NCBI GenBank assembly: GCA_965208435.1
Contig: OZ242337.1
Coordinates: 1,516,180-1,580,179, forward strand
Direction of reading: 5' to 3'
DNA length: 64,000 bases
From: Candidatus Aldehydirespiratoraceae bacterium
Lineage (GTDB): Bacteria > Actinomycetota > Acidimicrobiia > Acidimicrobiales > Aldehydirespiratoraceae
The notes under the pieces are model-generated. The model worked only from the letters and a program-made list of their open reading frames with translations, had not been told where the DNA came from and did not search any database. Numbering within the stretch: the stretch's first letter is position 1; each line of letters begins with the position of its first letter. Shown here piece by piece: positions 1 through 64,000 of this stretch. Position numbers and translations under genes: made by a program.

Positions 1-1
1 C

Positions 2-562
2 TCCACTCCGGTGGAGTGCGGCCGCAGCCGCAGCACCCAGCAGCGCTCTGACCTCGCGGGTTGGGCCGGCTACGGCTACTGCGCCTCGCACTCGAGGTGG
101 TTCTGGGGGCTGCGCCTGCACCTCATCACAACACCGTCGGGGCTGCCGGTCGCCTACGCGCTCACCGGCGCCAAAGCCGACGAGCGCGACACCTGCCTAG
201 AAATGATCGCCCACGCCAACATCGCCCGGTGTGGCCAGACGCTCATCGCCGACAACCGCTACCGGCGCGCCGGCTTCGAAGACGAACTCAACGCCGCGGG
301 CATCACACTCATCAGGCCTGCCACCAAAACAGAACCACCCCGACCCGGACGACAGTTCCTCAAACCGCTGCGCCAGATCATCGAATCAGTCAACTGGACC
401 CTCAAATCCCAACTCAGCCTCGAACGCCACCGCGGCCGCACCCGCACCGGTGTCGCCGCACGCATACTGCAACGAATACTCGCGCTCACCACAGCCATCT
501 GGCACAACCAAACCACCCAACAACCCGGCCCCGCCCGATCCCTGATCGCCTACGACCACTAA
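2..562 (+). mobile_element. IS982-family-like DDE transposase, C-terminal part; ORF open at left window edge
   Basis: Listed ORF 11..562 has no stop upstream back to nt 2. Motifs LIADNRY..AGF..EL, LIRPATK and SVNWTLKSQLSLERH resemble IS982-type transposase C-termini (from memory, not searched). Confidence 0.6.
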
Positions 563-605
563 CCCCTTGGAACTAATCATCTAGTTGTCAACCCCGTCGT
601 CTTGT

Positions 606-926
606 TCAACACGAAGCAACGGCCGCCAGTGCAGCACAGAGTTCGTAACGCCGATGTGAAATTGACCCGACACGTTCGGTCAGATGCGACTTGCGGACCA
701 TTACGAGGTTGTCGAAAACGGCCACACAGTCATCTGACAATCCGTCGGCCGAATCAAGGGGCACTTCGGTAGGAATCCCTCTGATCGTGCGGGTGATCGG
801 GGCGACCATGATCGCCTCGATCACAGGCACCACCTCGCTGCGCGTGACAACCAGGACCGGTCGGACCTTGTCCTCGCTCTCAGCCCACCAGATGTCACAC
901 TGGGCCGGGGTCACCACTTGTCCCAC
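606..926 (-). CDS. mazF: MazF/PemK-family type II toxin (mRNA interferase)
   Basis: 106 aa. GDIWWA-like CDIWWAE..RPVLVVT...VAPITRTIRGIPTEV pattern is typical of PemK/MazF. 16 nt overlap with the upstream RHH gene. Confidence 0.8.
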   Translation of the reverse strand: MGQVVTPAQCDIWWAESEDKVRPVLVVTRSEVVPVIEAIMVAPITRTIRGIPTEVPLDSADGLSDDCVAVFDNLVMVRKSHLTERVGSISHRRYELCAALAAVASC

Positions 927-1168
927 GGCTCTTCGGCAATCATGGCCTTCGCAGCCGCATCAGCCCCGCGGAGCTCCTCCTCGGTCTGGGGAACCCGCCG
1001 ATAAGCCTCCACGGTCGCCTCAGCGACTCTCCGCCGATCGCGCTCGGCGATCATGGCCTCCAGGGCCCGCCTCACCGCATCCGAACGCGACTCGACCTCG
1101 CCGCCTTCAACCATTTCATCCAATTGGACGACTAGCTCGTCGTCCACTCGCGTAACTAGTTGCATCAT
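911..1168 (-). CDS. Ribbon-helix-helix antitoxin (MazE/CopG-like)
   Basis: 85 aa. N-terminal V.VD..LV..LD..V......SRS..VR.AL RHH pattern. Overlaps the mazF start. Palindrome tgcatcatgca (1161-1171) spans its start codon. Confidence 0.65.
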   Translation of the reverse strand: MMQLVTRVDDELVVQLDEMVEGGEVESRSDAVRRALEAMIAERDRRRVAEATVEAYRRVPQTEEELRGADAAAKAMIAEEPWDKW

Positions 1169-1222
1169 GCATTCAGCATAACCACTCGCAATGCAAGACT
1201 CCAGTGGCTTGCTCTCCGCCGA

Positions 1223-1660
1223 CTAGACGACCGCGCAGCAAGCCGAGTCTTCGCGTTCGGCGGCAACAGGGTTCGCTACCACGATGTTCTCGCGTACCTC
1301 GTTGTCGCCGGACTTGACGTACCACTCCCACTCGACGCCTGCGGGATCGGTCACCCAGGTCTCGGTCTTGTCGGCGTAGCAGCACATCGTCTCGTCAACG
1401 CCTGAGGTGTTCAGCCCCGCGGCCACAAGACGCCGTTGCGCCGAGAAGACTTCCTCGGGGGTTTCGGTCTCGACACCGAGATGGTTGATCGTTCCGCCCT
1501 GCCCAGCGGTCTCGAAGAGCACAAGCTTCAGCGGGGGTTCGTCGACCGCGAAGTTGGCGTAGCCGTCGCGTCGCTTGGCGGGTTCCACCCCGAAGAGCTT
1601 CGAGTAGAAGTCGACCGCCTCGTCGATGTCTTCAACGTTGAGAGCCAGCTGTAGTCGCAT
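1223..1660 (-). CDS. cadI: ArsI/CadI-family VOC (glyoxalase-fold) metalloenzyme
   Basis: MRLQLALNVEDIDEAVDFYSKLFG..PAKRR.GYANFAV..PPLKLVL plus vicinal Cys pairs (TMCCYA, SACCAV) closely resemble mycobacterial CadI. Confidence 0.8.
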   Translation of the reverse strand: MRLQLALNVEDIDEAVDFYSKLFGVEPAKRRDGYANFAVDEPPLKLVLFETAGQGGTINHLGVETETPEEVFSAQRRLVAAGLNTSGVDETMCCYADKTETWVTDPAGVEWEWYVKSGDNEVRENIVVANPVAAEREDSACCAVV

Positions 1661-1704
1661 ACGTTCAGCGTACCGGCAGGATTAGGACCACAGGGTCCTG
1701 GTCG

Positions 1705-2103
1705 TCATTCGCTGAGGACGCGGACGGGACAACGCGGACCCGGCGCCCGCCCCAGCCGCGCGTCGCAGGTCAGCAGTTCGCAGTCGAGGGATTCCGCCAA
1801 GGCCACATACGTGGCGTCATAGGGGGTGACGGTCGACCGCAACTCATAGGCTCGTCGCAGAAACAGCGATGTGGGGTAGCGCCGGAAGGGAAGCGCAGCG
1901 AGAATGTCGACAGCCGATGCGAACCGATGCTCAGTGATGTCTTCGGCAATCCATCTCTTTCGCAGAACGGCTGCGGTTTCAACGTCAATCAAGTCCGGGA
2001 CGGAAGCTTCGCCCGCATCAGAGAGGGCACTTCGGGCTTCCGTGCCGCCGGGGCCGTCGTCCACAAGAAAGTTCGCCAGTACTGACGTATCGATGACGAT
2101 CAA
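1705..2103 (-). CDS. vapC: PIN-domain ribonuclease toxin VapC
   Basis: MIVIDTSVL.. N-terminus, acidic PIN residues, 132 aa, 4 nt overlap with the upstream antitoxin. Confidence 0.85.
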   Translation of the reverse strand: MIVIDTSVLANFLVDDGPGGTEARSALSDAGEASVPDLIDVETAAVLRKRWIAEDITEHRFASAVDILAALPFRRYPTSLFLRRAYELRSTVTPYDATYVALAESLDCELLTCDARLGRAPGPRCPVRVLSE

Positions 2104-2345
2104 CGCTCACCCCGAACCTCTTCAAGGTCGGCGACTGCCTGTTCGAATCCGACGGTTCCACCCGACATCCGCTCGATTCGGTCAATAACCTCGTCAAGGG
2201 TCGGGGTCTGAGCCAACCGGGTGAGTTCGGTCGTCAGATAGTGCTGCAGAGACAACCCGGCGGAGCGAGCCTGTTCAGTGAGCTTTCGGTGGACTTCTTC
2301 TGGCAGGTCTCGAATCAAGACGTTCGTCATGCTTGCATTATGCAA
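2100..2345 (-). CDS. vapB: VapB/FitA-like antitoxin (start may be ATG 2330)
   Basis: MTNVLIRDLPEEVHRKL..A...G.SL..YL pattern of FitA/Arc-type antitoxins. ATGA overlap with vapC. Confidence 0.7.
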   Translation of the reverse strand: MHNASMTNVLIRDLPEEVHRKLTEQARSAGLSLQHYLTTELTRLAQTPTLDEVIDRIERMSGGTVGFEQAVADLEEVRGER

Positions 2346-2348
2346 GCA
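2330..2348. promoter_or_regulatory. Perfect 9 bp-arm palindrome over the vapB start codon (candidate VapBC operator)
   Basis: tgcttgcat-t-atgcaagca read directly. It sits at the 5-prime end of vapB, where TA autoregulatory operators usually lie. Confidence 0.45.
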
Positions 2349-2375
2349 AATCCCCGGCTCCGCAATAGCAACGTG

Positions 2376-3188
2376 CTACAGACGCTCGTTGATCCAGGCG
2401 ACCACCCGGTCGATGACTTCGGTGCCGGTGGGCTCGTTGAACACCTCATGACGAAGCCCCGGGTAGACGATCCGCTCCGCGTTGGGCAGCGTCTCGAAGA
2501 TCTCCGACGCTTCGGGGGGCACCAGAGCATCATCGCCGCCGTGAACCACCAGAGTCGGCATCGTCACCCGCTCGATCCCCGCCCGCGCCTGCGATATTGC
2601 ACGCAGGATCTCTATGCCCATGCGCGCAGTCGGATTCGGCACCCGCAGCGGATCAGCGTAGAACAGCTCGCCGACCCTGGGGTCCGACGACAACAACGAG
2701 GGATCACCCTCGTCCTTGATCTCCAACGTCGGCAGCAGGCGGCCCAGCACCGGAGCGGCAATTCGCAGACGGCGCGGGATCTCAGCACCGAGCGCCGGAC
2801 CCGACAGCACCAGAAGGTCGGGTTCGGGCCGATCGTCGACAACGAAACGGGTGGCCATCAAGCCGCCCAGGGAGTGGCCCAGAAGGACCGTCGGCAGACC
2901 GAGCTTGCGCACCTCGAACAGCTGGTCCGCAACGTCGTCGGAGAACTGCGACCACCGGTCACAGTGCCCCCGACGACCCCCGCTGAGACCGTACCCGCGG
3001 TGGTCGATGGCAACCGTGTCGAATCCGGCCGCGGCGAAGCGGTCGCCCACATTCTGATAGCGCCCGCTGTGTTCCGCGATCCCGTGCAGCAACAGCACCG
3101 CCGCCCGCGCCGGGCCCGCCGGCCGCCAACGGCGGCGCAACTGAATCAGACCGTCGCGGGTGGTTCCATGATCGATGGTTGACGACAC
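2376..3188 (-). CDS. Alpha/beta hydrolase (lysophospholipase / monoacylglycerol lipase-like)
   Basis: HG..EHSGRY, GHSLGG nucleophile elbow, 270 aa. Confidence 0.8.
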   Translation of the reverse strand: MSSTIDHGTTRDGLIQLRRRWRPAGPARAAVLLLHGIAEHSGRYQNVGDRFAAAGFDTVAIDHRGYGLSGGRRGHCDRWSQFSDDVADQLFEVRKLGLPTVLLGHSLGGLMATRFVVDDRPEPDLLVLSGPALGAEIPRRLRIAAPVLGRLLPTLEIKDEGDPSLLSSDPRVGELFYADPLRVPNPTARMGIEILRAISQARAGIERVTMPTLVVHGGDDALVPPEASEIFETLPNAERIVYPGLRHEVFNEPTGTEVIDRVVAWINERL

Positions 3189-3210
3189 AAGACCTCTCAG
3201 TGCTCAGAGC

Positions 3211-3897
3211 TCAAGACTCGGGGTCGCCGCGCCACGGCGGAGTACGCGGGGGATCGAACTGGACGCCCACATCCTCACCGCGGATCGCGGCAAAAGCGTG
3301 GTCAGCCCACCAGTCGGGGTTGACGGTCGCCTCGGGAAGGGCGTCACGGGCGAAGAACCCGACGTCGGAGCATTCAAGCGGATGCGGTCGCATCTCACCC
3401 CCGGTGGCACGGCAGTGGAACACCAGCGACACCAGCGGAATCCGCGTGAATCCGCGGCGCTGCCCGTCGAGAATCGATATCGGTCGGATCACCTCGCACT
3501 CGATCCCGGTCTCCTCATAGACCTCCTTGATCACGATCTCCGCCGGTGAGTAGCCGACGTCGGCCCAGCCGGTCGGGTACAGCCAGACCCCTGAATCGGC
3601 CCGCTGAATCATCAACAGCTCGTTGTTTTCGTTGCCGACCACGGCACCGATCGTGATCTTCGGTGTGACATACCCCGACACACCGGAACCGACCCGGTCG
3701 AGCCACTCCTGGACCTGCTCCTCAGGATGAAAACCGCCTTCAACGTGGGAACGGATATCCGCCGCCACAGCCAGAACCTCTTCGAACCGCTCCTGTTCAT
3801 AGAGGTTGTCGGTGAACCCGAGACCGGTCCGCGCCGTTGCCGACAGTGCCTCTGCCCAGCGCAGAAGCACCCGTTCGTTGGCTCGGCGGACACTCAC
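3211..3897 (-). CDS. NUDIX hydrolase with N-terminal Nudix_N-type helical domain
   Basis: N-terminal LLRWAEAL.A.ARTGLGFT.N.YE.ERFEE pattern, followed by a Nudix-box-like segment (SPAEIVIKEVYEETGIE). Confidence 0.8.
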   Translation of the reverse strand: MSVRRANERVLLRWAEALSATARTGLGFTDNLYEQERFEEVLAVAADIRSHVEGGFHPEEQVQEWLDRVGSGVSGYVTPKITIGAVVGNENNELLMIQRADSGVWLYPTGWADVGYSPAEIVIKEVYEETGIECEVIRPISILDGQRRGFTRIPLVSLVFHCRATGGEMRPHPLECSDVGFFARDALPEATVNPDWWADHAFAAIRGEDVGVQFDPPRTPPWRGDPES

Positions 3898-4056
3898 ACC
3901 ACAACTCTAGGAGACTGCTGGCAATTGCGTTGCCGGCTGAGCCTGTCAGAGGTGTTAGGTGTGATAAAGGGCGTGCCGGAGTCGTTGTTCCGGGGCTGGC
4001 CGCTTTGTCCACACCCAAGGCATCGACAGCTTGAGCATTGCGACAACGCTAAGCGG

Positions 4057-4689
4057 TTAATGACCTTGTTCATTAGGTTCTTCGTTATGGTCCTCTGACT
4101 TCTCCAATTCACTGTCTAACTTGCGACTCAAGAAGCGAAATATCGAGTATATTAGCCCACTATAATGGTTCTCGGAGGACAGTCTTGACCCCAATAGAGT
4201 AGATCTAAGGATTTCGGCTTTTGATATTGCCTTTTGAGCGCGCTGGTCAAGTATATTTGCTTTTTTAGATGCTCGAAGCGGATCGTCAACGATGTTACGG
4301 AATCGAACACTATATACTCTATATTGATACTCATAGTAGTATAATTCTGCCCTCATACCAAACAACCAGATTTTCCCTAATCGTTTCCCTTGAGGAGTTT
4401 CATCATGATCTGGACTCACAGCTCGCAATCGGGACCACGCGGCGGCTTTGAGTGGGAATACCAAGATACATAAAATTAACGGAACAAACCCAGTTGTTCT
4501 AGTAGTAAGGCTCGTTATGCCGGCAATTTGAACAAGTAGTATATCAGCCAGTAAAGTTGCGAATGACAAACCAAACAATACGCTTCCTAAAAAAAATGAA
4601 ACTAGTGCGATTCGATCATGAGCAAAACTGAGACGTGAGGACTCCGATTGGTAATGGTCGCTCTCAAAAACAGGGGGACGCAACACCAT
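4057..4689 (-). CDS. Hypothetical 2-TM membrane protein in an AT-rich islet
   Basis: 210 aa ORF. Two hydrophobic helices (IALVSFFLGSVLFGLSFATLL; FVPLILCILVFPL) followed by a Tyr/charged helical tail. Local GC is about 40% versus about 65% in the flanks. Confidence 0.5.
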   Translation of the reverse strand: MVLRPPVFESDHYQSESSRLSFAHDRIALVSFFLGSVLFGLSFATLLADILLVQIAGITSLTTRTTGFVPLILCILVFPLKAAAWSRLRAVSPDHDETPQGKRLGKIWLFGMRAELYYYEYQYRVYSVRFRNIVDDPLRASKKANILDQRAQKAISKAEILRSTLLGSRLSSENHYSGLIYSIFRFLSRKLDSELEKSEDHNEEPNEQGH

Positions 4690-4901
4690 TAGCTACACCC
4701 CGATTTGACCCAACTAAAGCAATTTCCTGAACTACCTGAACCACCAGTTGGTTGAGTGAAACGTCGGACGACGGTTCTTGCCACAGTAACGCATTGACTT
4801 CGTGCACACGTTTGGAGTGTGCCAAAAATACGGGCAATTGGTTTTGCCACGATTCTCTTCACCTTCCTGCGAAGAGGTCTTGCATAAGGGAACAGAACCA
4901 T
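4689..4901 (-). CDS. Possible small basic Cys-containing protein coupled to the 2-TM gene (weak)
   Basis: Stop/start overlap TAATG at 4687-4691 with the downstream gene. 70 aa counted from the internal ATG. No recognisable motif. Confidence 0.25.
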   Translation of the reverse strand: MVLFPYARPLRRKVKRIVAKPIARIFGTLQTCARSQCVTVARTVVRRFTQPTGGSGSSGNCFSWVKSGCS

Positions 4902-5073
4902 AGTGCTGTGATGCGTGGTCCGCAACTCGGGTGATGGAAAGCTTTGGAAGTGTTTGGTACTGATTGGATGGTGCTGGTGGCGGGCGCGGCTGCGCCGACG
5001 CCGCCGCGACGTGATTGGCATCGGGCCAAGGTGGTGTTGATGGCTTCAGAGGGGTCGTCGCCGGTGATCAGGG

Positions 5074-7362
5074 CTAGGCGTCTGAGGCGATGGCGGTCAG
5101 GACGGCGATCTCGATCTCGCCGAGATAGTTTTTGTCGAGGATCTTCTGGTCGTTGGGTCCACGCACATAGAACGAGTCGACGACGTCGTCGCCCAGGGTC
5201 TGCACCTTCGCCGAGAAGATGTCGAGGTCCAAGTCGTGCAGGGCTCTGGTGATGCGATACAGCAGGCCGATCGAGTCCGGCCCTCGGACCTCGATGACCG
5301 TCGCATCCGAAGACAACTCGTTGTCGATGATCACTTCAGGCTCCGATGGACGAGCAGTGGTGATCCGCTGGAAACGGTAGGTACGGGCACGCTGCAACAG
5401 TCGGGCTCGCACGGCTAGACCTCCGGCGAGCGACAGGCGAATATCTTCCAGCACCCGCTCGGGACGTTCATCAAGGCCCACACCCCCGCCGACGCGCAGC
5501 ACCTCCAACGACATCGAATCCTCCGTGTGGAGCCGTGCCCCCAGAATCTCGACGCCGTGCAGCGCCAACGCTCCGGCGACACGGGAGAACACGCCCGGAC
5601 GGTCTGCGGTGATCACTGTCAACTCGTGGCCGTCGAGACGCACAAGCTCCTCACCTCGTGCCAGCAGCTCGGAATGCTCCTCAGTCGGGAACTGCGAGGT
5701 GAGCATCGTCCCGCCGGTTCGCAGGAAATGCGCGGTCCGGTTCACCAGCCTCTTCACCAGCTCCGCTTTCCAGCCGCCCCAGGCGGCCTTGCTGGTCGCA
5801 ATCGAATCAGCCTCGGTGAGCGCCCCAAGCAACTCGAGCGTGCCCACAGAGTCGATCTGTTCAGCAACGAACCGGATCGTCTCCTCCGCATCGAGGTCAC
5901 GCCGCGACGCCACATCGGGCAACAACAGGTGATGCCGCACCAACACGCCCAACGTCTCGATGTCGGCCGGCGGGTAACCCATGCGGGCAGCGATGCTCCG
6001 GGCCAGCCCGACCCCGACCTCGCTGTGGTCTCCCGGGTAGCCCTTGCCGATGTCGTGCAGCAGCCCACCGAGCACCAACAGGTCGGGACGCTCCACACGA
6101 TCAGCGATCGCAGCCGCCTCGGCCGCGGCCTCCAGCAGATGCCGATCGACGGTGAAACGGTGATACACGTTGCGTTGCGGGCGGCTCCGATTGGGTGTCC
6201 ACTCCGGGAACAGGCGGGATATCAGGTCAACCTGGTCGAGGGCTTCGATGACCCGGATCGCCTCGTAGCCCAGAAGCAGCAGGTCGACGAAGGTCTCGCG
6301 TGCCTCATCGGGCCATTGATCGGGCATCGGCGGGGTTTCAACGGCAAGCCTGTCGAGCACGTCACGCTCGATGAATGCGTCTTCGGTGGCGGCGATGTAG
6401 GCGACCCGCAGCGGCATCACCGGGTCCTCCGAGACCGCAGCGTCCTCGCCGAAACGCAGCGTCTCATCGACGATCTCGATGCCGTGGCCGAACTCGCGTA
6501 CCCTTGGCCGCCAGCGGCGACGGGTCGAGCGGACATGGATGCGGTGCATCACCGCGTCCATGGTCCAGGCGACGGATCGGGCCGCTGAGGCCACCGCAGC
6601 CATCAACTCGTCGGCGTTTGCGTAGCCGAGCGCCGCGGAAACCTCATCCTGGTCCTGCAGCAGCAGCCGGTTGCCGGACTGCCCGCTGAGCCTGTGGAGC
6701 TCGATGCGCGCCGACAGCAGGATCCGGTGCGGTTCGATCAGCTCGCTGCGTTCGGTCGCCTCCAACAAACCCTGGTCGGCCTGATCGATCCAGTGCAGGG
6801 AGTCGAGGTCGCGCAGCCCTCCCCTCGCCAGCTTCAGGTCGGGTTCGAGCAGGAACGCCACCTCACCGGCTGCGTCGTGGCGTTCACGTACCGACTCGAC
6901 GAGCACTCCGAGCATCTTGTCGGCGTTGTCACGCCACAGATCGTGCGCTTTCTTCTCCAGTTCGTCCACCAGACGCGCCTCACCGCCGATGAGGCGGATG
7001 TCGAGCAGCGAAGTGGCCGTGTCGAGGTCTTCGGCAGCCAGGTCGATCGCTTCGTCGATGGTCCTGACCGCGTGGCCGAGCTTGATCCCGCTGTCCCAGA
7101 TCGGGTACCAGATCCGCTCGGCGACTTCAGCGACATGGCCCGAGTCGTTGTGCACCAGCAGCAGGTCGAGGTCGCTTCCGATGCTCAGCGAACCCCGCCC
7201 GTAGCCTCCCACCGCCGCCAACGCCACGCCCCGGACTTCCTCCACGCCGTCCACGACCGACTCCAGCCATGCGTCTATCTCCGCTGTGTAGGCGCGGGAC
7301 AGGTCGGTGCCCACCAGGCTCCGATCGGCGAGAAGCGCTGAGGTTGCGGGGACTGCTTTCAT
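5074..7362 (-). CDS. glnD: [Protein-PII] uridylyltransferase/uridylyl-removing enzyme
   Basis: 762 aa. Nucleotidyltransferase N-terminus (GGYGRG..S.GSDLDLL), HD domain (LLHDIGKG) and two C-terminal ACT-like repeats. Confidence 0.9.
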   Translation of the reverse strand: MKAVPATSALLADRSLVGTDLSRAYTAEIDAWLESVVDGVEEVRGVALAAVGGYGRGSLSIGSDLDLLLVHNDSGHVAEVAERIWYPIWDSGIKLGHAVRTIDEAIDLAAEDLDTATSLLDIRLIGGEARLVDELEKKAHDLWRDNADKMLGVLVESVRERHDAAGEVAFLLEPDLKLARGGLRDLDSLHWIDQADQGLLEATERSELIEPHRILLSARIELHRLSGQSGNRLLLQDQDEVSAALGYANADELMAAVASAARSVAWTMDAVMHRIHVRSTRRRWRPRVREFGHGIEIVDETLRFGEDAAVSEDPVMPLRVAYIAATEDAFIERDVLDRLAVETPPMPDQWPDEARETFVDLLLLGYEAIRVIEALDQVDLISRLFPEWTPNRSRPQRNVYHRFTVDRHLLEAAAEAAAIADRVERPDLLVLGGLLHDIGKGYPGDHSEVGVGLARSIAARMGYPPADIETLGVLVRHHLLLPDVASRRDLDAEETIRFVAEQIDSVGTLELLGALTEADSIATSKAAWGGWKAELVKRLVNRTAHFLRTGGTMLTSQFPTEEHSELLARGEELVRLDGHELTVITADRPGVFSRVAGALALHGVEILGARLHTEDSMSLEVLRVGGGVGLDERPERVLEDIRLSLAGGLAVRARLLQRARTYRFQRITTARPSEPEVIIDNELSSDATVIEVRGPDSIGLLYRITRALHDLDLDIFSAKVQTLGDDVVDSFYVRGPNDQKILDKNYLGEIEIAVLTAIASDA

Positions 7363-7537
7363 GGAGCTTTCTATGGTGGTCGGGCACCACCAACTCTACC
7401 GACCAAAGTTTGGGCAGGTTGAGCCGAAATCTGCGCGTTCTACCACAGACAGTGTGGTTGATCGCGCAGATTTGGTTGTGGCCTCCGGGAGGACCGGTAG
7501 ATCCAAGACAAGACCCTTCGCTGCCCCAAGGTCGAGG

Positions 7538-8338
7538 TCAGTACGGCCAGTCCCGTGTGGTGTGACCGAATATCCGGGTCAGGGGATACAGCTTGAGCGT
7601 CAGGGCGCCCTTGATGATGACATTGCGCACGAACCAGCCGATCTGGAGCGCCTGACGCAGCGAGTTCGTGACCGACGCGGCGACAGACATCGGTTCGCGC
7701 CGGTACTCGGCCAACGACCCGCAGCGGCCGACATAGCGCCAGTGGCTAGTCACGAAGGTCGAGCTGAGCAGCGCCAGCGTCACACCGACCGAACTGAACG
7801 AGTCGTGGATCAGCATGGTGCCGCCGTCCGGTACTCGCCCACCCCAGTCGATGATGTCTCTCCGTGCCGGCCAGAAGCGGTGCGCGCCGTCGATGTAGAG
7901 CAGGTCGATGTCGCCCTCCACGTCACCGAGGGCGTCAACGGACATCTTGCGGATGTGCGTGACACGCTCGGCGACACCGGCCTGCTGGAGGTTGGCGGTG
8001 AAGGCGGCGTGATCGCTGTCTCCGAGCTGTTGATCGGGCGCGATCTCCTGGGGGCCGCGGTCACCGCCACCGTGCGGGTCGATCGACACGATCCGCGCGC
8101 CGGCGGGGGCGGCGACGGCAAGAACGATCAGCGAACGGCCCCGGAAACTCCCGATCTCGACGATCTGAGCGCCTTCTTGAAGTTCCCATGCACGCTCATG
8201 GAGCCGCCGGGCCTGCTCATCGGTCAACCAACCCTCAACGTCGGCAATTCCGGCTAGCACGTCTGGGAAGGGTTTGCGGACAGACACCGCCAGCGATCCT
8301 ACCGGGAGGCTCGCGGGGCCGGCTTGCGCCCCACGCAC
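7538..8338 (-). CDS. Class I SAM-dependent methyltransferase (Methyltransf_24-like); start uncertain
   Basis: VEIGSFRGRS..VLA, IDPH and LLYIDGAH motifs. The listed GTG start lies inside a 48 bp repeat copy. Confidence 0.65.
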   Translation of the reverse strand: MRGAQAGPASLPVGSLAVSVRKPFPDVLAGIADVEGWLTDEQARRLHERAWELQEGAQIVEIGSFRGRSLIVLAVAAPAGARIVSIDPHGGGDRGPQEIAPDQQLGDSDHAAFTANLQQAGVAERVTHIRKMSVDALGDVEGDIDLLYIDGAHRFWPARRDIIDWGGRVPDGGTMLIHDSFSSVGVTLALLSSTFVTSHWRYVGRCGSLAEYRREPMSVAASVTNSLRQALQIGWFVRNVIIKGALTLKLYPLTRIFGHTTRDWPY

Positions 8339-8419
8339 ACCTGAGTCGACATCGTCGTCGTGGGCACCGGACTACCGGGAGGCTCGCGGGGCCGGCTTGC
8401 GCCCCACGCACACCTGAGT
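8299..8419. repeat. 48 bp perfect direct repeat x2 (8299-8346 and 8372-8419)
   Basis: ctaccgggaggctcgcggggccggcttgcgccccacgcacacctgagt is read twice, period 73 bp, in the divergent region between the methyltransferase and hyuA. Confidence 0.9.
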
Positions 8420-8441
8420 TGCCGCCGATACGGTTATTGGC

Positions 8442-10574
8442 ATGGAGGCGATTCGCACGGGCCGACGCGGCGGTGCCCGCCGGACGCGGATCGGCGCTGA
8501 CGTCGGGGGCACGTTCACCGACATCGTCGTCCAGACCGCTGACGGCGCGCTCCACTCCACCAAGGTCCTGACCACCTACGATGCCCCTGAGCAGGGGATA
8601 CTCGCCGGCATCGAGCAGCTGAGCCGGGCCACGGGCACAGATCTCGGAGAGGTCGACCAGATCATCCACGGCACCACGCTGGCCACCAACGCCCTCATCG
8701 AGCGACGCGGGGCCAAGACTGCTCTGGTGACCACTGCGGGGTTCCGCGACGTGATCGAGACCGGCACCGAGAGCCGTTTCGAGCAGTACGACCTCAACAT
8801 CGTGCTGCCGGAGCCACTCATCGAGCGCAAGGACCGCTACGTCGTCACCGAACGGCTCAACGCCCGCGGCGAGGTTCTCGTAGATTTCGACGACGACGGC
8901 GCAAGGTCGCTGGTCGAACATCTCGGCGAGCAGGGTTACGAGTCCGTAGCCGTCGGTTTTCTCCACAGCTACCGCAACGGGGGCCACGAGCAGCGCTTCC
9001 GCAGCCTGTTGAAGGAGGCGTTGAGCGATGTCTCGGTGTCGATCAGCAGCGAGGTCTCCCCGCAGATGCGCGAGTACGAACGCTTCAACACCGTGTGTGC
9101 CAACGCCTACGTGCAACCGTTGATGGCGTCGTACCTGTTGGCGCTGCGCGACCAGCTCGGCACTGTCGGTGTCGACTGCCCGCTGTATCTGATCCATTCC
9201 GGCGGCGGCCTGATGAGCGTCGAGAGCGCTGCGGAGTTTCCGGTGCGGCTGATCGAGTCGGGGCCGGCGGGCGGCGCGATCTTCGCTGCTGATCTCGCCG
9301 CCCGCTACGGGCGCGACCGGGTCCTCTCCTATGACATGGGCGGGACCACCGCCAAGATCTCCCTGATCGAGGATTTCACTCCCCGCACCGCGAAGGTGTT
9401 CGAGGTCGACCGCCGCTCCCGGTTCAAGAAGGGCAGCGGGATGCCCGTCTCCATCCCGGTCATCGAGATGATCGAGATCGGCGCAGGCGGCGGCTCGATC
9501 GCCCGGGTCGACGCCTTGGGGCAGATTCGGGTGGGTCCGCACAGTAGCGGCAGCGATCCGGGACCGGCCGCCTATAACCGCGGCGGCACGGACCCGACCG
9601 TCACGGACGCCAACCTTGCTCTCGGTCGCCTTCATCCCGAAACTTTCGGAGCTGCCGACATCGACCTCAAGCCCGAACTGGCCACCGATGCTCTCTCTTC
9701 GGGTGTCGGCGATCCTCTGGGATTGGACCCCGACACCGCGGCTGTCGGCATCTCTGAGGTCGTCGACGAGAACATGGCCAACGCGGCCCGAGTCCATGCG
9801 GTGGAGGGAGGGCGCGACCTGGCCGGGTTCACGATGATCGCTTTCGGCGGCGGCGCTCCTCTGCATGCTTCCCGACTGATCGACAAGCTCGGCCTCACCG
9901 AACTGATCGTTCCCAGCGGTGCAGGAGTCGGGTCCGCCATCGGCTTCTTGCGGGCTCCTTTCGCGTATGAGGCGATCCGCAGCTTCTACACGACCACCGA
10001 CGACTTCGACTATGTGGGCGCCAACGCGCTGCTCGCCGAGTTGACGTCGGAGGCCGAGTCGTTCGTGCGGATGGGCACCGCCACGGACTCGTCGGGTGAA
10101 CCTGAGACCATCGTTGAGCGTCAGGTGTCGATGCGTTACGCGGGGCAGGGCTGGGAGATCCCGGTTCGTCTCGAAGACGGTGACTTCGACGAGTTCGCTG
10201 CGGAACTGTTGGCGGCCGAGTTCACCAAGGCGTACCTGGAGTTCTTCGGCCGGGCCATCGACGATCTGACGATCGAGGCGGTCAGTTGGGCGGTGCGGGT
10301 CTCGTCACGCCAGGAGCCGCCTCCGCTGGTCGAGACGGTCGAGCCGACCTCCACTGCTGTGTCGGAGTTCAGCCGGGAGGTGTACGACCCCGCACTGGAC
10401 GCGCGCGTCCCCGCCGGGCTCTATCAGCGCTCGGAGCTCACCCCCGGAGATCTCGTGGCCGGTCCTGCACTGATCGTCGAGTCCCAGACGACCACCGTGC
10501 TCGGCTCGCATCACCGTTGTGTTGTCCAACCCGATGACTCTCTGCGCATCACCCGAGCCGGAGGCGGGCCATGA
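8442..10574 (+). CDS. hyuA: Hydantoinase/oxoprolinase family protein, A subunit
   Basis: IGADVGGTFTD N-terminus, 710 aa, ATGA-coupled to the B subunit. Confidence 0.85.
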   Translation: MEAIRTGRRGGARRTRIGADVGGTFTDIVVQTADGALHSTKVLTTYDAPEQGILAGIEQLSRATGTDLGEVDQIIHGTTLATNALIERRGAKTALVTTAGFRDVIETGTESRFEQYDLNIVLPEPLIERKDRYVVTERLNARGEVLVDFDDDGARSLVEHLGEQGYESVAVGFLHSYRNGGHEQRFRSLLKEALSDVSVSISSEVSPQMREYERFNTVCANAYVQPLMASYLLALRDQLGTVGVDCPLYLIHSGGGLMSVESAAEFPVRLIESGPAGGAIFAADLAARYGRDRVLSYDMGGTTAKISLIEDFTPRTAKVFEVDRRSRFKKGSGMPVSIPVIEMIEIGAGGGSIARVDALGQIRVGPHSSGSDPGPAAYNRGGTDPTVTDANLALGRLHPETFGAADIDLKPELATDALSSGVGDPLGLDPDTAAVGISEVVDENMANAARVHAVEGGRDLAGFTMIAFGGGAPLHASRLIDKLGLTELIVPSGAGVGSAIGFLRAPFAYEAIRSFYTTTDDFDYVGANALLAELTSEAESFVRMGTATDSSGEPETIVERQVSMRYAGQGWEIPVRLEDGDFDEFAAELLAAEFTKAYLEFFGRAIDDLTIEAVSWAVRVSSRQEPPPLVETVEPTSTAVSEFSREVYDPALDARVPAGLYQRSELTPGDLVAGPALIVESQTTTVLGSHHRCVVQPDDSLRITRAGGGP

Positions 10575-12184
10575 GGACCGCGGACCTTCGCAACCAGGTC
10601 ATGTGGAACCGCCTGATCTCGGTCGTCGAGGAACAGGCGCTGACCCTCGTTCGCACCGCTTTCAGCACCTCGGTCCGCGAGGCCGGCGACCTCTCAGCCG
10701 GCGTGTTCGACACCAGGGGGCGCATGATCGCCCAAGCGGTGACCGGCACGCCCGGACATGTCAACACCATGGCTGCGGCACTCGGCCATTTCATCAACGA
10801 CATCGGCCCCGAGCGCATCTTCGAGGGCGACGTCTACATCACCAACGACCCCTGGAAGGGCACCGGGCACCTGCACGACATCACCGTCGCCACGCCGGTC
10901 TTCTACAACAGCGTCCACGTGGGGTTCTTCGCCTCGACCGCTCATGTGGTCGACATCGGTGGCCGCGGCTACGGCCCAGAGGCCAGGGAGGTCTACGAGG
11001 AGGGGATCCGGATCCCCATCCTGAAGTGGGTGGAACGCGGCAAGCTCAACCGCGACCTCGTCACCGTGGTCGCCCAGAACGTCCGGGAGTCCGACCAGGT
11101 CGTGGGCGACATCTTCGGGCTGGCCGCCTGCAACGAATCCGGCAGACGGCGGCTCTGCGCCATGTGCGACGAGTTCGGGCTCAGCGACCTGAACGATCTC
11201 GCCGAGTTCGTGTTCGACCGCACCCGAAAGGCCACGATGGCAGCGCTCAGGTCGGTGCCCGAGGGTGTCTACACCAACGAGATGACCGTCGACGGATACG
11301 ATCACACGCTCACGCTGTGCGTCACGGTCACCGTTGCCGCCGACGGCATGCACGCCGACTTCACCGGCACCTCGCCGCTGTCCAAGTTCGGGGTCAACGT
11401 GCCCCTCACCTACGCCCAGGCCTATTTCACCTACGGGATGCTCGTGGCGCTGGCGCCTGAGCTTCCCAACAACTTCGCCTCTCTGGAGCCGTTCACGGTG
11501 AGCGCACCGCCGGGGGTGATCCTCAACGCCCAGCATCCCGACCCGGTGGCCGTCCGCCATGTGATCGGCCACTTCGTGACCGACCTGTGCCTCGGCGCCG
11601 TCGCTCCTGCCCTCCCTGACCGCATACCGGCCGAGGGGTCCGGTGCGCTGTGGAACTTTCAGGCGAGTGCCCGTGCCGCCAGCGCTGATGATCCCAAGCC
11701 GCCCGTGGAGCTGTTGATGTTCAACAGCGGCGGCAGCGGTGCCCGCCCCGGCCTCGACGGAATGACCGCGACCGCCTTCCCGTCGGGTGTGCGCACCATG
11801 TCGGTTGAAGCGACCGAGCAGGTCGGGCCGATCATCATCTGGCGCAAGGAGATCCGCAACGACAGCGGCGGTGCAGGTAGACAACGCGGCGGTCTCGGCC
11901 AGATCATCGAGGTCGGGCCGACCGACGGCTACCTCTTCGAGTTCTCGGCGATGTTCGACCGGGTCGCCAACCCGGCCAGGGGCCGCGGGGGCGGCAGCGA
12001 CGGAGCCGGCGGCGCGGTGTACCTCGACGACGGCAGCCCCTTCCCGACCAAGGGCAAGGAGACCGTTCCCGCCGACCGCCGCCTGATCCTCGAGCTGCCC
12101 GGGGGCGGCGGCTTCGGCGACCCCGCCGAACGAGACCCCGCCGCGGTCGCGAACGACCAGCTCCAAGGATACGTCACTGCCTGA
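10571..12184 (+). CDS. hyuB: Hydantoinase B/oxoprolinase family protein
   Basis: 537 aa. Typical hydantoinase_B stretches (SVREAGDLSAGVFD, ITNDPW.GTGHLHD). Confidence 0.85.
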   Translation: MRTADLRNQVMWNRLISVVEEQALTLVRTAFSTSVREAGDLSAGVFDTRGRMIAQAVTGTPGHVNTMAAALGHFINDIGPERIFEGDVYITNDPWKGTGHLHDITVATPVFYNSVHVGFFASTAHVVDIGGRGYGPEAREVYEEGIRIPILKWVERGKLNRDLVTVVAQNVRESDQVVGDIFGLAACNESGRRRLCAMCDEFGLSDLNDLAEFVFDRTRKATMAALRSVPEGVYTNEMTVDGYDHTLTLCVTVTVAADGMHADFTGTSPLSKFGVNVPLTYAQAYFTYGMLVALAPELPNNFASLEPFTVSAPPGVILNAQHPDPVAVRHVIGHFVTDLCLGAVAPALPDRIPAEGSGALWNFQASARAASADDPKPPVELLMFNSGGSGARPGLDGMTATAFPSGVRTMSVEATEQVGPIIIWRKEIRNDSGGAGRQRGGLGQIIEVGPTDGYLFEFSAMFDRVANPARGRGGGSDGAGGAVYLDDGSPFPTKGKETVPADRRLILELPGGGGFGDPAERDPAAVANDQLQGYVTA

Positions 12185-12266
12185 GCCAGCAGTGGCGTGC
12201 TCGACCTGAGCCGCATGCAGAGCAGGAACTGAGCCGCTTCAGCGACGGACCCGTATCCTCGGATGC

Positions 12267-12956
12267 ATGCTTGATTCTGTGACCACGGCCGAGGGCCTCA
12301 CTGTCGTCCATCTGTTCTGCAAACGCACTGCTGCCGCTGACGACGGCACGATCGTTGCCGCAGTCGAGGCGGCGCAGGCAGCCGGGGTCCAGGTGGTGAC
12401 CGTGGCCGTGCTCGGTCACAAGGCGGAACTGTGTTTCATGGCGCTCCACCGCGAGGGCTGGCCGCTGCGGGACCTGCAGACCGGCCTCGTGAAAGCGGGC
12501 CTGGAGGTGGTGGACAGCTTCGTGTCGATAACCGAACTCTCCGAATACGCCTTGGGACTCGGCGAAGAGATGAAGAACATGCGTCTCTACCCGGAACTGC
12601 CGCCTGCAGGAAAGTCCGCCTGGTGCTTCTACCCGATGACCAAACGGCGCAACGAGAACCAGAACTGGTATCGCTTGACGTTCGATGAACGCAAGGAGCT
12701 CATGTACGAGCACGGCGCCTCGGGGCGCAAGTTCGCGGGCCGCATCGTGCAGTTGATCACGGCATCCACCGGGCTCGACGATTGGGAATGGGGAGTCACG
12801 TTGTTCGGGACCAACCTCGACGACCTGAAAGACACTGTGTACACGATGCGCTACGACACCGCCTCGGCCATCTACGCCGAGTTCGGGCCGTTCTACACCG
12901 GACTGGTCGGGCCCGTCAGCGAAATAGTCGAACGCACCCGCTGTCCCAGTTCCTAG
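12267..12956 (+). CDS. hemQ: Coproheme decarboxylase (chlorite dismutase family, HemQ/ChdC)
   Basis: WCFYPM.KRR....NWY.L....R..LM.EHG..GRK..G...Q...AS.GLDDWEWGV.LF pattern. Confidence 0.85.
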   Translation: MLDSVTTAEGLTVVHLFCKRTAAADDGTIVAAVEAAQAAGVQVVTVAVLGHKAELCFMALHREGWPLRDLQTGLVKAGLEVVDSFVSITELSEYALGLGEEMKNMRLYPELPPAGKSAWCFYPMTKRRNENQNWYRLTFDERKELMYEHGASGRKFAGRIVQLITASTGLDDWEWGVTLFGTNLDDLKDTVYTMRYDTASAIYAEFGPFYTGLVGPVSEIVERTRCPSS

Positions 12957-12984
12957 GACCCCAGCGGCTAACAAGACTCTCCCA

Positions 12985-13911
12985 GTGCACCCGGACCCTA
13001 CAGAACGGCAACCATTTGTCGAGATTGATGTCAGCTCGTGGCCTGTCACAAAGGAGGAGGACCTCGGGACAAAGCCGAAGCGCTGGTTGACCAAGACTGA
13101 CACGGGCGAGAGTTGGCTGATGAAGGACGCCACGTTCAGCGAATCACAAGTCGGCACAAGCTACCGAAAGGGAGACGACTGGGCGGAACAAGTCGCTTGC
13201 GGCGTGGCTCAAACTATGGGCTTGCCGGTAGCGGAAGTGGAGTTGGCCGTGATCGATCGAGTAGGCGAGGAACCCATTTTCGGCACGGTGTGCCGATCTG
13301 TGCTCCAAGATCACGAGACTCTCATCAACGGCGACGAGTTGATGGCAGAACGCGGCATACGTGTCTCGCAACATCGCAGAGAGAGTTACACCATAGAAGC
13401 AGTCTTCAAAGCCTTGGAAGACGTGGAACCGCCCTCTTCGTTCACGAGTGATGTCACCGCATGGACAGTGTTCACCGGATACCTCACCTTGGACGCATTG
13501 ATCGGCAACACTGATCGACACGAAGAGAACTGGAGCGCAGTGAAACCAGCCAAGGCCGAATCACGACGCCGCCTCTCGCCTACATTCGATCACGCGTCGA
13601 GTATGGGGTTTCTGTTGAGCGACGAGGACAGACGACAGCGGCTGACGACGAACGACGGCTATCGCACTCCCGAGGGCTTTGCGGACCGTGCCAGAACAAC
13701 GTATGCCACAAAACCTCATCCGATTGAAGCGCTGAACGACGCTCTTGCTCTCGGCGGAGAGCCCAACCTTGACCGCTGGCTCGGGCACATCCATCATGTG
13801 GACCAGTTGCTTGAACCAATCTGGGCGATCCCTGATCACAGGATGTCGCCACCGGCTCGAGACTTCGCTGAGCGGGTACTTCGGCACAACTGGTCCAAGT
13901 TGACTGCTTGA
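12985..13911 (+). CDS. HipA-homologous Ser/Thr kinase (kinase core only, no HipA N-terminal domain)
   Basis: GTKPKRW..., LIGNTDRHEENWS catalytic loop and LSPTFDHASS motifs. GTG start. Local GC is lower than the flanks. Confidence 0.7.
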   Translation: MHPDPTERQPFVEIDVSSWPVTKEEDLGTKPKRWLTKTDTGESWLMKDATFSESQVGTSYRKGDDWAEQVACGVAQTMGLPVAEVELAVIDRVGEEPIFGTVCRSVLQDHETLINGDELMAERGIRVSQHRRESYTIEAVFKALEDVEPPSSFTSDVTAWTVFTGYLTLDALIGNTDRHEENWSAVKPAKAESRRRLSPTFDHASSMGFLLSDEDRRQRLTTNDGYRTPEGFADRARTTYATKPHPIEALNDALALGGEPNLDRWLGHIHHVDQLLEPIWAIPDHRMSPPARDFAERVLRHNWSKLTA

Positions 13912-13968
13912 ATCTGGCTAGGCTTTGTCTATTCCCCCTGTCATACCCCATCGTTAGAGTCGAATCAC

Positions 13969-14715
13969 ATGAGCGAGCAGCACTTATTCGTCACATGGCG
14001 CCACCCTGAGGGTCTGATCCATCCCGTGGGTCGTCTCACCCGGCGCGCCTGTGAGGGGTCTCAATCATTCCAGTTCGTCTACTTCAAGAACGCGGAGCAC
14101 TTGACGGAGGAAGGGTTCCCACTCCTGCCGGGCCTACCCGAACTCCACCGAGTCTACGAGGCTGAAGAACTGTTCCCCGTTTTCCGCAAGCGACAGATGC
14201 CTCGTCAGCGCCCCGACTACGGTGAGTACTTGGAGAAGCTAGGTCTCGACCTGGAGACTGATCCCTTCGAGGTCATGGCCCGCAATGAGGGACGGAAGCT
14301 GACCGACCGAATCGAGGTGTTCGCCCCGCCGGTCCGTACGAGCAGCGGTGAACTCACCACACTGTTCTTTGCGAGAGGTATCCGCCACCGAGACGGAGCT
14401 TCGGACGCCGTGGCACACCTGAACGTCGGCGATCATCTCGTACTCGTCGATGACCCCGACAACGAGGTCAACGGTCTTGCCGTCTACATCGACACTGCGC
14501 GCGGCGCGCCGATCGGCTGGGTCCCGAACTACTTGGTCAACACGGTTCACGATCTTCGTGAACTCGCTGGTGACAACGCTGTGACCATCACCGTTGAACA
14601 TGTCAACCCTCCTGAGGTTGCACCATACATGCGCCTGATCTGCCGTTTGTCCTCTCCTTGGCCCGATGGCTACCAACCCTTCTCAGACCCCGAGTTTCAA
14701 CCCATCACTTCGTAA
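13969..14715 (+). CDS. Two-domain protein: HipS/HipA-N-terminal-like region + HIRAN domain
   Basis: The N-terminal 120 aa follow the HipA_N pattern (VG.L......F.Y........PLLPGLP......LFPVFR...P). The C-terminus matches HIRAN (L.VGDHLVLVDDPDNEVNGLAVYI....GAPIGWVPNYL). Confidence 0.55.
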   Translation: MSEQHLFVTWRHPEGLIHPVGRLTRRACEGSQSFQFVYFKNAEHLTEEGFPLLPGLPELHRVYEAEELFPVFRKRQMPRQRPDYGEYLEKLGLDLETDPFEVMARNEGRKLTDRIEVFAPPVRTSSGELTTLFFARGIRHRDGASDAVAHLNVGDHLVLVDDPDNEVNGLAVYIDTARGAPIGWVPNYLVNTVHDLRELAGDNAVTITVEHVNPPEVAPYMRLICRLSSPWPDGYQPFSDPEFQPITS

Positions 14716-14783
14716 CCGCACGATGGCGCAAACCGAGCGTTTATCCTCGATCATGTGGTGTCGAGGGACCGCAACCGGGTCGG

Positions 14784-15581
14784 TCAGGCGTCGACGTAGA
14801 CGGTGAGGGATCCGCCCCGCGCGAAACCTGCGAGTTGCATACCGGCCCGCTCGGCTGTGGCAACGGCCAACGCGGTCGGGGCGCTCACAGCGACCAGGGC
14901 TCGAAAACCCGCAGCCCAGGCCTTGTGGACCAGCTCGAAACTGGCTCGTCCGCTCACCACCACCGCGGAGCCGCCGGCGGGTATCTGCCCGTCGAACAGC
15001 AGACGGCCGACCATCTTGTCGACAGCGTTGTGTCGTCCGATGTCCTCGCGGGTGGTTGTGACCGTGCCGTCGGGGTTGACCACCCCCGCCGCGTGGACTG
15101 CTCCCGTCTCGCTGAACAGAGTCTGGTCCTTGAGCATCGCATCGGGAGCACCGGCAAGAACCTGCCAGTCCAGCGCTGGTCCTGTGACGGGGTCGAGCCT
15201 GTCGGCCAACTGGTCGATCTCGTCGGTGCCGCAGAACCCGCAAGACGAGGTCGTGGCGGTGAGCCGCGGCACCGGGACGGGTGCCTTTCCTCCCGTCGAG
15301 ACGCTCACGACGTTGAACTCGCTGGCCAGCGCCGATTCGGTCTCGCAGTACTTGACGGTCAGCACGGGGTGGCCGTCGAGCAGCCCCTCGGTGTGACAGA
15401 ACCCGGCTGCCAACTCGAAGTCATGGCCTGGCGTGCGCATGGTCGTTGCCACACGGACACCGTCGAGCTCGATCGCCATCGGTTCCTCGGTGGCCAACTC
15501 CGCGTTCGACCGCCCACTGCCTGGCTGTTGAGGCGACCAGGGCCTGACCAGCCGATGCTGACTGCGCGAGCGAGCACTCAC
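14784..15581 (-). CDS. fdhD: Formate dehydrogenase accessory sulfurtransferase
   Basis: TMRTPGHDFELAAGF..TEG, SSCGFCG and GRHNAVDK motifs. Confidence 0.85.
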   Translation of the reverse strand: MSARSRSQHRLVRPWSPQQPGSGRSNAELATEEPMAIELDGVRVATTMRTPGHDFELAAGFCHTEGLLDGHPVLTVKYCETESALASEFNVVSVSTGGKAPVPVPRLTATTSSCGFCGTDEIDQLADRLDPVTGPALDWQVLAGAPDAMLKDQTLFSETGAVHAAGVVNPDGTVTTTREDIGRHNAVDKMVGRLLFDGQIPAGGSAVVVSGRASFELVHKAWAAGFRALVAVSAPTALAVATAERAGMQLAGFARGGSLTVYVDA

Positions 15582-15672
15582 AACTCCACACTACCGACCG
15601 CTCTGCCACGAGCCAGCAGAGACACTGATCGACGCCGTGCGGTGGGTTCGTTCAGCAAGAACCCAGGCGGGG

Positions 15673-16191
15673 TCAGGCCCAGGCACCGCGGCGGTCGTCG
15701 ACGCGGGTCAGGTCCGCCCGCAGATGATGCGTGAGCGGCTGGCCCATGGCAGCCATCCACATTTCCGAGACCAGCTTGTCTCCAGAAACCTCGAGACGGC
15801 GCCGGACTTCGGTGATGGGTTTGGCCGTTCGCGTCCCCTCCACCCGTTCGGTGCGAAGATCAACGACGAGGGAACCGTCGGTTTCGGTCACCGAGCCGGC
15901 ATGGATCTCCACCACTCCCGTCGGTTGCGTCAGCACCAGTTCCATGCGCGATCGGGGCTGCGGCCGGAGATAGCCGACCTCGGAGTGCAGGGGTGCGTCG
16001 CTGAGCGGGTCGCGGGTGCGCTGGGTCATGGCCAAGAACGGCTTCCCGATGTGGGAGAACTCAAGGTCTTCAAGGTACGAGAAGTCGGGGACGGTCGGGT
16101 AGTGACCGTCCCCAGTACCTCGCCAAACACCGACCAACGGGGCCAGCGCCTCGCAAACCGAATGCAGTTCAGCCCCGATCATCGACAACAA
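15673..16191 (-). CDS. Nitrobindin / FABP-like heme-binding beta-barrel (DUF1794)
   Basis: LAPLVGVWRG.G.G.YPT...F.Y.E...F.H.GKPFL pattern, 172 aa. Confidence 0.75.
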   Translation of the reverse strand: MLSMIGAELHSVCEALAPLVGVWRGTGDGHYPTVPDFSYLEDLEFSHIGKPFLAMTQRTRDPLSDAPLHSEVGYLRPQPRSRMELVLTQPTGVVEIHAGSVTETDGSLVVDLRTERVEGTRTAKPITEVRRRLEVSGDKLVSEMWMAAMGQPLTHHLRADLTRVDDRRGAWA

Positions 16192-16211
16192 CTTATCCCC
16201 GGGGTCGGGGA

Positions 16212-17895
<1,684 letters not shown>

Positions 17896-17939
17896 TTCAA
17901 TCTGGGGGACGCCGAAATCGCAACTACCGAGGGGGCGAT

Positions 17940-18215
17940 TTATCCGCCTGCTACGGCAGGAACGATGCTCAGCGTTTCTCCTGCCGGCACCGCAGTGGAG
18001 AGTCCGTTGAGGAACCGGACATCGTCATCGCTCACGAACAGGTTCACGAAGCGGCGCAGTTCGCCCGCATCGTCGAGGATTCGCTCCTTGAACCCCGGAT
18101 GCGAGCTTTCGAGACTGTCGAGCACCGCCGCCACGGTTTCGCCTTCAACCGAAATCTCGGATTCGCCCGCGGTCAGGGCTCGGAGTGTGGCTGGGACTCG
18201 AACGGTGACGCTCAT
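17940..18215 (-). CDS. MoaD/ThiS/CysO-family sulfur carrier protein
   Basis: About 91 aa from MSVTVRVP..., ending in a C-terminal ...AVAGG diglycine. Confidence 0.75.
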   Translation of the reverse strand: MSVTVRVPATLRALTAGESEISVEGETVAAVLDSLESSHPGFKERILDDAGELRRFVNLFVSDDDVRFLNGLSTAVPAGETLSIVPAVAGG

Positions 18216-18271
18216 GGTGTTGTGTCTTCCTCGCATCTCGGCATTTCTCGGGGTGTCTGCACGCCCGAGAC

Positions 18272-18300
18272 CAATTCCCGACCGAGGCTATCGGGAATTG
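18272..18300. promoter_or_regulatory. 10 bp perfect inverted repeat with 9 nt spacer in a divergent intergenic region
   Basis: caattcccga-N9-tcgggaattg read directly, between the moaD-like gene and the small membrane ORF. Confidence 0.3.
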
Positions 18301-18355
18301 ATTCTGATTGCGCGTGCATCGGGCGCTTCGACCATCGGTGAAGTACGCTGGTCCC

Positions 18356-18550
18356 ATGAACAAATCGACTAAATCGAGTCGGATGCCGTTCCCTGCGGTC
18401 GTCGTGATCGCGGCGCTGGCCGTTTTCGGCGCGGTCACACTTGTCCAGTGGTTGGTCGGCTCGCTCGCGGGGATCCTCAAGTTCGGTCTGTTCTTGGTGA
18501 TCATCGTGGCAATCGGCAGCTGGGTCGTCAGCGCCAAGGGCAAGCGCTGA
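18356..18550 (+). CDS. Small 2-TM membrane protein (hypothetical)
   Basis: 64 aa from MNKST.. with two hydrophobic helices. Its 3-prime end overlaps glxK convergently. Confidence 0.35.
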   Translation: MNKSTKSSRMPFPAVVVIAALAVFGAVTLVQWLVGSLAGILKFGLFLVIIVAIGSWVVSAKGKR

Positions 18551-19523
18551 GCCACTCACGGGCTGCCGTCTCCACACAGCCGAGCGTGTCGTTGAGAGCG
18601 CGTTCCTCGCCATAGGTCGCTGTCAGGTCCACTGTCGGGATCATGTCGGCGACATCGTCGGTCGCCTGCCCGACGATGGCCACGACCGGCACATCGGCAT
18701 GTCGCGCCAGTTCCGCAACACCTCCCACGACCTTTCCCTCAAACGATGTGGCGTCGAGGCGACCCTCTCCGGTGATCACCAGGTCAATGTCCTCCATCAA
18801 CTCGTAGAGGCCTACGGAGTCAGCAATCAACTCGAAACCGTCGCACAGGTCTGCGCCGACCGCGAACAGTCCGCCGCCGAGACCACCGGCTGCGCCACTC
18901 CTCGGCACATCGGTCACGTCGACGCCGTGCTCGGATCGATAGACCTGAGCCAACCGGGCGAGGCGTCCCGCCAGCAATGCGACCTCTGCCTCAGACGCCC
19001 CCTTCTGTGGACCGAACACTCCCGCCGCGTCGAGGAACTTGGTCCTCACATCGGCCGCAACCTCGATATCGACCCCGCGATACCGGGCCAGCGGCGCCAT
19101 CGCCTCCAGCGCACCCAGGCCGCCGTCAGTGGTCGCCGATCCTCCCAACCCGACAATGATCTTGTTTGCGCCGCAGTCGGCAGCTGTCGAGATCAACTCA
19201 CCGGTGCCCGCGGTTGTGGCTTGGACCGCATCGTTGAATTCCGACCCGCCCACCAGACTCAAACCCGACGCCCGAGCCATCTCGATGACCGCGAGTTTGG
19301 AGTCGAGACGCCATTCGGCCTGCACAATTGAGTGGTCGGGTCCAGTGACGGGGGTCGTCCGGTTCGCACCGCCGAACGCTTCGAGGGTGCCTTCGCCTCC
19401 GTCAGCCATGGGCTGGACGACACAGTCCCAGCCTTGATGTGAAGCCGCTGCGGCGACTGCGGCTGCTACGTCGGTGGCGCTCGCGGTTCCACGGAACTTG
19501 TCGGGGCAGGCGAGAACACGCAC
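18528..19523 (-). CDS. glxK: Glycerate kinase
   Basis: MRVLACPDKFRGT.SA, ..ADGGEGT.. and GEGRLD motifs. Confidence 0.85.
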   Translation of the reverse strand: MRVLACPDKFRGTASATDVAAAVAAAASHQGWDCVVQPMADGGEGTLEAFGGANRTTPVTGPDHSIVQAEWRLDSKLAVIEMARASGLSLVGGSEFNDAVQATTAGTGELISTAADCGANKIIVGLGGSATTDGGLGALEAMAPLARYRGVDIEVAADVRTKFLDAAGVFGPQKGASEAEVALLAGRLARLAQVYRSEHGVDVTDVPRSGAAGGLGGGLFAVGADLCDGFELIADSVGLYELMEDIDLVITGEGRLDATSFEGKVVGGVAELARHADVPVVAIVGQATDDVADMIPTVDLTATYGEERALNDTLGCVETAAREWLSACPWR

Positions 19524-19669
19524 AACCCAGTTTGACCCATCGTCTGTGGGCGCGCCTCGTCCAGCGGGTTCCGCCGTTCAGCGAGTCGTGCCTGGCGTCA
19601 GCCGAGGTCAGCCGCCATCGGCAGGGGTCCGCTGGTGGTCAGCCCACACCAGCAGGCGTCCGCGGGTGG

Positions 19670-20287
19670 TCAGCCCAGAACAGCGTCGGCTCCGAGTACC
19701 ACATAGATGTGGTAGTCGGTGGTGGCTTCCCGGTAGGTCTCAGCGACCAGGGTGAGCGGATCAGCGGGCGCCGCCTCGGTGACAGACGGCGATCCGTTCA
19801 GAGCCACTGCAACCAGTGCGGCCTCATCGGCGTATCCGGGCGTGTAATAGACCCGGCTGAACTCTTTGTCGCTCGTATCGGCGTTTGCCGCGATCGACAC
19901 GTACCCGGCGGTCTTGAGGTGATCCGAACGTGATCCCGCCAAGCCCGTCTCACCACGGCCGTTGAGGACTGCGACTTTCACCGAGTTCGGCGGATCGACG
20001 ACCACTGGAGCGGCTGTGGTCGTCGTCGAGGTTGTCTCGGGCACGTCGTCTTCGGAGCCGTCACGAGTGGAGGTGGTAGGGGTTTCCTCCTCCTCCATGT
20101 CGTCGCCGGTCTCCGCGGCGTCATCTCCTCCGGTCTCGACGGGGTCGTCGCCATCGAATCCCTGCCACAGCAACAACACACCGATGACGATGGCTATGGC
20201 GATCAGTATTCCGCCTCTCGCGGCAGCGGTCGCCGTCGACTTGGTGAACGAGTTGTCAGATGCGGCGTAGCGCCCAGGTGCTGTCAT
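19670..20287 (-). CDS. Membrane-anchored LytR_C domain protein
   Basis: N-terminal TM helix, acidic/Thr-rich linker, then VAVLNG.G..GLAG.....L...GY LytR C-terminal pattern. Confidence 0.7.
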   Translation of the reverse strand: MTAPGRYAASDNSFTKSTATAAARGGILIAIAIVIGVLLLWQGFDGDDPVETGGDDAAETGDDMEEEETPTTSTRDGSEDDVPETTSTTTTAAPVVVDPPNSVKVAVLNGRGETGLAGSRSDHLKTAGYVSIAANADTSDKEFSRVYYTPGYADEAALVAVALNGSPSVTEAAPADPLTLVAETYREATTDYHIYVVLGADAVLG

Positions 20288-20410
20288 CGGCTGTGCTCCT
20301 CGTGGGTGAGTCCCAAGTATGCCTTAGCTTGACAGATCACGGCACGCGATGGGAGCCGGAACCGAAAAATTCGGCGCTGATCGGCGCAAACGGCCTTACG
20401 CTGAGGCAAC

Positions 20411-20486
20411 GCCCGAGTAGCTCAGTTGGTAGAGCAGCTGTCTTGTAAACAGCAGGTCGCAGGTTCGACTCCTGTCTCGGGCTCCA
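20411..20486 (+). tRNA. tRNA-Thr (anticodon UGU), CCA encoded
   Basis: Acceptor gcccgag/ctcgggc, D-arm agctcagttggtagagc, anticodon stem gctgt/acagc with loop cttgtaa, T-arm gcaggttcgactcctgt, then t-cca. Confidence 0.9.
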
Positions 20487-20660
20487 GCACGTAGCGGAGA
20501 TCACTGTCCGCGCCAAAGCAGCCTTCCGAGATACTCAGAAGCCGATCTGTTGGCATGCCAACGCTCGGCGGCTTCTGTCGCTGACCGCCAAACGCGGCAC
20601 ATCAACTGAACGGCCGGGCGCTATCGTCCTTGCGATGCAACTCCGTCGGTTAAATTGATC

Positions 20661-22949
20661 ATGCAGGATTTCAAGCATGACTCACCGACCTTCGGGGAGC
20701 TGATCGGCCGTCAGGGGTTGTGCTTCTACGTGCCCACGTATCAGCGCGGCTTCACATGGGGTTCTGACCAGATCGAGCGGCTATTTGAGGACCTATTCGC
20801 CGGAACGGACCGAGTCGCTGCCGGCGACAATCCTTCGACGTTCCTAGGCTCAGTAATCTTCTTCGCTGACAAGTACGCAGTGGAACCCAAGAAGCTAAAC
20901 GCGTTACCAACCCAGGTCTTTAACGTTGTCGATGGTCAACAACGCCTCACGACGTTGCTGCTCGTGTGTTCCAGCCTGATGAGGGCAACGCATCAAGTCC
21001 TGACTGAGCTGGACGCGACCCAAGTTACGGACTCAGATCCAGATCCGACAACGACGTGGCTGCGCGAGATCCTTCAAGCTGTCTCCGGCCGCTTGCTCGG
21101 TGCCCTCCATTTCGACGACGAGCGGGCCGAGAGCGGCTACCGCTTCAAGCCACGCATGATCCGCCAGGCTTCTGACATTTGGGGCAACACCGAAACGGAC
21201 GCCCGCTACGAGAGTGACATCGCCTGGTACCTGCACGCGATGGCGACGGCGAGAGCCGAAACGAGTGCGTACGAACCCGTTGCCGTGTCGCCACACCGAC
21301 CTCAGCTGCGGCTCGCGCTGGAGGCCATCGAATCGGCGCTCGCAGCGGTCCAGACTGGGGAGATTGAATGCGCCGCCTTGTCGAAGCTGGCCTTCGTGAC
21401 CAGTGATGAGGCCTGCGGCCGGCTGCTTGATCGACCAGAAGGGTCACCGGTTGGGTCCTCGTCGTTCAGCGAGCTACAACGCCGCGGAGCCCGCCTGGCA
21501 ACCATCGCGTCCTTCCTTCTAACTCACGTCAAAGTGATCGAGGTCCTTGCACCAAACGAGGAATATGCCTTCACGCTCTTCGAGCCGCTCAATACAACCG
21601 GCCAACCTCTCACGCCGATCGAGACGTTGAGGCCGCTCGTGGTCCAGGCCGAGGGCGGGAGCTCAAATTTCATGAGATCACCGAGTGTTAGGGATCTTGA
21701 GGCCGTGGATCGCTATCTGTCGGAGGACCTCGAACCCGCACCGCGCGCCCGCCGGTTGGACGCACTCATCACATCGTTCGCTCTCGTCGAGCACGGCGAG
21801 AAGATCGGCCGCGGGCTCCTAGCCCAACGCTCGTTTCTCCGCCAGCGGTACGAGCCCGCGGCTGGGATGGATCTGCAGGACAAACGTGCCTTCTCTCGCG
21901 GTCTTGCCACCACAGCGAACTTCCTCAACGACGTGTGGGATGACGACTCGCCAACGATGGTCCGCGACGATGAACGCACGCACCTCTGTCTCGAAGTGTT
22001 GAACACGACGAAGCACAGCATCGCGATTCCCCTTCTCATTCGGTTCTATGAGAGGGCCGACGAGACCAAAGCGGGTTCCGACATCGAGGAATTTCGACAG
22101 GTGCTGCGGTCGGTTACGGCGTTCTGGACGTTGTGGCGAACGGCGCTGACAACCACAAGCGGAATCGATACTGTACATCGTCGTCTGATTCGCGAAGGTC
22201 ACGCAGAAACCAACCTCCCTCGCCTAACCCGCGCGGAGACAGCCCCTGAGGACCTTCCCAAGGCAGAGGACGTAAGAAGCGCTCTTCGCGGCATCCTGCT
22301 GCAGAAGCTGAAGATCAGCGGTCTCGAGGACTGGGTGAACATGGTTGGAGCACGATCGGTGTACCAAACGGAGAAAGCTCTGGCCCGATACCTCCTCCTT
22401 CTGGCGCACGATGACGCTATCGAGGACCCAGGGGCGCCTGGACACTGCCAACGGGGGGCCGGTGAGTACGGTTCTACGCTCAACGTGGCCACCTGGAAGG
22501 CGCACTACACCATCGAGCACATGGCACCTCAGTCGTTCAATGCCGCTGACGCGACGTATGAGCGGGCCATCTACGACGACGGGTTGGTCGATCGACTAGG
22601 CAACCTGCTCCTGCTTCCGGCGGGTCTCAACCAGGTAATCGGCAATCGCCCGTGGCCAGCCAAGCGGGCAATCTACCAAGTGTTGTCGAGTGCGGATCCC
22701 GTCGAACGACAGGATGGGTTCAAGAATGCGGGGCTAACGACCATCGGGCGCAAGGCCGCAGAACTCATCGAGTCGGCAGACTACATGCCGTTCTGCAGGT
22801 TCGTAAGCTCGCTTCCGCCGGACAAGAATCTGTCCGCTGAGTTCGTACGAGAGCGGGCTCGAAGCCTCGCACGACTGGCCTGGGATCGATTGTGGGACGA
22901 TCTTTCTCCAACCGCTCTTGCGTCGCGAACCGAGTTCGAGGACACCTAA
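20661..22949 (+). CDS. sspE: DUF262 (ParB/GmrS-like NTPase) + DUF1524 (His-Me finger nuclease) protein, SspE-like
   Basis: N-terminal YVPTYQRGFTW....I..L..DL and DGQQRLTTL. C-terminal HYTIEHMAPQS...LGNLLLLP..LN..IGN.PW. Located next to sspABCD. Confidence 0.75.
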   Translation: MQDFKHDSPTFGELIGRQGLCFYVPTYQRGFTWGSDQIERLFEDLFAGTDRVAAGDNPSTFLGSVIFFADKYAVEPKKLNALPTQVFNVVDGQQRLTTLLLVCSSLMRATHQVLTELDATQVTDSDPDPTTTWLREILQAVSGRLLGALHFDDERAESGYRFKPRMIRQASDIWGNTETDARYESDIAWYLHAMATARAETSAYEPVAVSPHRPQLRLALEAIESALAAVQTGEIECAALSKLAFVTSDEACGRLLDRPEGSPVGSSSFSELQRRGARLATIASFLLTHVKVIEVLAPNEEYAFTLFEPLNTTGQPLTPIETLRPLVVQAEGGSSNFMRSPSVRDLEAVDRYLSEDLEPAPRARRLDALITSFALVEHGEKIGRGLLAQRSFLRQRYEPAAGMDLQDKRAFSRGLATTANFLNDVWDDDSPTMVRDDERTHLCLEVLNTTKHSIAIPLLIRFYERADETKAGSDIEEFRQVLRSVTAFWTLWRTALTTTSGIDTVHRRLIREGHAETNLPRLTRAETAPEDLPKAEDVRSALRGILLQKLKISGLEDWVNMVGARSVYQTEKALARYLLLLAHDDAIEDPGAPGHCQRGAGEYGSTLNVATWKAHYTIEHMAPQSFNAADATYERAIYDDGLVDRLGNLLLLPAGLNQVIGNRPWPAKRAIYQVLSSADPVERQDGFKNAGLTTIGRKAAELIESADYMPFCRFVSSLPPDKNLSAEFVRERARSLARLAWDRLWDDLSPTALASRTEFEDT

Positions 22950-23434
22950 CCGGCAACTGGTTCACTTGCATCGGACGAGAGCGACTTGACCAGGCTGCGT
23001 GTGAGGTTTTGGAGAGCCGGGAGATGGCCCGCTTCCATCATTTCTTTGACCAGAGGGATCCCGCCCGCTGCGTAGCCCTCGGCGATGTCCAAGACTTTCC
23101 GCGGATCTTGCACGACAAACGGCTCCCCCGTGTGGGCTATGGCCAACAAGAACAGAAACTCAATCGTGGCAAGGTCGCGTTGAAGGACCACGCCGGTGAT
23201 GAACTCGTGGCGTTCAGCACGGTCCACGGTCACAAAATGATCCTGTGATGCTCCTACCGCTGCTGCAAGAAGCCAGAAATCGACATAGCGCTTGAACGGC
23301 GCTTCTTCGACATCCTTGGATCTCCCCTCTGCCGAGCCAAAAGTGGTGCTATAGAGCTTCAGATCCTCGTGGTAGGCCTTGGGCACGTGAATGGATTGGT
23401 TTGCGAATGGGTTGAAGTCTTGGGAGATCGCCAT
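22946..23434 (-). CDS. 162 aa helical protein, last gene of the ssp operon (possibly dnd-associated-protein-4 / PbeA / SspF-like)
   Basis: TGA-ac-ATG coupling to the upstream ATPase. APFKRYVDFWLLAAAVG segment. Family assignment is from memory only. Confidence 0.45.
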   Translation of the reverse strand: MAISQDFNPFANQSIHVPKAYHEDLKLYSTTFGSAEGRSKDVEEAPFKRYVDFWLLAAAVGASQDHFVTVDRAERHEFITGVVLQRDLATIEFLFLLAIAHTGEPFVVQDPRKVLDIAEGYAAGGIPLVKEMMEAGHLPALQNLTRSLVKSLSSDASEPVAG

Positions 23435-23436
23435 GT

Positions 23437-25548
23437 TCACACCGTTGTCTTTCGCTCGCATACCCGACAAGAGGAGTAGTAGTCGCAGTCGCATAGCAAC
23501 GTCTCAAGTCGCCCGGTCCCCGGATCGTTGACCAGTTGCCTCGGGTAATGGTCGGTGAAGGTCATCGTGTAGGTGCGTCCGGTGTATTGATCGAGAATGT
23601 CCTCCACGCCTTGAACTTCGCTTCCCGTTAGGAACATGACAAGTTGCGTTGAATTCTCCGCGGCGTACTCAAGCAGCGATCTCCGGACCAGGGCGCTGGT
23701 CATTCCAAGCGGCGTGTCGACGACGTTGGGAGCACTCACGCCGCTCACACGGACGAGCCCAAGGATAAAGGCCAGCGTCAGTGCCCTGCGTTGCGCCCCG
23801 CTGAGATCCTTGTCGGGGTCGAGCCGTTGGTCATCCGACCCAAAAACAATGATGTCATGCTGGCGAGTTAGCTCCGCTCGCTTAATCAGGCCACCAGACT
23901 CTGGATCGGCAACAATCATTTTGAGAAAGATCCCACTCATCGCCGAACTCACCTCATCGACGGTCTCGCTCTCCAGGGTCTTGACAGTGCTCCGAAGCAC
24001 GGTCAGCAAGTCGTTGGAGGCAATCTCTTCGGCAAGCCGGCGTCGGTACTTCTCCTCCTTCTTGAGGGCCGCTCGTCGTTCCTTGACTACTGCGGCTAGA
24101 TCGCGCTCTTTGTTGCGGATTCGCTCGGACAATCGCGCCGCTTCGCCGGCGAGGCGCTTCGCCTCAGATTCCTCCCCGGTCCGCATTCGTTCGAGTTCGC
24201 TGATGTCTTGGTCGGGGATATCTCTGATGAGAGTTCGTAGCTCGGCCACGTCCTTCTCGAGCCGCCGTTGGGTCTGGCTGCAGCGTACGATTTCGGCTTG
24301 GGAATCATGAGCCTGGACAACCCACGAGTCAGGTTCCTCATCGTCGCCGTTCGTGCCGCGTAATCTCGCAGCAGTACTGAGGTGCAGCAGGATCTCATGG
24401 CTTTGCTCAAGCTGGTCGATCCCTGCCAGGACGTCGCAGAGAGTGGCGTGTGCATCCGTTCCTTCCGACACGTCTGTCCCGCAAATACAGGTCTTGCGAC
24501 GGAGTCGATCTCGCACGACTTCGGGAAGGGTGTCCGGAATGACCCCTTCGTTTTCAAGTTGAGCAAGTAGTTCTCCGGCCTGGTGGATCTGGGTTGCCGC
24601 AACTCGTGTGAGTAAGTCGGAACTGTTGACGAGTCCACGCTGCCGTTTCAATAGGTGATTGTGGTGCTCACGCTCGGCGTCAAGCTCATTTGTCCGATTC
24701 GATAGATCGGACTCAAGCTGTCGACGATCCGCGCCACCAGCGGCAAGGGCAGCATGGAGGGCCTCGACCGCCTTGCGCATGCGAGTTTCGGTAGCCTGGC
24801 GCTCCTCGTCGATCCACTCCTTGTCCCGTTCCAATTCCTGCAAGTCGTTGCTCAGTTCCGTTTCTCGCGTTGCGAGGCGCGCCAAATCGGTACCCGCGGC
24901 GTCTTTCCGGACGGCGGACACTGCCTGTCTCCTCGCGGTGTCCACGTGACGCTCAGCCTCTTCGAGAATGTCGAGTCCCAGCAACTGGCGCACCGCCTTT
25001 TCCACTCGGTCTCGTTTCGCTGAACGTTCGTCAGTTGCCTCAATAAACAGGAGGGCACGGTCCCCATCGATGAAGAAAACATCCTTCAGGCTCTTGGGCA
25101 GCACACGATTGGCGATGAACGCGTTCGGGTTGGACACGGGTTCATCACCTGTTGGCTTCTGCTCAAAGAGCATCAGATCTGATCCGTCTACATCGAAGGC
25201 ACCAGCGTTCGTTGGCCGCTCCTTCGTGGTGCGTACTAGATCGTACGTCCGTTCCATGCCGGTTTCGTCGTCGATGGTTGCGAACCTGATCGCTACCTCA
25301 ATCGCGCAGATCTCGCCGTCGCTTTGGACATCCCAGTCCAAGGGATGAAGGCGGTACTTGGATCTACTGCCGGGTAGCGCGTAGTCGCCAAAGAGGCCCC
25401 AGGTAAGAGCCATGAGAAGCGTCGTCTTCCCGGTGCCGTTCTCGGCACGGATCACTGTAAGGGGACTAGCGGACTCGCGGGCAAAGGAGACCTCGATGTC
25501 GCGGAGCTGCCGGAAGTTGCGCACCTTGGCGTGGTCGAGCTTGATCAT
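23437..25548 (-). CDS. SMC/DndD-like ABC-type ATPase with C-terminal Cys cluster
   Basis: MIKLDHAKVRNFRQL....NGTGKTTLL (Walker A), long coiled-coil middle, LSGAQRRAL signature, and CDCDYYSSCRVC at the C-terminus. Confidence 0.75.
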   Translation of the reverse strand: MIKLDHAKVRNFRQLRDIEVSFARESASPLTVIRAENGTGKTTLLMALTWGLFGDYALPGSRSKYRLHPLDWDVQSDGEICAIEVAIRFATIDDETGMERTYDLVRTTKERPTNAGAFDVDGSDLMLFEQKPTGDEPVSNPNAFIANRVLPKSLKDVFFIDGDRALLFIEATDERSAKRDRVEKAVRQLLGLDILEEAERHVDTARRQAVSAVRKDAAGTDLARLATRETELSNDLQELERDKEWIDEERQATETRMRKAVEALHAALAAGGADRRQLESDLSNRTNELDAEREHHNHLLKRQRGLVNSSDLLTRVAATQIHQAGELLAQLENEGVIPDTLPEVVRDRLRRKTCICGTDVSEGTDAHATLCDVLAGIDQLEQSHEILLHLSTAARLRGTNGDDEEPDSWVVQAHDSQAEIVRCSQTQRRLEKDVAELRTLIRDIPDQDISELERMRTGEESEAKRLAGEAARLSERIRNKERDLAAVVKERRAALKKEEKYRRRLAEEIASNDLLTVLRSTVKTLESETVDEVSSAMSGIFLKMIVADPESGGLIKRAELTRQHDIIVFGSDDQRLDPDKDLSGAQRRALTLAFILGLVRVSGVSAPNVVDTPLGMTSALVRRSLLEYAAENSTQLVMFLTGSEVQGVEDILDQYTGRTYTMTFTDHYPRQLVNDPGTGRLETLLCDCDYYSSCRVCERKTTV

Positions 25549-25793
25549 CAGGATGGCTCCCAACCGGACTTGAGGAGGACCGTCGCTAACGCTTGCGCCT
25601 TGTCGCTGACCTTCTTCTGGATTTGTGTCCTCGCTTCGAGGTGCTCCTTTTCGAGGACAACGATCTGGGCCAACGTCTCAAGAACGTCCCGCCGGTAACC
25701 CGGCACACGGTCCGTTTCATCGATTCGGTCAACCTGCTCGCGTAAGACCGCAAGAAGTTTCTGTTGGCTGACCGTCATTTCGTGTTCCTCCAC
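25548..25793 (-). CDS. 81 aa helical hypothetical protein
   Basis: Stop/start overlap (TGATG at 25546-25550) with the ATPase gene. No motif recognised. Confidence 0.4.
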   Translation of the reverse strand: MEEHEMTVSQQKLLAVLREQVDRIDETDRVPGYRRDVLETLAQIVVLEKEHLEARTQIQKKVSDKAQALATVLLKSGWEPS

Positions 25794-25806
25794 CTATTCT
25801 CGGCGA

Positions 25807-27966
25807 TCATACGATGTACTCCAGTCGGACATCCTGGAGTATGCCCCGTGGTCCCCGAGGGGCGGCGCGGTTCCGCGCGAGCGCTGCAAATTCATCACAC
25901 CTAGCGAGTTCGCCCCGGATCAGTCGCTTTACATCGTCGTCCCTTGGTTCACCAGGCGGTGGAAGGACCAGAAAATCATGAATCGTGGCGTACTCCTTTC
26001 CCAAAGACGAGCACATGCGTAAGACTCGACCCCGTCGCTGAACCCATTGACGCTCGACGGTCGTGCTCGCCAAGATGATTGCCGTCGAGATCTCAGGGAC
26101 GTTCAAACCTTCGTCAAGAACGCGCTTTGCCGTGAGCACTTTGAGGGATCCTTTCCGAAACGCATCGAGCACAGAGTCAACAAGTCTCGCGCTGCCCGTC
26201 TCGTGAGCTGTAATCTGGTGGAATCTGAGACCTAGCGATCGAACAATCTCGTTCACAGCGTCGAGTTGGCTCGGGTCCTTGTCGGTGGCGTAAACGAGCG
26301 TGTGCCGCACTTCATCCGGTGAACCCTGCGTGAGCAGCGTCTTCAGCATTTCGAGCTTTCCCTCCGCCGCCTCAAGAACGAGGCGTCGTCTGTTGAGGAG
26401 TAGTTGCAGTCGCTCCTCTTCTTCGACGCTCGGGGCATCGCCCGCGACGAGCATTAGCCTGCGGATCTGGTCGCAGAGTGCCCGGTAATCCTCAAGCTCG
26501 TCGTGGCTGAGATCGATCGGGTGGAGGTGGTAGTCGTACGGGACAAGGCAAACGCCGATTGCTTCGGCGAGACCGAACTCAAGAACGACGTTACCGAAGT
26601 ATTCCGTCAAGCGAGCTGTACCATCTGGATCATATTGACGTTCGGGGGTTGCCGAGAGTCCGAGCCGATAGTCGACATGGAGAGGCGGCGAGGCAAAGAA
26701 CGAGCCTCCACCGAGATTGTGGACTTCGTCGGCGATAAGCATCATTGGCCCCTCGTAGTTGTCGAGGAGCTCGCGGAACGCGGTATCGTTGAGGAAGTCA
26801 TTTGTCACGATAAGCGCCTCAACGCCTCGCGTGTCGAACTCGATGCGTTGAAGTCGTTCGTCGATCTCACGGAGTCGTCTCCGACGCCCGTGCGTTCCAG
26901 AGACGTACGGGTCGATCCCAAAGTCACGCCATTCCTGTGCCCACTGCGCGACTAACGGGCGCGTCGGAGCTGCAACAACAACGACAAGCCGCCTGAGCTC
27001 GCGCCATAGTCGCCAGGCGCAGAGCAGGGCTGTGATCGTCTTGCCTGAACCGGTGGCCATAGCGAGGATTCCGTGGCGGCCCGCTCCTTCCCATTTGAGC
27101 ACCGCCCGTCCTTGGTGCGAGTACCGGCCGGTCTCCCAGACAAGATTGCTTGGTGGCAAAAACCGGTCCCGGTGCGCGCTGGCTTCCACAGCTGAGCCAA
27201 GATCGCTCCGATAGAGCTTGCCCTCAAGCTCAAGCGCCCTTCGGTATTCCGCTTCGGTGGGTGGTTCGCTTGTGTCGTACGACTCGATCAAGCCCTCTTG
27301 CAGCGCAACCGGGAGATCCACGGCGATCGCATGAGGCTTGGTGTTCGACCAGTACGCCTCGAACTCGCTGACGGCCTCTCGGCTCGCTGTTTCACTGTCA
27401 CCGCCGCGCCAACTGCGATGCAGATTCAGTCGCTCCACGTTGCCGAGAAAGGCTTGGCCCGTGAAATTCGCAGACCCGGACAAGACCGCGAGGTCTTGGT
27501 TGGCTCGGAAGATCCACTCCTTGAGGTGGAATCTCGCATCTTCCACCAAGACCACCTTCATGAGCAGGCGTCGAGTGGCGAGCAAGTAGGCGAAGCAATG
27601 CTTGGTGTGTTGAGCCAGCGCGCTCGCCAGGGCCGTTTCGTCCGAGAAAGCCGATTCGATCGCACCATTGAGCAGCTCAGCTGGACTCCTAGTACCGAGC
27701 CGAATACCGGCCTGATCGGACTCCGACAGCACCGGGCTGACAAGTAGTCGGATCGGTTGATCACTGCGCAGGATGTAGGACGCAAGACCGTGAGATAGCT
27801 CACGGAGGGCCGCTCCTCCGAAGTAGCCGACCATGCAATCGAACCGGTCAGCGACCTGCAGTGCGGGAATGATTACATCCTCGACTACCTCGTCATCTGG
27901 GCGCCGCCATGTCGGTTTTCGGTCGTCGAGCAGCCTGAGCCGCGATACTGCACCACCCGCCACCAT
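25807..27966 (-). CDS. PLD/HKD-nuclease domain fused to an SF2 (ResIII/DEAH) helicase; PT-system restriction-enzyme-like
   Basis: HKD-like FHLKEWIF....VLSGSANFT. Helicase motifs MATGSGKT, DEVHNLG, SATPER and QRRGRVLR. Start is 1 nt after the sspD stop. Confidence 0.8.
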   Translation of the reverse strand: MVAGGAVSRLRLLDDRKPTWRRPDDEVVEDVIIPALQVADRFDCMVGYFGGAALRELSHGLASYILRSDQPIRLLVSPVLSESDQAGIRLGTRSPAELLNGAIESAFSDETALASALAQHTKHCFAYLLATRRLLMKVVLVEDARFHLKEWIFRANQDLAVLSGSANFTGQAFLGNVERLNLHRSWRGGDSETASREAVSEFEAYWSNTKPHAIAVDLPVALQEGLIESYDTSEPPTEAEYRRALELEGKLYRSDLGSAVEASAHRDRFLPPSNLVWETGRYSHQGRAVLKWEGAGRHGILAMATGSGKTITALLCAWRLWRELRRLVVVVAAPTRPLVAQWAQEWRDFGIDPYVSGTHGRRRRLREIDERLQRIEFDTRGVEALIVTNDFLNDTAFRELLDNYEGPMMLIADEVHNLGGGSFFASPPLHVDYRLGLSATPERQYDPDGTARLTEYFGNVVLEFGLAEAIGVCLVPYDYHLHPIDLSHDELEDYRALCDQIRRLMLVAGDAPSVEEEERLQLLLNRRRLVLEAAEGKLEMLKTLLTQGSPDEVRHTLVYATDKDPSQLDAVNEIVRSLGLRFHQITAHETGSARLVDSVLDAFRKGSLKVLTAKRVLDEGLNVPEISTAIILASTTVERQWVQRRGRVLRMCSSLGKEYATIHDFLVLPPPGEPRDDDVKRLIRGELARCDEFAALARNRAAPRGPRGILQDVRLEYIV

Positions 27967-27967
27967 G

Positions 27968-28834
27968 TCAGATAGCGCACACGGTGCATGGTTGGGTGTC
28001 GTCGTCCTCGTCGAGCGCTTCGCTGAGGGCTTCGATTAGGGGGAGGTTGGCTCTGGTCTTGTTAGCCCGGGTCTTGGCTGCTTCGTGGCGTCCGAGTATT
28101 TCGTCGCGGCGGGATCGGAGTTCAAGGAGTGTTTCGCCGCCGGACCAGGTGTATTGGCGTCCACGCATAGCTCGATCACCGAAGTCAGCGTCGCCGTCGG
28201 TGCCTGCGTCTTGGAGCACCTTCTGCTCGATGGCCACCGCACGTTCGAACAGTTCCGGGTGACGTTCGGAGAGACCGATCCATTCTGCTTTGCGCTGGTA
28301 GAAGCAGAAGTAGCAGCCGGAGCGGGTTCGCCATTCGTAGTACGCGGGGAGCCCGATTCCTGCGTCTTCGAGGATTCGCATGACGCCATCGTGGTCGATG
28401 TTGTCTTCGATGAACGGGAACCGGGTTTCGATGTTGGGCTTGGTGGAGATGTATCCCTTGCGGTTTGACTCGTCGGCCCGGATGGCCACATAGGAGACCG
28501 CGGGGGTTTTTCCTATCCATTCCTCAATGGGTTTGATCTTCATGTTCTTGGTGCACCAGCGCATCTGTGGTGATGGGAGGGCCCCTCTGAATACCTCGAA
28601 CCAGTGGTCGAATCCGCGCGAGGCGTTGAGCCGAACGATGGGCTTGCCAAGGATCACTTCAAGGCGGGTGAGATATTCGTAGGTTTCGGGCAGTTCGGCT
28701 CCGGTGTCACAGAAGAAGTACTCCATGTCCGGCACCTTGTAGCGGAGGTAGACGGCGAGGGCGCTGGAGTCCTTACCTCCGGAGATGCCGCAGATGTGGC
28801 GGGTGGTCTCAGCCATGACTTGATCTCGTATCAC
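27968..28834 (-). CDS. sspD: PAPS-reductase-fold ATP pyrophosphatase SspD
   Basis: ICGISGGKDSSAL PP-loop, C-terminal CTVC, positioned after the sspC-like ATPase. Confidence 0.85.
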   Translation of the reverse strand: MIRDQVMAETTRHICGISGGKDSSALAVYLRYKVPDMEYFFCDTGAELPETYEYLTRLEVILGKPIVRLNASRGFDHWFEVFRGALPSPQMRWCTKNMKIKPIEEWIGKTPAVSYVAIRADESNRKGYISTKPNIETRFPFIEDNIDHDGVMRILEDAGIGLPAYYEWRTRSGCYFCFYQRKAEWIGLSERHPELFERAVAIEQKVLQDAGTDGDADFGDRAMRGRQYTWSGGETLLELRSRRDEILGRHEAAKTRANKTRANLPLIEALSEALDEDDDTQPCTVCAI

Positions 28835-31800
28835 CGTGGTCTGTCGAATCCTCTAATTTACCTTCATTGTTGCTCGGGGTGGGTAGCAGCCGCTCACTGA
28901 GCAGCGCAAGCAACGAGTTGTGCGCTCGTTGTGGGGAGCCGGTGAGGCTGGCTAGTTCGTCGAGAACGCTATTGAGGGCGCTTTCCAAATGCCGCCGCTG
29001 ATCGTGGTCTATCCCGACTAAACGGACGTGTTCGCTTCCGTCGGAGCGCGTAACCGTGACACGGAGGGCATCGAACGCTCCCGCGCCGTGGGCCCGTTGA
29101 TCGGCGTGGAGGGCTACGAGGCGTTGGAATGAGGCGAGGTGTTCCGGCAGTTCCCGTCGGAACCGGAGCAGGTCGTCGTCAGTCCACTCCTTCGGTGCTT
29201 TCTTGCCGACCACCGTCGCGACCGCCTCGATCCAATCGGAGTCACTGTTGACACTGTCGTTGGCGAGCGTCATGACGAAGGCTCGCACCGCGGGGTCAAG
29301 GACCTCGTCTTCAAGCGCAGCGGCCTGGCCACTGACGACTCGGCGGCTCGTCTCGGCGCTTTCGGTGAGGATGAGTTCGAGGAGGTCTGTGAGGAGTCGC
29401 TGGTAGCAGCCGGTGAGTTCATCGATCATGTCGCCGACGCTGTCGGCGTATGCAGGTGCGTTCGGATATGTCTTTGCGTCCGGTTCGACAGTCGTGAAAC
29501 CGAGAGCCCTTGGGAGTGTGACGAAGAGCAGCTCGTCAGGTTCGACGGCTGCAACGAGGGTGTCCCGGGCGTTTCGAGTTGTTGCTGTGATGTTGGTGGT
29601 GCGGCGTGTGTAGTTGTCGAGTTGGCCGATCCGCGAGACGAGGTGACCAACGATGGCGAGCACGTTGGCGACGCGCTGTTTACGGAACCTTGGCCGGATT
29701 TCGAGCCGTTGGGCGAGCGCGTCAACTACTTGTCGCCGTGCCCCGTTGGTGTTGGCGAAGTGCTTAATGTCGAAATGGCTAGGGTTGCTCACCATCCGCT
29801 CAGAGATCTCGGTAGTGAGTCGCGGTTTGAACGTGCCGTGTTCGTAGATGGCGATCTCGTCAGCGAAGGCAAGTAACCCGACCGTGACGAAGACGGGGAC
29901 GACTGCCGCTTTCATTCCGATTGGTGGTGAGAGCAACGCCGCATAGATGTCGCCAAGATTGAGCCGGCGGGTTCTTGCTCGTTTGAACTGAGCTTCGAGG
30001 ATATCCCAGGCTGGGCGCAGTGAAGGGTCGGCCGGTCTGCGAAAAACCTTGGTTTCGTTGCGTTTATCGTCACCGTGCAGTCCGGTGCGTTTAAGAAACG
30101 CCCTGTACATAGCCATTTCGGGTCCATAGCCTTCAAACCCGAGATCTGGTTCGGAACCGAGTTCGATCATTGCCTCGAGGAGGAGACGACGGGCCTTGGC
30201 TCCTTGCGACGTGAGGTCTGTGCGGTTGAGCATCTCGTTGCGGATCACCGGTGTTGACGAGTAGGTCATGTCCGCCGCGGCCGAAAGGGCTGCGCTGCCC
30301 CGTCCAGCTGGGAGCTCTGTGTTCTCTTCTTCGCCTAGGAGGATCCATGTGCAGGTCTCAGCGCTGAAGGTCTCAACGATGGCGCTGTCTAGCGCTGATC
30401 GTGACTGGGCCAGTCTCTCACTGAGTTCAAGTCGGGCGACCCAATCATCGGTCACGGTGGGGTTATCGAGCGTAGCGATGACAGCGGCGACCTCGCGAGC
30501 TGTTGTATCCAGTTCGGTCAGATCATCTGGAATTGCGGCGACAACGGGTTTATAGCCGTTCCCTGATTGAGCTGCGGTCGGTGCGGTTTGCTCTTGTCCC
30601 ACTACCAGAAGCACTTCACCGTCGTATGGGGAGAAGGCGTCAAGAGGTTTGATGCTCTCACTGCTGTCTGCGTAACGTTTCGCGAACACTCGCAGCACAT
30701 TGTGTTCTGCGCTGTGCCGTGCGGCAACGACGGGCTGTGGGTGAACTGTGGCAGACAGGATCTCAGCGAGTGGTTGCCGTTGCACCCGTTGATGAGCTGT
30801 ATCAAGGAGGCCGCGGATGTCGATGTCGGTTCCGTGCCAGATTCGGTACTCGTCGGCGAAGTCCCGGTAGGTGATGATACCGACGCTGTCGAGTTCGTCG
30901 AGCGTGGTTGCGCTGCCTGCGTCGATGAGTGCGAGCACCTGTCTAGACGCTCGGACGGTTCCCGTGGTTGCTACCAGGTTGAGTAGAGCGATTGCCTTGG
31001 CGAGCCGCGCCTGGGACTCGGTGAGCCCGTGGGAGTCTCGGAGCCTGGTAGCGATTTCGGTCCATCGGGTCGATTGTCTAGCTGTGGTGACGTTGAGCGC
31101 TCCACTAGCAACGAAGTAGTCATAGATCACCTCGAGACCGAGGGACGGCAAGGGCCCTTGCGTCGGTATGTTCGTTACGGAGAGGTAGGACGCAGCGCTT
31201 GCAGAATCAGGGGAGGTCAAAAAGGAGAAGAGGGTTCGCTCGTGTTGGCCGTAGCGGTTGCATAGTTCGGGCAGCACAAACGCGGCCAACGGGTGCAGTG
31301 GGTAACAACTCGCTAGGACGCTCGGGTCGGCAAGATCCGGAATGCCTAGGGCACGCATCTCTTTGGCATGGTGCTCGGCCCAGCGCTCAATGCGTGGAGC
31401 GAGCTTGTCAACCACGACATCGAACACCGTCCCGATCAGGGTACGAGTCTGTACCGCGGACTCGACAAACGCGACATCCTCGAAGCGGCCCTGAACCTTG
31501 GCCCACTCGCGGCGCTGCGAGCCATCGGTACCCGCCAGATAGTCCTCGAACGAAAGGTGCTGCAATGTCAACACGAAAACAGGTAGTCCAGACCCCTGGC
31601 CGGCCTCCGCAAGTTGCTGTAACAGGTAGGGGTCTGCGGCGCCTCCGTCACCGATCGCTTCGAGGTTCTTCCCGAACTCGTCGATGACTAGGAGTAGTGG
31701 TGCGTCCTCCGCAAGGCAGCGGGCGATCTCGACTAGGGCGGCCGGTGAGGGGCCGGTGCGACGGGGATCGTTTACCGAGGCGTCTTCGAGTGCACCCTTG

Positions 31801-32288
31801 AGTGTATTCGCCGAGCTGAACCGACTCGCCGGAGGGATCCTGCCGTAGCGGCGTAGCACTGTCGCGTGAAGGGCTCGCAGCACGGTGTGGCTAAGCGGCT
31901 CGCGGTTCGCGGTGACAAGGCCCCGATGGAAACCCGACTCGTCAGTGCCGTGGCGGTGATGGGCTTGTCGGAGCAGTGCACTGACCGATGGCGAGGCGTC
32001 GTTGATGAGACGCAGGGCGACTTCCCGGGTCTCGCCCGCTTCACCGAGCGCGGCGTCAAGGAGCAGGGCCAGTGATGACTTCCCCGACCCGTAGGGACCG
32101 GTCAACGACCACGCTCCCCCTGCTGGACCCCGCGCCGCGGTGGTTGTGATCCGCTCTAGAACATCGAGAGCTCGGGCAGTGACGATGTACCCGTCGAGGG
32201 GTTCGCGTTTGTCGACATCTCGTTCAAGGTTTGCTGAACGGGCGAACCGGCTCTCAACTGTGATGGCGTCTGCGAGTGTCGTCATCAC
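28809..32288 (-). CDS. sspC: Large P-loop ATPase, SspC-like
   Basis: 1159 aa. SLTGPYGSGKSSLAL Walker A, LLLVIDEFGK Walker B. Sits between the DUF4007 and PAPS-reductase genes. Confidence 0.7.
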   Translation of the reverse strand: MMTTLADAITVESRFARSANLERDVDKREPLDGYIVTARALDVLERITTTAARGPAGGAWSLTGPYGSGKSSLALLLDAALGEAGETREVALRLINDASPSVSALLRQAHHRHGTDESGFHRGLVTANREPLSHTVLRALHATVLRRYGRIPPASRFSSANTLKGALEDASVNDPRRTGPSPAALVEIARCLAEDAPLLLVIDEFGKNLEAIGDGGAADPYLLQQLAEAGQGSGLPVFVLTLQHLSFEDYLAGTDGSQRREWAKVQGRFEDVAFVESAVQTRTLIGTVFDVVVDKLAPRIERWAEHHAKEMRALGIPDLADPSVLASCYPLHPLAAFVLPELCNRYGQHERTLFSFLTSPDSASAASYLSVTNIPTQGPLPSLGLEVIYDYFVASGALNVTTARQSTRWTEIATRLRDSHGLTESQARLAKAIALLNLVATTGTVRASRQVLALIDAGSATTLDELDSVGIITYRDFADEYRIWHGTDIDIRGLLDTAHQRVQRQPLAEILSATVHPQPVVAARHSAEHNVLRVFAKRYADSSESIKPLDAFSPYDGEVLLVVGQEQTAPTAAQSGNGYKPVVAAIPDDLTELDTTAREVAAVIATLDNPTVTDDWVARLELSERLAQSRSALDSAIVETFSAETCTWILLGEEENTELPAGRGSAALSAAADMTYSSTPVIRNEMLNRTDLTSQGAKARRLLLEAMIELGSEPDLGFEGYGPEMAMYRAFLKRTGLHGDDKRNETKVFRRPADPSLRPAWDILEAQFKRARTRRLNLGDIYAALLSPPIGMKAAVVPVFVTVGLLAFADEIAIYEHGTFKPRLTTEISERMVSNPSHFDIKHFANTNGARRQVVDALAQRLEIRPRFRKQRVANVLAIVGHLVSRIGQLDNYTRRTTNITATTRNARDTLVAAVEPDELLFVTLPRALGFTTVEPDAKTYPNAPAYADSVGDMIDELTGCYQRLLTDLLELILTESAETSRRVVSGQAAALEDEVLDPAVRAFVMTLANDSVNSDSDWIEAVATVVGKKAPKEWTDDDLLRFRRELPEHLASFQRLVALHADQRAHGAGAFDALRVTVTRSDGSEHVRLVGIDHDQRRHLESALNSVLDELASLTGSPQRAHNSLLALLSERLLPTPSNNEGKLEDSTDHGDTRSSHG

Positions 32289-33340
32289 CGAGCTCCTGCG
32301 AACGCGTGGAGGCGGCGCACTGCCTCGCCGGGTTCACGGCCCAAACCGAGAATATCGATGAGGTCATCTCCGATGGGCTGGTCCCCGTAACGCCCGGCCC
32401 GGACATCCATGGGTGATGCGTTGTAGTAGTCATCAAGAATAGTCTTAGCGACCGCGGCGGGGTCTTGGCTCCAAGCGAGTTGTGCCGCGCCGGTTGGTGT
32501 TGTAAGGCTGAGAGCATCTGTTCGTTCAAGGGTTGGCTCAAGGGCGGCGCGCAGTTCAGTCTCGGTGAGTCTGAACGCCAGGCCGGGAGCGCCAGGCTCG
32601 CGGGCTAGACGGCTCAGAGTGACGGTGTTGCCTCCAGTACCGACACGTGACACATAGTCCAACACGGCGTAGCTGACAATGGCCGACGGCAAAGAAGCCT
32701 TCGGTCCGAGCGTGAATCGGTATTGGCCGGTTGCGGCCGAACGGTCGATCAGGTTGAGTTCTCGTAGCGGGCAGTCCAAGCGGTCTTCAATACCGGTGCG
32801 CCGCGAACGTTCTGCGGGTGCGTACGTGCGAAGAAGGGCATTCAAGTCCTTTTTTACGGACGACGGGTGAGGGTTGGCCCAGTCAGAGACTGCGTCCAGT
32901 TGAATTACGGTCGTTGACTCAAGGTCGTCGCCGGTGAACTCGACGGCGTTGAACTCGTTGAAGGCCAACCACCACACCGGGAGCCGACACGGAGCCGCCA
33001 GTAGCCGCCAGTGCAGCAACCAAAGCGTGCCCGGATCCTCCATGTAACGATCCCATCCGGACTCACCAAACAAGGCATGGCCGAAACGCGTCGGCACGAG
33101 ACCCGGCGAGCGACTGTTCGGGGAATGCGGGTCTTCCACGAGCAGCTTCGCCGCAAGACCCCAGAAGCGGATCGATCGGGCCATGTTCTTGCCCACGCCG
33201 ATCACGACCGGCGCGTCATCCCGGGTGAAGACATGCGGATCGTGGGCGACGACGGTGTAAGCCTTGCGGAACCAACCGTACCGAGGGTGGAACGTCTCAT
33301 GTCGAGCAAACATGGGCTTCGCTGCATCGGTCAACCGCAT
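32285..33340 (-). CDS. sspB: DUF4007 family protein SspB
   Basis: FARHETFHPRYGWFRKAY....D...F.......GVGKNM..S.RFW hallmark of DUF4007. ATGA overlap with sspC. Confidence 0.8.
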   Translation of the reverse strand: MRLTDAAKPMFARHETFHPRYGWFRKAYTVVAHDPHVFTRDDAPVVIGVGKNMARSIRFWGLAAKLLVEDPHSPNSRSPGLVPTRFGHALFGESGWDRYMEDPGTLWLLHWRLLAAPCRLPVWWLAFNEFNAVEFTGDDLESTTVIQLDAVSDWANPHPSSVKKDLNALLRTYAPAERSRRTGIEDRLDCPLRELNLIDRSAATGQYRFTLGPKASLPSAIVSYAVLDYVSRVGTGGNTVTLSRLAREPGAPGLAFRLTETELRAALEPTLERTDALSLTTPTGAAQLAWSQDPAAVAKTILDDYYNASPMDVRAGRYGDQPIGDDLIDILGLGREPGEAVRRLHAFAGAR

Positions 33341-34501
33341 CTAGCTACTCTCCCGATTCATCGCTCTAACGTACTCAACCGCTGTGACAGTCCTCTCAAC
33401 CGCCGTGTCAATTTCCTCGTCGGTAGTGAACCGACCCAGGCTGAACCGGACCGCCTCGAAAGCGGCGTCGGACGGTACACCCATGGCAAGCAGAACCTCA
33501 GACGGTTCGATCGAACCCGAACTGCAGGCGCTGCCAGACGACACCGCCACAGGATCCATATTCGTGACCACTGCTTCTGCGTCAGCGTCCTCAAACCGGA
33601 GATTCGCCGTGTTGGGAAGCCGACAGGTCACGTCTCCGTTTTCGTGAACACCCAGAGTCTTGCCCTTCAGTTCAGCCACGAGACGATCCCGGAGACGCTC
33701 CACACGACCAGACTCGGATTCCCTCTCCTCCATCGCAATGCGAGCAGCCGCGCCGAAGCCAACCGCACCCGCGACGTTCAGTGAGCCCGATCGCAACCCC
33801 CGCTCGTGACCGCCTCCAAGAACGAGCGCACGCAGCAGCCGCAAACTCCGGCCAGTCCCAACCAACGCTCCAACACCGCCGGGACCGCAGATCTTGTGAC
33901 CGCTCATCGACACAAAGTCTGCTCCCAGCTGATCGAGGTCAAAGGCAAGCCGACCCACCATCTGGGTGGCATCGCAGTGGAACAAGGCACCAACCGCATG
34001 CACCCGCTGCGAGATGTCTGCAACCGGGTTGATCACTCCGGTCTCACTGTTTGCAGCCATCACCGACACCAGGCGAACATCGGTATCGACCAGCGCCTCC
34101 ACCGTGTTGGGGTCGACGAAACCTCCGCCAGTGACCGGAATGAAATCAACCTTTGCGAGTCCTTGCTCATTAAGCCAGCGGGCAGTGCGCAGGACCGAAG
34201 CATGCTCCACCGACGAAACCAGAATTCGCGGTCGGTCTGCCGGTGCGCCTTCAACTGCTCCACGAAGTGCAAGGTTGTTGGCCTCCGTGGCACCGGCCGT
34301 GATCACCACGTTCGACGCACGACCACCCACTAGAGCCGCAATGTGCTCGCGGGCCTCATCCACGGCCGCTGCCTGACGCCTCCCGAAACGGTGCACAGAC
34401 GACGCGTTCCCGACACCTCCAGTGAGAACCGGCATCATCACGTCAGCAACACGGGGATCAAGCGGCGACGACCCGTTGTAGTCGAGGTAAACCTCCCTCA
34501 C
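33341..34501 (-). CDS. sspA: Class V aminotransferase cysteine desulfurase SspA
   Basis: NifS/IscS-like: YLDYN.SSP.DPRV, SGHKI.GP.G.G and SSGSACSSG. Abuts the sspB start with no gap. Confidence 0.85.
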   Translation of the reverse strand: MREVYLDYNGSSPLDPRVADVMMPVLTGGVGNASSVHRFGRRQAAAVDEAREHIAALVGGRASNVVITAGATEANNLALRGAVEGAPADRPRILVSSVEHASVLRTARWLNEQGLAKVDFIPVTGGGFVDPNTVEALVDTDVRLVSVMAANSETGVINPVADISQRVHAVGALFHCDATQMVGRLAFDLDQLGADFVSMSGHKICGPGGVGALVGTGRSLRLLRALVLGGGHERGLRSGSLNVAGAVGFGAAARIAMEERESESGRVERLRDRLVAELKGKTLGVHENGDVTCRLPNTANLRFEDADAEAVVTNMDPVAVSSGSACSSGSIEPSEVLLAMGVPSDAAFEAVRFSLGRFTTDEEIDTAVERTVTAVEYVRAMNRESS

Positions 34502-34843
34502 GACCCCTCCGAAGCCTTCTCAGGAGACTGCAACTCGCCACGGAGAAACCAGCTCATCTCGCCGCCAATCGCGAAACAAACGTCGGCGCAAGACACCCTT
34601 AGCACGGAGTCGCCTCATCACACATTGACAGTTCATCCCTAGAGTCCATTGAGGTCACCCTCCTGCCATCGTTCTACAACGGGACACTAGCCCGGATTTT
34701 TCAGTAAGCCGTCGGGGGGTGGCTGTGGGGGCTGGGTCGGGCGCGGCGGCGGTGTGTTGCATCTGACTTCGCGCGACAGATTCTGAGTTTTTTCAAGTCG
34801 CATCGGGCAGGGTTGGCGGTCTTAGGACAGGAGGCTGCAGCCT

Positions 34844-35167
34844 ATGAGTTCCGAGCAGAGAAAACCGAAGAGACTGTTGACAGCGGAGCAGAAGTACGAC
34901 TTGTGGGTGCGGATGCTCACCGGTCAGGTCACTCAGGCCCAAGCGGCCGCGGAGGCGGGGGTGGACCGGTCGGTGATCGCTCGGCTGCGTGCGGTGGCCC
35001 GGGACGGGGCGGTCGCGGCGTTGGGTTCGTCGAAGCCCGGCCGGCGGCGTCAGTCCCAGGCCGAGGCGACCGAGGCTGCGGCGTTGCGTTCGGAGGTGGA
35101 GCGGCTGGGGCGTACTGTGGTCGAACAGGCTGTGGAGTTGGCGGTGCTGCACCGAAAAACGGGTTGA
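34844..35167 (+). CDS. IS3-type transposase OrfA (HTH + leucine-zipper-like)
   Basis: 107 aa. LTAEQKYDLW.....G.VTQAQAAAEAGV.RS.I..L pattern. Confidence 0.75.
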   Translation: MSSEQRKPKRLLTAEQKYDLWVRMLTGQVTQAQAAAEAGVDRSVIARLRAVARDGAVAALGSSKPGRRRQSQAEATEAAALRSEVERLGRTVVEQAVELAVLHRKTG

Positions 35168-35170
35168 GGT

Positions 35171-36224
35171 GTGAGCGGTGGTGTTCCCGCCCGTATTGAT
35201 GGGACCGCCAAGACAGTGCTGCTGGGGTTGATCGACGACGCGACCGCGGCTGGCTGGACGCACAGCCGGGTTTGCACGGTGTTGGGTGTGGACCGCCGCC
35301 GGGCATGGCGCTGGAGCCTGCGCCGACGGCACTCTTGATGATGCCCGCCCAGGCGGCCGGGCGATCCACAGCCTGTTGAGCTCTGAACGCGACGAGATCG
35401 TGGCGCTGTTCGGGGAGTGGGGTGATGTTGACCGGTCGCATCGCAAACTCGCGCACCGCGGCTCCTACCTGGGCCGGGTGTGGGTGTCACCATCAACGGT
35501 GGACCGCGTTCTCGCAGGTCACGGCCTCGCACTGGCCGGCACGCCCCGTCCCGCCAAGACAGCTAAGACGCCGTGGCCAAACTGGTGTGAGTGGCGGCCC
35601 AACCAACTGTGGTGCTGGGACGGAACCCAGTTCCCGGCATGTAAACCCGCCAAACACGTCTACGCGATCGTCGATGTCGTGTCCCGCAAATGGATCGCCA
35701 CCCACCTCACACCGGCACCGGACTCGGTTGCTGCTCGGGTCCTGTTCGCCAAAGCACTGTCCAGTGAAGGGCTCCTCACCGACGAGGCCGCTGCCCGCCT
35801 CGACGACCCCAACAGCGACCTGCCCGACAACAACGAGATCCCGCTGCTGTTGGCAGTGTCAGACAACGGCCCGGAGATGCGCTCAGGTGACACAGCCAAG
35901 TTCATGGCCCTCTGCTCAATCGCCCAACACTTCGGGCGGCGGTCAACGCCCACCGACCAGGCCTGGATCGAGTCTCTGTTCAGCCACATCAAAGGCGAGC
36001 ACCCCCACCTCGAAACGCTCGACGACCCCACAGACCTCACCGGAGAACTCGAACGCGTCCGCAGCCACTACAACTGTGTGCGGCTCCACGAAAGCGTCGG
36101 ATACGTCACCCCCAACGACGAACACACCGGCCAAGGCGACCAAATCCGCCAAGCCCGCCGAGACGGACTCCAACAAGCCGACCAGCAACGACGCGCCCAC
36201 CACCGAAACCAACCGCTAACATGA
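35171..36224 (+). pseudogene. IS3-type transposase OrfB (rve/DDE), apparently disrupted
   Basis: The segment 35171-35335 is in the same frame as OrfA, behind an in-frame TGA. The rve part (35286..36224, W..D.T......YAIVD..SR....) lies in the +1 frame relative to it. Confidence 0.6.
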
Positions 36225-36303
36225 CAAACCAACCACCACCGCACACCCACCAATGCGACTTGAAAAAACCCGCAACCTGTCGCGAAGAGTCAGATACACC
36301 TCA

Positions 36304-36688
36304 CCGGATCCGCGCCCGCGGCCCACACCGCGCGGCGCGCTGTGGCCCGCGCCGCTTTGATCTGTTCGACACGGCCCCCCGCAGCATCAAGGGTCCGCCA
36401 CAGCGTCGACAGCGACGCGACCTCCCCGAACAGCCCCGGCTGACAACCCAGCGCGGCGATGTCGCTGATCGCCTCGCCACCATCAGCGATCATCACCGCC
36501 GCGTCAGCAAGCACCCGGCCCCGGTCATGGCCCCGGTCCCGCACCTTGGTCGACGCCATCGCCTCAGACAACGCCGCCGTCAACCCCGTGTTGTCGGCCA
36601 GATCAGCCAGCAGCCGCGCCCCGGCATGAACAGCCAGACCCCGCCCCCCGCCAGTGAACCTCAACCGCGGCCGACCGCCATTATGCTT
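36304..36688 (-). pseudogene. 5-prime fragment of the IS1380-like transposase gene (truncated by the IS3-type insertion/deletion)
   Basis: The encoded MVKHNGGRPRLRF...AVWAAGADP matches the N-terminus of the copy B transposase except for a few substitutions, then diverges at 36303. Confidence 0.8.
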
Positions 36689-36972
36689 CACCATGCGAGT
36701 GCCCTCCTTGGTGTGACCCCAGAATCTTCTAACAAACCTGATTCTCCCACACCAGGAGGGCACCTCGCGACAACAACCACCCACACACAGACCCCACTAC
36801 TGAAAAATCCGGGCTAGAGTCCGAAACTCAAGCAAACGCGGATTGCAGCTTACGACGGAATGCTGCAATACAATTGGAGGGAAATAGCCAGCAACGAACC
36901 AGGACCGACACTGGCCGACATGTCGCGGCCCTCGGGCCGCGCTGCACCACCGATCACTGCTACCAATGCGAC

Positions 36973-39900
36973 ATGGCGAAGAAGCGCGCTAAACGCCGAA
37001 AAAGAGGCTCGAAACGAAGGATCGCGCCAGTTCGACAGTCGATTGAGGGCGGCCTCGAAGAAACTCGGCCTGTTGAAGCGGACAAGGACTCTAATGTCGA
37101 GTTGCTGGTCAGCCAGTGGGCCGAATCAAGATCCGGTGCTCGCGCAGGTCGCGGCTTCCACTTTCAGGATGAGATCGGTGCCTGGCTAGCTGCCCGCCTT
37201 GCATGCGGGATAGGACCTGCGTGCCTCGTTCCTGAGGGATTCGAAGACTCGACTCTGGAAGGCGACGAGCCGATCCACATCCAGGTCAAGTCGAGGGTCG
37301 AGCATCTGGACAAGTTCCCGCCTTCTACGGCTAGCAGGCACATTCTCGATGCCTGGGAACGGCACGCTTCTAGAGAGCATCGGGGTGCTGGCTTGATCGT
37401 TGTGCTTGAACGTGGCGTGACGGGCGAAAAAGACCTCAACGAACTCGATGATCTCGACACTTCGCTGGCGAACAGATTGGACCGTGGGTCCGCGCTCATT
37501 ACGGATCTGACGACCAGGGCCATGAGTCGAGGCATGAGCGAGCGCGAACTGTCCGAATTGCTGGGCACGACAGTCGTCAGCGGGGCCAGTCGAGCAGAAG
37601 TTTTGGCCGCGACGGTTGCTCACATTCGCAGTCAGTGGAACCTTCCTCCCTCGGCGCTGAGGCTCGTTGCTCGACAGCTATGTTCAGATGTTGCAGATGC
37701 TTCAGACGCAAACGCGACGGCGAGTTTCGAGACTCGTCGTCGGCTCGACCGAACCGCGGTCGTGAGCGCAATCGAGCAGACCGTGGCTCAACTCGATCTT
37801 GAGTCTCTGGAGTTCGCGGTACGGCAGGGGATCTGCGAAACCCTTGCGTACCCAGAGTCACAGCCAAGCGATGATCGGTACTACGAAGGCACGGCTACGC
37901 AGCCGTCTCACGTCGCGTCGAACCTCGTCGTCCCACGCCCAGAGCTCGTCGCTGAAGTCTTGTCCGGGTTAGATGATCGCTCGGCAGCAGTCATCACAGG
38001 GCCATCGGGCGTCGGCAAGAGCGCAGTCCTTTGGACCATTCCTCTTGCTCTGCCTGGTGTGCTTTGGTTCCGCGTCAAGCGCCTGTCAACTCCCGATGTC
38101 CTCCACCTCATCCGGCTCGCTCGTGCATACGACGTGGCTCACGATCGACCTGTCGGATTCCTGGTTGATGGTGCTGGCACCACCGAATTCACCGCTTGGG
38201 CGGAACTGCGCTCTGCAGCGGCAGCTTTGCCCGGCCTGCTCCTTCTGGCGACGGCGCGATCTGAGGACTTGTTTGTGCTTGGCGATCTCTCAACGTGCGC
38301 CTCTATTGACGTTCGCCTCGATGAAGCCGCCGCGGAGACGATCTTCGCTGGACTGGTTCGACGGGAATCTACTGATGCTGCCCACTGGATGGAGGCCTTC
38401 GAAGCGTCAAACGGTTTGACGCTTGAGTTCACACACTTGCTCACCCGAGGAAACCGGCTTGACGACGTGATCAACGAACAGATCCGGCGACGCATAGACG
38501 AAGAGCGACATGACGAACTCGACGTTCTCGCTCTGGCGTCAGTCGCGGACCGATGGTCCGCACGACTCTCAACGGATGCGCTTGCCCAGGCATGTGGCTT
38601 GGCTAACTTCCAACTCCGTGCAGCACTCAGCCGTATCGCCGCCGAGCACCTAATCGTGGAGCGAGACGGGGAGGTAGGAGGTCTCCACCGGCTGCGTTCG
38701 GTCGCTCTGTGCGATGCCATCCACCTCTTGCCACCGCCGCAGCTCGCCCAAACGATCAAGCGCGTGGTTCCTCGAGTCCCCGACCCTCAGTTGTATCGAT
38801 TCGCGGCGTCGATTCTTGTCGAAATGCCCGAGATCCACAGGATCGTGATGGAAGCGGGGATTAGTAGTGGGCTGGAAGCCGAACGCTTCATTGCGCTCGG
38901 GCAAGGCTTTCGACTCGCTGGCTTCTATGAGCGTGCAAGAAAGTGGAAACAGATTGCGCAGGAACAGAACATTCCGGTTTCGAGCCAGCCAGTCCTTGTC
39001 TTGTTCGCAACTGCGGGCCTCGAATTCCCCGACATGTTTCCGGTGGAGCTTCGGACTGCTCACGACGCGATGCGATGTGCCGTCGATGAAGGATTCAGGG
39101 ACACACTGACAACCGCGATTGGTCATGCTGAAGTAGCTGACCTGATCGCATCCGAGAGTTCCTTAGACCGAGCAACCAGCATGCTCGAAGTAATAAATGG
39201 GAGCCCACCAGAACTGACCAACGCTCTTCGCGAAGCCCTGGATGCTGGAACTTCCTTCGAAGTGAGTCTGCGATCCGCTTCCCTGGAAGACTTGACTAGG
39301 TGCATTGCGGCAACACGCGGCTGTGCCCCACAGCTAGCCGCGCATGTCGTGGATCTGCTCGGTGGCGAGCCCGCCGTCCTTCGAAAGATCCGTACAGAAA
39401 ACCCTTGGATCATCGAATTGGACACACGCTCGGTAGACGGTGAGAGCATCGGCTACTGTCGCTTCCTGCACGTCTCAGACTCGGCTCAGCCGGATGTCGG
39501 CGAAGAGGCGATAGCACTCGGGCGCTTGTTGCTGCGCTGCCTTCCGAACATCGACGGGGTCGATGTCCAGGCACTCTGGCCAGGAGGCTTGCCAATGACG
39601 ATTGGCAATCACACGATCGGAATCAGCCATCTCAAACGCCAGCACGACCACACACCGGCCGATCTCGCTTGGAATCAAGTCCGACTCCGAGCGGCGCAAA
39701 CGCTTCTCGGCGCAGCCGATACGACGCGACTCTTCCAAGCGCTCCCCCTACTTGAACGCGCCTCCGATCTGATCCTGCGTCTCGGTAACGGACTTGTGTC
39801 TGGGAGCGTGCACGATCTCGAAGATCTCAACGCGCAACTTGTCGAACTCCGCGAAGGCGCTCATGCGCTCCACCCGCCACTCGGGTCCGCGCTGCTCAGT

Positions 39901-41007
39901 GACGCGATGATGTCAAGCGATTCAACATTTGTTGTGACGGACAATCTGTCCGCACTGATCACCGATCTGACTGACAACGTCTTGCCGCGACTCAGCAGAC
40001 CGGATGAGTATCGAGCGCTTACGGTCTACATCAGTGAGACAGTCCTAGAAAAGCACCTGCAAGGCGCTATCGGCGAGCCATGGCGACTCATTGGTCTAAA
40101 GGGTCATCCACCAAGTCTTGACTCCCTCCGATCCACGTTGCTGGACCTGCACGCAGTAATCAACGAACTAGCGGAGGCCGATGCCGACGCAGCTCGAATC
40201 AGGAGGAGCGCCCGATCAGGGGCACCAGCACGTGCGCTGCAGCGCGCCGCAGAGACCTGCACGAAGGCCGAACGCCGCCGCAATCAAACCAGACGCACCA
40301 CTGTCCAATCGACCTTCCGAGAGACCGGTCTGGCAGCCAAGGTCCGACACATCGATCACGAAGCCGCCGGCAGGGCCCGGTACTTGGTGTCGGTTGATAT
40401 CGCTTCGCTACTCGACTGGCCGGACGCTGTCGCTAACCTTGTGGAAGCGCTCGGTACGGACCGACCAATTGGAGAGACCTGCGTCTTCGTTCCGCTGCGC
40501 GATGGCCGGCCGATTCCAAGCCTCACTATGAAGCTGATCGATAACTTGTGGCCGTTCCCCAATCCTGAGGGTCTCGACTCGCTGCCTGAGGCGCATCCCA
40601 GCACCTATGCGGACTTATTCAACCAGTGCCAGCATTCCCTACAGACACTGTCGGGCATCTCCCAGTTGCCAGATGAACAGCAGTCCCACGAGATCATCCT
40701 CGCTGTCGTTGACTCGGCCACATCGGAATTCGCGACCGCCTTTGAGCAAATCAATGATCTCCCTAGCGATCCGGTTGTCAGTGACCTTCTCGAACTTCTC
40801 ACTGGGACCACGGTTAGAGTCCAGTCGGAACTAGAGGGAACAAGCACGGAGCCGTGTTTCGCTGAGCAAATCATGACCGGGATGCTCGATGGTGGCGGAA
40901 TTCCTGAGTTAGACACGATTATCCTTGCCCGTTACCTAGCGTTGGAGTGGGACATCGACGCAAATGATGCGGTCAGATTCTACGACTCCTTGATATCCGA
41001 GAGTTAG
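36973..41007 (+). CDS. Giant defence-type protein: Cap4/DUF4297-like PD-(D/E)xK nuclease + P-loop (STAND-like) NTPase + about 800 aa helical C-terminus (Avs-like)
   Basis: GRGFHFQDEIGAWL.....LVPEGFEDSTLEG..PIHIQVKSR (nuclease), ITGPSGVGKSAVLW (Walker A), GFLVDGAG and LLLATARSED. An alternative TTG start lies at 36874. Confidence 0.65.
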   Translation: MAKKRAKRRKRGSKRRIAPVRQSIEGGLEETRPVEADKDSNVELLVSQWAESRSGARAGRGFHFQDEIGAWLAARLACGIGPACLVPEGFEDSTLEGDEPIHIQVKSRVEHLDKFPPSTASRHILDAWERHASREHRGAGLIVVLERGVTGEKDLNELDDLDTSLANRLDRGSALITDLTTRAMSRGMSERELSELLGTTVVSGASRAEVLAATVAHIRSQWNLPPSALRLVARQLCSDVADASDANATASFETRRRLDRTAVVSAIEQTVAQLDLESLEFAVRQGICETLAYPESQPSDDRYYEGTATQPSHVASNLVVPRPELVAEVLSGLDDRSAAVITGPSGVGKSAVLWTIPLALPGVLWFRVKRLSTPDVLHLIRLARAYDVAHDRPVGFLVDGAGTTEFTAWAELRSAAAALPGLLLLATARSEDLFVLGDLSTCASIDVRLDEAAAETIFAGLVRRESTDAAHWMEAFEASNGLTLEFTHLLTRGNRLDDVINEQIRRRIDEERHDELDVLALASVADRWSARLSTDALAQACGLANFQLRAALSRIAAEHLIVERDGEVGGLHRLRSVALCDAIHLLPPPQLAQTIKRVVPRVPDPQLYRFAASILVEMPEIHRIVMEAGISSGLEAERFIALGQGFRLAGFYERARKWKQIAQEQNIPVSSQPVLVLFATAGLEFPDMFPVELRTAHDAMRCAVDEGFRDTLTTAIGHAEVADLIASESSLDRATSMLEVINGSPPELTNALREALDAGTSFEVSLRSASLEDLTRCIAATRGCAPQLAAHVVDLLGGEPAVLRKIRTENPWIIELDTRSVDGESIGYCRFLHVSDSAQPDVGEEAIALGRLLLRCLPNIDGVDVQALWPGGLPMTIGNHTIGISHLKRQHDHTPADLAWNQVRLRAAQTLLGAADTTRLFQALPLLERASDLILRLGNGLVSGSVHDLEDLNAQLVELREGAHALHPPLGSALLSDAMMSSDSTFVVTDNLSALITDLTDNVLPRLSRPDEYRALTVYISETVLEKHLQGAIGEPWRLIGLKGHPPSLDSLRSTLLDLHAVINELAEADADAARIRRSARSGAPARALQRAAETCTKAERRRNQTRRTTVQSTFRETGLAAKVRHIDHEAAGRARYLVSVDIASLLDWPDAVANLVEALGTDRPIGETCVFVPLRDGRPIPSLTMKLIDNLWPFPNPEGLDSLPEAHPSTYADLFNQCQHSLQTLSGISQLPDEQQSHEIILAVVDSATSEFATAFEQINDLPSDPVVSDLLELLTGTTVRVQSELEGTSTEPCFAEQIMTGMLDGGGIPELDTIILARYLALEWDIDANDAVRFYDSLISES

Positions 41008-41125
41008 CTACCCGGCTTCTAGTCAGGACCCCACCCTTGATCTCCCTCGCGGCTTCGCGACACCGGGTTGGGAGAACACCGGGTGACGGGACTGTGAACC
41101 GTTCGAATAGGCGAATCGTTCTGTA

Positions 41126-41141
41126 TTCTTGTGTACAAGAA
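41126..41141. promoter_or_regulatory. Inverted repeat ttcttgt-gt-acaagaa plus agaacag direct repeats in an AT-rich spacer upstream of the AbiE-like operon
   Basis: Read directly. Lies 25-40 nt upstream of ATG 41166. Confidence 0.3.
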
Positions 41142-41165
41142 CAGAGAACAGATACATTCAGATCC

Positions 41166-42212
41166 ATGGCTCGACGTACCAACGCTGTCATGGGGCAGGA
41201 CGCTGTAGACGACTTGGCCGAGGTTCTAGGTCGGATAGGCGTCGTTACCGACGTCTTGTCGAGGGAGCAGTCTGCCGGGGGCACGCGTGTCGATGCCGTG
41301 GTCGAGGTTGCTGGCCGGCAATTCGATGTCGAGGTCAAGTCGGTGGTCACTGCAGCGCACGGAGCGCACTTGGCTGGAATTGTGAGGCCAGACGTGCCGC
41401 TGATAGTTGTTGCCGATCGCATCGCTGCCGATGCCAAGCTGTCACTGCGTGAGGCGGGGGTCAACTACTTCGACCGGCGCGGAGAATTGCGCGTCGTGGC
41501 CCCACCGTTGATCATCCACACGGATGTCGAAACCACCCTCCCAACGGCAGGCATTCCCTCCGGGTCACTCGACAGTCAAGTGGCCAAGGAAGTCGCAATA
41601 GCTTGCTTGTTGACGCCGGACCAGCCCCACGGTGTTCGTCAGATCGCCCGCTACATCGAACGAGCGCCCAGCGCCGTCTCCAAGGCGATGACGGGGTTAC
41701 GAGACGACGGCCTACTCACCTCCGCTGGTGAAGCGTTGGTCCCGGATCTCTTCCACGCGCTTCTGTCGGTGTGGCGACGACGGGCTGTTCTGCTGGATGC
41801 GCTCCCTGAACCTGGCGCCCGCGAGGCAAGACGTCTGGGACTTGGTCTCGACACGCCCGAAGACTCCACAGGTTGGGCACTCACCGACACCCGAGCCGCC
41901 GCGTCATGGGGCATACCGATCGTCGCAACCGGCGATTACCCTCCAGACTTCTACGTGCCCTCCAAGTCATCCCTACGTACCGCACGCTCGCACCTGGGCG
42001 AAGCAACCAGTCCCGCTTCGCGCGCCTGCACCGTGGCGGTGGCACCCGTCCGGCTCGCGTGTCTCCGGAGAGTAGACCACTCCCGCGCAACCGGGGAGAA
42101 GTGGCCGGTAGCGAACCACATCGTCGTCGCCCTCGACATCGTCCAAGACCAAGCTCGCGGACTCGAAGCACTCGAGCAGTGGAAGCCCGAAGGGATCGCT
42201 CGTGCCTGGTGA
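41166..42212 (+). CDS. Three-part protein: PD-(D/E)xK-like N-domain + wHTH + AbiEi-like C-terminal domain (putative antitoxin/regulator)
   Basis: VDAVVEV.GRQFDVEVKS (D...ExK-like), HGVRQIARYIERAPSAVSKAMTGLRDDGLL (wHTH). 11 nt overlap with the downstream NTase gene. Confidence 0.5.
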   Translation: MARRTNAVMGQDAVDDLAEVLGRIGVVTDVLSREQSAGGTRVDAVVEVAGRQFDVEVKSVVTAAHGAHLAGIVRPDVPLIVVADRIAADAKLSLREAGVNYFDRRGELRVVAPPLIIHTDVETTLPTAGIPSGSLDSQVAKEVAIACLLTPDQPHGVRQIARYIERAPSAVSKAMTGLRDDGLLTSAGEALVPDLFHALLSVWRRRAVLLDALPEPGAREARRLGLGLDTPEDSTGWALTDTRAAASWGIPIVATGDYPPDFYVPSKSSLRTARSHLGEATSPASRACTVAVAPVRLACLRRVDHSRATGEKWPVANHIVVALDIVQDQARGLEALEQWKPEGIARAW

Positions 42213-42969
42213 GTCTGTCGTCCTTGAGAGCGACCGCGCCGGCCAGATCCGATCATTCGTCGACGCGCTCAACCGCTTCCCAACCAAACCTCCCTGGGCG
42301 GTCGTCGGCGGGTTCGCCGTCTACGTGCGCATCACCGATGTCCACCGCGTCACCAACGACCTCGACACCGTGACCAGCGACCAGCCCTCGCTCGTCGAGA
42401 TCCTCGCCGCTGGACCCGGTGCCGAACGCCTCGCTGCCGCCAAGCTGCAGATCAACCAAGGCGGCGCTGCAGTCGTAGTCGACGTAATGGGCGACACGAG
42501 CGACACTCCACTGCCAACCGACCCCGGTGAGCGGGCCTTCGCCCTCGCCCGACGCATGGCGCTATCCACCAGCGAATCAACCGAACTTCTTGTATTCGAA
42601 GACGAGACCGTCGTCACTCGGACGAGCGCTCCGATCGCAACCGCATCCTCACTCATCGCTCTCAAGGCTGTCGCCATCCCCCGGCGCTCCCAAAGCAGCA
42701 ACTCCGCGAAGGTCGGCTCTGACATCCACGATCTCGTCCGTCTAGTCCACAATTCCGACTTCGACGATGCCGTCGATTCCATCAGCGGGGCCGGTGCTGA
42801 GGTTCGGGACTGGGTCGGGACGACCCTGGTCAAATGGTTCGCGCCAGACAAGGACCTCCGATACACCTCCACGAGACTCCGCCGGTTTACCTCTTCGCCC
42901 GACGCCCAAGTACTCACGGACGACGATCTTGCTATCGTCGCCGAACTCGGCCACGCGCTCCTGTCGTAG
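42202..42969 (+). CDS. Nucleotidyltransferase, AbiEii/AbiGii toxin family-like
   Basis: WAVVGGFAVYVR......VTNDLDTV (GG...D.D NTase core) and K.GSDIHDL. GTG start with gaaggg 8 nt upstream. Confidence 0.65.
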   Translation: MPGESVVLESDRAGQIRSFVDALNRFPTKPPWAVVGGFAVYVRITDVHRVTNDLDTVTSDQPSLVEILAAGPGAERLAAAKLQINQGGAAVVVDVMGDTSDTPLPTDPGERAFALARRMALSTSESTELLVFEDETVVTRTSAPIATASSLIALKAVAIPRRSQSSNSAKVGSDIHDLVRLVHNSDFDDAVDSISGAGAEVRDWVGTTLVKWFAPDKDLRYTSTRLRRFTSSPDAQVLTDDDLAIVAELGHALLS

Positions 42970-43058
42970 CAGAATCACGACTGTCTGAACTTTACTCTCC
43001 GACCGATCTGCCACGAAGCCCTAGTTTCCCTAGCGAATCAACGGGTTGGGTCACGCTC

Positions 43059-43922
43059 GTGCTTATCTTCGCGTGTGCTAGACAATACGCCGTGTTCACG
43101 TTCATCGGTCTCGACCTGGCTTGGAAGGCAAGCAACGAGAGCGGCATCTGCTGGTTTGAAGGTGAGACGTCTGAGAGCCTCACATGTGTGCGGTTCGAAG
43201 CCGCTGTGTGCGATATTGACGACCTCGCTGACGAGATCGCCCAGGTGCCCGGGACGGTGGTCGTCGCGATCGACGCTCCACTGCTCTATACCGCTGACCG
43301 AGATGTCGAGAGGAAAATTGGCCGGCAGTTTGGTCGCTACCACGCATCCGCACATTCGGCGCATGCCGCGGTGCGTCGAGGGTGGAGAGCTGGAATTGAT
43401 CTCGGTGTTGCCCTCAAGGATCGTGGCTTCACACTCGACCCGGCCGTGCTTGGGCACGAACGCGATTGCCGCGTTGCGGTTGAGGTCTACCCGCACACCA
43501 TCCACGTGCGTCTGTTCAACTTGACTGAACGTCTGCCATACAAGCAAAAGCGGAGGCGACCTGTCGCCTTCCGTAGAGGGATCTTCAACCAGTACCAGGG
43601 TCACCTGCGAGCACTGGCGGAGCGCCAGGTGCCGGGTGTGCTCGCCCATCCCGATATCCAGAACGCCCTCGCACCACAAACGGCCCAGGATGCCAAGGGC
43701 GCCGGCCTCAAGCATTTGGAGGACAAGCTCGACGGACTCACCTGCGCACTCGCTGCTTGGCTCGCATGGAGCAACCCTCTGGAATGGGAGACGATCGGCG
43801 ACATGAACGGCTACATGGTTGTACCGCACCCAGCGGCTGCGCTTCCCCCCACAGGAATCGACTCGGATACCATTCGAAACGCCGTGTCAGAAGCGAAAGA
43901 CGAACTCGAACTTGGACGATGA
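43059..43922 (+). CDS. DUF429 family protein (predicted RNase H-fold nuclease); start GTG 43059 or 43092
   Basis: FIGLDLAW, VVAIDAPL, EVYPH.. and LED..DGLTCA patterns typical of DUF429. The listed ATG 42834 would overlap the previous gene by 136 nt. Confidence 0.55.
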   Translation: MLIFACARQYAVFTFIGLDLAWKASNESGICWFEGETSESLTCVRFEAAVCDIDDLADEIAQVPGTVVVAIDAPLLYTADRDVERKIGRQFGRYHASAHSAHAAVRRGWRAGIDLGVALKDRGFTLDPAVLGHERDCRVAVEVYPHTIHVRLFNLTERLPYKQKRRRPVAFRRGIFNQYQGHLRALAERQVPGVLAHPDIQNALAPQTAQDAKGAGLKHLEDKLDGLTCALAAWLAWSNPLEWETIGDMNGYMVVPHPAAALPPTGIDSDTIRNAVSEAKDELELGR

Positions 43923-43935
43923 GCAAGGCGGAGCA

Positions 43936-45597
43936 CTAGCCCGGATTTTTCAGTAAGCCGTCGGGGGGTGGCTGTGGGGGCTGGGTCGGGCGCGGCGGCG
44001 GGTGCGGGGCGGTTGGTGGGCGTGTGGGGGCGTGTGGGGTTGTCCGATGCTGTTTGAAAAAACTTCAGGATCTGTCGCGCGAAGTCAGATGCAACACAAC
44101 GCAACCCAAGATGCAACCCAAGTGCGGTGGGGGGTGTGTTCAGATGAGTAGGGGGAGGTTGTGTACTCGTTGGAACGCGGTGATGAGGTGGGGGGTCCAT
44201 GGCCAGTCGTCGGCGAGTCTGGCGTAGCGGCGGCGGCCGGTGTATGTGAGCCGGGCTGCGGTGTGCAGCAGGCAGTAGCGCAGCCGTTTGGGTTCGGCTG
44301 TGGCGAGGTCGCCGTCGAGGGTGAGCAGGCGGGTCCATGCCAGCAGGTCGTGCGCGGTCATCGACAGTTGTATCCAGGCGGAGTTGGTCTCGAACGAGTG
44401 CGACGGGAGTTTGGCGAGCCCGGTGGCTTTGTTGTCGCGGATCTGTTGCTCGGCGCGGCCTCGGCCGCGGTGGAGTGCTTCGATGTAGGCGATGTCGGTG
44501 TCGGCCAGGTCGGTGATGAGTACTTGCAGGCGGCGCCCGCGGGTGTCGGTGAAGGTGAGTTGCGCTCCGGGGTGGGGGTCCTCGCGGCGTGCGATCATGC
44601 GGCAGTTGTCGGGGCGGCCTGACAGGTCGACGTGTTCGGTGATCTCGGTGACCTCGGCGTGGTCTCGCAGTTCCGAGCCGTCAGCCGATACCGCCGGCTG
44701 CCAGTGCTTGTCGCCGATTTCTGTTACAGCGGCTGCGATGTCGATGCTGAGCGGGTGGCTCACACAGAAGCGGACCTGACGCTCGCGGCACGCTTTGAGG
44801 AACGCCTGGGTGCATCCCGCGGAGTCGGCGCGGACGACCACCTCGACTTTGCGGGGGTCCACAGGGATCTGCTCTAAGGCGTCGTCGAGGACCTCGGTGT
44901 GGTCCGTAGCGGTGTTGGACCCGGCGTTGCCGGGGCGCAAAAGACCGGCCAGCGCCTCACCGGTCGCGTCGAGGTACGCCATCAGCGGATGGAACCCGAA
45001 GCCGCCCTTGTAGGTCCCCGCGGCGCCCTGCTTGTTGGAGTGCGAGTCCACCAGCGTGGCGTCGATGTCGATCACATAGAACCCCGGATCCGCGCCCGCG
45101 GCCCACACCGCGCGGCGCGCTGTGGCCCGCGCCGCTTTGATCTGTTCGACACGGCCCCCCGCAGCATCAAGGGTCCGCCACAGCGTCGACAGCGACGCGA
45201 CCTCCCCGAACAGCCCCCGCTGACAACCCAGCGCGGCGATATCGCTGATCGCCTCGCCACCATCAGCGATCATCACCGCCGCGTCAGCAAGCACCCGGCC
45301 CCGGTCATGGCCCCGGTCCCGCACCTTGGTCGACGCCATCACCTCAGACAACGCCGCCGTCAACCCCGTGTTGTCGGCCAGATCAGCCAGCAGCCGCGCC
45401 CCGGCATGAACAGCCAGACCCCGCCCCCCGCCAGTGAACCTCAACCGCGGCCGACCGCCATTATGCTTCACCATGCGAGTGCCCTCCTTGGTGTGACCCC
45501 AGAATCTTCTAACAAACCTGATTCTCCCACACCAGGAGGGCACCTCGCGACAACAACCACCCCCACACAAACCCCACTACTGAAAAATCCGGGCTAG
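43936..45597 (-). mobile_element. IS1380-like element, copy B, intact (1662 bp, flanked by CTAG on both sides)
   Basis: Terminal IRs cccggatttttcagta / tactgaaaaatccggg with ctag at each end. Encloses a full-length transposase gene. Confidence 0.85.
44140..45474 (-). CDS. IS1380-family DDE transposase (444 aa from MVKHNGG)
   Basis: FYVIDIDATLVDSHSNKQGAAGTYKGGFGFHPL motif. aaggaggg lies 6 nt upstream of ATG 45474. Confidence 0.85.
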   Translation of the reverse strand: MVKHNGGRPRLRFTGGGRGLAVHAGARLLADLADNTGLTAALSEVMASTKVRDRGHDRGRVLADAAVMIADGGEAISDIAALGCQRGLFGEVASLSTLWRTLDAAGGRVEQIKAARATARRAVWAAGADPGFYVIDIDATLVDSHSNKQGAAGTYKGGFGFHPLMAYLDATGEALAGLLRPGNAGSNTATDHTEVLDDALEQIPVDPRKVEVVVRADSAGCTQAFLKACRERQVRFCVSHPLSIDIAAAVTEIGDKHWQPAVSADGSELRDHAEVTEITEHVDLSGRPDNCRMIARREDPHPGAQLTFTDTRGRRLQVLITDLADTDIAYIEALHRGRGRAEQQIRDNKATGLAKLPSHSFETNSAWIQLSMTAHDLLAWTRLLTLDGDLATAEPKRLRYCLLHTAARLTYTGRRRYARLADDWPWTPHLITAFQRVHNLPLLI

Positions 45598-45665
45598 TCA
45601 TCGCAGCAGCCGTCCCACGAGCCGAGACCCCCACCTAGACATCCCAGAGTGTTGAACGTAATCGT

Positions 45666-45702
45666 CTCAAAGTGTTATATCAAACTACCTCAAAGTGTTA
45701 TA
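45666..45702. promoter_or_regulatory. Two direct copies of ctcaaagtgttata (45666-45679, 45689-45702) upstream of the AAA/DUF4143 gene
   Basis: Read directly. AT-rich stretch 38-75 nt upstream of ATG 45740. Confidence 0.3.
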
Positions 45703-45739
45703 CGCTTGTCTGGAGCCTGAACACGCAAGGAGTTTCACT

Positions 45740-47035
45740 ATGGATGAGGGGATACCACCCTTCCCCAGCTACCGGGCCAGATTGGCAGAAACTGAAGTTC
45801 AGCAAGCACTGAATCGCCGCGGCGCTGTGCTCCTTGAAGGCGTTCGCTGGTGCGGGAAGACTTCGACCGCGCTGCGGTTTGCCAACAGCGCACTGCGTCT
45901 AGACGACCCAGACGCCCGAACTCTGGCAGGAACCGACCCCACCGAGGCGCTGCGCGGGAACACCCCCCGACTCGTTGACGAATGGCAGAACGTTCCTCAA
46001 CTGTGGAACCGAATACGGCGCGAGTGTGACGAGCGAGCCACACCAGGTCAGTTCATCTTGACCGGATCAGCGTCGCCGCGTGAAGACATCACACGTCACA
46101 CGGGCACCGGTCGCATCGCTCGGGTGAAGATGCGACCCATGTCGCTGTTCGAGACTGGTGCCTCCGACGGTTCTACTTCGCTCCGCCAACTCTTTGCTGG
46201 TGACACAATCACCAAAGCTGCTCAAACCGATGTCGGGCTACGCGATATCGCATCGTGGATCTGCACCGGAGGATGGCCGGCACACATCGGCCTTGACAAA
46301 ACCACAGCACGGCGGTCGGCGCGAGACCATCTCAATGAGTCGGTGCTCGTTGATGTTGGCTCCGCCGGCGGAGTACGCCATGACCGCGACTCGCTGATGG
46401 CGCTCGCCCGATCCATCGCTCGTAATGTCGCGACCGAAGCACGCACCTCGAAACTCATAGCCGACATGGTCGGATCAGAAGCCGACTCAAACACGGGTGT
46501 CTGGCGCCAGACAGCCACCACTTACCTCGCGGCGCTACGGCGCATCTTCCTTATTGAGGACCAGCCAGCATGGCCGGGCCACCTAAGGTCCCGAGCAGCG
46601 CTTCGCAAAACTCCAAAACGTCATTTCGTGGACCCGTCGCTCGCCGCGGCTGCATTGCAAGCATCACCGGAGCAGCTCCTCACCGACACAAAGACGCTCG
46701 GGACCCTGTTTGAGTCACTTGCTGTACGCGACCTGAGGATCTACGCCCAACGAGAATTTGCTTCGGTGTACCACTACCGAGACAGCGACAACCTTGAAGT
46801 CGACGCGATCATCACACGCGACGACGGTGCCTGGCTCGCCGCAGAGGTAAAGCTCAGCCACAACAGCGACACCATCGACCAAGCAGCCAAGAACCTGCGA
46901 CGTCTACGGGACAAAGTCACCAAGCAGCGCCAGCAGGACTTAGCGGGCCTGCTCGTGATCACAGCACTCGGGCCGACTTACCGCCGACCTGACGGAGTTC
47001 AGGTAGTCCCCATCACGACTCTCGGACCCCAGTGA
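45740..47035 (+). CDS. AAA-type ATPase with DUF4143 C-terminal domain
   Basis: LLEGVRWCGKTSTA Walker A, LVDEWQ Walker B, later ..YYRDSD..EVDAI.. pattern. aaggag SD 8 nt upstream. Confidence 0.75.
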   Translation: MDEGIPPFPSYRARLAETEVQQALNRRGAVLLEGVRWCGKTSTALRFANSALRLDDPDARTLAGTDPTEALRGNTPRLVDEWQNVPQLWNRIRRECDERATPGQFILTGSASPREDITRHTGTGRIARVKMRPMSLFETGASDGSTSLRQLFAGDTITKAAQTDVGLRDIASWICTGGWPAHIGLDKTTARRSARDHLNESVLVDVGSAGGVRHDRDSLMALARSIARNVATEARTSKLIADMVGSEADSNTGVWRQTATTYLAALRRIFLIEDQPAWPGHLRSRAALRKTPKRHFVDPSLAAAALQASPEQLLTDTKTLGTLFESLAVRDLRIYAQREFASVYHYRDSDNLEVDAIITRDDGAWLAAEVKLSHNSDTIDQAAKNLRRLRDKVTKQRQQDLAGLLVITALGPTYRRPDGVQVVPITTLGPQ

Positions 47036-47064
47036 TCATTCGTAACGGGTCGATGATGCTGGAT

Positions 47065-47364
47065 TCAGGTGATCAGGCGGAGGGCGGCGGTCACTGACAT
47101 GGCGGCGACAATTACCACCAGAAGCGGGGCCTTGCGCCATACGGCAATCGCGCCGACAGCCACGCCGACGACCCTTGCGTCGAGTACCGGCTCGCCTGCC
47201 GTCTCGAAGGTCATCACCACGATCAGCGCCGAGAACAGAACGGCCGGCAACAGCGACACCAACGGACCCAGCCGCCGTTCCACGACCGCGCCTAGAGCCG
47301 TCACACCCAGGACCTTCAAGCCGTAGGAACCCGCGGCGAGCACGATCATCAGGGGCCAGCTCAC
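47065..47364 (-). CDS. azlD: Branched-chain amino acid exporter small subunit AzlD
   Basis: 99 aa from GTG 47364. Hydrophobic throughout (WPLMIVLAAGSYGLKVLG...). 4 nt overlap with the azlC end. Confidence 0.75.
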   Translation of the reverse strand: MSWPLMIVLAAGSYGLKVLGVTALGAVVERRLGPLVSLLPAVLFSALIVVMTFETAGEPVLDARVVGVAVGAIAVWRKAPLLVVIVAAMSVTAALRLIT

Positions 47365-48110
47365 GGTCGACCCCCGGGTTCGCCGCCGAGCAGCCCCTCG
47401 CTGTCGCTCGGCCACCGGTGGCGCACGTACAACGCCGGTATCACCGCGAACACCGCCAGCAGGATCGGGATGCCCGATGCGCTGAACGGCACCGCACCCA
47501 AAGCAATTGCGGCCGCGGCAACCGCAGCCACACGGCCCGCCGCAGTGCGGACATGAGTGGCGAGCAGCGCAACGAAGATCGCAGGGAAGGCCGCATCGAG
47601 CCCCCAAGTCTCCGGCGTGCTCAAGACGCCACCCAGAGCCGCACCCGCCAACGAGCCCAGGTTCCAGCAGATCCACAGGGTCACACCGGTGAACCAGAAA
47701 GCGTCCCAACCAGAGCGGCGGTCCGGTTGGGCGACCGCCATGGCAGTGGTCTCATCGATCACCAGATGGGCTGCACCCAGCCTCTACAGAGTCGAGTCGG
47801 GCAGCATCTTGCGCACCACCGGCCCGTACAGCGCATTGCGGGTCGCCAACAGCAGCGCCGATCCGACCGCGGCACCGCCGGTCCCGCCGTCGTCGATCAC
47901 GCCCACGGCCGCGAACTGCGAAGCTCCCGTGAACACCAGCGCCGACATCACCACGATGCGGGGCAGATCGAACCCTGCCGCCTCGGCGAACACCCCGAAG
48001 GTCACCCCGATGACTCCGACCGCAAGGCTCACCACCAGGCAGTCACGCCGCCGACGCCGCCGTGCCCCGCCACCCGTGGGATCCATGTTCTCTGTAGGCG
48101 GTCCAGCCAT
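47361..48110 (-). pseudogene. azlC: AzlC family permease interrupted by an in-frame TAG (47784-47786)
   Basis: ORFs 47784..48110 and 47361..47762 are in the same frame. The read-through sequence ...KMLPDSTL*RLGAAHLVIDETTAMAV restores the conserved AzlC ..DET.. region. Confidence 0.7.
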
Positions 48111-48217
48111 CGTCCGTCCTGATCACCTCGGGCTGCACGCCGAGCGAATACGCAAAGATACAACCGTGCCCGAAGCGCTCAAACCGCGCCAGCACGCCGG
48201 AGCGGGGGCGATATCAT

Positions 48218-48348
48218 CCGCACGGACCAGACGGGGCAGACGGGCAAACGGGGACAGACCGCACAAACAGGCAAACGGAGACAGACGAAACAGACGGGCA
48301 AACCGGGCAGACGGGGCAGACGGACCAGACGGGGACAGAGGAGACAGA
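48218..48348 (+). repeat. 131 nt T-free, CAGAC-rich degenerate repeat tract
   Basis: No T on the + strand across 48218-48348. At least eight CAGAC units. Longer repeats cagacgggcaaac x2 and gaccagacgggg x2. Confidence 0.85.
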
Positions 48349-48379
48349 TGGACAGGAGCCGAAACAGGTGGGCGAACCC

Positions 48380-49486
48380 ATGACAACGGACCAGGCGATA
48401 CCAGCAACGATGCGGGCCGCGCTGCTGCTCGGCACGGGCGGGCCCGAAATGCTCGAAGTGCGCGACAACGTGCCCGTCCCCCGACCCGGCCACGGCGACG
48501 TGCTGGTGCGGGTGTCGGCGTGCGGGGTCAACAACACCGACATCAACACCCGAGTCGGCTGGTACAGCCGTTCGGTCTCAGCAGGCACGTCCGGCGACGG
48601 CTTCGCCGAGGCGGACCTCGACGACGTGAGCTGGGGCCGAGAGGGACTCGCCTACCCCCGCATCCAGGGCGCGGACATCGCCGGGGTGGTCGTTGCGGTC
48701 GGTGAGGGCGCCGACGACAGCCTCCTGGGCTCCCGAGTGCTGGTGGACCCCTGGATCCGTGACCGCCGCTTCCCCGACGATCGCGAACTCGCCGGTTACC
48801 TGGGCAGCGAACGTGACGGCGGTTTCGCGCAGTACTGCACGGTGCCGAGCGAGAACACATATCCGGTCTCCATTGAACTGTCCGATGTGGAGTTGGCCTC
48901 GTTCGCCTGCTCCTGGTCCACAGCCGAGCACATGCTGCAACGGATAGGTCTGAGCGCAGGCGAGACCATCGCGGTTCCGGGCGCGTCGGGCGGAGTCGGC
49001 AGCGCCCTCGTGCAACTCGCCAAGCTGCGTGGTGCCGGTGTAGTGGCGGTGGCCGGTGCCTCCAAGCTGGAGCGAGTCCTCGAACTCGGGGCGGACGCGG
49101 CCGTCGCCCGCGAGACCGACGACTCGGTCGCCGCCGCGGTGAAAACCAACGGAGGGCCTTTCGACGCGGTGGCCGACATCGTCGGCGGGGCCGACTTCGG
49201 AGGCTGGCTCGAAGGACTCAAACGAGGAGGCCGATACGTCACCTCCGGTGCCATCGCCGGCCCGATCGTGGACTTGGACCTGCGCACCCTCTACCTGCGC
49301 GACCTGCAGCTCCACGGAGCCACCGTCTACGAGCCGAGTGTCTTCGCCGATCTCGTCGGCTACATCGAAGCGGGGCGAATTCAACCGGTGCTCGGCAACA
49401 CCTTCCCGCTCGACCAGATCCACGAGGCACAGGAAGCGTTCGGCTCCAAGGACCACGTCGGAAGCATCGTCATCACGATTCCGTAG
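48380..49486 (+). CDS. Zinc-type alcohol dehydrogenase / NADPH:quinone oxidoreductase (MDR superfamily)
   Basis: GHGDVLVRV.ACGVN.TD, GASGGVGSALVQLAK Rossmann motif, 368 aa. Confidence 0.8.
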   Translation: MTTDQAIPATMRAALLLGTGGPEMLEVRDNVPVPRPGHGDVLVRVSACGVNNTDINTRVGWYSRSVSAGTSGDGFAEADLDDVSWGREGLAYPRIQGADIAGVVVAVGEGADDSLLGSRVLVDPWIRDRRFPDDRELAGYLGSERDGGFAQYCTVPSENTYPVSIELSDVELASFACSWSTAEHMLQRIGLSAGETIAVPGASGGVGSALVQLAKLRGAGVVAVAGASKLERVLELGADAAVARETDDSVAAAVKTNGGPFDAVADIVGGADFGGWLEGLKRGGRYVTSGAIAGPIVDLDLRTLYLRDLQLHGATVYEPSVFADLVGYIEAGRIQPVLGNTFPLDQIHEAQEAFGSKDHVGSIVITIP

Positions 49487-49632
49487 GACTAGTCGAAACG
49501 GAACTAGACGAGTAGTTCCAAGGGGTGGTGGGGTCCACCATGTCGGGTCCCGCTGCGGGCGGGGGAACGGGCAGAATCACCGCACCGTCGGCGGGTCGTC
49601 GTTGTCTGTGACGGTGACTGTTGTGGTGGTTG

Positions 49633-51903
49633 CTACTTCTGTTGTTGTGTGTCGTGGGCTTGTTTGGCTTGGATCTCGGCGACTACCTGGTCCCATACAG
49701 GGCTGCTGTATTTCTGGGTGTTCTGCTTCGCTTCAGCCAAGCTGAGCGCGCCGCCTGTGACGTCGGCGGGATCAATCACGCCGAGCGCGGCGAGCGCCCG
49801 CTGCCAGCGGTTGACGTGAGCGAAGCCGTGATGAGTTTGTGACGCCAAATACTGCACCGCCGCGACAACCTGCGGATCCGCCACATACAGCACCGGCTGG
49901 TCCTGCTGGGGCTGGTCCTGCTGGGGCTGGTCCTGCTGGGGCTGGTCCTGCTGACCCTGTTGGTCTTGCTGGGGCTGCTGGTCCTGCTGGTGCTGTTGTT
50001 GTTGGTCGTGGGTTTGTTTGGTTTGGATCTCGGTGACTATTTGGTGCCATACAGGGCTGCTGTATTTCTGGGTGTTCTGTTTCGCTTCAGCCAAGCTGAG
50101 CGCGCCGCCTGTGACGTCGGCGGGGTCTAATGCGCCGAGCGCGGCGAGCGCCCGCTGCCAGCGGTTGACGTGGGCGAAGCCGTGATGAGTTTGTGACGCC
50201 AAATACTGCACCGCCGCGACAACCTGCGGATCCGCCACATACAGCACCGGCTGGTCCTGCTGGGGCTGGTCCTGCTGACCCTGTTGGTCTTGCTGGGGCT
50301 GGTCCTGCTGGGGCTGCTGGTCCTGCTGGGGCTGGTCCTGCTGGGGCTGGAGGGTAGTGAAGTCGGCCATGTCGTCGTCCTGGACTGCGACGGCCATGTC
50401 GAACCTGGCTTCGCGCTGGGCTCTGGGGTAAACCCCCGGGAGTTTGGAGAGCCAGCCGTTGGTGTCCCAGTTGTCGCTGAAGCTGTGACGAACAAACCGG
50501 GTGTCGGAGCTCATGTCAGCATCCTGGTCAGCAGTGACGGTGACCGTGCGCGGCTCGTCGTAATCATCCACCGACGTCCACGACACCACCGACGGCTCAA
50601 AGCTCAACCCGGCGCCCGTCGGAGTGATCGTCAACGGAGAACCCGGCACAGGAACATTGAAGTTCCGTACCGTGTAAGAAACGGTGCCGCCCTCAACCAC
50701 ACCCAGACACTTCACCAAACGGCAGTTGACGTCTTTGAGAGGGTTCGGTGTGAACAACGGATCCAAAGCACCCTGACCGCGCTGCACCACCACCTTCACC
50801 GAAGGAAACACCACCGACGGATCAGTCGAAGACAACACCAAATCATAAACCTGGTCAGGCCGCCTGCCCGGCTGATTGCGCGCACCCGTATGCGCAGCCG
50901 TCACCTCCACTATCCGGTAACCCTTCTCCGAACCCGGCCCGTAACCCGCCCAATCCTGAGCATCGAACGAGAAACCGATCGACGCGGCCGGTGCCAACCG
51001 CCGGATCCCGTAGTCAACACCCCGAGTCCCCCCAGCATTAGACCCCCACGCCTCGAACTGCGTCTGCACCCGCCGACCACCCGCCATATGCAAAAACCGC
51101 GGATGGTTCACCTTGAAACGCGACGGATCAGACGACGCCGCCGTCACCGGCACCGACCCAGTCACCTCCTGAGCCAGATCCAAACGCACAGACACCGTCT
51201 CACCCTCACGCACAAACACCACCTCAGGCGCAGACACCAAACTAGACAACGATACGCCGTTCACACCCACCTTGAGGGACTCCCTAAAGCTCCCCCAGGC
51301 GTTGCTGTTCCACAAGCTCAACAGAGTCCTGTCGGCAATGCTCCAACCAGCCGCCCCGCCGGCATCCTCGCCGTTGCTTGAAGAGAGCTGCAGATTGTTG
51401 TGCGACCACCTTATCCTGACACTCATGTCGAACACCACAAAATATGTGGTGTCCGCCGCAAGTTCGATACCGCCCTGCGGCGCCGCGAACCTCAACGCCC
51501 GATGACCAGAGAACGTGCCGGTGAACGACGGCGTCAAAGTACCCAGCACCGCACCCGGACTCCCACCCGCGTCAGCATTCACCGTAACCGACAGCTTCGA
51601 AGCCCAAGAAGCATGCTGCAACTTGTAAAAGTACGCATCAACACTGCTCAACCTGTAACCAGACGGATCGCTGCCCGTCGAGAACGCCTGAGCATAATCA
51701 TGGGCAAAAAGGCTCGCAGTGCCACTGTTCGCCTGGCCGAGATTGCTCACCAACACCGGCTCAGACGGTGCCTGCGCCCCAACCGGCGACGGCGACACAG
51801 CCAACAACGCGGCCAACACACCAACCGTCAAAACAACCCCAACAAGGCTCCTACGCCCCCCCCCCCCCTGCCTTCGAACCACCCGTAAAACTGGCATCAC
51901 CAC
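49633..51903 (-). CDS. Secreted repeat protein of unknown function (signal peptide, beta-rich N-terminus, duplicated C-terminal module with QQDQP tracts)
   Basis: MVMPVLRVVRRQGGGGRRSLVGVVLTVGVLAALLAVSPSPVGAQA signal-like N-terminus. The C-terminal module of about 118 aa is present twice. Confidence 0.6.
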   Translation of the reverse strand: MVMPVLRVVRRQGGGGRRSLVGVVLTVGVLAALLAVSPSPVGAQAPSEPVLVSNLGQANSGTASLFAHDYAQAFSTGSDPSGYRLSSVDAYFYKLQHASWASKLSVTVNADAGGSPGAVLGTLTPSFTGTFSGHRALRFAAPQGGIELAADTTYFVVFDMSVRIRWSHNNLQLSSSNGEDAGGAAGWSIADRTLLSLWNSNAWGSFRESLKVGVNGVSLSSLVSAPEVVFVREGETVSVRLDLAQEVTGSVPVTAASSDPSRFKVNHPRFLHMAGGRRVQTQFEAWGSNAGGTRGVDYGIRRLAPAASIGFSFDAQDWAGYGPGSEKGYRIVEVTAAHTGARNQPGRRPDQVYDLVLSSTDPSVVFPSVKVVVQRGQGALDPLFTPNPLKDVNCRLVKCLGVVEGGTVSYTVRNFNVPVPGSPLTITPTGAGLSFEPSVVSWTSVDDYDEPRTVTVTADQDADMSSDTRFVRHSFSDNWDTNGWLSKLPGVYPRAQREARFDMAVAVQDDDMADFTTLQPQQDQPQQDQQPQQDQPQQDQQGQQDQPQQDQPVLYVADPQVVAAVQYLASQTHHGFAHVNRWQRALAALGALDPADVTGGALSLAEAKQNTQKYSSPVWHQIVTEIQTKQTHDQQQQHQQDQQPQQDQQGQQDQPQQDQPQQDQPQQDQPVLYVADPQVVAAVQYLASQTHHGFAHVNRWQRALAALGVIDPADVTGGALSLAEAKQNTQKYSSPVWDQVVAEIQAKQAHDTQQQK
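49640..50347. repeat. 2 x 354 bp tandem duplication containing 15-nt-type (ctggtcctgctgggg) microrepeats
   Basis: The anchors gtgacgtcggcggg (49757 and 50111) and acagggctgctgtatttctgggtgttctg (49697 and 50051) are each exactly 354 bp apart. Confidence 0.9.
51856..51868. repeat. Homopolymer C13 (G13 on the coding strand) inside codons 12-16 of the secreted protein gene
   Basis: Counted directly: 5 + 8 consecutive C. Encodes Q-GGGG in RRQGGGGRRS. Confidence 0.95.
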
Positions 51904-51954
51904 TCACTTTCATCCCTTCGCTAAAACCAGCAAGCCGAAAACGGCAACCCGGCC

Positions 51955-51990
51955 ATACAATGTATACCTACGTTGACTATACAATGTATA
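51955..51990. promoter_or_regulatory. Two copies of the palindromic atacaatgtata, 24 bp apart, upstream of the secreted protein gene
   Basis: 51955-51966 and 51979-51990. AT-rich, 52-87 nt upstream of ATG 51903. Confidence 0.35.
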
Positions 51991-52088
51991 TCCAACATGG
52001 CAACCCACAACCACCGACCCCTTGGAACAAATCGTCTAGCAGGGTGCTGAACCAGCCCGAAACAGACCCGGACCAGCCGAAACAGGCG

Positions 52089-53045
52089 CTATTCGCGCGG
52101 TTGGCCGGTGCGACGCGACAAGATCTCGAAGCAGGCGACCGCAGCGGCGGCTGAGACGTTGAGAGACCCGAGCGCACCCCGCAACGGAATCGAGGCCAGG
52201 GCGTCGCAGCGCTGACGGACCAGGCGGCCCAACCCCGGGCCCTCCGCCCCCAACACGAGGGCAATCGGTTCATCCGCCACGGTCAGGCGATGGATCGTCT
52301 GGTCACCAGCCGCATCAAGGCCGACGGTCCACACGCCGTGGTCGCTCAACGTCTGCATCGCGGTCGGCAACCCTCCGACCAACGCCATGCGCAGATGCTC
52401 GATCGCGCCCGCAGCGGCCTTCGTCACCGACGGAGTGATGTGCGCCGCACGATGGCGGGGCAGCACCACGCCGGTCACCCCGGCACACTCCGCCGTTCGC
52501 AGGATCGCCCCGAGATTCTGAGGATCGGTGATGCCGTCGAGCAGCAGCAGGAACGGTTTGTCATCGGCAGCGGAGCCCTCCGAGACCAGGTCGGCCAACT
52601 CGGTCGGCTGCAGCGGTGCCGCGGTGGCCAAAACACCCTGCGATGCGCCAGTACGCGTCATCGACTCGAACTTGCTCCGGGCCAACTCCCGGACAGGCAC
52701 CTTGTTCTCATCGGCGAGGTCGATGATGTCGCCGAGGATCGGCGCGTCATCAAGGTCGCCGGCCAGAACGACCTCGCGGGTGCGTCGAGTACCCGCCAAC
52801 AGCAACTCCCTGACCGCGTGACGGCCCTCCACCTGATCGCCACCCAGAGTCGGCCCCCGGCCGCGGTTGATCGGGTCGTCCCGGTACGGCGTCGTCCCGC
52901 GTTGCCCCCCGCGACGATTCGGCCGACCACCCGAGGCGTTGCGCCGTTGACCCTTGGATCGCCCGGGCGCACCGGAACCCGGTCTCCCGCCACCGCCACG
53001 AGGTCCGCGCCCCGGCCTGTTTCCCGAGTGCTTCTTCGGGCTCAT
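52089..53045 (-). CDS. rlmB: 23S rRNA (guanosine-2-prime-O)-methyltransferase RlmB (SpoU/TrmH family)
   Basis: Arg/Gly-rich N-terminal extension, then EGRHAV.ELL... and the SpoU C-terminal motif (SLNVSAAAAV). Confidence 0.85.
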   Translation of the reverse strand: MSPKKHSGNRPGRGPRGGGGRPGSGAPGRSKGQRRNASGGRPNRRGGQRGTTPYRDDPINRGRGPTLGGDQVEGRHAVRELLLAGTRRTREVVLAGDLDDAPILGDIIDLADENKVPVRELARSKFESMTRTGASQGVLATAAPLQPTELADLVSEGSAADDKPFLLLLDGITDPQNLGAILRTAECAGVTGVVLPRHRAAHITPSVTKAAAGAIEHLRMALVGGLPTAMQTLSDHGVWTVGLDAAGDQTIHRLTVADEPIALVLGAEGPGLGRLVRQRCDALASIPLRGALGSLNVSAAAAVACFEILSRRTGQPRE

Positions 53046-53530
53046 CTCGCCACCAGAGCGACCGCCCAGGCCGCCACACCCTCTCCCCGACCGAGAGCGC
53101 CGACCCCTTCGGTTCGGCGGCCCGTGACAGAGACGGGCGCACCCACCGCAACCGACAGCTTCGACTCCATCGCAGACTTAACGGGAGCCAACGAAGGCCG
53201 GTCGAGCACGACCGAGCAGTCGACATTGCCCGGCGACCAACCAGCCTCACGCACGGCCTCGGCAGCCAGACGCAACAGGTCCACGCTGTCGGCATCAGCG
53301 AGTCCCGGGTCGGTGTCGGGGAACATCTGACCGATGTCGCCCAAACCAGCGGCACTCAACAGGGCATCGGTGCAGACATGGGCGATCACGTCCGCGTCGC
53401 TGTGACCCTTGAGACCCCGCTCGCCAGGAAACGCTATTCCACCAAGGACCAGCACACGGTCCGGGTCATCGGAGAAGGCATGGACATCGAACGCCTGGCC
53501 GACCCGATACGGAATCTCAAGGTCGCTCAT
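53042..53530 (-). CDS. ispF: 2-C-methyl-D-erythritol 2,4-cyclodiphosphate synthase
   Basis: RVGQAFDVHAF, GHSDADV..H and D..IGQ.FPD motifs. Confidence 0.92.
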   Translation of the reverse strand: MSDLEIPYRVGQAFDVHAFSDDPDRVLVLGGIAFPGERGLKGHSDADVIAHVCTDALLSAAGLGDIGQMFPDTDPGLADADSVDLLRLAAEAVREAGWSPGNVDCSVVLDRPSLAPVKSAMESKLSVAVGAPVSVTGRRTEGVGALGRGEGVAAWAVALVAR

Positions 53531-54252
53531 GATTCACCGTCGGCGGAGAGCAGCAGGGAGGCCATCTCAAGATCGTAGGGGGTGGTCAGCTTGAGGTTGC
53601 GCTGCTCTCCGGGCACGAGTTCAACAACGCCTCCCGATTCGGACACCAGAGTCACGTCGTCGGTGGCCTCCGGGCCTTCTCGGTGAACTCGCCTCAACAC
53701 CTCGGCCCTGAACGCCTGAGGCGTCTGCACCGCCACAATCTCATCACGGTCGACGACACCGCCCGAGCGATACCGAATGGTGTCGGTCACCGGTATCACC
53801 GGAGTGGCGGCATCAGCGCCGGTGCGCACCGCAGCGATGACATTCTCAAAAATCGAGTCCGAAGCCAGAGGACGGGCCGCGTCATGGACCAGCACGATCC
53901 CGACATCGCCGGGGACCTCCCCGAGGCCGTTGCGAACAGAACCCGAACGCGTCGAGCCGCCGGCCGCCACCCGCCACTCGACACACTCCGCCAACCCGCC
54001 GGACTCGAAGCCCCGAGACAGCCTGTCCGACTCCGAAGCAGGCACGACAACCACGACACCGTCACTGTGGCGCGCCGCAGCCGACACTGATCGGTCAAGC
54101 ACACTCACACCCCCAAGTTCGGAGAACTGCTTGGCCGCTCCGAAACGGCTCCCGGACCCCGCGGCGACCACGATCGTCCAGATCTGGCCGTTGTGTTCAG
54201 ATTTCACAACTACAGCTTGGCAGCAGCAAATGGAATCACACACCAAGCACAC
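53527..54252 (-). CDS. ispD: 2-C-methyl-D-erythritol 4-phosphate cytidylyltransferase (start probably internal, near VVKSEHNG)
   Basis: IVVAAGSGSRFG P-loop-like motif and VHDAARP. 4 nt overlap with ispF. Confidence 0.85.
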   Translation of the reverse strand: MCLVCDSICCCQAVVVKSEHNGQIWTIVVAAGSGSRFGAAKQFSELGGVSVLDRSVSAAARHSDGVVVVVPASESDRLSRGFESGGLAECVEWRVAAGGSTRSGSVRNGLGEVPGDVGIVLVHDAARPLASDSIFENVIAAVRTGADAATPVIPVTDTIRYRSGGVVDRDEIVAVQTPQAFRAEVLRRVHREGPEATDDVTLVSESGGVVELVPGEQRNLKLTTPYDLEMASLLLSADGES

Positions 54253-54318
54253 CCCAACAGGTCCTTTATCGCCCTAAATCAGGACCGGGTCAGGCCGCCC
54301 AACTAGATTGAAGGTGCG

Positions 54319-54978
54319 ATGACCGACATCAGCATTCTTCGTGCGACCGAACTGTTCGCCAGCCTCTCCGAAGAATCCCTCGCCACCATCGCCGCCACTG
54401 GGGAGCCTCGGGATCTGCGGAGAGGCGACACGCTCTTCACCGAAGGTGATGAACCCGACTACATCTACATCGTCACCAGCGGACGCATCGCCATGGTCAA
54501 TCGGTCGATCGACGGCCGCGAGTCTGTCGTCGCCCTGATGGAGACCGGCGACCTGTTCGGCGAGATGCCCCTGTTCGACGGTGGAATACGATCGGCCGGG
54601 GCTCGGGCACTAGAACCGTCGGGTGTAATCGCCATCCCCTACGAACCGGTCCGGACGCTCTACGCAGCGCACCCCGAAGAACTCTGGGGCGTGGTCAAGC
54701 TCCTTGTCGGCCGCCTGCGCGCAACCGACAAGAGCCTGGCAGACAGCGTGTTCCTCGATGTCACCGGAAGGACCGCAAAACGCCTCCTCGAATTGGCGGG
54801 CGACGAGGACGAGTTCATCCTTCCCATCACCCAGGAGGAGCTCGCCGGCATGATCGGGGCCAGCCGTGAACGGGTCAACAAAGCCATCGCGTCGTTCGTG
54901 CGACTGAAATGGATCGACCAGTCCGACCGGCGCTACGTGATCACCAACCGCGAACAGCTCACCATCCGCGCTCGCTGA
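54319..54978 (+). CDS. Crp/Fnr-family transcriptional regulator
   Basis: cNMP-binding fold (F.EGD....YIV.SG......DGRE..........FGE) plus a C-terminal HTH (TQEELAGMIGASRERVNKA). Confidence 0.85.
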   Translation: MTDISILRATELFASLSEESLATIAATGEPRDLRRGDTLFTEGDEPDYIYIVTSGRIAMVNRSIDGRESVVALMETGDLFGEMPLFDGGIRSAGARALEPSGVIAIPYEPVRTLYAAHPEELWGVVKLLVGRLRATDKSLADSVFLDVTGRTAKRLLELAGDEDEFILPITQEELAGMIGASRERVNKAIASFVRLKWIDQSDRRYVITNREQLTIRAR

Positions 54979-55013
54979 GCTACCAGAGCCACTGGGTTGC
55001 CAAAGCCGCTGAG

Positions 55014-55661
55014 CTACCAGAGCCAACGGGCGGCCTGCTGCCAGGCGTCGGCGGCGTCATCGGGGCGGTGCGAGGGACGGGCCGGGTCGTGGACGAATCC
55101 GTGTTCAGCCCCCGAATACTCAACAACCTGGGCTCCCGATTCGCGCAGCGCCACCACAGCTTCAGCAGGCGTGTAGGGGTCCTCGGTGCCGACAACGGCC
55201 AGCAGTGTCGACGCATCGCCGTCACGCAGATGCTCCAGAGGCTCGCCCTGGCCCGGTCCCCGCCAATCGTCCGGCACATGGATCATCCCATAGAACGACA
55301 CGAGCCGATTGAAACGGCCCGTACTGACTGCCTTGTTGACATACATCCCGCCCATGCAGAACCCGATAACGCCGACCGTCGCCGCTCCGGTGCGGTCGGC
55401 CGCCGAGACCATGTCGCCCAACACCCGGCCGTCATCGAGCGACGAGGCCGCAACGAACCGGCCCTGCAGGTCGAGGCTCTCCTGGCCGGGATACAGCTCA
55501 GTGGCAACCACAGTGCACTGCCATTGGTCAGCCAGACGCTCCGCCAGCTCATCGAAGAGCGGACGCAACCCCATGATGTCGGGTACCAGCACCAACCCCC
55601 GCTGATCGCTGGAACCAACGACTTCAGCGGGCGTGCCCGACGGCAGTTCAATTCGCATCAA
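55014..55661 (-). CDS. Dienelactone hydrolase family protein
   Basis: GVIGFCMGG nucleophile motif and C-terminal EHGF. 215 aa. Confidence 0.8.
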   Translation of the reverse strand: MMRIELPSGTPAEVVGSSDQRGLVLVPDIMGLRPLFDELAERLADQWQCTVVATELYPGQESLDLQGRFVAASSLDDGRVLGDMVSAADRTGAATVGVIGFCMGGMYVNKAVSTGRFNRLVSFYGMIHVPDDWRGPGQGEPLEHLRDGDASTLLAVVGTEDPYTPAEAVVALRESGAQVVEYSGAEHGFVHDPARPSHRPDDAADAWQQAARWLW

Positions 55662-55709
55662 CGTATCCTTTCACGCGTCGACCTCTCAGGTACTCAACCA
55701 CTCGGGCAC

Positions 55710-57185
55710 TCAGGTTCCACGGGTCTTCAGCAGGTCCTCGAACCCCAGCACGACTGTGTGGTCCGTATCCGGGATCGCGTCATTGCCCGACAGGAACAGC
55801 CCGGTGGCCATGCCCAACTCCTCGGCCACATCGAGGTTGCCCGGGATGCTGCTCAGATAGAAGCAGTCGAACAGGTCAACAGACATCGTCCGCCGGGTCG
55901 CCTCGAACAGTGCCGGTTCAGGAAGGATCGAGCCGACATCACCGCTGACCATCCACGAAGAGATCGAGTCTTCAAGCGCCGCCATCCGCCGCAACCGGTC
56001 ACCCCACGCGCGGGGCTGGTTGCCGATCGCCGCAACCGGCAGTCCGCTGTTCTTCATGCGGTCCAAGAACGGATGCAGACCCTGGTTCAAACGGAAGGAC
56101 GACAGATACCTCGTCTCCATCTGATCAGACACCAGGCTCAGGTCAACCTCGCTCCAGAACTCCGAAGGCGAAACACGGCCCAACACCAAAAGACGATGGA
56201 GCTCCCGAACACGCTCAGGGTCGATGTCGGGCTGTTCAGCCATGATCAACGGCATCAGGGCACCTTCGAGCGGATTGGTGGGCCGGACCAACACACCATG
56301 AACATCCACCACCAGGAGCCGCAACATTCGACGGCGAGGGCGGCTCGCCTCCTGCGCACGGGTGGCCGCACGATGCTGACGGCGCCGAATGTCCCGGCGT
56401 CGGCGACCCTTCGGTGTGCGCCACTTGGCCAACAGGAAGCGCACCAGGTACGAGACGAGCAGCAGCACCAACAGGGCACCGGCGAAGAGGGCGACCATGG
56501 TCCAGACCCGCACAAGGATGCTCTCCGCCGCCGAGTTCGCCTCGACGCCGACAGCGCGACCGCCATAGCTCATCGTCCAGATGACGGTTTCGTCGACGAC
56601 CTCGCCGTTGGCCTCGCCGAGCGTCTCGGGCATCCGCACTGTCACCGTCAACCCGAGCGCATCTTCAAAGTCGCCTTCGACATCATCTTCGATCGCCTCG
56701 GCAGATCGCCCCAGCGGGGCAAGCCCACCGGGGAAAGCCCCGCCGAGCTGCTCGATGTCGAACGTGGGATCGACCGAACCGCTCAACGCGTAGTCGGTCC
56801 GGGCCGGACCCAGCCCGATGACGTCGAAGTTGTGCTCCTTGATGAGCGTGAACCCCTCGAAGATCACATCCTCACCGGCAATCTCAGCCAACACGGTGCC
56901 GAGCGCATCTGCTGACGGGAACCGTTTCGAGACGTTCACAGTCAATGAGCCGGCTCGGTCGACGGTGTTGGCGTTGACCGTCCAGCCCGCGTCGCTGAGA
57001 TCGCCCAACTGCAGACCATCTGGAGCATCGGGGATGAGCGCAACAGCTTCGGGGTCGGCGACCACTTCCACGGTCACCTCGCCCGAGCCGTCGTCGTCAA
57101 CCCTGATGTCGACGGTGGTATCGACCCGGCATGCGCTTGCGAGCAGCAACAGGGCCACCACCGCTAGCACACGCAACCGCATCAT
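55710..57185 (-). CDS. Lipoprotein (LppM-like N-domain) - TM - HAD-like hydrolase fusion
   Basis: Lipobox LLLASAC, mid-protein TM helix (VWTMVALFAGALLVLLLVSYL), and a HAD-like LLVVDVHGVL start of the C-domain. Confidence 0.55.
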   Translation of the reverse strand: MMRLRVLAVVALLLLASACRVDTTVDIRVDDDGSGEVTVEVVADPEAVALIPDAPDGLQLGDLSDAGWTVNANTVDRAGSLTVNVSKRFPSADALGTVLAEIAGEDVIFEGFTLIKEHNFDVIGLGPARTDYALSGSVDPTFDIEQLGGAFPGGLAPLGRSAEAIEDDVEGDFEDALGLTVTVRMPETLGEANGEVVDETVIWTMSYGGRAVGVEANSAAESILVRVWTMVALFAGALLVLLLVSYLVRFLLAKWRTPKGRRRRDIRRRQHRAATRAQEASRPRRRMLRLLVVDVHGVLVRPTNPLEGALMPLIMAEQPDIDPERVRELHRLLVLGRVSPSEFWSEVDLSLVSDQMETRYLSSFRLNQGLHPFLDRMKNSGLPVAAIGNQPRAWGDRLRRMAALEDSISSWMVSGDVGSILPEPALFEATRRTMSVDLFDCFYLSSIPGNLDVAEELGMATGLFLSGNDAIPDTDHTVVLGFEDLLKTRGT

Positions 57186-57224
57186 CGTATGAACGCTAGA
57201 CCGCTGAACACGTCACCGGGCCAT

Positions 57225-57309
57225 TTCTTCCACTCTTGTTCGCTTCGCTCACTGGCCGCTCGGACACGTTTTCTTCCGCTCTTGTCGCTTCGCTCACGGG
57301 CCGCTCGGG
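57225..57309 (+). repeat. Two tandem copies of a roughly 39 bp intergenic repeat (ttcttccRctcttgt(t)cgcttcgctcacKggccgctcgg)
   Basis: 57225-57263 and 57271-57309. The same family recurs inverted at 63808-63874. Confidence 0.85.
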
Positions 57310-57321
57310 CCATGGGGGGCG

Positions 57322-59859
57322 CTAGAAGCTGTCGACCGCTTCGGCGAGTTCAACTTCGGGAGGAGTGAATCCCTCTATGGATCGGAACACGATCATCAAG
57401 TCGTCTCCGGCGGAAGGGTCGGCCTCTACGTCGACGATGACAATCTCGCCCGCCCGGAAATCCTTGTTGAGGAGCTTCTCCGAGAGGGGATCCTCGACCA
57501 GGCGCTGCAGAGCGCGACGCAACGGCCTCGCACCGAGCGTCGGGTCGTAGCCCTCTGCTGAGAGGAAGTCCTTGGCGGCGTCGGTCAACTCCAGACCCAT
57601 GCCCTGACCGGCGAGTTGTTCGGCGGTGCGGGCCACCATGAGATCGACGATCTCACGCACTTCGAGCCGGCTCAGCTCATGGAAGACGATCACATCATCG
57701 ATGCGGTTCAGGAACTCCGGCCGGAAATGCGCCTTGAGGGCATCGGTGACCTTCTCCTTCATGCGCTCATAGGTGACCGCCTCGTCAACCTTCGTGAACC
57801 CGAGGTTGGCCTTGCGCAGGTCTTGGGTGCCCAGGTTGGAGGTCATGATCAGCACGGTGTTGCGGAAGTCGACAGAGCGACCCTGGCTGTCGGTCAGCCG
57901 TCCCTCTTCAAGGATCTGCAGCAGAGTGTTGAAGACGTCCGGATGGGCCTTCTCCACCTCGTCGAACAGCACCACCGAGAAGGGCTTGCGGCGCACCTGC
58001 TCGGTGAGCTGACCACCTTCGTCGTAGCCGATGAAACCGGGAGGCGAACCGATGAGACGGCTGACAGTGTGCTTGTCCATGTACTCCGACATGTCGAGGC
58101 TGATCAGGGCACTCTCATCACCGAACAGGAACTCGGCAAGGGTCTTTGCCAACTCGGTCTTGCCGACGCCTGACGGGCCCAGGAAGATGAACGAACCGCT
58201 GGGCCGCTTCGGATCCTTCAGGCCGGCCCGGGTGCGACGGATCGCCTGGGACACGGCGTGAACCGAACTCTGCTGGCCGACGACCCGCTTGTGGAGCTCG
58301 TCCTCCATGCGCAGCAGCTTCTGGGTCTCCTCCTCAGTCAGCTTGTAGACGGGGATACCAGTCCACAACGACAGGACCTCGGCGATCGCCTCCTCATCGA
58401 CCTCGTCGAAGAGGTCGACCCCGGACGCCTTGGCCTCGCCCTCCAGAGAATCACGACGGGCGAGCAGCTCCTTCTCGCGGTCCCGCAGACGACCCGCCTC
58501 CTCGAACTGCTGGGACTCGACTGCGAATTTTTTCTGTTGGACCACCTCGGCGATCTCAGCCTCCAGCTCCTTGTACTCGGGCGGGGTGGCCATCCGCTTG
58601 ATGCGCAGACGTGAACCTGCCTCGTCGATCAGGTCGATGGCCTTGTCGGGCAGGAACCGGTCCGCGATGTAGCGGTCCGCCAGATTGGCCGCAGCCACGA
58701 CGGCCTGGTCAGTGATGGTCACCCGGTGGTGCGTCTCGTAGCGGTCGCGCAGCCCCTTGAGGATCTCGATCGTGTGCGGGACCGTCGGCTCGTCGACAAC
58801 GACCCGCTGAAATCGCCGTTCCAGGGCGGCGTCCTTCTCAAAGTACTTGCGATACTCGTCGAGGGTTGTTGCGCCTATGGTCTGAAGCTCACCGCGCGCC
58901 AGCATGGGCTTGAGGATGGAGGCGGCGTCGATCGCGCCCTCCGCTGCACCCGCGCCGACCAGCGTGTGGATCTCGTCGACGAACAGGATGATGTCGCCGC
59001 GGGTCCTGATCTCCTTGAGCACCTTCTTGAGGCGTTCCTCGAAATCGCCGCGATAACGCGACCCGGCGACCAGAGCGCCCAGGTCGAGCGTGTAGAGCTG
59101 CTTCTCGAAGAGGGTCTCGGGGACGTTGTCGTTGGCGATCGCCTGCGCCAGCCCCTCGACGATGGCGGTCTTGCCGACACCGGGTTCGCCCACCAGCACC
59201 GGATTGTTCTTGGTGCGGCGGCTGAGGACCTGCATCACCCGTTCGGTCTCACGGGCACGCCCGATCACCGGATCGAGGCTCTTGTCGCGTGCCAACTGGG
59301 TGAGATTGCGGCCGAACTGGTCGAGGACCAGCGAACCGGAGGCGCTGTCGCCGCCCGAGCCGCCGGTGACCGCTCCGGCCCGTTCACGGGAGGAGCCTGA
59401 CCCCTGTTCCCCGGCCGGGCCGCCGTAACCGGAAAGCAGCTTGATGACCTGTTGACGCACGCGACTGAGGTCAGCCCCGAGCTTCACAAGAACCTGGGCT
59501 GCCACCCCCTCGCCCTCCCGGATCAAGCCCAACAGGATGTGTTCGGTGCCGATGTAGTTGTGCCCGAGCTGCAGCGCTTCACGGAGGCTGAGTTCGAGGA
59601 CCTTCTTGGCCCGCGGGGTGAAAGGGATGTGGCCGCTCGGTGAGGAGCCGCCCTGTCCGATGATCTCCTGCACCTGGTTGCGCACCGCCTCGAGGCTGAT
59701 GCCCAGCGATTCGAGTGCCTTCGCCGCGACTCCCTCACCCTCATGGATGAGTCCGAGGAGGATGTGTTCAGTACCGATGTAGTTGTGGTTGAGCAGGCGC
59801 GCTTCCTCCTGCGCCAACACCACCACTCGTCGAGCCCTGTCGGTAAACCGCTCGAACAT
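57322..59859 (-). CDS. clpC: ATP-dependent Clp protease ATP-binding subunit ClpC
   Basis: [35 protein letters not shown], two AAA modules ([16 protein letters not shown]) and a UVR-like linker. Confidence 0.95.
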
Positions 59860-59986
59860 CGGGTTTCGCCTCCTAAATCTCGGGCTGTACAAGACTCAGT
59901 GTATAGGCACGCTTGCGACTAAGACCACGAAAGCACATCGCGGCTGATAATCGCCTACGACGAGATTGCGCAAGTAACCTCTCAGC

Positions 59987-60976
59987 GTGGCCGTCACTCC
60001 GCTCTCCCTGGTTCCCTCGATGCAGGACGATCTTCTCCGCGTCGAGGCCGAACTTCTGCGGGTGGTCTCCGCAACCGACGACTTCCTCACCGAGGTCGCC
60101 AGCCACCTGATCAACGCGGGCGGAAAGCGGGTCAGGCCCGGGTTCTGCATCGCCGCCGCGGCCGTCCACGACTTCGACGGCGAGGCGGCTTCGATCGACG
60201 TGATCCGCGGTGGTTGCGCGGTCGAGCTGGTGCACATCGGCTCGCTCTACCACGACGACGTCATGGACGGAGCCGCGACCCGTCGGGGCGTCAAGAGCAT
60301 CAACGCGCAGTGGGGGAACCTGCGTGCGATTCTGGCCGGCGACTATCTGCTCGGGCGCGCCTCTGAGTTGGCGGCTGCGCTCGGGACCGAGGTGGCCGGG
60401 CTGCTGGCGACAACCATCACCGAACTCTGCACCGGCCAGATCCTCGAACTGGAGTCTGTGCACAACGCGGACCGCACCTTCGAGCAGTACCAACGGTCGA
60501 TCTCCGGCAAGACGTCGTCATTGCTGGCGACTTCCTGTCGAATCGGTGGAATCGTGGCCGATATCCCCCGACCGACGATCGACGCTCTCAGCGAGTTCGG
60601 GCGCGCCTACGGGATGGCCTTCCAGATCGTGGACGACATCCTCGACATCATCGCCACAGACGAACAGCTCGGGAAACCCGCCGGAACCGACCTGCTCGAA
60701 GGGATCTACACGCTGCCTGTGATCTACTCGCTGGGCGACCCCGAAGTTGCCGCCGAACTCCGTTCGCTGCTGCGAAGCGACATCACCGACGCGGAGCGGG
60801 ACCGGGCTCGGGAGCTGACGCGCCTCGGTGGCGGGGTCGAGCTTGCTGTCGAGGTGGCCGAGACCTGGGCCAACAAGGCCGATGCCGCTTTGTCGGACCT
60901 TCCCGACACGACCGGCGCCGCAGCCCTGCGGGCGGCCGGACACCACCTTCTGGACCGCCTCAACGCCGTCCGCTAG
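59987..60976 (+). CDS. Polyprenyl diphosphate synthase (trans-IPPS)
   Basis: First and second Asp-rich motifs (LYHDDVMD, FQIVDDILD). Confidence 0.85.
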   Translation: MAVTPLSLVPSMQDDLLRVEAELLRVVSATDDFLTEVASHLINAGGKRVRPGFCIAAAAVHDFDGEAASIDVIRGGCAVELVHIGSLYHDDVMDGAATRRGVKSINAQWGNLRAILAGDYLLGRASELAAALGTEVAGLLATTITELCTGQILELESVHNADRTFEQYQRSISGKTSSLLATSCRIGGIVADIPRPTIDALSEFGRAYGMAFQIVDDILDIIATDEQLGKPAGTDLLEGIYTLPVIYSLGDPEVAAELRSLLRSDITDAERDRARELTRLGGGVELAVEVAETWANKADAALSDLPDTTGAAALRAAGHHLLDRLNAVR

Positions 60977-60987
60977 CGTCCGTCCGT

Positions 60988-61074
60988 CAGGGGCCGACGC
61001 CAGGGGCCGACGCCAGGGGCCGACGCCAGGGGCCGACGCCAGGGGCCGACGCCAGGGGCCGACGCCAGGGGCCG
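60988..61074. repeat. 13 bp tandem repeat caggggccgacgc x6 plus a partial copy
   Basis: Perfect copies read directly between convergent genes. Confidence 0.95.
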
Positions 61075-61078
61075 TGTG

Positions 61079-61882
61079 CTAGCGGTTGTTGCGCTGGTTG
61101 CGCTGGTGGACGATGCGCAGGCCGTGGAGTGTCAGGAAGGGTTCAACGTTCTCGATCGTGCGAGCCACCGGTGCGATCAAGTGGGCGAGACCGCCCGTGG
61201 CCACCACGTTTATCTCACCCAGCTCCTCTGCGAAGCGGTCAACCATGCCGTCGATCATCGCGGCGAAGCCGTACACCGTGCCCGACTGGATCGACTCGAC
61301 AGTCGACTTGCCGACGACGCTGCGCGGCTCGACCAGTTCCACCGCTCGCAGCGCCGCGGCCCTGCCGAACAGCGCATCGAGGCTGATCTCGATACCGGGG
61401 GCGATCGCACCCCCCAGGAACTCGCCTACCTCAGAGATGACATCGAAATTGTTGCCCGTGCCGAAGTCCACAACGATCGTCGGACCGCCGTACAAGTCGA
61501 AGGCGCCGATGGCGTTGGCGATCCGATCCGCGCCGACCTCCTTGGGATTGTCATAGAGGATCGGGATGCCCGTCTTCACGCCCGGTTCGATGACGATCGG
61601 GTCGAACGGCAGGTAGCGCCCGACCATGTCACGCAGCACCGCGAGGATCCGCGGCACACCCGAACAGATGGCAGTGCCGGTCAGGTCCGTTTCCAGACCG
61701 ACCCCGACCGTGTCGAGCAGCGAACGAATGAGCACTGAGTACTCATCAGGTGTTCGCTCGGCGTCCGTTGAGATGCGCCAGTGGTCGACCAGCCCGACCG
61801 AGGCTCCCTCTCCCAGATCGCTGTCAAGATCGTAGAGGCCGAGGACACTCTGGGTATTCCCGACGTCGATGGTTAGAAGCAC
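61079..61882 (-). CDS. coaX: Type III pantothenate kinase
   Basis: MLLTIDVGNT......, DFGT and ATGG motifs. Confidence 0.9.
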   Translation of the reverse strand: MLLTIDVGNTQSVLGLYDLDSDLGEGASVGLVDHWRISTDAERTPDEYSVLIRSLLDTVGVGLETDLTGTAICSGVPRILAVLRDMVGRYLPFDPIVIEPGVKTGIPILYDNPKEVGADRIANAIGAFDLYGGPTIVVDFGTGNNFDVISEVGEFLGGAIAPGIEISLDALFGRAAALRAVELVEPRSVVGKSTVESIQSGTVYGFAAMIDGMVDRFAEELGEINVVATGGLAHLIAPVARTIENVEPFLTLHGLRIVHQRNQRNNR

Positions 61883-61952
61883 ACGATTACGCTATCGGCC
61901 CGGTGGTTCAGGTGCCTTACGGGCTGTGGCGATCAGATCACCGCACCGTCGT

Positions 61953-62798
61953 TCAGATCACTGCACCGTCGTTGTCGATGAGTCGGGCCCGTCCGAAGCG
62001 GGCCGCCACCAGAAGTCGCACTTCGCCGTGCAGGGGACCCTCACTGACAAGCGAATCCGCTTGGACGGCGGCCACGTAGTCGAGCGAGGCGAGGCCGGCC
62101 CGATCGACCACGGCCTCCATCGCCGCCTCGACGGCCGCCGGATCCCTCTCCCCGGCGCTGATCGCATCGAGCCCGGCGTCGAGGGCGGCACGCAGGACCG
62201 GGGCCTGGGTTCTCTCCTCGGCGCTGAGGTAGACGTTGCGGCTGGACATCGCCAGACCGTCGGGCTCGCGAACCGTCGGACACGCCACGACGTCGACCGG
62301 GATGCTCAGATCACTGACCATGCGTCTGACCACGCAGACCTGCTGCCAGTCCTTCGACCCGAAATAGGCGCGACAAGGCCCCACGATCGAGAACAGTTTG
62401 GCCACCACCGTCGCGACCCCTGTGAAGTGATGAGGACGCGCCACCCCCTCCAGGGGGGCGGCCACCGACGAAACCTCGACGACCGTCGCAACCTCACGGG
62501 GATACATCTCCCCAACTGAAGGAACGAAGAGGTAGTCGACTCCGAGGGCTTCGCACTGTGCACTGTCCGCGGCCAGATCCCGCGGATAGGAACCGAAGTC
62601 CTCGCCCTCAGCGAACTGCAGCGGATTCACGAAGATCGACACGATTGTCACCGGATTCTCTGCGACCGCGGCCTCGACCAGCGACAGGTGCCCGTCGTGC
62701 AAGTACCCCATGGTCGGCACAAAACCGACCCCGCGGCCCGCCCGACGCTCCGCGTCGAGCCGCTCCCTCAGTTCAGAAATTGTGGCGATTGTTTCCAT
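61953..62798 (-). CDS. panC: Pantoate-beta-alanine ligase (start taken at METIATI)
   Basis: GFVPTMGYLHDGHLSL, VSIFVNP.QF and RE.DGLA.SSRN motifs. Confidence 0.9.
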   Translation of the reverse strand: METIATISELRERLDAERRAGRGVGFVPTMGYLHDGHLSLVEAAVAENPVTIVSIFVNPLQFAEGEDFGSYPRDLAADSAQCEALGVDYLFVPSVGEMYPREVATVVEVSSVAAPLEGVARPHHFTGVATVVAKLFSIVGPCRAYFGSKDWQQVCVVRRMVSDLSIPVDVVACPTVREPDGLAMSSRNVYLSAEERTQAPVLRAALDAGLDAISAGERDPAAVEAAMEAVVDRAGLASLDYVAAVQADSLVSEGPLHGEVRLLVAARFGRARLIDNDGAVI

Positions 62799-62907
62799 AG
62801 CAGCGCGCAACAAACTAGTCGCAAGCGGCCCCCAAACTTCACAACAGCTCAGCCCAGATACCCCGCGGGGCCTGTCAGGCCCCACCAGTAGAGCCGTACC
62901 GGATCGT

Positions 62908-63735
62908 TCAACCGATGGTCATCAGGGTGGTGCCGGACAGCACGGCGGCGATGCCGGTGGTCTGCCACCAGTGCAGCCTGTCCTCGTCGAACAGAACGGC
63001 CAGCGCGATGGTGACGACCGGGTAGAGCGAACCCGCCACCGCAACCTCCCCGACCGGGCCCCGCTGCAATCCGGCAATCAACGAAGCCATCCCAGCACCA
63101 CCGACTATCCCCCCGACCAAGCCTGCGAGCCGAAGCGTACGCGGCAACACCTGGGGGACTCGCATCGCTCTCGTAGCGGCCAGCATCAACACCGTAGCCA
63201 CCAACCGTTGACTGACCGCCGGCCACATACCACTGTCCAGGTTCGTTCTGCCTAAAAGCACCGTCGCTATCGCGAAACAGGCACCAGCCAATACCGCGAA
63301 CATGATGCCCGCTTGGAGCCGCCCGCCGAGATCGGGGACAATGACCGCAACCAGCAGGCCGACAACGGCCAAGGCGATTCCCGCGCCCACCACACGCGAC
63401 GGACGCTCACCCGTAACGAATCCGTATCCCAACGGTCCCAGAGCCGTGAATGCGGCCACGACCGGCGATGCAACCGCGGCAGAGGAGATGGCCATGCTGT
63501 GCCACATTGCTGAGAGCGCGAAGGCCATCAGGGCACCTGAAGCAGCCCCCAGCACGAGAGCCTCATAGTCGATCGCGCTGGGTACGAAGAACAACAGCAC
63601 AGCAGTCACCCCGAGGCCGCCGATGAACGCGGTGCCCACTGACGTCATGGCATGGGAACGCCGAGCGCAGAACCGGCCGTAATAGTCCGACACGCCGATG
63701 AACACCGACGCTAGAACTCCCAGAAGCACCGGCAT
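62908..63735 (-). CDS. EamA/DMT-family transporter
   Basis: About 10 hydrophobic helices, 275 aa, internal two-fold repeat typical of DMT. Confidence 0.7.
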   Translation of the reverse strand: MPVLLGVLASVFIGVSDYYGRFCARRSHAMTSVGTAFIGGLGVTAVLLFFVPSAIDYEALVLGAASGALMAFALSAMWHSMAISSAAVASPVVAAFTALGPLGYGFVTGERPSRVVGAGIALAVVGLLVAVIVPDLGGRLQAGIMFAVLAGACFAIATVLLGRTNLDSGMWPAVSQRLVATVLMLAATRAMRVPQVLPRTLRLAGLVGGIVGGAGMASLIAGLQRGPVGEVAVAGSLYPVVTIALAVLFDEDRLHWWQTTGIAAVLSGTTLMTIG

Positions 63736-63807
63736 ACGCTCCGCACGCTAGCGGACCGACTGCTTGCTGTGGTTGAAACGTCGAGTCAGCGGTCAGCGAG
63801 GCCGCGG

Positions 63808-63874
63808 CCCGAGCGGCCCCGTGAGCGCAGCGAACAAGAGCGGGAAGCGGAGCGCAGCGAACAAGAGCGGGAAG
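63808..63874 (-). repeat. Inverted-orientation copies (one full, one partial) of the 57.2 kb intergenic repeat family
   Basis: The reverse complement of 63808-63847 is cttcccgctcttgttcgctgcgctcacggggccgctcggg, versus cttccgctcttgtcgcttcgctcacgggccgctcggg at 57273-57309. Confidence 0.85.
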
Positions 63875-63904
63875 TGGAGCGCGCTCCGTGACTGGGACTC
63901 GACT

Positions 63905-64000
63905 TCAGCTGTCGGCCAACCGTCTTGCCTCGTTGACGAGAGCCTCGTAGACCGCGCGTTCCTCCGCGGGCAGCGCCTTGAGATGGCGTGCGATCGTTGC
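63905..64000 (-). CDS. 3-prime end of an unidentified gene running off the right edge
   Basis: Open frame ...ATIARHLKALPAEERAVYEALVNEARRLADS-stop (TGA at 63905-63907). Only 31 codons are visible. Confidence 0.3.
   Translation of the reverse strand, partial: ATIARHLKALPAEERAVYEALVNEARRLADS

Follow-up and report, generated by a model that had tools for sequence, protein, structure and literature searches.

A poly-G tract in the signal-peptide codons of a predicted secreted choice-of-anchor R protein: a candidate phase-variation switch in sponge-associated Acidimicrobiia

The gene, its product and its setting

The gene studied here occupies positions 49633 to 51903 on the minus strand of the window (the whole 64-kb stretch of DNA that was analysed) and, in the reading frame that is open at the assembled tract length (frame 1), encodes a protein of 756 amino acids with a choice-of-anchor R domain. 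From a synteny comparison, we observed that the gene, its promoter and its tract together form a lineage-specific insertion of about 2.55 kb (49511–52062, minus strand), flanked by rlmB and a zinc-type alcohol dehydrogenase gene. The three nearest relatives with conserved synteny, located via RlmB (94%, 90% and 88% amino-acid identity), all lack the gene, and no sortase gene was seen near it in the window.

Inspection of the sequence suggests that residues 1–45 (51769–51903, minus strand) form a Sec-type signal peptide, with an n-region containing Arg 7, Arg 10, Arg 11, a glycine run and Arg 17–Arg 18, an h-region from Ser 19 to Val 36, and SPSPVGAQA as the c-region, in which A-Q-A forms the A-x-A site. 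Residues 53–216 (51256–51747, minus strand) match the HMM of the choice-of-anchor R domain (NCBIfam NF041539) with 81 bits against a cutoff of 30 (E = 8.7e-23), and homologs bear the same name at NCBI. The predicted signal peptide and this domain together point to a secreted or surface product, in agreement with the secreted protein proposed in the preliminary description of this DNA. The protein looks exported, and we infer a surface location, while no LPXTG-like motif or other known anchor was found in its 756 residues.

The C-terminal half contains in-frame repeats (49639–50350, minus strand): a module of 354 nt, which encodes a conserved DPQVVAAVQYLASQTHHGFAHVNRW... domain, is duplicated (91% identity) and bordered by tandem repeats of 15 nt (QQDQP) at 49895–49953 and 50249–50350. 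Neither the middle domain nor the C-terminal module has a match in Pfam. An AlphaFold model is all-beta and of low confidence (pLDDT 60), and Foldseek searches against the PDB returned only generic beta-sandwich matches (TM ≤0.25). The h- and c-regions of the signal peptide are conserved in 15 paralogs. Among paralogs, the choice-of-anchor R head is the most variable part, with a mean identity of 60%, and the C-terminal module is 90% identical.

Upstream of the gene lies a predicted sigma-70-like promoter, TTGCCA-16-TATAGT (51976–52003, minus strand), which matches the consensus at 10 of 12 positions; the region holds two matches to the promoter motif against 0.6 expected, and the TATAGT box recurs in two paralogous loci (L003 and L009). 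A palindrome, TATACATTGTAT(A), is present in two copies (51955–51966 and 51979–51990) spaced 24 nt from start to start, one overlapping the -10 box and the other just downstream of it, and the pair looks operator-like. A terminator-like hairpin is found at 51954–51933.

The tract and the reading frames at the 5′ end

At positions 51856 to 51868, after the start codons but before the hydrophobic core of the signal peptide, the coding (minus) strand carries 13 consecutive G residues (C13 on the plus strand), which we propose as a site of slipped-strand mispairing. The tract is read as CAG GGG GGG GGG GGG, that is, as the last base of the codon for Gln 12 followed by Gly 13–Gly 16 of the 756-residue ORF. 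It is the only G/C run in the window longer than 6 nt: the next-longest are 18 runs of 6 nt, lengths of 7 to 12 nt are absent, and a G/C run of 13 nt or more has an iid expectation of 0.027 per window. Homopolymers of at least 7 nt are depleted in the window, with one observed against about 26 expected. Among the window's long ORFs, GGG makes up 23% of glycine codons, so that four consecutive GGG codons have a chance probability of about 0.26%. Taking about 8 nt or more as the length at which a homopolymeric tract is capable of slippage, we find that the G13 tract has both the length and the over-representation of a contingency locus. Its exact position, strand and length, its translation as Q-G-G-G-G at codons 12–16 and the under-representation of long G/C runs, all put forward in the preliminary description, are borne out by the sequence.

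Frame 1 offers three predicted starts, GTG at 51903, GTG at 51900 and ATG at 51897; the methionine codons previously assigned to positions 1 and 3 thus hold for codon 3, which is ATG, whereas codons 1 and 2 are GTG. A further GTG in a second frame (51905–51907, minus strand), recognized by homology to the leaders of the paralogs, would begin the leader peptide VSGDASFTGGSKA-Gn. This codon, GTG 51907, is homologous to the paralogs' conserved '(A/G)TG AGT GGT' leader start and reads into the signal peptide when the tract is G12 or G15. The sole Shine-Dalgarno-like motif, GAAGGG (51914–51919, minus strand), was found by inspection and by motif match, and its spacing is about 6–7 nt to GTG 51907, the better placed of the two, and about 10–11 nt to GTG 51903.

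Varying the tract length in silico, we found that the tract lies in a translated region, as judged from these predicted starts, where a change of one nucleotide alters the frame and can truncate the product. G11 and G14 give merely 16–26 residues from either start; G13 gives 756 residues from GTG 51903 and G12 gives 757 from GTG 51907. Because there are two usable starts in two frames, both G12 and G13 yield a full-length precursor, and the earlier claim that one G more or less would truncate the protein is correct for G14 but probably not for G12. Of the three phases of the window gene, one alone is thus predicted to be clearly OFF (G11 and G14), and the G12 state is probably ON. Judged by leader homology, the assembled G13 state might itself be OFF relative to the ancestral start.

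The in-frame TTG and GTG codons 3′ of the tract fall inside the hydrophobic core and have no properly spaced Shine-Dalgarno (SD) motif, and starting there would strip the charged n-region from the signal peptide. It had been claimed that no downstream start could skip the tract, and this is consistent with the codons of the window gene, though one subfamily described below departs from it. About 108 nt, including the SD motif and the starts, separate the tract from the predicted -10 box upstream of it, which would place the tract within the transcript and outside the promoter spacer; a promoter-spacer switch of the type known from Bordetella fim, Neisseria opc/porA and Treponema tpr was rejected for this reason.

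Tract length and frame across the family

Related genes are found in sponge-associated Acidimicrobiia (Ca. Poriferisodalis, Ca. Poriferisocius and relatives), and one 4.44-Mb genome contains at least eight of them. A homopolymer occupies the homologous site at each of the 18 other family loci whose 5′ end is readable, drawn from at least six independent assemblies; including the window gene, the comparison covers 19 loci from at least seven assemblies and different projects. The tract is poly-G in 16 of the 18 (G7 to G30) and poly-C in two distant members. At each of the 15 paralog loci from complete MAGs, a poly-G tract lies 60–96 nt upstream of the ..AGAQ cleavage site (15/15), with lengths of 7, 7(+6), 9, 10, 11, 11, 12, 13, 13, 13, 14, 14, 18, 19 and 23. 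Over 107 kb of family loci, G/C runs of 9 nt or more are exclusively these 5′ tracts, and runs of 8 nt are absent. One locus (L007) has a duplicated leader with a second tract, G9.

The distant members have G30 (L020), C12 (L021) and C13 (L025) at the equivalent site, and after its C12 tract L021 has the TCGGTGCGT motif that is also found after the G-tract of subfamily B (L009–L013 and L020). Because L021 and L025 carry poly-C there, it is the homopolymer as such that is conserved, not a G-specific chemistry; a G-quadruplex or SD role was likewise rejected as a general explanation, given the poly-C members and tracts as short as G9–G11. Four family members, P0001, P0003, P0004 (3.81-Mb genome) and P0021 (4.44-Mb genome), were represented by their protein N-termini alone, and that of P0003 contains EGGGGGGGV. 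Two loci, L016 and L017, encode giant Calx-like proteins sharing the middle domain alone and were set aside; the tract is absent from the stretch of them that was examined.

Tract-length polymorphism was compared between paralogs and related species only. Five subgroups share flanks with an identity of at least about 90%, and within them we observed that the lengths differ by non-multiples of 3 (13/14/19; 11/13; 18/7; 11/10/12/30; 14/9). Relative to the best SD motif and start, 5 of the 13 scorable loci are in frame (L005 at G14, L009 at G7, L012 at G12, L013 at G23 and L014 at G14) and 8 are out of frame (L002, L003, L006, L008, L010, L011, L015 and L018). The same initiation signal, GGAGG-N6-ATG reading 'MSVVRTFR', is in frame at G14 (L014) and out of frame at G13 (L008) and G19 (L018). 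We stress that individual ON and OFF calls, including that of the window's G13, are uncertain, because homopolymer lengths in long-read MAGs may err by one. An uninterrupted ORF of 880–1140 residues follows the tract in 14 of the 15 loci, and the frame is therefore broken at the tract alone. Between paralogs, then, we find a variable tract with conserved flanks, both ON and OFF configurations and an intact downstream ORF. A scan of metagenome contigs for other tract lengths at this locus, using the flanks from the window around a gap of variable size, gave 0 matches, as did a scan with a family-wide pattern derived from the conserved 3′ flanking sequence.

Long-read assemblies err mainly in homopolymers, one short-read scaffold (L019) breaks at the tract, with an N-gap at this site, and two loci look decayed, namely L009 (G7, early stop) and L004 (interrupted tract, upstream start absent). 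These observations could favour an artefact or neutral accident, that is, an error of sequencing or assembly, a pseudogene in decay, or poly-glycine selected as a spacer in the protein. An artefact would lack position specificity, however, and the tract sits at the same position in all 19 loci; the intact downstream ORFs also argue against this explanation. We consider it highly improbable and already largely refuted. Selection for poly-glycine as such was excluded by the exclusive use of GGG, by lengths that are not multiples of 3 and by the poly-C tracts, encoding proline, of the distant members.

The out-of-frame copies with intact ORFs would also be expected if the frame were corrected in RNA, by polymerase stutter or by ribosomal frameshifting on GGG, which would give a constant in-frame fraction at any DNA tract length, low-level expression of the out-of-frame copies and no heritable switch. 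Long homopolymers can cause transcriptional slippage, and the same +1 correction would be needed in 5 of the 8 out-of-frame copies; the other three, however, require -1/+2, and transcriptional slippage is best documented on A/T runs. Moreover, tract lengths clearly differ between near-identical copies, and therefore the DNA itself is unstable; recoding could operate alongside slippage in DNA instead of replacing it. As a substitute for a DNA switch we regard recoding as distinctly unlikely.

A different role is suggested by the 5′ ends of some members. In subfamily B, an in-frame ATG or GTG lies 8–9 nt 3′ of the tract and opens a complete and ideal signal peptide (MRAGGRVPRALLAA...), and in L025 an in-frame annotated GTG with a full n-region lies 30 nt 3′ of C13; L025 also has an upstream ORF, preceded by an SD motif, whose stop overlaps a start in the sequence GTGA. 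In these loci the tract may belong to the 5′ UTR, and the frameshift model is possibly not universal. Extended to the whole family, this would mean that the tract acts in translation initiation, the true start being downstream and tract length tuning expression without a frame switch; the G-run would act as an SD-like element or modulate one, or it would govern a short upstream ORF with which the main ORF is coupled. In subfamily A, however, to which the window gene belongs, no start codon lies between the tract and the core, and the first in-frame TTG or GTG is inside the core, at least 16 nt from any SD motif. The poly-C tracts of L021 and L025 cannot serve as SD elements. Conserved SD motifs with ATG or GTG lie 20–45 nt upstream of the tract, and the leader indels between subgroups, of 18 and 21 nt, are multiples of 3, which suggests that the leader is translated. 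The leader RNA also shows no unusual structure, its folding energy being indistinguishable from that of shuffled sequences (z = +1.0), and it has no family match in Rfam. A general 5′-UTR role is therefore unlikely in our judgement.

The proposed switch and comparable systems

Since related genes have such a run in the corresponding place, with lengths that vary, the most likely explanation in our view is an ON/OFF switch that is prone to slippage; the type is well known, but the bacterial group is unstudied. Specifically, we hypothesize, with a probability of roughly three in four, that the G13 tract is a hypermutable contingency element that switches a secreted or surface protein ON and OFF by slipped-strand frameshift. 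The recurring tract, its variable lengths, the mixed frames and the intact ORFs all strongly support the candidate phase-variation switch that had been suggested from the window gene. During replication, slipped-strand mispairing would add or remove G residues and thereby change whether the signal peptide and all that follows it are in frame with the ribosome-binding site and start codon upstream. Single cells would thus turn production of the exported protein ON or OFF in a heritable and reversible way. In the window gene, one SD motif would serve two starts in two frames, GTG 51907 being productive at G12 or G15 and the GTG/ATG codons at 51903–51897 at G13; the switch would probably have two productive phases, possibly of unequal strength, and a silent phase at G11, G14 or G17. 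Slippage within a population, its reversibility and the selective agent, whether host recognition or phagocytosis or phage, are inferred.

Such an arrangement would resemble that of Haemophilus influenzae lic1 and lic2, which are said to have alternative starts in two frames upstream of the repeat and have two productive phases, possibly of unequal level, and one silent phase, as predicted for the window gene. The lic repeats, however, are tetranucleotides (CAAT) and their products are cytoplasmic LPS-modification enzymes, whereas here a homopolymer lies in the gene of a secreted protein. The pilC gene of Neisseria, like the window gene, has poly-G in the signal-peptide codons of a surface-associated protein (the run is reportedly within the signal-peptide coding region) and is controlled by ON/OFF frameshift, as we propose here. 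Neisseria, in contrast, are Gram-negative human pathogens with unrelated proteins and demonstrated switching, while the present family belongs to uncultivated bacteria of marine sponges. The poly-G/C contingency genes of Neisseria form a phasome, with many independently switching loci per genome (PMC5953494, PMC5084427), a feature that the present family would share.

In Bifidobacterium breve UCC2003, and in other bifidobacteria too, sortase-dependent pilus genes switch by replication slippage at a G-tract; in B. breve, tracts of G11–G12 separate the Sec signal and the initiation signals from the remainder of the first pilin gene (PMC9187656). The likenesses are these: this too is a member of the Actinomycetota with an intragenic G-tract in the 5′ part of a gene for a surface protein, the annotated downstream 'starts' have neither SD motif nor signal peptide, tract position is conserved across species, and tract length sets the ON or OFF state, as it probably does here. 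The differences are that a bifidobacterial genome has two pilus operons, which encode LPXTG pilins and a sortase, in place of a choice-of-anchor R family of at least eight copies; that their tract follows the signal, whereas ours is inside the n-region of the signal peptide; that tracts here reach G23–G30 and are poly-C in some members, against G11–G12 in B. breve; and that slippage was demonstrated experimentally in B. breve, where ours is deduced. Membership in the bifidobacterial pilus switch itself was rejected, given the missing LPXTG-like motif and the neighbouring rlmB and alcohol dehydrogenase genes, although the two would work alike.

G/C homopolymers also act as reversible frameshift switches, as we suppose here, in Campylobacter jejuni, whose poly-G/C hypervariable loci (G8–G13) are spread over unrelated surface-modification genes (PMC8355987), and in the Mycobacterium tuberculosis complex, whose tracts of about 7–9 nt are mostly in metabolic or regulatory genes (PMC10334774); the latter shares with the present bacteria a high-GC actinobacterial genome. 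Unlike either, the present loci form a single paralogous family with long tracts at one conserved position.

Each family copy carries its own tract, a variable N-terminal head and a conserved C-terminal module, and a population could therefore display changing combinations of proteins. More tentatively, and at slightly less than even odds, the family would constitute a combinatorial surface-variation system of uncultivated sponge-symbiont Acidimicrobiia, with at least eight copies per genome, variable heads, conserved C-terminal modules and, in every copy, gating by a long G or C homopolymer in the signal-peptide leader; some copies may be three-state by virtue of two starts, and the majority of all copies would be silent at a given moment. 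If so, these symbionts would continually vary what they display toward the phagocytic and innate-immune recognition of the sponge, or toward phages, and the family would be the first 'phasome' of simple repeats to be described in a symbiont of a marine invertebrate; our literature search found no paper that names the genera Poriferisodalis or Poriferisocius or that connects phase variation to the symbionts of sponges. Host-adapted pathogens, and some gut commensals too, classically use homopolymer phase variation, and its presence as the conserved hallmark of an entire family of surface proteins would mean that stochastic surface switching matters in an ancient animal–microbe symbiosis too. 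The family also supplies concrete candidate molecules for recognition between symbiont and host or symbiont and phage. Gene callers truncate its genes or misplace their starts, and in many database entries the protein starts within the signal peptide or beyond it; since short-read assemblies in addition break at the tract, the family is systematically mis-annotated.

The G13 tract and the start codons ahead of it

The tract is a run of 13 G at 51856-51868 on the minus strand (context ...GGTTCGAAGGCA-GGGGGGGGGGGGG-CGTAGGAGCC...), and we confirmed on the sequence that, as the preliminary description had it, these bases encode the last base of Q12 and G13-G16 of a 756-aa ORF (49633..51903, minus strand). 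A homopolymer census of the 64-kb window (62.6% G+C) identified it as the sole G/C run longer than 6 nt, the others being 18 runs of 6 nt and none of 7-12; the iid expectation per 64-kb window is ~26 runs of at least 7 and 0.027 runs of at least 13. From these observed and expected counts we infer that homopolymers are generally avoided in this genome and that the G13 is a strong outlier. All four glycine codons of the tract are GGG, a codon that accounts for 23% of glycine codons in the window's long ORFs; four in succession would arise by chance at ~0.26%. The only other homopolymer of at least 8 nt is an A8 at 4589-4596 (plus strand), ~100 nt into the 5' part of a 210-aa minus-strand ORF (4057-4689) and within the lowest-GC stretch of the window (4001-6000; 55% vs 63%).

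A sigma-70-like promoter (TTGCCA-16-TATAGT; 52003-51976, minus strand) is predicted by motif match. The tract is located ~108 nt downstream of its -10 box and is therefore expected in the transcript, not in the promoter spacer, so that we rejected a promoter-spacer switch for the window tract. Two exact copies of a palindrome, TATACATTGTAT(A), lie 24 nt apart at 51955-51966 and 51979-51990 (12-mer on the plus strand, ATACAATGTATA), one overlapping the predicted -10 box and the other just downstream; by its sequence and placement the pair looks like an operator. A different palindrome (ATATGT-N4-ACATAT) occupies the same place in the related locus L003, adjoining the same TATAGT box. Between promoter and starts, the predicted 5' leader contains a terminator-like hairpin with a U-rich tail (GGCCGGGTTGCCGTTTTCGGCT TGCTGGTTTT; 51933-51954, minus strand) that may function as an attenuator or have arisen by chance. 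An Rfam search of the leader gave no match, and its folding energy is not unusual, being no better than that of shuffles.

A single Shine-Dalgarno-like motif, GAAGGG (51919-51914, minus strand), precedes two starts in different frames on the same strand. The first, GTG 51907-51905, is ~6-7 nt from the motif, opens the leader VSGDASFTGGSKA-Gly(n) and is homologous to an '(A/G)TG AGT GGT' start conserved in seven related loci (L003, L009, L010-L012, L019 and L020). The second (GTG 51903, GTG 51900 or ATG 51897) is ~10-16 nt from the motif and is in the frame of the 756-aa ORF. Leader indels between the '(A/G)TG AGT GGT' subgroups measure 18 and 21 nt, multiples of three that weakly support translation in the GTG 51907 frame. 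Varying the tract in silico, we obtained products from GTG 51907 and GTG 51903, respectively, of 25 and 16 aa at G11, 757 and 24 aa at G12, 18 and 756 aa at G13, 26 and 17 aa at G14, and 758 and 25 aa at G15. The preliminary description, which proposed a phase-variation switch, held that a change of one G either way truncates the protein; this is true for one start but not overall, because G12 gives 757 aa from GTG 51907. More likely, the window switch is productive in two phases and silent in the third, and the assembled G13 may not be ON, that is, in frame, with respect to the ancestral start. The companion claim, that a downstream start cannot bypass the tract, fared better: the first in-frame TTG/GTG downstream is inside the hydrophobic core, with 16 nt or more separating it from the AGGAG after the tract, which makes skipping unlikely.

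A homopolymer site conserved across the family

A protein search retrieved 25 relatives, of which the close ones belong to a small number of complete genomes from sponge-associated Acidimicrobiia, named Candidatus Poriferisodalis and Candidatus Poriferisocius by NCBI; each genome has many paralogs, and in one genome at least eight of them bear a tract. Several annotated N-termini carry glycine runs at the same place (EGGGGGGGV, GRGGGGL, GRGGGA), and database proteins often start inside or just after the signal peptide (protein entries P0002, P0005, P0006, P0008, P0009, P0011, P0014, P0015 and P0021), which is what gene calling should give if the upstream part is in another frame. DNA was retrieved for 17 loci of species-representative genomes, and in each of the 15 that include the N-terminus the ..AGAQ cleavage site is preceded at 60-96 nt by a poly-G tract, the lengths being 7, 7 (+6, interrupted), 9, 10, 11, 11, 12, 13, 13, 13, 14, 14, 18, 19 and 23. 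Aligning the 5' regions, we observed a conserved 3' flank, Gn-CTTAGGAGCCTTGTAGCGGT..., read as Gly(n)-LRSLVAVAV. Within 107 kb of family loci there is no G/C run of length 8, and all runs of at least 9 are 5' tracts, including a second G9 in L007. In that locus the two G9 tracts (2278-2286 and 2429-2437) are ~150 nt apart, the leader segment (...TCGAAGGTA-G9-CT...) being duplicated. Recurrence at one position in independent assemblies rules out an artefact as the reason that the tracts exist.

Four further loci (L019, L020, L021 and L025) were retrieved via their proteins. The tract site is a G30 in L020; in L019, which is a scaffold from a short-read metagenome, it is a scaffold gap of 10 N (about 705-714). 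Because of the tract, errors of assembly and annotation are systematic in this family. The distant member L021 (38% identity) has a C12 at 1635-1646, encoding PPPP at the equivalent position and followed by the same TCGGTGCGT motif as the G-tract of subfamily B (L009-L013 and L020), and L025, also distant, has a C13 at 958-970, 30 nt upstream of the signal peptide. These poly-C members at the equivalent site indicate that the conserved feature is a long homopolymer as such; they argue against a G-specific role (Shine-Dalgarno mimic or G-quadruplex) as a general explanation, and likewise against selection for glycine. Local inversion and independent gains are both possible routes for a change from G to C with the flanks in place.

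Frame states and the case for switching

Several subgroups share nearly identical 5' flanks in the alignment, and within them tract lengths differ by non-multiples of three: 13, 14 and 19 in L008, L014 and L018; 11 and 13 in L002 and L006; 18 and 7 in L003 and L009; 11, 10, 12 and 30 in L010, L011, L012 and L020; and 14 and 9 in L005 and L007. Scored from the best upstream Shine-Dalgarno sequence and start codon, five loci are in frame (L005, L009, L012, L013, L014) and eight are out of frame (L002, L003, L006, L008, L010, L011, L015, L018). Since an error of one base is possible in the homopolymers of MAG assemblies, each ON/OFF call is provisional; the out-of-frame copies nevertheless deviate in different directions, five needing a correction of +1 and three of -1/+2. 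The mixture is clearest in the GGAGG-N6-ATG 'MSVVRTFR' subgroup, in frame at G14 (L014) and not at G13 (L008) or G19 (L018). An uninterrupted ORF of 880-1140 aa follows the tract in 14 of 15 loci; the exception is L009, apparently a true pseudogene, in which the G7 is decayed and a stop comes early. A frame broken only at the homopolymer in an otherwise intact gene is the signature of a contingency locus, not of random decay. The phase-variation reading is supported by strong comparative evidence, with its start-codon logic corrected, and the sequences support a mechanism like that of classical simple-sequence contingency loci.

The tract may instead act in the 5' UTR or via translational coupling in subfamily B, where an in-frame ATG/GTG 8-9 nt past the tract opens a perfect signal peptide (MRAGGRVPRALLAA...), and in L025, where the annotated start also follows the tract and an upstream ORF ends in a GTGA overlap. 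Slippage could also occur at the RNA level, possibly coexisting with DNA slippage.

Contingency loci of this kind have parallels elsewhere. Neisseria pilC carries poly-G in its signal-peptide codons, as does the window gene, whose two predicted starts recall the two-start arrangement of H. influenzae lic1. The closest documented analogue, from the same phylum, is the pilus switch of Bifidobacterium breve, where a G11-G12 tract early in the first sortase-dependent pilin gene separates the Sec and initiation signals from the remaining protein, replication slippage switches the tracts and the ON length is selected in vivo; the pilin-gene G tract is conserved across bifidobacteria (PMC9187656). 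The window gene, without an LPXTG motif or sortase, does not belong to that system. Further parallels are the Neisseria phasome (PMC5953494, PMC5084427), Campylobacter poly-G loci (PMC8355987) and homopolymer switching in the M. tuberculosis complex (PMC10334774). New here are the host lineage, which is that of uncultivated sponge-symbiont Acidimicrobiia, and the choice-of-anchor R protein family, as well as the scale (one genome has at least eight paralogs with a tract, and tract length reaches G23-G30) and the interchange of G and C at a conserved site. In the searchable library, our literature search found no mention of Ca. Poriferisodalis or Ca. Poriferisocius and no link between phase variation and sponge symbionts.

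Genomic insertion and the encoded protein

Searching with the neighbouring rlmB, we found three syntenic relatives (94%, 90% and 88% identical in amino acids) in which ispD-ispF-rlmB is followed directly by an alcohol dehydrogenase gene, with flanks of ~81-92% nucleotide identity; the available data contain no positional ortholog of the window gene. Because rlmB and the alcohol dehydrogenase gene are adjacent in these relatives, positions 49511-52062 represent a lineage-specific insertion of ~2.55 kb comprising gene, promoter and tract, and the family appears to spread by insertion of a self-contained cassette at new sites in the chromosome. Window-specific and family-wide patterns had no matches in the metagenome contig collection.

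By inspection of the sequence, the N-terminus of the window-gene protein (VVMPVLRVVRRQGGGGRRSLVGVVLTVGVLAALLAVSPSPVGAQA) is predicted to be a Sec signal peptide: it has a charged n-region, a hydrophobic core of 18 residues and, for cleavage, an A-Q-A motif. Residues 53-216 match the choice-of-anchor R domain (NCBIfam; 81 bits vs a cutoff of 30); a Pfam search gave no further domain match, and no LPXTG-type motif was found. The AlphaFold model of residues 41-481 is all-beta and of low confidence (pLDDT 60), and its PDB matches are generic beta-sandwiches only (TM at most 0.25), for which reasons no fold was assigned. Paralogs differ most in the head domain (60% mean identity), and their C-terminal module is nearly invariant (90%), a pattern consistent with a conserved attachment module that carries a variable, exposed head. 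The C-terminal half (49639-50350, minus strand) contains a duplicated 354-nt module (91% identity) flanked by in-frame arrays of a 15-nt QQDQP repeat (3.9 and 6.4 copies), through which linker length or module number could vary. Paralogs vary widely in how many copies of the Q-rich linkers they have.
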